Part shown: piece after piece, positions 1 to 64,000 of the stretch | Layout: the number at the start of each line of letters is the position of its first letter | Numbering within the stretch: position 1 is the stretch's first letter | From: Magallana gigas | Lineage: Eukaryota | Length of the DNA: 64,000 nt | NCBI RefSeq assembly: GCF_963853765.1 | Contig: NC_088860.1 | Span: 37,076,001-37,140,000, forward strand | Direction of reading: 5' to 3' | The notes under the pieces: generated by a model | Databases searched by the model: none | What the model was told of the DNA's origin: nothing | The model's input: the letters and a program-made list of their open reading frames with translations, nothing else | Program-made: the position numbers and the translations under genes

Positions 1-12200: not shown

Positions 12201-15200
12201 ATTGCTTTTTTATCTTTTGAAAACATTTCTTTAATTCACAAATGATTAAGATGGCCGCACACCCCATTAATAGAAATAGCAGTTGAGCATTGTTATTTCA
12301 AATCATTTCCATGCATTTAATCTGCTGGAATCTAATAAGTTTTAACAAATTTGATAATCTAATTGCACAAATAGCATGCCAGTGAATGGAGCGAAAATTG
12401 AACTTACTATGTATATACGGACAGGATAAAGCTTACCGGTTTCCTTTGGATTTTTTTTAAGGTCTTAGTGACTGTATTTTTCCCTTTCTTGCTGTTTACG
12501 CCCTTTTTGAATGTCGATGCGATGGGGGAGAAGAAAGTCAGGACTTTCCAGAAAATCCTAACGTTTTACACTGCTCCGATTACAAAGTTTACCCATTACT
12601 CGGTAATTCAAACACTGGAATCCTGCTAGTTGATTTTTTTTCAAACATTGTATTTCCCATATTATGGTAATAAAATTTTTTACAGTATTTGATTTTTTTT
12701 TACAGATCCTGTACATTTTCTTTGTGGCTCTATTTACCTACTTTCTATTAGTGGACTACCAACCAAACGAAATCACCACAATCGAGAGAATCTGCATATT
12801 TTGGATTTTTACATTCATTGTAGATGAAATTTACACAGTAAGTTTTCATCAAACTCCTGCAATATCGATATGTATGCAGATATTTGCAAATATTAGTTGC
12901 TAACAATTTATAATTATATACATTTAGTCATCATTTTTTCTTCAAATGTTTTTTTATGAATCTTAAGTTCGAATTCTATTGTTAGATTATTGAGTTAATT
13001 TTTTTTATAGCTACTGACTTTTCCATCCCCGACTTTTGGTGGAAAGATAAGAGACTGGTACGGAATGTTAAAATGTATAGACTTGTTCAATCTATTGTTC
13101 GCGTTATTAGCATTTGTGATTCAGGTCATTACAATGCATACGAACGAGAATGCGATTAATGTCAGGATTGTATTCTCAATCAACTGTATAATTTTCTACA
13201 TACGAATAATGAAGCTGTACACAGCAAACAGCAGTCTTGGACCCAAGCTTGAGATGATCAAAATGATGGTGAGTCAGAGTTTGCAATGCTTTGATAAATT
13301 TTCAAAGTTTCCAAATAATAAGGCAGAATGGTTTTTTTTTCTTTCAGTTCCTATTTAAATATGTTATATTTTGTCTATATTTGTATTCATATTTTAAAAT
13401 GATACATGTATACATTAGTAGACAAATGTTCCTTTTTTAAAAAAAAATCCAAAACCTAACTATTGTTGCCTCTCTTTTGTTTTTGAATAGTCGAATTATG
13501 ATATATGCTGATTTGTACGCGATTGTGACATCCGATATACCATAAGACCATCGCCACTGTGGCCAAATTTTAAAATGATGTTCGATGACCCATGTAGGCC
13601 ACCATGGGTTTATCTTGTAATTTTATGGCTTAACATTTGAAAAAAAATGTAAAGAACATATCCTTCAAAACAAGCCTAAAATAATATCAAACTTGTCTGC
13701 TTTTTCATAATAATAAATTATGCTGAAAAAACGTGACTATCTTAAAGTTTGACACAAATGCCTACTTTAAGAAACTATTCCAGAGAAGTGCTATTACAAT
13801 AGCTTTCATTCTAACTATACACCATTAAAAATAGAATTACACTCTGAAGACTATACCTATTTCATGTTGCATTACTATCAATTACCTCCACGATATAAAG
13901 TTATTTTTTACAGTTACTGTCATGTCAAATGAAACCAATATGAACTTGCGACAAGTGAAATTGAGTCGATTAAAATATACAACACTGAATAATATGTTAT
14001 GTATTTTTCCAGTTTGCCGAACTTACGACTTTTCTCTTAGTGGTAATTGTCTTTCTCGCGGCTTACGGAGTGTCCAGGCACTCGCTTCTCTATGGGCGAA
14101 CAGAAGCATCATGGAAAATCTTCACAGACATTTTATTTCATCCCTACTGGCAGCTGTATGGAGAACTTGATTTTGATAATTCAATGAAAAGTAATGTATT
14201 TCAGTTAATGAAATTGCCAAAAAAAATATTTAAAACTAGATATTTATTTTTAAAAAGTTTATCATTTTAAACAAATGCATTTAAATGCAATTGTCAATAG
14301 TAAGAGTCTACAAGCACTTAATACTGAGCTAAAAACTTATGCACACAAAGGAATGAAACTTTATAATTCAAACATTTTATTTCATAATACAATTTCTAGA
14401 TATAAAAATATTAAAACAAACATCATATGGTACTCTGCAACACATTTCCTATTACCCACCTGATCCTATTTATTAAATAAAAATAAAAACATACTTAACT
14501 GATCAATTAAAACCAAGATTTTATATGTAAAATCCGGCTTAATTTAACATATGCGTGAATGAACTTTAAATGGTGGATAAAACAGTACAAATGCTCTAAA
14601 ATAATAATTAGAACATGTTCAGGTATGTTTTCTTTTTGTGTTTTTCTTATCATATATATTCAAATGTAGAATTCTATGATTGCAAAAATAATAACCATAA
14701 TTCAGTACTAGAGTTGGCAAAATGTTTTAGTTTGACCTTTATTGTGCGTTGTTTCAAGTATTTTTACTTCAATGGTTTAATACTTAAACTTTATCCAATT
14801 ATTAATTAAGATTAGTTTTTCCTTTTGTTCCTTAGCGGCGGACAACGCTGGAAGTCCAAATTTAACTCCGACGACTACTTCATCGATATCGGACACTAGG
14901 TGTCCTTGTTGGATTTCATCATTACAGATGAACTTGACGAATTCATCGCAATCGGAACAGGGCTGCCCTTGTTGGTATTCTTCAGTACAGAATAGGTTGA
15001 CCAGTTCATCGCTATCGGACATCGGATGTCTTTGTTGGAATTCATCAATACAGATAAACTTCAACAATTTGTCGATATTTGACATTAACTGTCCGCGCTG
15101 GAATTCCTCAGTACGGATGAACTTGATCAATTCATCGATAACGGACATTGAATGTCTTTGTTGTAATGCCCTACCTCAGAATAACACAGCGATTCCGCAA

Positions 15201-18200
15201 ATATTAAACGTGGAGAATCTAAATATCGTATTGGTATATATTCTGTGTGCAGGATATCTCATTATCGGCACTATCCTGTTGTTCAATCTTCTCATTGCCA
15301 TATTCAAGTAAGGCGCGTTTACTTAGTCACTATATTTAAATTGTTATGCTTTCAATTTAAACACTGAAATCTGATTGGTTTAGACGCTGTTTATAATTTG
15401 TTCTATTATCATCAGCGTTAGCAAAACACTTTGCAACGGGTAACACAACAAATCATTATTGCGCGTAGATATGTGCATTCGTGTCATTATTAAAACTTTA
15501 TGAAACAGATTCGTATCAACAAGAAAAACACATCCATTTGTTTTAATGAGAAACAATGTTTTTACAAGATTTTTTCTTATTAAAATCGTGTTTTTCACAA
15601 CGATTCATAAGCAAGTTTATTATACCCGTATGGATGTTTCTCGTTGGTACGGATGTTTTACGTGATGTGGTCTTTAATGTGAAGGAAAATGTTAAATTTT
15701 TGATTTTTTTTTTCAAAACGTTCATTGGAAGTAAATGTAAACATAGCGGTAAAGAAGTTACTAATCCAGTAAGTGTATATACTAGGTCCTTTTACAACTC
15801 ATTTCTTTGGAGATGATAATATCATTGGTGTAAGATATGCAAATTAAAAAAAAAAAATCAAATTAAAGTTGTGTCGATACTGATATGTATCCCTACAGCA
15901 GGAAAACAGGATCAGATTGAAAAATACCGTCAGTTATTCATTAAGAAAAATAACCCCTGCGCTGTTCACAGGTTCCTGACGTTATAAATGTTTATAGAAT
16001 ACAAATTTATCTATTATTGTATCAACTGCATGGCTTTTTACATTTAGCATTTATCTGTCAAGTACATTTGACAATTTTATTTTTTGTGGACTCAATAAAA
16101 AAGGATTATTCACAAAGAACTCTGAAAATATCATCGTCCCTCAATTGTTTGCTACATGTACGAACGTGAAATTATTTAAGCCTTTTTTGCTGCTGTTAAT
16201 CTGTAAATCTTTAATTTGATTTCATTCAGCCACATCTTTACTAAAGTGGAAGAAAAATCCAACGAAATCTGGAAGTTCCAAATGTACTTCTTAACCATGG
16301 AGTTTGACAATAAGACTGCCTTGATTCCCCCATTGAGTATCATCCATCATTTGTACCTGTTTTTCAAACTGATAGCAAGAAAAACTTGCTGTGAGAAAAG
16401 TTCTAAAGGTAAATGTTGAAAAAGGTCATGTGAAATGGTCCTAAAGGTACATGTCGCTCAAAGTAAACCATGAGTAGACGCAAAGTTTTAAAAAGCAGAC
16501 CCCGAGTAAACCCCAAGTAAAACCCGGAAGTAAATTTTGGGTTTACCTGGAATCTGCTCTAGTTTTAGGTTGCGTCTGACCGGTAAGTGTAGGTGAGCGA
16601 CATGGTCCATTGCTATCTTGTCGCTTTTCTTTGCAGGAGTTCAGTTTACTGAGCGACATCTGGAATATTTACAACTTTTTGAGACGGAGGAAATGGCCAA
16701 CTATCTGCGGCATAAAAAATCAGAACACAAGGATTCGGCTGAGTCCAAACTTCAGAAAAGGTAGCATTAAAGCTCGAATCACGTTGTGCAGAGGCCACAT
16801 GGCTGTTTAGTAAAAACCATAGTTTGCATTTTATACGAAGTTATTGTTCAACATGTGATTTTGATTTCTCTAAAATGAAAATTAAAAACGCACAAAATAC
16901 ACAAGTATATCAACAAAAGATGACTAAAAAATTCTCAATGTTTAAAATGAACAGGGTTGAGGAACTCTTTAATCTTGTGGAGGAAGAGTTTACGGCTGAT
17001 CAGGAAGATGCCCTCACACTTCTCAACACAAAGACAGCAAACTTAACGAGAGAGAACACATCTGAGCGTATAACGTTAAAGTCTAATAGATGGCCCAAAC
17101 CAAAGGCTGTCATAGAGTTTGCCAAGAAGCTAGAAGAGAAGGAAGCCATGGAGGTGGCAACAGAGGTCTCAAGTTGTTCATTGTCTTAATTTTAACTGTT
17201 ACATATTACAAGCAGTATTTATTAATTTGTGACGAAAAGTACCAATCATTCTAAAACGTAGATGTTGGTCATATATAACATAATCTATTGCCGAACTTGT
17301 GAAAAACGATGCATCATGTGAGAAATCTATCTTTTTACGATAAAATACTTCTTCTGCTTTAATTCAAAAACGCCATTGATTGGATTTATGTCTTACTTTC
17401 ATATCGTAAAGTTTATGGAAGAAAATCATTGTTGCAGTATAGATGTGCTGAGAGAGAATATGTTTTGACATTGAATTAAGATTATCTCAAAATATTATTT
17501 AAACATATTTTTTTTTACAAACAATTATGCAGTTAACACACGCCCTGTTACTGTCTATGCTCGGATGTAAATATTAATCAAGTAAATCATACTTTAATCA
17601 CATCTAAATGCAAGATAAGATAATTGCAAATCTAAATAAAATGATTCACATGAACATGTTGATAGCATTTACAAGCTTACACAGATCAAATGTTACAAAT
17701 GTATAGGTTAACTTTATATGATGATTCAATTAAAAGCTTGTTCATTATATGATTTGTCTTGTTCATATAGACCCTGAAGGATGAAGAAAAAATTAAGAGA
17801 GCGGGGACAAAGAAGGACAGAAAATATAAGAGAAAATTGAAAGAAGTGAAAATTTATATAACAGACCAAGAAAATGAAGCAGAACCTATAATTGAACCAG
17901 ACATCGAAGCTCGGATCCATCTTCCTGGGCCCACCGGGATAACTCCGCCTCTAAGACATTCAAGAAATCTGTCTCCATGGGCAATCAACCGCAAACCGGA
18001 TAACAGAACTCTTTACACACATCGGCGTGTGTCATTACAACATCATTCGTCTGACAGTGAGGACAACGAACAAGTAAAATATCCGGTGCAGTATAAAACT
18101 CTGGGTATTCCAGAGGAAACCAGTTCAGAATCATCACCGTGTGGTTCCGATACAGGCGTTCCCAGGATAACGAGGAGACGGTTATCACTGAGGCGGACGG

Positions 18201-18286
18201 AGAGTAGTACGGAAGACGAGCTACGATCTAGAGCTAAACTTTTTCAAAGATTTCGTCGAAATCGACAGCTATCGGATTCAGATTAA
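23..18286 (+). CDS. TRPM: TRPM-family cation channel, paralogue A (5'-partial; 20 coding exons in window; subfamily unresolved, no C-terminal enzyme domain)
   Basis: 20 GT-AG exons join in frame (3831 nt incl. stop). Motifs: NAWMITTG, IGIGPWG, LNPNHTHFVFVDDG, LEGG, GTGRAADILA, LALTWNRADIA, FYTAPITKF, LGPKLEMIKMM, PYWQLYGEL, NLLIAIFN, WKFQ. Every exon has a same-phase counterpart in paralogue B. Confidence 0.95.
593..767 (+). CDS. Paralogue A exon 7, SLOG/MHR1-2
   Basis: ttag|GGC...CAAG|gtataa; GCFPVHF...LNPNHTHFVFVDDG...; 175 nt as in B. Confidence 0.93.
840..1000. other. Assembly gap (N run) in intron 7 of paralogue A
   Basis: N run; B shows no exon missing between exons 7 and 8. Confidence 0.99.
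1024..1189 (+). CDS. Paralogue A exon 8, SLOG/MHR2
   Basis: gacag|CT...AG|gtaagc; AGGLGIPVVLVILEGG...GTGRAADILAYAY. Confidence 0.93.
1360..2400. repeat. Degenerate (ATGCT/ATGGT) pentanucleotide-rich repeat interrupted by a TIR element
   Basis: atgctatggtatg-type motifs recur at about 1360-1730 and resume at about 2313-2400. Confidence 0.6.
1731..2308. mobile_element. Non-autonomous TIR element (Kolobok-like AGG...CCT termini)
   Basis: Left aggactatgtgcggt...gccccc is the imperfect inverse of right gggggc...accgcacttagtcct; flanks tgaa/ttca are not a clean TTAA TSD; no ORF. Confidence 0.65.
2435..2582 (+). CDS. Paralogue A exon 9
   Basis: ttag|C AAA...TTG|gtacat; KLRDKINEAYGGRW...; 148 nt as in B. 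Confidence 0.9.
2810..2876 (+). CDS. Paralogue A exon 10
   Basis: acag|ATT...T|gtgagt; INIFPMNKHEDLDIAILTALLN; 67 nt as in B. Confidence 0.92.
4506..4625 (+). CDS. Paralogue A exon 11, MHR3
   Basis: ttag|CT...A|gtatgg; NQLQLALTWNRADIAQEEIF; 120 nt as in B. Confidence 0.92.
4727..4857 (+). CDS. Paralogue A exon 12, MHR3
   Basis: ttag|GA...AAG|gtcagt; SLDDILMEAIIEEKVEFV...LQQLYQK; 131 nt as in B. Confidence 0.92.
5019..6348. mobile_element. Non-autonomous Kolobok-like element with TTAA TSD
   Basis: ttaa|ggtaatggtccatac ... gtatggataattacc|ttaa; 15-bp TIR with 2 mismatches; GG/CC termini; no transposase ORF. Confidence 0.65.
6850..7425 (+). mobile_element. Helentron-associated (HINE/DINE-1-like) non-autonomous element
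   Basis: T-run, subterminal IR agccgggctct / agagcccggct (7393-7403), 5' hairpin ctctgctgaaagcagag, internal (GA)n at about 7301-7351, short 3' stem-loop then T-rich. Confidence 0.65.
7529..7925. mobile_element. MITE with 31-bp TIRs
   Basis: agctgaacaccactcgtaaataggcactgtc (7529-7559) inverted at 7895-7925 with 3 mismatches. Confidence 0.7.
7971..8227 (+). CDS. Paralogue A exon 13, MHR3/4
   Basis: tcag|TCA...AG|gtagag; ...LFKHPYKQLMVWSILMLR; 12 nt longer than B. Confidence 0.92.
8808..8951 (+). CDS. Paralogue A exon 14, MHR4
   Basis: tcag|A CAA...GA|gtaagt; QKMAKFAWQMGSEPITSAVAAARIY; 144 nt as in B. Confidence 0.93.
8978..9420. mobile_element. MITE-like element
   Basis: aatctgattaaaatcagatcc (8984-9004) inverted at 9389-9409 with 1 mismatch; exact ends uncertain. 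Confidence 0.5.
10198..10339 (+). CDS. Paralogue A exon 15, MHR4
   Basis: acag|T GAG...ATG|gtgcgt; EFEHLARSVIDECH...WSEMTSLQIAA; 142 nt as in B. Confidence 0.93.
10726..10800 (+). CDS. Paralogue A exon 16, MHR4/pre-S1 (absent from ORF track)
   Basis: taaag|GTT...CAG|gtaatc; VYLSSVACRNSIDATWRRGILSRWQ; island of near-identity with 42439-42516; aligns to the TRPM FVAH..CQ..L...W.G region. Confidence 0.85.
12462..12602 (+). CDS. Paralogue A exon 17, pre-S1
   Basis: taag|GTC...TCG|gtaatt; VLVTVFFPF...FYTAPITKFTHYS; 141 nt as in B. Confidence 0.92.
12706..12837 (+). CDS. Paralogue A exon 18, S1-S2
   Basis: acag|ATC...ACA|gtaagt; ILYIFFVALFTYFLLVD...FIVDEIYT. Confidence 0.93.
13011..13268 (+). 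CDS. Paralogue A exon 19, S3-S4 and S4-S5 linker
   Basis: atag|CTA...ATG|gtgagt; ...RIVFSINCIIFYIRIMKLY...LGPKLEMIKMM; 258 nt as in B. Confidence 0.94.
14013..14190 (+). CDS. Paralogue A exon 20, S5, pore helix, selectivity filter
   Basis: ccag|TTT...A|gtaatg; ...AYGVSRHSLLY...ILFHPYWQLYGEL; 178 nt as in B. Confidence 0.94.
14836..15307 (+). CDS. Paralogue A exon 21, outer pore loop with five 21-aa repeats, plus S6
   Basis: ttag|CG...AA|gtaagg; open 472 nt with the same phases as the 217-nt B exon; ends YLIIGTILLFNLLIAIF. Confidence 0.9.
14880..15194 (+). repeat. Coding 63-bp tandem repeat, 5 units (last degenerate)
   Basis: Units start at 14880, 14943, 15006, 15069, 15132; units 1 and 3 differ at about 12 of 63 nt by hand count. 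Confidence 0.92.
15333..15460 (+). mobile_element. Diverged fragment related to the hairpin element at 56571-56943
   Basis: ttgttatgctttca...actgaaatctgattggtttagacgc...cagcgttagca...gcaacgggtaaca matches that element's 5' end. Confidence 0.55.
16230..16408 (+). CDS. Paralogue A exon 22, TRP helix
   Basis: tcag|C CAC...G|gtaaat; HIFTKVEEKSNEIWKFQMYFLTMEF...LIPPLSII; 179 nt as in B. Confidence 0.94.
16637..16760 (+). CDS. Paralogue A exon 23, rib helix
   Basis: gcag|GA...AG|gtagca; HLEYLQLFETEEMANYLR; 124 nt as in B. Confidence 0.9.
16955..17165 (+). CDS. Paralogue A exon 24, coiled-coil and start of tail
   Basis: acag|G GTT...GAG|gtctca; VEELFNLVEEEF...; 211 nt as in B; weak donor placed by paralogy. 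Confidence 0.8.
17771..18286 (+). CDS. Paralogue A exon 25, terminal Ser/Arg-rich tail
   Basis: atag|ACC...TAA; ends RNRQLSDSD*; collinear with 52534-53061. Confidence 0.88.
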   Translation, partial: TLKDEEKIKRAGTKKDRKYKRKLKEVKIYITDQENEAEPIIEPDIEARIHLPGPTGITPPLRHSRNLSPWAINRKPDNRTLYTHRRVSLQHHSSDSEDNEQVKYPVQYKTLGIPEETSSESSPCGSDTGVPRITRRRLSLRRTESSTEDELRSRAKLFQRFRRNRQLSDSD

Positions 18287-19080
18287 TTTTCAAATTAATA
18301 GCTAGATTACAACAGCAATTGACGAGTCATTTGAAAATTTAATCTATTTATCAAAGATTGAAAATAAAAAAAACATGTTGAGCAATTTGAATAAGAGCGA
18401 GAGCTTTAATTTCGTTGATTTAATAGTATGCTAATTGATAAACCAAAAGCTGAACAATTCATCAATAGTTCGTCCCATATTACCATTCCGTGACGTTTTG
18501 ATTATTTTTTAGCAAAACTACACACACCTATTAAAGAATATTCAAAACAAAACTGGGGTTTTTTTCTTAAAGTAAAAATTATTGTTTCAACACTGATGTA
18601 ATTTTCAAAATCGTCTATACAAACACAATGTACTGCATGATAATCTCTATACTGAGGAAAATAGCATTAGCCAGTGAAATAAATAATGTTTTCGATATAA
18701 ATATTCATTCAAAATGTCCCATATGTTTTTCAGCATATTTTATAGTACGTTACTGACATTCTTACTACTTTCCCTCATCAGGTTCGACATGTATATATCT
18801 ACAACATGTTTAAATCTACAAATTTTGGGGCTGTGTGTGTGTGGGGGGGGGGAGGCGATTGGTCCCTAAATCGATACAATGTTTTAAGAAAATTATACTC
18901 AATAATGTCTGCACTTAAATCATTTGTCAAGCTCACAGTTTTTAAAGTTACTTTCAACAGGATGACTTAACAATAGCTCTATTTTCTAGTCTTGACTTTT
19001 ATTAAATGCATATATATAATTTTTTATCAGTTTTTACATTTTACAAGGTCTTTTACAATATTTATCTTTTGAATCCGCCC

Positions 19081-19086
19081 AATAAA
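19081..19086 (+). terminator. Candidate polyadenylation signal of paralogue A
   Basis: AATAAA in ccgcccAATAAAcatatg, context conserved with 54318-54323; many other AATAAA nearby. Confidence 0.3.
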
Positions 19087-21154
19087 CATATGCTTTCATG
19101 TAACACATCCGAGACGATGTATTCTATAATATTATACAATAATGATTTCACACATACCCATATTAAACTCATGGCCTTGTTTTAGCTAGTCAGCACTGTC
19201 TTTTATAAAAGGTTTATTTAAGGTTCTATTTTGAAGTCTGGTTTTTTGTTTTATAACAAATGGTGCCTCTTCATATTGATCATTTTAAAGTCGGTCCAAA
19301 ACCTCATATTTGCGCTTCATAATCATTTTCATCGATCGACGATTGTGAGCAAATTAAAATGAAAATTAAATTGCATACATGATTAAAAAAATTCAAATTT
19401 AATTTATAAATATAAGTAGATTTATAAAGTTGTTAGTTATTTTATGTTGATCTGTTATGTTATATGTCTGTTGTTATGTCTATTGTATGTGTTGTCACCA
19501 ATTGTTTACTTTTTTGTTATCAAGAAAAAAATCATTTGGAATCGTGTAGTTTTTTTGTACTGCACAGAAATTGGTTATTTAGACAGGAAAAGTTTTACAT
19601 TTGAGATATTGTTTTGTAATGATTATGAGAAAATTCCGTCCCGATTACTGATAACCGTTTATAAAGACATTTATCCTTAAGCGTATTTATTTTAGTATTA
19701 GTAACTTAGAGTTCATACACATGGACTCATATATGGTATATTTTGATATATTCATATGATGGCATATTTTGTTTCGATATACTAGTTTATCTTTTTCGAA
19801 ATATGATATGTACATAAAAACTTCTGTTACAGCTATATATGCATTTATATTTGATTTTTGTATCAAAATGTAATGTCTGCAATTAGAATTCTGATATGCA
19901 AATATTTACATTCAGTGTATATTTCCTCTTACATGTATGTCTGCATTGAAAATGTGAAAAGGTCAATGTGCATTAACACTCGTATAAAACTGATCACGTT
20001 GTATAAGCACAATTAAACGTCATTGCTCGTTTGAATCGATTCATTGTTAGATTTTATGAAACGTTTACTTACCTAACGAATTTGATATATACTTTTGAAA
20101 TATAATTGATTAGTCATATCTATCCTATCTGAAAAAAGAGATTTCTCGGTAAAGTTTCTGGAACTTTATATATATTTAGCAACAGAAGCCCGCTAAATGG
20201 CACGTATAATGGCTGTCCCGTTTATTATCCATATCCATGACAGAGAGCGTATATAATGGCTTTAGAGCGAAGATACAAAAATTTATCATACAAATAAACA
20301 TATTAGCACCGAATGCTTAAATAACTATGCATATTGCGTATGTACACTTTCTTAATTTATCTTCATGTATCCATAGAAAATGTGTTAAAGTTAAAAGAAA
20401 TTATTGTATTGTCAATAAGTGTGTTGAACAGAAAACATGCCAAATTATTCTATTGAAGGATCAACTATTTGAAGTCTGACATCAGTCTGCACAGGCGCAA
20501 TAGTCTGTAATCTTATGGTAGTCAATGTTGCAAAGTTTCGAAGAATCGCGTATACGAAAAAACCACGCATAGTCAACCCATAAAGGATAAAATAAGACAA
20601 TATACATACCACGTATTATAGAAATTTGAATTGAAATTTTACTTGATGAACTAAACAATGTTAAATAATGCGTTGAGGACAGTTTTTTAAATTATTTTTA
20701 TAATCCAACATTCATACGTGGACTTCTTTTTTAGTCTTTTTAGACTTTTTCTCCCAGTCTTCTTGTCCAGTTTTGTCAGTGGCTGTATGAACAAAATCAG
20801 ACTATTTATTAAGAAATGGAAAAGACAGTACTCAACATGTGTTTTTTCTTTTCATGTAGATTTTATAAAATGAAATTATATCTTGTATTAACAATAAAAC
20901 TCTATTAAAACATTTCCTTGGGTGATTAATATATCAATGCATTCAAGAGAGAAAAGAGTGTGCAAGGAAGCAATTGACCCCTTACAAGATAGATAAAGTT
21001 TGAAAATAACCTATATCACAAATTGTTGTAACGGGTATTTATTACTTTTTACAATAATAAATTTGTCAAAGAAAGGAAGTTACACTCTTTCTATCCATTA
21101 TATGTTCATTTTTATTATCTTCATGAATACTGTCTGTCGATCTAGTAAATAAAT

Positions 21155-21638
21155 AAAATTGACAATAAAAAACCGTGAACCATCCCAAAAGTCCATAAAA
21201 CGAAATACAAATTCAAAGTAGAGCAACACGGACCTCCAAATAGATAGAGGAGGTAGGATCAGGTGCCTAGGATGAGTGGGCATCCTCTGCTGACCGGTCA
21301 CACCCGCCGTGTGCTCTATGTCGTAATCGGAAAAAACATGGAAAAAGTCCGTAGATAATTAGGTGATTAATTATGGTTCTGACAATTAGTATGAAAAACG
21401 TCAGTCAGCATGCGACCCAGTGGAAGATTGTATTTGCTGACAGGGTCTTTGTATCGACCATAGAACTTACGAAAAGATGACTTCAAACGAGACTGTTGAT
21501 TGTCCTGTTTTATCAACTTGTTTGTCAGTGGCTTGCTTCGCCTTAGAAACTATTCATACGAAGAGCATGCCCTTGCGTATATCAACTAAGAGACAAAACA
21601 CCATAAACAGGTGATGAATGTATATTGCTACAAGTAAG
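21155..21638 (-). mobile_element. 5'-truncated Penelope-like (Naiad-type) retroelement 3' end
   Basis: Minus strand gives decayed ...CSNI...MLTDVFHTN-type RT C-terminus then a 3' tail; homologous to 55262-55760. Confidence 0.6.
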
Positions 21639-22669
21639 CTTGTACCAGTGATTTCTGAAAATTCAAGAATAGGGTTTCCATCCAATGCAAATATTAATCT
21701 ACCATGCATTTATTTCAGTCACAAATACAGAGGTAATAGAATTGTTTTAATTTAAAAGTAACATTTGTTCTTGTCAGGGGTAATTTTTTGTATCATTTCT
21801 TATCATTTTACTAGTGATTTTTACAATTGTATTTCTTAATATTTTAATTACATTCAATTACTTATTTTGACTTTGTTTACTGTATAACATTTAAACCTTA
21901 TGAGGTTTTTAATAGGCATAATCGGGTCAACCTTTTTTTCACGTTGTAATGATTTTAAATGATTTTTTTTCAACTGGCAAAAGGGTCATTATATTTTTTT
22001 CGACGAATAATGGCCCCGATCATTACTCCGGAGATTCTTTAATAATCTTCACAACGACACAACAATTCCAATCTTTTAAAACATGTTAAGAAAAAGACAT
22101 CTTACAAAAGAATTTTATCTTTTGATTGACAATTTGGAACACTCGCTGAAAAAGTATACATTTTATTTGCATATGCTACACACGAATTTTAATGGCACTT
22201 ACGATTCATTATGCATATATTATAATAATCCATATCAAATAATATAAAGAGTTTTACCAGTAGAACATTATTATTCCTTTATTTGAGAAATTTACATTAA
22301 CAAAATTGTATCTTGCACGTAGATAAATCTAATGAATTGGATTATTAATTGTAACTTGATATGTGATGATTGTTAAATCAATCAAAATAAAGAGTATTTG
22401 ATACTGAAATAATTATATTCAATAAATATTAATAAAGTATGAATTTAGTTTAACTTAAATCTATAAAATAAGTAATGGTCTCAATTGGTGTCGGTTACAA
22501 ATTAAAAATATTAAACACCATTCAATAGTATATGCTAATCTATTTTTAGAGAAGAGCGCTTTAACAACTTTAAGTTTTCTTTCTCCTTTACCGAAAAAAT
22601 TGAGGCCAACCTCGGTCTTTTAAAAAAATCGTGTGCAGTAAAAAGAATTGGTCTTTAGAATCTGCCGAT

Positions 22670-22821
22670 TGTACTACTTCCGTTTAAATGACGATCAATG
22701 CTGGTTTTTAACAGTGTTATTATCTAGGATCTGGATAATCTAATGACACCAAAATACGACACACAGAACTGCATGAGGAAAACCAACGATTTCGTTCATC
22801 TACTTATGGTGCTATAACAAT
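22670..22821 (+). promoter_or_regulatory. Possible promoter and non-coding first exon of paralogue B
   Basis: ETS-like acttccg near 22676, donor-like t|gtaagt at 22822, acceptor-like ctttcatcag at 23852 upstream of the ATG; inference only. Confidence 0.25.
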
Positions 22822-23915
22822 GTAAGTAAACAAAAACGCCAACTTTCGGTTTGAACGTTACCATACAGTTATTTTAATTTTGCATAACTATCAAGATGCA
22901 GCATACATTAGAAATTGTAATTTACTAGCTTTTAGGTATCTTCAATAGTGTTGCTTTGGCAACAACATTCCATTCTTACCAGGTTTGCATCATGAAAACT
23001 AAATGCAGTCTAAACATTTAAAAGAGTTTTCATTGATGAATAAGGCGATTCAAATTGATAATCTTTTATAAGTTTAGCTTTTTTAGTAATTTCTTAAACG
23101 TTATATTGGTTTATGATGTTAGGTTGTGGATTTTTTTGAAAGCATTTTTCTGTAACGCGATGTTTTTATATTGTGAAATTAAATCTGTCAATTAATTTGT
23201 TTATCTTTTTAAACTATTCAACGAACGAAAAGCTTGATAAACATCTTGTATGGGCTTTTGTAGTCATTTGCTCCGTGACAGTGTAATTATCTCCCTCGTT
23301 CACGTATGAAATAGCTAGCTTGAAATACTTTAAAGATAACAACTAGTGATCAGAAGCAAATAAGATCTTTGGTATATTTAAAGTTCTCATTACAAATCTA
23401 TTGATTTAAAATTGTGGTTAGTATGATTTCTAATGTTTTGCAATTTCAAACCTTCATTGGGTATGAGATAAAGTATCAAAGAAGAAATCTTGCATTTTCG
23501 CCTTATATCGTTTTTGATTCTACGTCTCCGACAAGTACTTGTATGTGTATTTTCTTAAAACGGGAAAAATGAAGAAAAAATATCTTAGGACAAGATACAT
23601 GCATGAATACAATATTAAAATCTGACAACAAAATAAGAAATTTGATTTTACCCACCGGTTTTAATGCGTAAAACGTCATGCTAAAAGGTAAAGAAAGCAT
23701 TTTTTTTTTACTCTTCTAGACACTTGTAAATTGTGTGACATTTAAAACTAAAAATTTGAGCAAATGATTGAATTCAACCCCGTTTGTGCTGATAAAGTAG
23801 TGCTTTTCTGATATTATTAACAAATATACAACATGACTCTTTCTTTCATCAGAACGGACAGGAGTATTTTGTGAAAGACCCCCCCCCCCCCCACCCCCGC
23901 AAAAAAGGACAGAAA

Positions 23916-24173
23916 ATGGCGGGTATTGTTATGGACACAAAAATACACCCTTCAGAGCAATATGACAGGGTTCGATTTCGTTCAGACCAAGGGGGAGCAG
24001 GTCCGTCGACCTTGACCGAGAGAAAAAACAAGGAAACCCTTTACTTCGAAATACAGACAGACTTGACGCTAAAGGAAGCGCAAAAATCAGAAATGCGCAA
24101 AAAGATCCCAGGACTTGGTCGCATTCCTAAAGATCGCATAGATCCACAAAAAAAGGAATCAGATTTTCAAAAA
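23916..24173 (+). CDS. Paralogue B exon 1 (putative first coding exon, 86 aa)
   Basis: aaaATGg context, GC-richer open frame, AAA|gtaggt donor in phase 0 fitting exon 2; no TRPM motif, so the start is inferred. Confidence 0.6.
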
Positions 24174-27100
24174 GTAGGTTACAAAGTTAAATATATACAT
24201 GTATGTACAATACAGTGGATGTGTTTAAACCAACATTCTTTCAATCACTATTATTTCTGATAGAAATAAGATATATATGGCATTAATATAATAATATCAG
24301 ATGTAATTATTGTAATGCAATTTGATACAAATGAAAGAATAGAAACTTTAGTTGATTGTTTAATGAAGTACAGTAAACCTCGGTCATAGTCTTAAGGATT
24401 TGTGGATATTATACAATTATTGCTGCTTTTTATGTCAGTAATATGATTAATTTTTCGAATGGTGCAATATTCACTGAGCCGTAGGCGAGGGGAATATTGA
24501 ACTTTGAGGGTAGCTAAACAATCATATTGATTGTAATAAAAAACCCAGCATTAATTATTTTATTATGTGATACAGAGACGAATTGATACAGACAACTGGG
24601 ATGAATATTTTATAACCTTTTAGTTTGAAACCATAGCCAAACAGGTATGGTCAAACATGTTATTTCATTGGACGAGAGAAATAATGATTACAAGTCGGAG
24701 TAATCCCGAAATTCCCCCGATCTTTTTGTCTAATGTAAATCAAATAAGAAATTATAATAATCTCCTAGGCCACGTGCAGGTGAATATGACTAAATTTTTG
24801 GATATCAGCCAATCAAAATGCTAGAAATGATTCAATCACGTTATAAACTTCAATATATCAGTTATTAACTACATTTGTATAACGAATTCGTAACAATCAG
24901 AATAGCGAATTCGCTACATATATATTTTCTTCCACACTGATATCGTTTTTAAGATTATAAATCAATTTGCAGTTAAAGTAGTAAGGTCGTTTTTTTTTCA
25001 TTTCTATGGGCCTTAAATCAGTTCCCAATATCTGTAAATTCGTATAGCGGCCGTAAAAACTGTTTTAAGATTTGCTTTAAGAATCTTGCAGGGACTCAAT
25101 AAAAGTTTGCTATATCAAAGATTTTGCTATATCCGTGTTCATCCAAACGAGTTCTGTTACAGATCGTTTTACTTACTTGATGTGCTATTGTCAGTGTACT
25201 ATTTCAGAGGAAAGAAGAACTTCTTTGGTTTGTCAAACAAAATTTTAACCAAATTGAGTGTAGCAAATTTGTACCAGATCCTAAAAAGATTAATGTGGAA
25301 AAGATCGAGTATTTAAAGTAAGTTCAATTTTAAAAGGAAAGTAGTTAAAGCTGGCTGGTCCGTATTTTTGCATATCAAGGTATCAAATAATTTTCAATAC
25401 AAACAAATTATCTGAAAAAGTTACAAACTTTCAACCCTTTAATCAGCAGATTCAATCTGTTTTCATTGTTAAATTCATTGGAAATTGTTTTTTAAAAAGC
25501 CTTCTTCATGTAAACACAGAAAAATGGCAAATGCATGATGGATGAGTTAAGAAAAAGAACCGTTTAGTTTCCTTCCCCAAACAATTGGGTTTTTCTAACT
25601 CACAAATTATGCATCAATTCTGAACACAACAAACAATTGAAAGTTAGTAAAAAATTAAACACAGGTTTAGTCTTAATTTACAAAACATTTTTAATGACTT
25701 ATTTCCTTTATTTATAACAACTGTCAGAGTTGTATAACAAACATATCCGCCTCGACGTCGGGGACGAATCTGAGCAAAATATCGCGGTAACTTTGTGTGT
25801 AAACTTAGTTTTGAAAACAAATTTTCATATCATTTTTCAATAAGTGTATGGCTTAAATGACTGAGAAAACTACTGTCAAGCATATGATTTTACAACTCTA
25901 ACTTTTATTATAATATACTCATATTGAACAAAGCCATCGTTTTAAAGCTTACATAAAATCCGATATAAAAATGAACCAAACAGCTTTAATTTTGGAGATG
26001 TTTTAAAGTCTTTTTGATATCAAATAGAAAGAATTAGTTTTCAATCAAGTTTTCAATGAATAAAATTTCTATAATATTTTGCATTTGAATAATTCCCTCA
26101 GTAAAACTAGCTTTAAATTGTTTTTACATGCAATCATTGACCTGTTTAAGCAAATATTTAATCCAGTTAGATAACCATTAACTTAAATTTGATAAAGATA
26201 TTTAAGAGAAATGATTGGTGAAAAAAAAACACCAAGCAAATCATATTACTCTGTGTAAAGTTATTTTATATTATTTACCTGGTGTTTAGGTGTCATTGTG
26301 GGGAGATTCTTACAGAGCATGTGGTGATTTCTAACGCTCATAACAATACTGATTGTCTTGTTCCTGAAGGTAAGTGTTTTCTTCATTGGAATACTTTGTA
26401 TAATTTGGGAGGTTTCTATTCAACTATTAAACAATGAAATACTTCTTCTATCCAGTCTAATATTATTATTTACATGATTTGTAGTTGACCTTATATGGCT
26501 TTTACGTGGTCAGCAATCCCAAATAGGGAGAGAGCGGAGTTTAAGCATTTATATGGAATTTAAACATATTACGTTTACTACAAACAATATACCGGCTATT
26601 TCTTGTCGACTGTCTTTTTATAAATACTGATTGTCATAAAGATATAATCACAAAAAGTTTAATGTTTTTTAACAGTGTAACCAGTTTTAATTTTGGTACA
26701 AAACCTATTGTCATAAGGTTTCAAGAATTCAGTACACTACAGGCTACAATCGCTTAATATGAAACTTTCTTCTATATGAGACACATGGTTTAAATTGTGA
26801 TATTTCTATTCAATCATCTTTTTTTCTAGATAAAGATTTTATTTAAAGGCTACCCAATCAATTTGGGTATGAACTGGGTAAGGGCAGTTTGCGCATTCGT
26901 CACCTGAAAATTAAAATGTTCTTTATTATTTTATAAAATTTTAGGAGAGTGATGTCAAAATTTCAGAGATCAAATACTTTTAATGTTGGGGTTTTGAATT
27001 GCAAACTTTAGAAAAAATCAGTATTCTATTTTTCTGTTTTAAAGAATTGCATGATTTTTGTTCAAATCTACCCGGTAGTGTGTAAATCAAGAGATTGTAA

Positions 27101-30100
27101 CATGGACATAGAACAGGTAGGTGGTAGTATGTAATTCAAAAGATTTAACAAGGACATGGTATATTTATATAGAGATCGAACATTACAAAGGGATAAAGAT
27201 AACTAAATGTGTTGTAAGTTCTTACAAAATGCATTACCCATGTGACAACCAGTAAACAGTTTCATTGGTTAATTACGGGAGAGAGAACACTTTCTATTAA
27301 TGCATTTGTATTGAATATAGATAATGTAAATATTGTTCTCTACACATGAAACAATTTCAAATATGACATCATAAGTAGATAGATCTCCTTGAGCCGATTC
27401 TTACAATATGCATATATACTTTTTCTGTAAATTTTGGCTCTTAGAACATTTTAATTATCAGGCGATGCATTGCAAACCGCGAAGTATGAACTGTTCCCAT
27501 CAAGTATATATATATGAAACATTCTTTAAATAAAATATTTTTTCAGCCAATTTTTCAGCGCGTTACAATTAAATCTAATTTATTTCTGTAAATTTTTACT
27601 ATAGCCCTTATATTTTTAATGTGCCCAAAGTTTAGATTAGAATGTAATGGGCATTGCTTTAAAAGAATATGATCAGATGCGTGAGATATCAAAGAAAAAT
27701 TGCCATTTCTATATTCTTACGTATGGATAATAGCTTAAGTATATCATACATGTAATAGTGCAATATTTTATAAAGGACGATCTTTAAAAAATATTTCTTT
27801 AAGGACCTTTATGAATCACTAGAGGCTGATTATACATTATTTCAAGGAGTATATAGATTGTTTAAGCATTGATTAATTATTAGTCTAGATTTCTTTTACA
27901 CAAGGAAGGAGAGCAGAAGGCAAAGTTCTATTATAGTAATTAGCATTTTAAAAATGCTCTTAAGCTTGATCCGATATGTTAAGATATCCAATACGTAAAA
28001 TAAACAGGTTCAAAGGAATTAACTGTCACCTTTAGAACAACTTATATTTCAAATAACATTATTCAAGGAATCCACTGTAAGACAAATTAACAAAGTTAAA
28101 TCCGCTCCACCTATAAAAATGTCATACTTTAATCGTTTGTGTGCATTTTGATCACATGGATGACTCGTTGTCTCAAAGTTGTTAAAATTATTTCTCCACA
28201 GATAATTCGACAAATTTGCATCAACGCATTATAATCTCAGACTCTAAGTTCTTGTATTGTTAAATACTTCTGATAGTTGCGTTTGTTTGAACAAAAAAAC
28301 TAATCAGAATTCTATGTGCTTTGATCATATAAAAGAGACGGTAATATACAGAATGCTTTCTGTTATCTTTCTTTTTTTATTGAAATTTGTTTTTGAAAAT
28401 ATTGTGAAATTCGGGGTTTTTTGTAATAAACAATACTACTCTAATGATATTTTGCTTTTTAAAATTGAAATAAGATTTTAAAAAAAATCAAATTATGTAT
28501 ACATGTAAGTCCGCAGAAGATACGATTGTTTAAAACTTTTAAAATGTAGAAGCGACCGCTTCCTGGCATTTTGTTATAAAGTGAAATATTTAAAAGATAT
28601 TGTGGCTTAATAACAAGAAAAGGTTACTGAAGTAAAAGGTAATATAATAATATCTGGAGAACACTTTAACTCAAATGAGTATGGGACCATTTTGATTCTA
28701 GTTATTCAAACTATTATGTTTCCTTTTTTCACTTTTGAGCTAAAACATCCAACATATTATTTCAATGTATTGACCGAAAAGGAACATACAGCAAAATATG
28801 AAATGAAATGATTATTGTATTAAATACGCATTACAAAAAAATATGCTACTGTGGTCACAATTTCGATTTTAACTTTTATTCCAGAGTTGCGAAGCGACAT
28901 CAATTTTGCAAATATTGGAAAGTCTCCTCCAGAAAACTTAGCATCACTGCTATCAAATGTTACGTGGACTAAAGAAGATGCTTTCAGAAGAACACCTTGT
29001 ACAACGTTTGGCAAAATATGTTTTGTAAACAATGAAAACTCCAAGCCTGCCAAGGTATTTGTTTGAATTATCATAACCAAGAAACTACTTAAATATGCCT
29101 TCAATGAAATGCAATCATCAGCAGTATTTGGGTGCTGATATACATCTCCTCCCTCCATTTGCTCGCACTAGAAGCAATGTGAACTTTAATTAAAAGAACT
29201 TACAACATACAACTATTAATAGTCTTTAAAAACTGAGAAGATTGTTGACGCGATTCGTTTACAGCATAACTTTATCAAATGACAAATACAAATATGCAAA
29301 CTAAAAAAAAAAGAATCTTAACAATTAAGTTTACAGCCATTGCTATTTGTAAGAATGTTCATCAAGACTTAAAAGATAAAACATTGTGAGAAAAGACATC
29401 AGATAATATTGTTTTCCATACAGGCATACATGTAGTAAACCCATGTTTAATATTTGTTTTACTAGGGTCTGATGTAGGAAATTAACATATTCATTCTGGC
29501 AGATTTTAATTTTAGTAATAATTAAATATATTGGTATACAAGAACTTATTTTTTATAGTTGGATTTATAGTTGTTTTTTTTTGCATAAAGAGCAACTGCA
29601 GACATGTTATATAGAAATTGAAATCTTACAAAACCTTCTCCAGAGACTTCCCTCTCAGATTTATTTAACAACTAACAACAAGTCAGCAGCAGTTTCGATC
29701 CTTTTATTTTTATTTATGTATGCATGTTGAAAAGGAGGTCACAGTATATAGTTTTCTATATGTCGTTACTTAAGCTTTTTATTTTATGGGTACTGAATTT
29801 ATTTTAAAAAACACATTTTTAGTTGAGTCTGATTCAGATTAATGTTTTAGTATATTCGACTGAGTCACAATGATTCGGTAGACAAATGCTTGAAGCTTAT
29901 GGAGGACCACTGGAAAATTATGGAGCCAAAACGTCCCAGCTTATGTATATCTGTAATAGGAGGGGCAAAGAGCTTCAAGCTGGACAACAAGATGAGAGAA
30001 ACCTTCAACGCTGGCCTCATTAAGGTATATTGCGTCATTCTTCATCTCTTCCTCCTGCACCATCTGCTGCCCCAATAAACTCAGCCCCCTCATGCCATTC

Positions 30101-33100
30101 TTCCTCCTCCAAGAAGAATAAAAACTGTTCATCCTTTGGGTTTTTAACTTTGAATTACACATACACATTAGAAAACCTATCCTTTATTTACTTTTTTTTA
30201 AACCTCATTATTTTAACAACACTGTCACATCCTTATTTATTCTTCAAAAGCAACACATATTCCTACCTTTTAAAGGAATGAGTAATATAATACATATCAA
30301 GAATATCAATAATCGCCAAAACATTCCCTCACATTTTCTAGTCGTTTAATCAACGAAAGTTGTTTTGAATGCCGAATTTTTTTTCTATCATTTTCAATTT
30401 TACAATTCAAGGATTATATACTTTGCATAAGGGAAGTACACAAACTCGTTTTTCAACTTTGTAACAATTTGCTACTCTTACCTGTTTGAATAATTTTCCT
30501 TATCAGGCGGCAAAAACAACAAACGCTTGGCTGATCACGACTGGATCAAACGTCGGGGTGATGAGGGCAGTCGGGAATGCGGTCAGTGAGGGACAGTCAT
30601 TCCTGTGGGACGGCGACCGAATCACCCACACCCTGCGACTGATCGGTATAGGGCCCTGGGGATATGTCAAAAATAGGAAAAAACTTATTAGTAGGGGTGA
30701 TGTGAGTACAATAAAAAAATAAGGTTACAATAACAGTAAGCATTGAATGCTTTATTTTATATGTTCGGTCCTACAACACACCAGGCTCTGAAGACAAATT
30801 GAATCATATATTTTTTTATGATAATATGTATGAATTTATTTACATTTTCTCTTTCAAGACAATTTATACGCTCTAATAGAGTGTTATAGAAAGGAAAAAT
30901 ATACAAATATTTCATATGGCGCTTCTGTAGCAAAACATGTAGTTTGTGTCAGCAATCTTTTTCAGGGCTTGTTTTTGGGAGGAAATATGGATATGATTAA
31001 ACAGTTCTTTATGTAAAGTACATTGAAATTGGTTTAACAGTTTGAACGATTCAATGAATTTATTAATAATACACTTACTAAATTCGCGATGCTGACGTTT
31101 TAAATTATTTTATCCCCACGCCGTGATGAGGTTTGAAGTATGTAATTGAACATTGAACGACACAGATGCAAACATTAAGGGAAATAAACACTGAATGTAA
31201 ATAAATTATAAGTTTGATTAATGAATTTTATCTTACATATGCGTCAATAAGATCAAATTGCATTTGCATTCTAATTTGATTTAGGAATAATTTGATTCTG
31301 TACTATGAATGCTTAAAAAATTAACAACATAATTGTCTTCCTGTTTTTTATACGTCATTTTAATTTGTTTTTATTTAGAATGCTTTCAAAATTAATTTAT
31401 TGTTATTTTTGTGTAGGTATAAAAACTTTCCATTTTTCTTAATTTTAGGGATGTTTTCCAGTGCATTTTCAAACCAGCAACGTTATTCAACATGGTAAGC
31501 CTGTGCCCTTAAATCCAAATCACACACACTTTGTGTTTGTGGACGATGGATACAGGAACAATTATAAAGGAGCATCGGAGTTTCGGGCTTTATTTGAGCA
31601 GAAAGTCTCGAAACCAAGACAAGGTTAGAAAAAAAACACTTTATTTTATTAGTGTAAGTTGTTACAAAAATCTATAATTACATGAATATGTATGGAAAGA
31701 AACACACACAGAATTAATCAGACTAGAGACAGAAGATTGATTTTATTTTTTAAGAATTTTAAAATAACTATAATGAAGGCATAACACTAAAAGAGGTGTA
31801 TATATTAAATTGTTTGTATTTTGAAAGCTGGTGGGTTAGGAATACCAGTTGTGTTGGTGATCTTAGAGGGTGGGACTGACGCTATCAATGACGCTATGGT
31901 GTCTCTCAATCACAATATTCCTGTTGTCGTCTGCTCAGGAACAGGCCGGGCAGCAGACATCCTGGCCTATGCATATTCTCACAGCAGGTAAAAAGTTCAC
32001 CAATGATTTTTTTAATTGGTATTATCTTTTTTGTGTATGTTATCATTCTCTTGTGGAAAAACAAATATTTGTTTGGAAAATGTGTAATTTTTACCTAAGC
32101 CAAATATTTACAATTGCAAATAAGACCTATCTTTTATATTTTGTACACTATTTCATATGCAATTTATGTAAGATAAAGTCTTACATACTATTTTTTAAGG
32201 AACAATATTTCTTTATCTCTGACATATGTATCGATATCAATTGAAATTGAATCAGTTGACCATGATTTTTTTTTCTTAAAAATCGTAACGTTGTTCTTAT
32301 TTTTTTTATATAAGTTTGAAATGCATTCAGAAATATTGCTTAACTCAAAATGTAAGTTTTAACCAAACTTAATCAGAGGCTCAAGTGCGCTCTTCTGATC
32401 AAAATTTTCTGTTTGGCGTCGTCGTCATTGTAAATTCTTTTTTCTTTTTTTTTTTTTAAATTTAATCGTCTTCTATAGAACCGCTTTGGCAATGGTCAAT
32501 AACAAAATTTAAACAAAATGGAATTTCAGTTTGTACAAATGATGTACGCTCTTTCAAAGATAGATAATCTATAATAATATAAAATTTACTGTTTTTTAAT
32601 ATCTTTTCCTCAGACACAATTGGCTAAAAATACAGAAACGCATGTAAAAGCATTCTCAGATAATTAAGATTCAAGGTTTTTATATCTATATTATATTTCA
32701 TAAAATTTTCAAACAAAAATTCCAGGGGAAAGGACAGGGTCACATTAAATGGAAATAAGTAGAGAAAAATGTTTACAATCTTTTTCTATAAAACTATAAC
32801 TATAACTACAAAAGGGCTATGTTAAACTTTAGAATATGAAGAGAAAATCCATTAAGCAAGATTAGCTATATTGAATTATCCAGATATTTTTATGCCATAA
32901 GGCTGGTTAAACAAACGTAATTTCCATTGTTTCTCAGGTAAAGAATATAACCCCTTAACCTGATGTCTTAAGATGTCACAGGCAGGTGGTGAACCATATA
33001 CAAATCACGACTGATTATAAATTCAATTCTCACATTTTAAATGCAATTTATTGATATTTCATATTGCTATGAAATTAATTACTAGACCCTTTCGCAAAAA

Positions 33101-35572
33101 TTGATGTACCACCCTCTTGCAGGGCAAATTAATTTAATTGGCAATCGAAGTTTTAGTAGGTAGATTATTAATTGACGTAAGTAAACCAATTGAAGTTACG
33201 TCATATTTCACCAAAGTATATAATTTTGCCCTGCCAAAACCTCTCCTGTATTGACTCTGTGCACTACTGACCAGATGCATATATGGAAACCTTTCAACAA
33301 GTTTTGCATGCAACGCCAAATGACTCTAAGAGATAACTAATTTGGGTGAAAATAATTTAATTGTCTTTCGAAGTAAGAGAAGGTATCCTATTATTTATGC
33401 AATAGGTTATAATACAATTATCAAGAAAAAGAGTTTCTACAATGGAAAAAGAATACGGTATAAGGAAACTTTTTTTTATTTTAGCAATGATATTTTACAA
33501 AATGAAATGAAAAACACGGATCATTCGTCTACTCAATTTGTAACGCATTTGTTTTAGATGATTTTTCTTTGTTTTTATAAATAATTTGAAAAGAAAAATT
33601 CCTTTCTTCAACAAACTACTTAAGGGTTCATGATTCTCAGACATTTATACTTTCAATTATATCAGTGCACTAGCTAGATAAATTGTAGCCCGTTACCCAT
33701 ATTCGAGTGCGAGAATATCACAAACAATTGTGGAATCATAAGAATTCGTGGTGGCTTCATTTTCGTGGGATTCGTTGGTATCTCACATCCACGAATTAAC
33801 ACCATCCACGAATTAATAAATTATAATTATAAAAAACTCATATTTTCTTTTAAGATAAAAGATAAAACACCAAATTACACCTCGACGAACCTGTAGAATT
33901 GAAGCAATCCATGATAATTGCCCCCACAAATTTTGATTATTCCCAGAGATATAAATAACACAGATTGGAAACTGATCGAAATCTTGCGAGATCTCGCGGT
34001 TCTAATGTAAAGTATTCCGGATCCCAGTTTAAATCAGTATATCTTTCTAAGAAACAATTACATCAAAATATAAACAGCTAAAACCTATCACAAAGATTTT
34101 CAAAATGTTATTTTTTCATGAGTTAATTTCTTATAAACAATATCAAAAGAGGGGTTTTAGGAGGCAGTTGGCTACCCGTCGTTCGAGATTTCGCCAATGT
34201 TTTATAGCTGGCCAATATATTTTGTATTTATTTATCTTATTTTTCAATTTTTTGTTTCAAAAACGTCTAAAATTTATGCACATTTTTCATAAAAACAATA
34301 TACTTTTGGTTTAAGATCATTTTCTCAGTTTGCTAATATGTAGTTCTCAAAGTAAGGTTGGTCCCGTAACATTTTCTCAACAACAAAACAGGCTAATGCC
34401 GGAGTTACCAATCTCTGTACCAATCTCTGTTATTTATGTCTCTTATTATTCCATAGTATTGATTTATTCTACCCCGGAGAATTAAAAAAATGAACTGTAA
34501 ATATGTCATAATAAGTTTTAAAATCAAAGTTATCAAAGTATCAAACTATAGAATTTTGTTTCACTATAATGTGCATATCAGTCATTACAAAACCAGTCAA
34601 CATTCGCCTCGTTATGTTTGTTCTTAAGACATCAATTTAGTTGTCCTAAATAAAGGGCATAACCTGAGAATCGCCCAGGTATCAAATATAGTAAAAGATT
34701 CTTATATAAGAACTTAGTCTAAAAATGCATTGGGATGTCGGCTACTCACACCTACGAAAGACTTGCGATGGATTTTCAGCGGGTAAATTTATATTAATGA
34801 AAAAAAATAGATATTGAAGACTCGATACATGTTTTATATTACTACAATACATCTATAACATTTAACCTTTTCTTATATATAAAACTTCAGTCTATAATAA
34901 TTGTTAATGATTATGCATCTTCGGTGTAAGTACATGTTCCATTGTATAACCATATACAAAGCATAATGATATAAATTCTCAAGAAATGAATTATCATTGT
35001 GTATTTTATAAGCAACGGGGAGTTGAAACAAAAACGTGAAGACAAACTGAGAGACAAGATACGCGATGCCTACGGGGGAAGGTGGAACAAAGATGAGATT
35101 GAAATGAACATAGATAAACATCTTACCAATGTCATGGAATGCATGAAGTACAGAAACTTGGTACGTTTATTTCAATTTTGATGGACTAAACAGCAATAGT
35201 GATGTGAAATGTTATTTTCAAATGCAAGAATTCACTCAATGTTTGATCAATATATTATTGGTAATGTCATTGTTATTCCAGATTTTACAAAAAATATACT
35301 CTGTACATAATATTGAATAACGAATAACTTTCCTATAACCACTATCATGAAATGTAATAACAGTTTATCGTAATGTAATATATATATATATAACAATACT
35401 CATAATCCAAAATGAGTGAAAGGTGATATCACACAGTATAAATAATCAAAAAAGAAAAAGAAAATGAACAGTTCCAAAGTTTCTATTCACTAAGTTACGT
35501 CCTTGGAACAATCTGCGATCATTGACCCCACAGATAAAAGTTTGGAACTGTTCATTTTCTTTTTCTTTTTTG

Positions 35573-35644
<72 letters not shown>

Positions 35645-38600
35645 ACTCATTACCTGAAACAAAACGTTTGGGGAAAAAAAGTCTTCACAATATGTGCTAT
35701 GTGCTATCTATCTTAAATCAATAAATCTATAGATAACTGATATTTTTTTATTCATTGACAGATAAATATCTTTCCAATGAACAAACATGAAGACCTAGAT
35801 ATTGCTATTCTTACAGCATTATTGAATTGTAAGTAACATCATTGTATTAACGTTGATTTGTTCTATGAAACTAGCATGTTTTGATTTTCCTGTCTCATTT
35901 ATAAAATAGTCTCTTTAGTTCAAATTCTATCCATTAGATAAGAAACACCGCTGAATGGTACAAAAGTCATGTTTATGAAGTATCACTACAATTAAAATGA
36001 CATTAATTAAACACACTGTTGTCTGAAGTCTTTATACTTTAGATTCTTTATGCCTTTCACGAGTTAGCGCAAACAGAAACAATGCAACTTAGCATGAGTG
36101 CAGTATGGTATATCGCTATAATGCTAAAGGTGTTAACATCATTTGAAAATTAGTTTTATATTTATAACTGTTTAGTATGTAATTCATAAACCAATGATTT
36201 CATATGATTTCCCAAGAATGCAAAATTAAAATACTATGAGCTGAAACGGTGAACTTATCATCAGTGCATATTAATTGATCAACTTAGCATAATCAAGATA
36301 CATTCAAAATGGAGTTTATGTAGTCTGCCGTGTAAAAAATTATAAAATAGACCACATGTTGTCTAATTTTCAGATGAGTAGACTTAAAATCCAGTTAAAT
36401 GACAAATAACGGCAGGCAGAAAGAAATATTGTGAAATCATAATTGTTGGTTGGGGACGAACATTCGTTGCTTTCGTGGGTAAAATATATACAAGCATTTC
36501 TTTAAGTTTTATTAAACAATGCAGAGATTGCTACCCTCAAAGTTACGTCCTTGGAACAATCTGCGATCATTGACCCCACAGATAAAAGTGATTCCACAGT
36601 ATTGGCTTATAGCCGTTTGTACAATACATATTTTTGATATAATCATATCATTTAAGCTGAGGGCGCAGAGAATTCCGATGAAATCCGGAAAAACCAGCTG
36701 AAGCTAGCATTAACCTGGGACAGAGCCGATATAGCTCAGGAGGAGATTTTTAGGGAAGATGTGTTTTGGCCCAAAGGTAAAAAAGATCACAGGTTCTTCT
36801 TTATCAGAGTATAAAAATTATATCCCAATTAAATTTTGTCATTCTATTTTTTAGAAAGTCTGGAAGAAATTTTGATGGAAGCCATCATTGAAGAGAAAGT
36901 GGAGTTTGTTGCTATGATATTACAGCAAACTGTAGTGATGAAGGAGTTTCTTACAAGAAAAAGGTTACAAACACTTTACGAAAAGGTCAGTTAAAGATAT
37001 ATAAATCAGAAAAAAATATTTATTTTTTGGTTTAATAAAAAGAACTTGTATGGATTTCATATGAGTTTACCCCTGTGAATCAATATACATTTATACCTGA
37101 TTCACATGTAATCCTTGAAGGAAAATAACATTTAAGGTCCCTCGACACACTAAAATTGTATTTTATTTGATGGGTCGATAAAGAATATTTTTGGGATTAT
37201 GATTTTACCAAACAAAGACCAATAACGCTTTCAATTATTTTATATGAAATATAAATATATGAAATATTATGGTTCCTGTTAATTGTTTGAAAAAAAATAT
37301 GATGATGTGACAATAAAAAAGAAATCTTATAGATTTGAATTCTTTTTATATCACCCGTAAGTGAATTCTTATTTTTAGTAATTCCAAATACCGTATATCA
37401 GGTTTTTCCGCGTCATGTTTTTTCCGCGGATCAGAGCCTAGAACGGTATATAGAATTTACACGAATCAAATTTTCACTATTTCAAAGTCACATTGTAAAT
37501 ATATGTGGAATTTACAATTGTTTAATCCTGTGAGGTAAGAGGGGAAAAGTATCTAAATTATCGCTCTTTGTAATGAAAATTTGGAAATGAAACCATTTAC
37601 ACGATTTCCTTAATGTGAAATAATAACCGGTAAATATTTTCAGAGACTCAAACAGTCATAAATTAATAGATCATGTATTGTTACATATACCAGTAGCTCA
37701 GGTCTAATTAGACATGGGTTTACCCAAGGAAAGCGACCGTTCAATTATAGCTTGTCAATGTATTATTTCATAAACAACGAGGCTTATACAAATCTATTAT
37801 CTGGCGCTTGTCCTCCGATCCTGCAATTTGTACCTGTAACTAAACTAACTGAACATAGCTCATCGCACTTTTACTTACCTGGTTACTTTATCAGAAAGGA
37901 GAGAACTCTATTACAAGAACAAACTTTGTATCAAATTTACGCTGATTTATTTTCTGCGATTCGGAAATCGTCGCTAACAAAGCGGAAATTGGATACACGC
38001 GCAAAAAAACCTGATATACGGTATGACGAAAAATGACAGAATATGATAAATTTATATATTTAAGACCGATAATTAAGATACACAGAGTATCTGTTTGCCT
38101 TATTTCAAGATTTAACTCCAATAAGTACGTCTGGGTTTTTAATTTTTTCCAGTCATTGAGTCGAACGGATGCTGACCACCTGAAGGAATTAATGAAAGAT
38201 AAGATTCACAGATCAACGTTTTCATACGACGATTTGAAACGCCTAATGGAGTATCTGATGTACAAATACGACCACAATTTTGAAGAAAGCAAAACTGCTG
38301 ATAATGCAACAGGGAGAAAATACTCCTTAGACTTGAAACAGCAGTTGTTTAAGTATCCATACAAACAGCTGATGATTTGGTCCATCCTCATGTTAAGGTA
38401 GACAAATTTTTTTTATATATTTATTTTAATTTGTTGTCAAAATCCATTAAAAAACCAGAAGTGTGACGATCAATTACGCTGTCAATAAACTATTTAAATA
38501 ATTCTGTCATGTGTGATAATAATTTTAAGACAATTACTATGGCAACTATTTTTTAACCATATAGCTCGGGTATACCTAAGACAAAATAACTATAGGATTG

Positions 38601-41600
38601 CTTTGAATTATGAGATATGCTTATTAATTGGTGGCCTTCGATCATTCTATCTGACCTGACCATGATGAGTTTTTTTTATAGTAGATAAGATTTCAAAAGG
38701 CAATCAACTTATTATTTCATAATGAGTTTGAAGTGAATATCAATTAAATTCAACGTGGGTAAGGTTATACATAAATAGGATTGTGGAATCTATTTGAATT
38801 CAAATTTCAAAAATCAGATTCTACTATACTGGTTTAAGAAATAAACTTGTAAATTATATAAATTCATTGTGGCTTATTTACGCAACATACAGATACACAT
38901 AAATCTACTTATAATTTTAACTCACCCGAGGAAAATGCCAGAAGTAGCATCACAAATTACTTGATTATAATAAATAGCATGATAAATAAGCCTTACATGT
39001 ACATAAAAAAATAGGCGAAAAATGAACAATTTTGGTATAAAAAGTATATTTTCAAAAATTTAATTTAGTAAATGTGAACAAAAGCCATAGACGGCTTTGA
39101 ACTCGTGATTTGTGGTTCACAAGTTCGATACTTTAATCCCTGAGCTATTATGATATTTAACCATATTTGTCCATATTTAACCATATTTGATTTTGAGACG
39201 GGGTCACGTGACCCCGTCTATCGCTTTACTGTCAGCCGAAGTCTCAAACCGGAAGGCACGCGTAGAACACATGAATTGAGTCTACGCGTAAGAAAATAGT
39301 GCAGAAAGTTTTCATGTATTTCAGTAAATGTGTATTATAAAAACACGCATTAAATCTTTTTAAGCCTCTGTGTATAAACAATATTCTATTTAGAAAATAA
39401 ACAAATAGTTTCATTGATCAAAATATTCTTGCTCGGGTAAAATGTGGAATGAGTTACGTAACTGAATGCACAGCGCCATTGACGATTCAGTTGGTGTACG
39501 AGCTCATTTATCAATAGAAGAGGTTGATGGTGGAATCGAAATTAAAGTTCCCAAACGCAATGTGCCATTTTTGATAAGGTTGTGAATTTTATTTTGACAA
39601 TCTTTCACCTTAATACTACCAAACTTCATGAGCAAGCCGAAGTTAAAATCGAGACAGGTTATACACAGATGTTTTACAAATTAAATAACTAGGTGTTTCA
39701 TTGGCTTCCAGTCTACTTGCGGTATGATTGCTGTTCTTCTCTAAAGAAATTTTGTACAAAGAAAATAAAAACATGTCTGAATTTGCCTTCTCGTTCGTTG
39801 GCTCTTTAGTTGATTAAACTGAATTTAACTCTTAAACAATGCATTGTAAGCAAAATCTATAATACATTATACATTTTGGAAGACCTATACATCATATAAT
39901 ATATACAATCTTATCGATTTAAGAACCAAGATAAATGTTAATGTTTATGTTTTCCGGCTTAGTTGGAATCAGGCTCGGGGTGAATTACATTGTAAAAGAA
40001 TGCATTACATTACCATTACTTCATGAATTAGGGCATTAAATTACCATTACTTAATTTTCTTGAAGTAATGCATTACATTACCATTACATGAGTAAAGTAA
40101 TACATTACCATTACTTTTTGAAAAGTCAATAAGTTTTAAAAAAGTAATTTAAAAACTAAATAAAGAGTTTTTGTAAATATTTCATAATTATAACATGCTT
40201 AAAATATTTACAGGTTCATGTTCACTATCAGGTTCAAATTTAATGACTTATACAAGATTGCTGTTGCACTTGTAGTTATCAAAATAAGGCTGGTCCCGTA
40301 ACATTTACACGCTAATGGCGGAGTATGATGTTTAATGAAAGGAACGGTTGTATCGTACTTCGTGTAGGTGATGCACGAGTTTACACAGAAAAGTAGTAAG
40401 TGGCGAACGGATTGATTTTTACCTAATCATTTTGTATGAATCGCAAATGAAGAAAATCGTGTCAGATAAGTCGGTCTTAAAAATCAAAATGGCGACCGTG
40501 ACAAATCTTTTTATTGTCAAAGTTCTTGGAATCTTATTGTAAAAAAAACATTTCTAACGTTAGGTGCCTGTGTTTGCTATCGGTATACAAATGTTCACTT
40601 TGTTTGTTAATTCAGCAGTTTTAGAGTTTTCGGGGTTTTCATAAAACTTTTATTACGGATACCGTCTGACTTATGGATTTTCCCTTGGATCACAAAATTG
40701 AATAAATCTAATGATTAAAATTATCTACTTTGATATCGTTGTTTGATTTTCCCGGTCAGTAGTAATTTTTAAAATTTTTCCTTGGGGGTCTTATTTTACA
40801 TAATATACCGTTGTGTCAATTTTCTACAATTATGAAGGCCGGGATTGAGTAAAATTTAGACAAAGTATCAGACAATTGAAAAAAAAGCCTAATTAACATA
40901 GATTGTAACAACTTATTCAAACTCATAAATTTTGGAAGCATATTCGAGGAAATCCAGGACAATTACAAATTCAAACTTTCAAGACCCCGTCTTTCAGTAA
41001 TCTCATTACTTTAATTTACTTTTATATCTTTATCAATCCAGTATTTTTTTAGACAAAAGATGGCAAAGTTTGCCTGGCAGATGGGGAGTGAGCCAATTAC
41101 CAGTGCAGTGGCCGCCTCTAAAATTTATGGCAGCATGGCTCAGAATTTTCATGGGAACGAATCCGCTTTGAAAGAAAAAGTGCTTGGTTTTAAAGAGTGA
41201 GTCCTTAAATTAAAGATCTATAAACAAGTTTTGATAAATACGATATTACAAAAGATGAGTTTAATTTCACCATTTAGTACTATCCTGCACAGATAGGTAT
41301 TAATTAAACTGCTGCAACGGTTGCATTACACTTTTGTCTGTTCCAGATTATATTCTATATTCTAATTTATTATTATGGATAGATAAAATCGCAATATATA
41401 AATCTATTCTATTCAATTTGTTCCAAAAATTCTCATTAAACTCTTATTAAAAGAAAACATAACATTGTTTAGTCTGTGTTAAATTAGGTTATAAAATATT
41501 GAAAAACTTATTTAATATATATAGGATCAAAATTTACTTAAGTTCAATTTGCACTCGTACGTTCTCAATAAAAACACAAAAAGCAAAATAGTACCGATTC

Positions 41601-43153
41601 AATGATGATGTTCCAGAAACAAGACATGTTACTCTAAATATAGTTCAATAATACACCCACTGATATGAAATGTCAAAAACATCGAAGTGTAAAGCACAGA
41701 ATAATTTTATCATTTTCAGTAGATTGGGTATCAAATACTTTGGATTCTTTAAAGTAGGCATCAGTTTTCGTAAATTGAAAACAGTTTCAAGGATAAGCAA
41801 ACGTTTTTGAATTGATCATAAAAATGTTTGTTTTTGTTTTATATGCACTTTCATCATCAACTCAACAACCAGTGAAAGTATTATTCAACAAGTATATGTG
41901 TTGGTGATAACTCAGTAAATTCTGTTTCACAGTGAGTTTGAGCACCTGGCAAGAAGTGTTCTTGACGAGTGTCATGCAAAACAAAAGGACAAGGCGATGA
42001 TGCTGGCCGAGAGGAAATCTCCAACCTGGAGTTCAATGACCAGTCTACAGATAGCAGCCTCCGCAAAGAATATGGTACGTTACATCTAATATTTGTAGAA
42101 CAGTCAACTAGAACAATGAAACAAGAGCAGCTTTGCTAACACTTATAACATACACCAGGTCATATCATAGGTGATTATTTTTATGGACAAATGTTGAATG
42201 TATGAAGCATTCAATGCAATCTGTTCAATTGTTATTACTTGTGAATTTATCAAATCAATTCCATTATACGTAATAAGTATTCAGAGGAATAAAGCATTCT
42301 TTCATTTCAAAATCTGAGAAAAGCATATACCAACCAATAAGCAAAACATAAAAATACAGAAGGCAGGACAAAATAAGTCTTATATTATTCTATGTTGATT
42401 TTATAAGTATCAGTAATTATACTTCTTTTGTTTTAAAGGTTTATCTCTCATCTGCAGCTTGTCGAAATTCGATCGACGCAACATGGCATCAGGGGATTTT
42501 ATCTCGATGGAAGAGGGTATACCAATTAATCGCTGAAATCACAGTTACCTTGTTTAACCAATAACCATTCATAGATAAAATTTATCGATAACATTTTCTA
42601 TATTTATTTTATCATCATAGATTGTATTGTGAATTTATTCCATTAGATTTGAAGTTTCAGAAACGTATAGGAGCTAGAAATAAGACTGTTTATCAAGTTG
42701 GTATTACAACTTAATGCGCTAAAGATTGATCTTAATATATAATGTAGTAGTTTTTAAGAATAATTTTAACTTTTTGATTGCTAAAAAAGCAAACCAGTTA
42801 GTTAAAATGGAATAACTAAGTATATATCATATATACATAATTCGACTTGTCAGTTTCTAATCTTTGTAGGTCTTAGTAACTGTGATTTTCCCTTTTTTCC
42901 TGTGGACAAACTTTCTTCAAGTTGATTCAATGGGGGAGAAGGAAGCTAAGACTTTTCAAAAAATCCTTACGTTTTACACAGCACCAGTTACAAAATTCAT
43001 CCATTACTCGGTAAGTCTAGCGCGGGAATGTTTAGATCTTCAGATATTATATGATATGGTATTATAAATTAAGGACTGGGGTATTTGGAAGTCGGGCTTT
43101 TTTATATGCGGTTGTGCATATTGTGTAGAAATAAGATTGTCAAACATCTCTCT

Positions 43154-43214
<61 letters not shown>

Positions 43215-46200
43215 AAAAGGTGAGGAAATATATTTCTATTTCAATGTATATATACAGTGTACAAGGTTATTTGCATCTACAATACATCAACTGTATTTTT
43301 GGTTTTAGTGCAAAATGCATTTGGTATTGGCAAACGGTCAAAGTGTGACTTATTTTTATAACCTATCTGTCTACCCAAAAAATAACTTTTGAGTGTTTAC
43401 CCTGATAAATAGAATAATTTGAAAATTACGAAATAAAATAGTTTCCAACATTTCATAACTGATATGTCTTTTTGTCAATAGCAAAGTTAAAATAAGACAA
43501 CAGCGAATTTAAAAAAAACAATTATTCTTGACAAAGTGTCAATATTAAATTTGTATTTTTCTGAGGGTGTTTTATATGATTTGCATTTTTTGTGACTGAG
43601 ACTTTTTTGCAGATAGTTTTTTTAAACACTTAACGAGGCCGAGTACAGAACGAGTACGCACGCTTTCGCGCAGCGTTTCATTTGTATTGTGACGTCATCT
43701 TTTTGCTTTGTTGACGCCATGGCGTGGTAGTTTCAACTGCAGATATTCAGCGAAATTTGTTGAAAATAACTTGTTTGATGCGTAAAATTGATATTATATT
43801 GTGGAATAAACATAAATGTCTCGAAGTATAAGCTATATTTGGGCTCGAGTCGAAAATGTGAAGAGGGTTCAGCAAGTCTAGCCTTTTGTCACGTTTTCTT
43901 AACCCGCCTAAATATAGCTTAAATCATATTTCAAAACAGTAACCATGTATTTTTTATTAATGACCCTTAATATGTGATGTTATATATTTATTTATTACTT
44001 AAATATGTCTGAATGTTTTAATAATACTATAAAGGTCACCATATCCGCCTTTGTCAAATAAAAAATAGCCATTATCTGACAAACTAGGAAACTGGGCATA
44101 CAAAAAAAACAACTTTGATAAGACCCCTGGAACAAACCAGGAGGTAAAAGGTTTTTTTTATTAGACCATTTGATGCCTTTCAGCAATAACTTTAATATGT
44201 AGAACAGAAAAAGAAATCCCTAGGGCAGAAGTTTAAAAAAATTGTAAAAAATGTGCAAAATTGATCAAAATCCCATAGGGTCCTATGTTAAAAATTAACA
44301 CACTTTGATATGACCCCTTAAACAAACGGTGTGGTAAATGTCTTATTTTTCTATCTTAAAATAATAATTATATCAGTAGAAATTCATATAAAAAATTTCA
44401 TTCAAAAATCTAGGGCAGAACAAATTAGACCCGGCCTCGTTAAATTGATCAAACTGATCAATAAGGAAAGACCCAGAGCCGTTGAAATGTTGGTGTCTGC
44501 AATGTTTCTGAAACAGTTTAACTAACTCTAAAATTGTTTATATGGGTTTTGTGTTCTCTGCATTGTTTTAAATACTTAGCAATACAAAGGAGACGTTATT
44601 TTGATATATTTTTTCTTCTGTTAGAGTAACTTTCTTGCCATCGTCAAAGATTTTCGTCCATCTCTGTTTGGTCATTTTGTGTCACCTGTAGTCTAGAAAG
44701 TCTGCATCATATAATAATTCTACTCTTATATTCATATTTATCAGTGCCAAACAAACAATATTGAAAGAACATAACATATTAACATAGATTACTTAGGGAC
44801 CATGTTTTTTCGCGAATGGTTTTCAAGAAGAACATTTTTCATAATTTAAGAGTTTAATAGTACTGTTACTTTAGCATACTATTTTTTGATGCAGACTAGA
44901 TTTCCAGATATTTCGTGGATTAAGATAACTTTTTCGTGTTCCGATAAACATATTTGAACAATTTTTGAATATATTTCTATAGACATATTTTGGCATATTA
45001 GACTTACATTTCATAAAAGTCAAGAAAAATGGTAAGTTAAAACCAGCTTATTTCATGCCATATCTTAATTACAGTCATAATTTGAGTACTCCAATATTTG
45101 TGACAATCTTAACAATCTATTCCCATGTTAATTATATCTAGGCATTTGAAGCAACCACTTGATATTCACTATATGTTTTCAAATTTATACTGAATTAAAA
45201 TCATTAAAGATTCAAGAAGAGTGGGTTGGCTGGTTGAGNNNNNNNNNNNNNNNNNNNNNNNNNNNNNNNNNNNNNNNNNNNNNNNNNNNNNNNNNNNNNN
45301 NNNNNNNNNNNNNNNNNNNNNNNNNNNNNNNNNNNNNNNNNNNNNNNNNNNNNNNNNNNNNNNNNNNNNNTCAGAGCCTTTCATGACAACTTTATTTTTA
45401 TTGTTTACACACTCTTTACATGTTTTCTTTATGATCTGCTTACAGTATTATTCATTGTTTTACAGATCCTGTACATTTTCTTTGTGGGTCTGTTTACATA
45501 CTTTCTATTAGTGGACTATCAACCAGACAAAATCACAACAATCGAGGTTATCTGTATTTTCTGGATAATAACATTCATTGTAGATGAGCTTTACACAGTA
45601 AGTTGACATAATTTTCCCGCTATATGCATTTTAATGCAGATACATGTACCTATGCAGATTAATGTGAATGCTACACAGAAAAATCATGAATCTTTGAAAT
45701 GCAGACACTGAAACGCATTACTACACCAAGTGTGTATTTCAAGCACGCTTCTCACGCTATAGAGTTTGAACGATACGAGTTTCTTGCACGGTACGATACG
45801 CTTCTTGTATGATACGATACGTTTTTCATGCACTTTCCATTCAGTTTGTTATTTTTTTTCTAATATGAATTATAATATCTGTTTCGTTCTGTTTACTGCA
45901 AAAATTACAATGTTTTACACAAGTATAACAAGAAATTATAGCGATAAGGGGGTCATGTTTCCATTTAGGTCACTTTTTTCACATTGAGTTTGCTCATTTT
46001 ACTGCAAATGACACTCATTCTTCAGGGGAAAAAAGTCATTTTTCAACGTGAAATAAAAACCAGGGACTTCCTGGTTTATAAATTATAAATAACACTAATA
46101 CATTATTAATATGACTTGATACATTTATACAGTTTTTCTTTACATGCGTATCGAAAGTACTCTTCGCCTACTAAGAGTAAAGTTTATTTATTCCTTATTA

Positions 46201-46258
46201 TTTCGGAAATCAACATAACGGTGCGATGTTTTATTTACTATGCTTACTGCAAGTTCCT

Positions 46259-46345
<87 letters not shown>

Positions 46346-46729
46346 AGCACGAGTTTTAATCACATCAAATCATTGAATTATTCAGCTTCTGGCGTTTCCA
46401 TTCCCGACCTTTCGTGTAAAGATGAGAAACTGGTATGGAAAGTTAAAATCTATCGACCTGTTGAATCTCTTGTTAGCCGTAATAGCATTTTTTGTCCAAA
46501 TAATTACCTTGCATACGAACAAGAATGCGAGTGATGTCAGGATTGTATTCTCCATCAACTGCATCATTTTTTATTTACGGATCATGAAGCTCTACACGGC
46601 TAACAGCCGAATTGGACCCAAGCTTGAGATGATCAAAATGATGGTGAGTTGGAGTACACTCAATTGCTCTGAAATGCTACGAATTTGTATATGTTTTTAT
46701 TGTGTCCCTGCTTAAATGTTTCTTCATTG

Positions 46730-46808
<79 letters not shown>

Positions 46809-57423: not shown

Positions 57424-58694
57424 AAAAATATATAATTCAAATAAACATAAAAGCACCGGATGTTTAAATGATTATGCTGTTTTTGTATATGTACACGTCC
57501 TGCTTAATTTATTTTCATTAAACCATATAAAATGTGTGGAAATTAAATAAAAATCAGTATATTGCGCAGAAAACACGCCCACCTCTTCCATAAAAGGATC
57601 AACTACTTGAGTCTGACATCAGTTGAGATCAACTGAGTCTGACATCAGTCCGCACAGAACCCGATATGTAACCTCATGGTAGCTAAGTTTGCATAGTTTC
57701 AAACAACTGTGAATACGACATGATCCGCGAGTCAACCTCTAAACTGTATAAAATAAGCGATATACATATATACTGCTTATTATAACTATTTGAAATAAGT
57801 TTTTTCTACTTTATGATCAACTATAATATGTTGAATAATTGCGCTTGAAAGCAGCTTTTAATCAAAACTAATTTTTAAAATGCATAATTATACTCATACG
57901 CAGACTTGTTGGTTTAGTCGAAAAAGATCGTGGTCTGGTTTTGTCAGTGTGTTTGTGGACACAATTTTATCGTCTTGTAAAAAGTAGTACAGGAAATACT
58001 CAGCAAATGTACTTTTTTTTAAAGTTACTTTTCTTTCTTTTTTTACTTTTTTTGTACTGAGAAAAACATTTTATCTATAAAAATGTCATCTGGTGGTTTA
58101 TTTACCTTGGATTAAGGAGAATGTGTACTGGGAAGATTGAGGCAACGTTGTCACCTACGAGAAAAGAAACCCACTATCTTTCATCAATCATATATTCAAT
58201 TTTTATAATCATCAGTAGTAAGACTCGAATATCGTGTATAAATTTAGCAAAATAAATCTCATTTCCATTTTTAAAAAGAATACGTCCTTTGAAATTGCAT
58301 GTTTTACTTATTACTCATTGGCGTACTAGTATTTTGGGTTGAGAATACTTAGTATTGTGAATGGTATATCCGGACCCTTATGTGAGTTTAAAGTGTACAT
58401 TGTAGATTTAAGTATGTTCGAATCATAATTCCCAGGAGTAAGGTGGGGCCACACTGGGCATTTGCGTCTAGAAAATATCTTTTAAAATCTTATTCTCAAA
58501 AACTGAAACAACAAAATAAACTCGTTGTTTTACTTAAGAATATGCTTAGAAAAAAATTGAAAGTCTTTGGAAATCTTGCTTTATTTTTCTTTCATGTCTT
58601 TTTGTTCGTTTTGTTTGTTGACTTTGAATTATTTTTTACTAATCGTATAACATGTATAAGAAGTCATTTTAATATTTAATATCATTTTCTGATA

Positions 58695-59945
58695 TATATC
58701 ACCTATTCGATTAGGTGATATCAACTATTTAGCTTTTGAATTGGTGATATAAACTATTCGAATGAGTGATATCACCAATTAGAATATGTGATATCACCTT
58801 TTCAATTTCAATAGGTTATACCACTTCCTTTAATTGATGATTTTACCTTAATAAACTATATCTGAAAAATACTCCCATTATTGATGAGTTGTCTTCTATT
58901 AATATCTATCATCTAAACACCAGAACTGTATATTTGTAGTATAATTGTAGTATTTTCTTCAAATTTATTGTGTTTTTCTTCAATTTATTTTTTAAAATGT
59001 TAAAATCAATAACACACGGACACACGCTATTATTCAAATTTGTTTCATTTTATCTGTTACGCAAGTCGGAAGCGGAAAGCTAATGATGGCTGCAAGGTCA
59101 AATTTGATGTATGAATTACTAGAATTACATTGTACATAGCACTATAATTTACCGTGTCAAGAGGGTCGTTTTTTAGCATGACGCGCGTTACGATGATTTT
59201 TCTTCACTGCCTGGTGTGTTGCATGTACAGGACCGACAATATAACCTAAAATAAGCACTCAATACTTATAAGCATGTAATATTTTGTATCAGCAATAGAA
59301 TATTATTTGGTACGCTTTCGTGGCAAAAAATATAGTCCCAGAAACTTTGCAGAGAAAACTCTTTTTTTGAGAACGAAAAGATGTTATTAACGGTTATTTT
59401 TAAGAGTACATATCAAAGTGATTATGTAAATTTCATTTTTTCGTACATTGTTTAATCTATTCAAAACGTGTGATGACATTCACTTTTGCTCGTACGCCGC
59501 ATAAAAGATTTCAAATGCTAGCTTACGTGAAAATATACCGTCCGTCTGAATGTAAATATATTAAAATTCAGCGATCGCAATCCATGTGGTAATTTTTGTA
59601 ACATTATTTGGCAATCAATATCGAACTACCGAAGCACAGCAGAGATGACGAAAATGTTCTTTGAATGTTTTATTGTAATTAAAATGTTATGCTTTGCCTC
59701 AGCGGTCGCTATATTTTTTTAAGTTAATGTTCAAACGGAAGGATCATTCATAAATTAAATAAATGTAATTATAAATGCAAATACATGTAAGTGATATCAA
59801 ATATTTGAATAGTTGATATCACCAATCAGTTCAAAAGTGTAGGTAATATCACTAATTCGAATAATTGATATCACCTTTTTGATTAGATAGGTGATATTAC
59901 CCATGTGAATAGATGATATCAATGATTCGAATAAGTGATATCAAT
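58695..59945. mobile_element. Foldback-like element with inverted arrays of a 22-bp palindromic unit
   Basis: GATATC-type cores at 58717, 58746, 58768, 58790 and 59793, 59815, 59867, 59915, 59937; spacer cttttgaa(t)tggtgatat appears inverted in the right array. Confidence 0.6.
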
Positions 59946-60159
59946 AAATTACAATAAATACTTCAACGGCTTTTCATACGATGCAAACAAACTAGCTGCA
60001 TTGGGGGCACAGACAGACCTCAGACTTCCAAGAAGTTGTACTTATCATGGTATATTTCACTTAATAAATAAAAAAAAAATTAAAATTAGCTGTTATTTTT
60101 TGTGGAACCTTCTGATCGACAATGATAAAAATTTACGACCTTTTACTTACTTCCTATAC

Positions 60160-60290
60160 AGGCACGTAGCATCGATTTTGAAAGTGGGGGGGGGGGGGGG
60201 GGGAGGGGGGGCAGACTTATCCAAAAAATCTTAACAAGCAAAAAAATAAACAAAGGCTGTTTTCCAAAATCTTCAAAATCCTAATCCTAG
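60160..60290. repeat. Poly-G-containing short repeat element
   Basis: caggcacgtagcatcg...(G)n...ccaaaaaatctt...; class unknown. Confidence 0.4.
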
Positions 60291-60944
60291 CGATAAAGGT
60301 ATGGAGCAAATCCGTGAAGATTAAAAAAAAAAAAGATCGCATTCAACCCGGCCGCTGACGATAAACTTCCTACCCGTATGAAACATTCTAGAGGGCATAC
60401 TTTTTTAAAGACTTTAAAATCAGTTTATCTAATCATAGATTTTTATTTTTCTTTATTCGCGATTTGCTGTCCTGTCTCCTTTATGACAGACGTAACGAAA
60501 AAAAAGTGCATGAGTCAGCCAATAATCGACCATCAACCATCAACAGAATAAAAAACCCAGGACTCCAGGAGTCCATTAAAACCAATATGGGACCGTTTAC
60601 CCAGAAAATGTCAATAGTAAAAAACAAACTCTAGCAGTACGTCCCAAAGGGAATGTGATATAATATTATCAGACGATCTGGAATCTCAATGTCACATGGT
60701 CGAGTGTTCTCTCTGAAGAACTCTGTCTATTGATTACAGTACCCATTTACATGGTCAGGCCACGGGGAATCTGCACATTTCTAAGAGGAAAAGATCCCTA
60801 GCAGTGCTTTGTGACATTTGTTTCCCATTTGTGTTTCCTGCTACATTATAACGAAAAATTGTACAGGTGTTTGCCCTTTGCATTGCCAACGGGAATGACG
60901 GACAAAAAAGGATAATAAATAAAAATGAAAATGTACAAGAAAGA

Positions 60945-60946
<2 letters not shown>

Positions 60947-60987
<41 letters not shown>
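60947..60987. repeat. (TC)n microsatellite
   Basis: Direct reading. Confidence 0.95.
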
Positions 60988-60991
<4 letters not shown>

Positions 60992-63078
60992 ACTGCGTTT
61001 TTGGCAAGATATATATCATACTGCCACGCAGAAAAGTCAAATTTACAATCTTAAAAATGTTAACAGAAGAACAAAAATTACTGCCTCAATTTCCAATGAG
61101 AATATTATTAAGTTTCAAAATATCGTCACGCTGTACAATTTTATGTGCACTTTTATCTTGAACAAAAATGTACGATCTATACAACATAGAGTGTCTTGAC
61201 ACGCTTATTCATTTATTATTGATATTCAGTGCGAGTCAAGTGATAACAAGTTGATTCACATTAAAAATTTAAAACCAAAATAAGGATTCGGTATCAAATT
61301 CATTGCACTACATTTACACTGGGTTGGTCAGACTGGCGGTCGGTGCTCGTACAAAAAGCGACTCTAAGTATCAAATAGCAAGGCATAGATGAACTGCATC
61401 AAAAAATCAATGTACAACATAATAAGTCTGTAAAAATGCGGTCAAATATGAATTCTAGAGTGATATCCGCCCTAGAGTGTTGATTTAGGTCACGAATTTG
61501 TACAAGCAGAAAATTGTTGATGACTAACGTGAATTACCATTATGCCGTAATACTGCAAGTTGCATAATCAGTTGGGTTTTTTTTTTCAATGTTATAAAGT
61601 TGTGATCTCACTTGATAGTTAATTCATTGACTTTCATTGTCATCTTGAGTAAAAGCACCTGACACCATTCATGGAAATATTCTGCTAGCATGAACAGAAT
61701 ATTTAGATTATAATAGACTCGGAAATTCGATATAATGCTTAAAATCATTTTGTCCGAAGTTAACGTAAATTCTCCTGCTTTCATTTTGTAGTTGCAAAGA
61801 ACACTGCATCTATTTTATTTATATAGATTCAAGTCTTGCAAAAATCAGACTTGAAATTTCCCTCTCTGTGTCTGTTTCGTTTCAAATTGAATGACTTCTA
61901 GCAAGCTAGTTTATTTCTTAACAGCTGTAACTGTTTATAACAATCAAATTGTATATCTCTCGTTTTTCAAGTTCTTTGAAAATTTTTTTTTTCCTCTTTA
62001 CACAAACCCGGTAATTTGACATAGATCGTGTAAAACTGTTGGAGTCTAATTCATTAACGTTCTCTGCGTGCCATCTGGATTTTGTCTCTATCTTATAACC
62101 ATGAATTGAGTATATATATAGTGGCAAGTTAGGGTTATTGGAAAATGGAGGGCATTTCACTTTTTTTCTATTTGACAACATGTAGAGTTATGGAAAATAC
62201 TAATTGATGTTCAGCTAAGCCGTTCAGAGTGTTGTCGCGTGATTGACGTTAAAAAATAGTATAACGCTAAGATTGACAAGTAAAACTTCAAGAAGACTTC
62301 AAGGGACTGAATAAAGCAATTAAAATTAAAAGCAATCACTTATAAAGCAAAACCAAAAAACAATATTGGAACAATATAGCGTCTCAAATCGTTTGTCACT
62401 CTCTCAGGTTCGACGCCGTGCTTAAAATTCTCATTGACCAACTGTTCGCATTCAGTTTCTTCTTGTGTGTTTTACTTTCGCCTACTCTAAAGTATTTAGT
62501 TTTCTTGTGTTCGATTAAAGCTTTATTCATATTTTATTCTTCTTTTAACTTGACATTCATTCTTTACCATAATAATAAGAAAACGCGTGAATGCTTAAAA
62601 CAAATCATATTTATTTTTAGCAAACAAATATGGCATTATGGTCACCAGTCACTTCATAAGAAACATTAATTTATAGTGAACAGCATGATCATCCAAGTCT
62701 GCTTTGATGTGAATATTTGATTTAGTATACCAATGTGATTTTGAAACCAAATGTAATCTAGAGGACCAAATGTAATCTAGGGTACCAAATCAACCACCTG
62801 CAACATGGCCAACATGTTGGTCCGATCAATTTCTTGTACGGAATGACTAGCAAATCAATGAAACCCCCGAAAGATCAGATTGTAAACAGCTAGAGACTGG
62901 GTTTCAAAAATTTGCCCTAGTTATAACACAACTATAGTATTCTTTCTGGATTTTTTTTACTGAAAAACATTGACTTAAAATGTGTAGATCTTTGAGATTA
63001 CTGACATACACATTCACAAAGGATAGGGTGACAGTTGGATATCTCAGTCAGCACGGAATCCATCGGTATACTCTAAAA

Positions 63079-63195
63079 CCTGGCCTGGCCTGGCCTCAAA
63101 GTTTGCCTGGCCTCACTTTTGGCCTCAAAATTGGCCTGGCCCCAAATTTTGGCCTGGCCCATAAATTGGCCTCTTCAAAAATTTTTGGCCTCAAA
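63079..63195. repeat. Degenerate (TGGCC)-rich tandem array
   Basis: About 10 tggcc cores separated by short A/T runs. Confidence 0.7.
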
Positions 63196-64000
63196 TTTAA
63201 AATTTATTTTTTTTATTTTCTTACATTTAGTTTGAATTTTTATTGATTTCTTTTAGAAATTAAAAATTCAATGCTCTTTTTTTTAATGTTTAAGGAATAA
63301 ATATATGAAAAAATATATATGACAAGTGACCAATTGTTCAAGTTTAATTAGTTTTATCCATGTCTAAACACACAAAAATTACCTATGACATGCATGTACA
63401 GCACTGATCTTACTATTGTTAAGGAATAGATTATGCCAATACCAAAGCGATTAACTTTAAAACTGAGAGCCCCCCCCCCCCCCATCTCCCATTTAAAAGA
63501 TAAACATCATTTTAAGAGACTGACCTGATCGATATCCAACATATTTGTAAACTGGTACATGGCATTAAATTGTTATCACTGTCTAGTGCACTTTAAAATT
63601 TGCATGCAGTTTGTTTACATTACCTGTCAATACCAATCAAGTCCAATTTCTCTCCCCAGCAGAAATTCGATATTCATCTTTTCTGTCGCTAATTTGCTGC
63701 ATAGGGGTCAGATTTATTGCCTATCCTGTCATTTAACATTTCACGCGGTCTAATTTAATTAATGGCATTTGTGAACAACTGCAGCATTGCATCTTCCGAT
63801 AACTTGACTCAGTGATGGTCATTAATCATCACCTCCTGATTAGAATAGATTCATGCATGTGTTGCTTGTATATTTAGGAAACAATTTTTCTCCTTTTGGA
63901 ATTGTCATTTTCAGAATTTGAACAAAACAAAACATTTTGTGACCTTTGATGTTGGTTAGAACAAGTATTGGCTTCAATTATTTTTTCTCAAACAAGTCGT

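Follow-up and report, generated by a model that had tools for sequence, protein, structure and literature searches.

In vertebrate TRPM channels, the loop between the selectivity filter and S6 is short and contains two Cys, 5–17 residues apart, that are presumed to form a disulfide (PMC13143021), and this post-filter disulfide is essential in both TRPM2 and TRPM8 (PMC13143021; PMC10301734). The essential bond in TRPM8 is C929–C940, and loss of the glycan at N934 in the same loop shifts V1/2 by about 60 mV (PMC10301734). Here, we describe a TRPM gene (gene A) in a 64,000-nucleotide stretch of Magallana gigas DNA (the window) that carries a tandem array of five modules in the corresponding loop, between the filter (YGEL, in the preceding exon) and S6. 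Gene A belongs to a tandem C-A-B cluster of three neighbouring TRPM paralogues, and an array-bearing outer pore loop was not found described for any TRPM in the literature. The features are as follows, with positions in the window:

14013–14190, + strand: gene A exon with the end of S5, the pore helix and the filter (YGEL at 14157–14168), from PDB phmmer matches and RNA junctions; donor GT at 14191
14836–15307, + strand: gene A pore-loop and S6 exon, 472 nt, phase 1 in and phase 2 out, with the whole repeat inside
14880–15194, + strand: array of five tandem units of 63 nt (21 aa) each, from Tandem Repeats Finder (TRF), the unit table, pairwise identities and per-codon differences
14880–14942, 14943–15005, 15006–15068, 15069–15131 and 15132–15194, + strand: array units 1 to 5
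15087–15101, + strand: 15-nt stretch encoding NCPRW in unit 4, absent in frame from L015, a ~93%-identical copy from another public run (L015/window exon alignment)
15096, + strand: segregating C/T in unit 4, CPRW (reference) or CPCW (7/20 reads in run X22, 2/4 in X23)
15164, + strand: segregating T/G in unit 5, CLCC (reference) or CLCW (G in 23–50% of RNA reads; also carried by L015 and the organism-B contig)
15210–15305, + strand: coding part of the gene A S6 helix (...VLVYILCAGYLIIGTILLFNLLIAIF), from the AlphaFold2 helix and the TRPM4 alignment of the B exon; kept in A, B, C and the homologue L008
16230–16408, + strand: next gene A exon, TRP helix and TRP box (IWKFQMYFL), from sequence reading and RNA junctions
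49337–49553, + strand: paralogue B pore-loop and S6 exon, 217 nt, with one unit at 49369–49431 (SSVSDIECTCWNSSSRWNLTV)

The loop of gene A occupies the same post-filter, pre-S6 position as that of TRPM8, and in both a first Cys is followed by an N-glycan sequon. TRPM8, however, has a single Cys pair 10 residues apart with the N934 glycan at the apex, whereas gene A has vicinal C-x-C motifs in five modules and lacks the canonical second Cys. The filter also differs: the Gln of TRPM2/4/5/8 is a Glu in gene A. Similarity is greatest to TRPM7, TRPM3, and TRPM1, which share with gene A the S5-pore-helix-filter exon, the G-E filter, the N-terminal SLOG domain, and the TRP box. Three exons (2–250, 593–805, and 1002–1190) match the SLOG family of TRPM (LSDAT_euk, PF18139) at 46.9, 29.8, and 55.4 bits (cut-off 25.7). 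A phmmer search of PDB with the pore exon matches TRPM7/3/1/2/5/8/4, with TRPM7 and TRPM3 best (E about 2e-9); ...FHPYWQLYGEL of gene A aligns to FHPYWMIFGEV of TRPM7, with the filter Glu common to both. These matches bear out the placement of the repeat in a TRPM outer pore loop by the first-pass annotation. The six-transmembrane core is represented by the pore helix, an [FY]G[EQ] filter, and an S6 ending in NLLIA.F; the S6 of the paralogue B exon aligns to TRPM4 and that of A is nearly identical to it, and the TRP helix and box follow in the exon from 16230. The pair of loop Cys 5–17 residues apart is missing from both A and B, although TRPM membership stands because this pair is a conserved trait rather than a defining domain. 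By its filter Glu and closest similarity, gene A is an alpha-type TRPM (TRPM1/3/6/7-like). The C-terminal alpha-kinase domain that distinguishes the TRPM6/7 channel-kinases had no Pfam match in the scanned exons of gene A, a set that leaves out the two coiled exons at 16637–17165, and the last, 171-residue exon had no Pfam match.

The array consists of head-to-tail units whose length is divisible by three, as in a coding minisatellite, with the consensus SS.SD..C.CW.SS.Q.NL.N and a divergent 3' half of unit 5. TRF reports a period of 63 nt, 4.6 copies, and 71% matches at 14879–15167; this, the unit table, and the single B unit confirm the proposed contrast between A, with five 21-residue modules, and B, with a single one. 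The A exon is longer by 255 nt (4 x 63 + 3), in frame and stop-free, as had been claimed, and the B loop is shorter by 85 residues. On the + strand of the exon, the frame starting at 14838 is the only open one, although an open sense frame through the repeat is required in any case because S6 is encoded downstream. The antisense frame is likewise open across the repeat. A 126-nt super-unit (TRF score 301) was rejected, with A1–A3 81% identical and A2–A4 just 60%, as was a dispersed satellite or transposon, given a single match to the repeat in the 564-Mb genome. Runs of N occur in the window at 840–1000 and 45239–45370.

The gene A loop contains 10 Cys and 8 N-x-S/T sequons, compared with 2 and 2 in the loop of B (by direct reading), in agreement with the first-pass counts; the number of Cys in A, however, is not fixed. 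The residue between the two Cys of C-x-C is P, L, or T, and three pairs have the form CPC. The 8 sequons exceed the 4.4 expected from composition (p = 0.04), and about half of the sequon positions of the ancestral unit survive, by direct reading of the unit table. In an AlphaFold2 model of the exon alone, S6 is a helix (residues 125–155, pLDDT >90); the loop has pLDDT of about 26–52, and its repeated short strands are not trustworthy.

Gene A is intact and expressed. Its splice sites (14190|GT, AG|14836, 15307|GT, and AG|16230) are all present and used by RNA reads. The two junctions on which the repeat exon depends, and which had been proposed as a check, are both seen, with GT..AG borders: 14190>14836 in 4 reads with 4 starts (X22), and 15307>16230 in 3 reads each from X22 and X23; 13268>14013 is also observed. 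Stranded polyA reads cover the repeat, with a depth of 4–18x across 14836–15307 in X22 and every first mate on the - strand, and expression in three runs is ~2–9 reads per exonic kb per million reads. The RNA-supported spliced cDNA from 12460 has a single 736-codon ORF closed by a stop; the gene A ORF ends at 18283–18286, following a low-complexity tail. Silence of the gene or an internal acceptor skipping the repeats had been named as grounds for abandoning the original proposal; the gene is expressed, and no acceptor within the repeat exon is among the junctions listed for the three RNA runs. Use of the cryptic CAG acceptors within the units would bring stops into frame, and none is seen in RNA. 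An alternative exon at the loose end 13268, suggested by three X21 reads, was discarded, as these reads derive from paralogue C. In all three runs, depth on units 1–2 is lower by 3–5 times than on units 3–5, which could conceal divergent alleles or an isoform under the listing threshold.

Exon structure is common to A, B, C, and the homologues L008 and L016, and S6 is nearly identical among them. The array is confined to gene A within this set, and B has a single CxCW unit. The ancestral loop, a C-x14-26-C pair with sequons, is seen in paralogue C, L008, and L016. In A and B only the C-x-C is present: aligned with paralogue C, L008, L016, and TRPM4, from which loss of the second Cys and gain of the C-x-C are read, the canonical second position is an Asp in B and falls in LNVENLN in A. 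Beyond these sequences, searches returned little. The module had no homologue in other proteins among 50%-identity representatives, a set too coarse to prove it absent: the A exon retrieved only three unrelated repetitive proteins and a C-type fragment (P0005). Homologue searches were restricted to lengths of 0.55–1.75x the query, which leaves out full-length TRPMs; within that range the A exon returned P0001 alone (a B-type orthologue fragment, named TRPM member 1 of Magallana gigas in UniRef), P0001 returned intron-plus-exon ORFs of TRP and C-terminal exons and nothing else, and the B exon returned no match. No relatives were found in metagenome contigs with the A/B/C alignment as query, and no contigs encoding P0001 are on record. 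In the Logan contigs, the gene caller chose the ORF antisense to the repeat, reading through a TGA, and the sense exon is therefore missing from the protein collection.

The same five units occur in two independent DNA sources. An organism-B short-read contig (X20 record 3) spans 13245–15386 without a 63-nt indel and differs by 1 nt in the exon; L015 has introns 3–5% substituted relative to the window. No copy-number variation of the unit was found among the window, these two contigs, and the three RNA runs, which are few sources. Among the units of gene A, dS is 0.2–0.75, and because of this divergence and the five units common to the organism-B contig and L015, the array is old and not the product of recent slippage. 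This agrees with the first-pass reading of its age, although nucleotide identity among units is 56–81% (mean near 67%) rather than about 80%. Gene A is under purifying selection (A vs B, dN/dS 0.18 at dS 0.72), and in the S3–S5/pore exons 5/5 listed SNPs are synonymous. In the turret, by which we mean the enlarged loop, constraint is partial: between the window and L015 dN/dS is 0.41 for the whole loop, with 0 nonsynonymous vs 4 synonymous changes in units 2–3 (dN/dS 0) and values of 1.1–1.5 in the linker plus unit 1 and in units 4–5. The central units are thus kept while the edges drift, and the near-neutral loss of Cys and sequons in relatives that the first-pass annotation had set against its own proposal is seen in units 4–5 but not in units 2–3. 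Counts in all of these constraint and variation tests are small.

The possibility that the array was misassembled, or that its exon is a pseudo-exon or is skipped in mature mRNA, is barely credible. Tandem repeats are prone to misassembly, and RNA depth drops on units 1–2, but the organism-B contig crosses the region without a unit-sized indel, L015 again holds five units, junction reads fall at the predicted exon borders, and the spliced ORF is continuous; this reading is already contradicted. A tolerated passenger, that is, a coding minisatellite in a permissive disordered extracellular loop with modules that have no specific role, is a distinct though doubtful possibility; such an array would persist only because S6, and with it the channel, would be lost to any frameshift or stop. 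Consistent with this are a dN/dS of ~1 for most pairs of units and at the array edges between lineages, the loss of roughly half of the sequon positions present in the ancestral unit, listed loop SNPs that are 6 nonsynonymous to 1 synonymous, nonsynonymous SNPs in the extracellular S1–S2 loop as well, and the low-confidence AlphaFold2 model of the loop. The R/C and C/W polymorphisms in the motifs, together with the deletion of one unit 4 motif in L015, demonstrate that individual Cys of the array are dispensable. Against the passenger reading are the absence of nonsynonymous changes in units 2–3, a retention of Cys above that of a neutral simulation (P(>=9/10 Cys kept) = 0.03), a copy number of five in all four sources despite unit dS of at least 0.2, and the likely cost, if they are useless, of carrying ten Cys, most of them unpaired, through the secretory pathway.

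At the other extreme, the CxC(W) stack could be a dedicated sensor or shield, which binds Zn2+ or Cu+/2+ or oxidizes reversibly to gate the channel, or which blocks toxins as a glycan/Cys cap; we consider this improbable. In favour of this reading, a filter with the TRPM7/3-type Glu has vicinal CxC pairs, CPC in three cases, immediately above it, and the units at the centre of the array are conserved. In other proteins, motifs of the CxC and CPC kind have redox activity or bind soft metals, and Zn and Cu build up in oysters. However, the number of Cys varies from 8 to about 11 across alleles and relatives, with odd counts among them, the residue between the Cys is not conserved, and no homologous module was found in the other proteins searched. 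The fixed cap first proposed (~40 Cys and 32 glycans) is weakened by this variation in Cys number between alleles and close lineages, by the survival of only about half of the inherited sequons, and by edge dN/dS of about 1 or higher; moreover, the one CxC of B would share the chemistry, which leaves the fivefold repeat unexplained. The narrower proposal that the five C-x-C-W modules are a putative thiol/metal (Zn/Cu) or redox sensor gating a divalent-permeable TRPM in a metal-hyperaccumulating animal is more improbable still.

The best explanation as a whole, to which we give an even chance, is that a duplicated module has produced a glycosylated, partly disulfide-linked cap that tunes the channel under partial constraint. 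Before A and B separated, their shared ancestor would have lost the canonical second Cys and gained a new Cys two residues past the canonical first, so that C-x-C-W came to precede the ancestral N-glycan sequon. In gene A, a 63-nt segment would then have been duplicated in frame, presumably by unequal crossing-over or replication slippage, into five head-to-tail copies, later than the A/B split but long before two or more of today's lineages diverged. The mRNA holds all five units, and each subunit would therefore have ~84 extra extracellular residues between filter and S6. This elongated turret, in which Ser, Asn, and Cys are abundant, is predicted to be N-glycosylated and partly disulfide-linked, and may surround the pore mouth as a flexible cap that adjusts maturation or gating of the channel or the access of extracellular modulators; it would extend the role of the single disulfide-and-glycan loop of TRPM8. 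Extra extracellular protein at the pore mouth affects gating or access in other channels, including the TRPV1 turret, the PKD2 TOP domain, the TRPML luminal domains, and the K2P cap, and these structures often carry disulfides and glycans. They differ from gene A in being folded domains or short turrets, formed by other loops (S1–S2; TM1–P1 in K2P), with no tandem short repeats and no homology to its turret.

The gene A product is a real, expressed, lineage-specific TRPM1/3/7-like variant with an enlarged Cys-rich turret that is probably glycosylated. The TRPM post-filter loop is normally short, with one conserved disulfide, and this natural channel replaces that design. Genes A (five units), B (one unit), and C (ancestral type) offer a ready-made series on the contributions of turret, disulfide, and glycan, which bears on TRPM folding, gating, and extracellular modulation, and provide a case of coding repeats remodelling the outer mouth of a channel in oysters, whose TRP repertoire is expanded. 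Should the modules be inert, they would still measure the insertion tolerated by a TRPM post-filter loop; if the sensor reading is true, they would represent a new chemosensor design, in which repeat expansion enlarges a pore turret and selection sets how many units and Cys it contains.

The pore-loop and S6 exon of paralogue A (14836-15307, + strand) has a single open + frame, starting at 14838 (three + frames compared), which encodes, in order, a short Ser/Thr-rich linker, five 21-residue units, and a hydrophobic helix ending LLFNLLIAIF. The five-unit repeat in this loop is real: a 63-nt period is detected at 14879-15167 (Tandem Repeats Finder; 4.6 copies, 71% matches), and the units, along with the homologous exon of the neighbouring paralogue B, are as follows.

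Units of the A loop and the homologous exon of B
A unit 1, start 14880, + strand: SSISDTRCPCWISSLQMNLTN
A unit 2, start 14943, + strand: SSQSEQGCPCWYSSVQNRLTS
A unit 3, start 15006, + strand: SSLSDIGCLCWNSSIQINFNN
A unit 4, start 15069, + strand: LSIFDINCPRWNSSVRMNLIN
A unit 5, start 15132, + strand: SSITDIECLCCNALPQNNTAI
B homologous exon, 49337-49553, + strand: single unit, 49369-49431

The first-pass annotation had described five tandem units in A against one in B, in an in-frame, stop-free exon 255 nt longer, and the frame, the unit table, and the exon lengths (472 nt in A vs 217 nt in B; 255 = 4 x 63 + 3) bear this out. Its loop contents were likewise correct on recounting, at 10 Cys and 8 N-x-S/T sequons in A vs 2 and 2 in B (B by direct reading), but its unit identity of about 80% is replaced by a recomputed pairwise nucleotide range of 56-81%. 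The array matches once in the 564-Mb genome, which rules out a dispersed satellite.

Two tandem paralogues occupy the + strand of the window, A (window start to ∼18286) and B (∼28800-53060), and a third, C, lies on the same contig ∼53 kb upstream of the window (C8:37020803-37024514; L002, L004, L007). The N-terminal exons of A match Pfam PF18139 (SLOG in TRPM) over the curated cut-off, and exon 14013-14190 aligns with solved TRPM7 and TRPM3 structures (E ∼2e-9) across S5, the pore helix, and the filter, where FHPYWQLYGEL in A corresponds to FHPYWMIFGEV in TRPM7; the filter Glu suggests divalent permeability. The TRP box, IWKFQMYFL, is encoded in the exon 3' of the repeat exon. No kinase domain was found among the A exons scanned with Pfam, so A is classed as a TRPM1/3/7-like channel without a kinase; its last exon (171 residues) has no Pfam match. 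UniRef gives the name 'TRPM member 1' to P0001, a B-type fragment of Magallana gigas, and 66 TRP genes, including five TRPM1 copies, have been reported from this species (Fu et al., PMC8004665).

The surrounding sequence contains several other repeats. The intron 3' of the repeat exon carries a very high-copy element (15350-15514; summed contig depth 12,621 in run X20), and downstream of B (56570-57323) lie two tandem 373-bp copies, 98% identical, of a sequence that resembles it by eye. Similar open frames (ETVD.PVLSTCLSVAC.ALE..HTKSMPL...) occur downstream of A (21441-21611) and of B (55479-55754), reflecting either a flank duplicated with the gene or a shared mobile element. Introns of B contain long perfect (TA)n microsatellites of 33-42 copies (35575-35640, 46262-46343, and 46731-46813), and (CT)n runs occur near 43150 and 60960.

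The repeat is present in A mRNA. Three stranded polyA RNA-seq runs from the same organism (X21, X22, and X23; ∼1% of each run read) were mapped to 12380-17300, and GT..AG junction reads were found at every intron in this interval. These include both junctions that the first-pass annotation had proposed checking, 14190>14836 (4 reads with 4 starts, X22) and 15307>16230 (3 reads each in X22 and X23). The repeat exon is covered to a maximum of 18x in X22 and 5x in the other two runs; first mates all fall on the - strand, as expected of + strand RNA in a dUTP library, and a rough count puts expression at 2-9 reads per exonic kb per million reads. Lack of expression, or an internal acceptor that skips the repeats, would have told against the array; A is expressed, and no joint to such an acceptor was listed in the three runs at ∼1% each. 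Joined from 12460, the RNA-supported exons form one 736-codon ORF from S1 to the stop at 18284-18286.

In each of the three runs, depth over units 1-2 (14855-15019) is 3-5 times below that over units 3-5, and no joint or indel accounting for this was listed in any of them. Haplotypes differ most in the 5' part of the exon (8 differences in 130 nt vs L015, a Logan contig with the related exon), and reads from a divergent allele may therefore have failed the 95% likeness filter. The antisense frame is also open over the repeat (14777-15148, - strand; 123 aa from ATG); the RNA reads run in the sense direction. For one public Logan contig, a gene caller took this antisense ORF (with a TGA read through), and the sense exon is consequently absent from the protein collection. 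Three X21 reads from the C exon that matches A 13011-13268 (S3-S4, preceding the S5-pore exon) cross-mapped to A at 13268.

The array also occurs in two independent DNA sources. One is a short-read contig (X20 record 3) from a run under another organism label, which covers 13245-15386; it differs by six substitutions, of which 15164 T>G alone falls in the exon, and by three 1-nt indels. The other, L015 (SRR6063055), is ∼93% identical across 3.5 kb, with introns 3-5% substituted, and has the same five units; the expansion is therefore older than the split of these lineages. Synonymous divergence among the A units is 0.2-0.75 (youngest pair, A1-A3), and A and B differ by dS 0.72 with dN/dS 0.18 (409 conserved codons). 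These values indicate that both genes are under purifying selection and that the array is old yet postdates the A/B duplication, in agreement with the earlier view that it is not fresh slippage. An artefact or a skipped exon is practically excluded. A is an alpha-type TRPM gene, intact, expressed, and maintained by selection, in whose post-filter loop a 63-nt segment has been duplicated fivefold in frame.

Four homologues retain a classical TRPM loop, its two Cys separated by 14-26 residues with intervening sequons: C (C-x24-C, NFS sequon), the C relative P0005, L008 (the next paralogue, on contig 7), and a more distant oyster-like homologue (L016 229-459; C-x26-C with NNS and NDT sequons) on the ENA scaffold TIMM21-1_SAMN15655972_METAG-scaffold_8281, host-like DNA in a metagenome assembly. 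In vertebrate TRPMs the pair is 5-17 residues apart, and its mutation affects function in TRPM2 and TRPM8 (PMC13143021). The first Cys and following sequon of A and B match their canonical counterparts in the alignment (D-I-E-C in B, D-Q-E-C in C), but both paralogues lack the canonical second Cys (Asp at this position in B, aligned to TRPM4) and have a new Cys at +2 from the first, followed by Trp. The repeated unit thus comprises the canonical first Cys, a new Cys, Trp, and a glycan sequon. The A loop is inferred to be extracellular from the topology of TRPM channels and the matched structures; within the secretory pathway, its sequons probably acquire glycans and its Cys probably become oxidised.

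Sequence comparisons, all with small counts, point to partial constraint on the array. The variants that bear on its Cys content are as follows.

SNPs in the A loop
15096 C/T, unit 4: CPRW vs CPCW
15164 T/G, unit 5: CLCC vs CLCW

With the 15-nt in-frame deletion that removes NCPRW of unit 4 in L015, these variants bring the Cys per loop to between 8 and ∼11, odd numbers included. Nonsynonymous differences also occur in the S1-S2 loop (12778, 12789) and at 12501: T72P (organism-B contig only), R75S, and P14S (RNA reads).

The reading to which we give an even chance is that A forms an enlarged, flexible, glyco-Cys turret, adding ∼340 residues around the pore mouth of a homotetramer, which would tune maturation, gating, or extracellular access, with central units that matter and edges that drift. 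A tolerated passenger expansion is the main rival, appreciably less probable. Cys and sequon loss at neutral rates, which the first-pass annotation had named as grounds for rejection, describes units 4-5 of the array (dN/dS of 1.1 vs L015, small counts; the unit 4 deletion), but not units 2-3 (4 synonymous and 0 nonsynonymous changes, small counts); dN/dS in linker plus unit 1 is 1.5. Whole-loop dN/dS in the same comparison is 0.41, vs 0.17 and 0.10 in the flanking exons, and the listed SNPs are 6:1 nonsynonymous to synonymous in the loop vs 0:5 in the S3-S5/pore exons (Fisher p = 0.015). Most unit pairs within A have dN/dS ∼1, and about half of the ancestral-unit sequon positions survive. In a crude simulation that let the unit consensus drift neutrally through as many changes as were observed, 9 or more of the 10 Cys survived in 3% of trials; 3% were stop-free, an open frame being needed anyway for the downstream S6. 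Sequons exceed the number expected from composition (8 vs 4.4, p = 0.04), and fewer codons depart from consensus in the motif (22/165) than elsewhere (38/150; p = 0.009), the motif having been picked after viewing the data.

The redox or Zn/Cu sensor of the first-pass annotation, or its toxin shield, is chemically plausible, and in other proteins CxC and CPC motifs take part in redox reactions or bind metals; the variable Cys number weakens the idea, and we consider such a specific role improbable. AlphaFold2 on the exon alone gave a confident S6 and a loop at pLDDT 26-52, a result neutral between the readings.

Full-text literature searching turned up no account of a TRPM with a repeated pore loop, and no other protein with the module was found in protein searches using a candidate length window, 50%-identity representatives, and gene callers that, on public contigs, favoured the antisense ORF. 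With the ancestral pair in C, one CxCW unit in B, and five units in A, the cluster offers a natural series for dissecting the TRPM turret.
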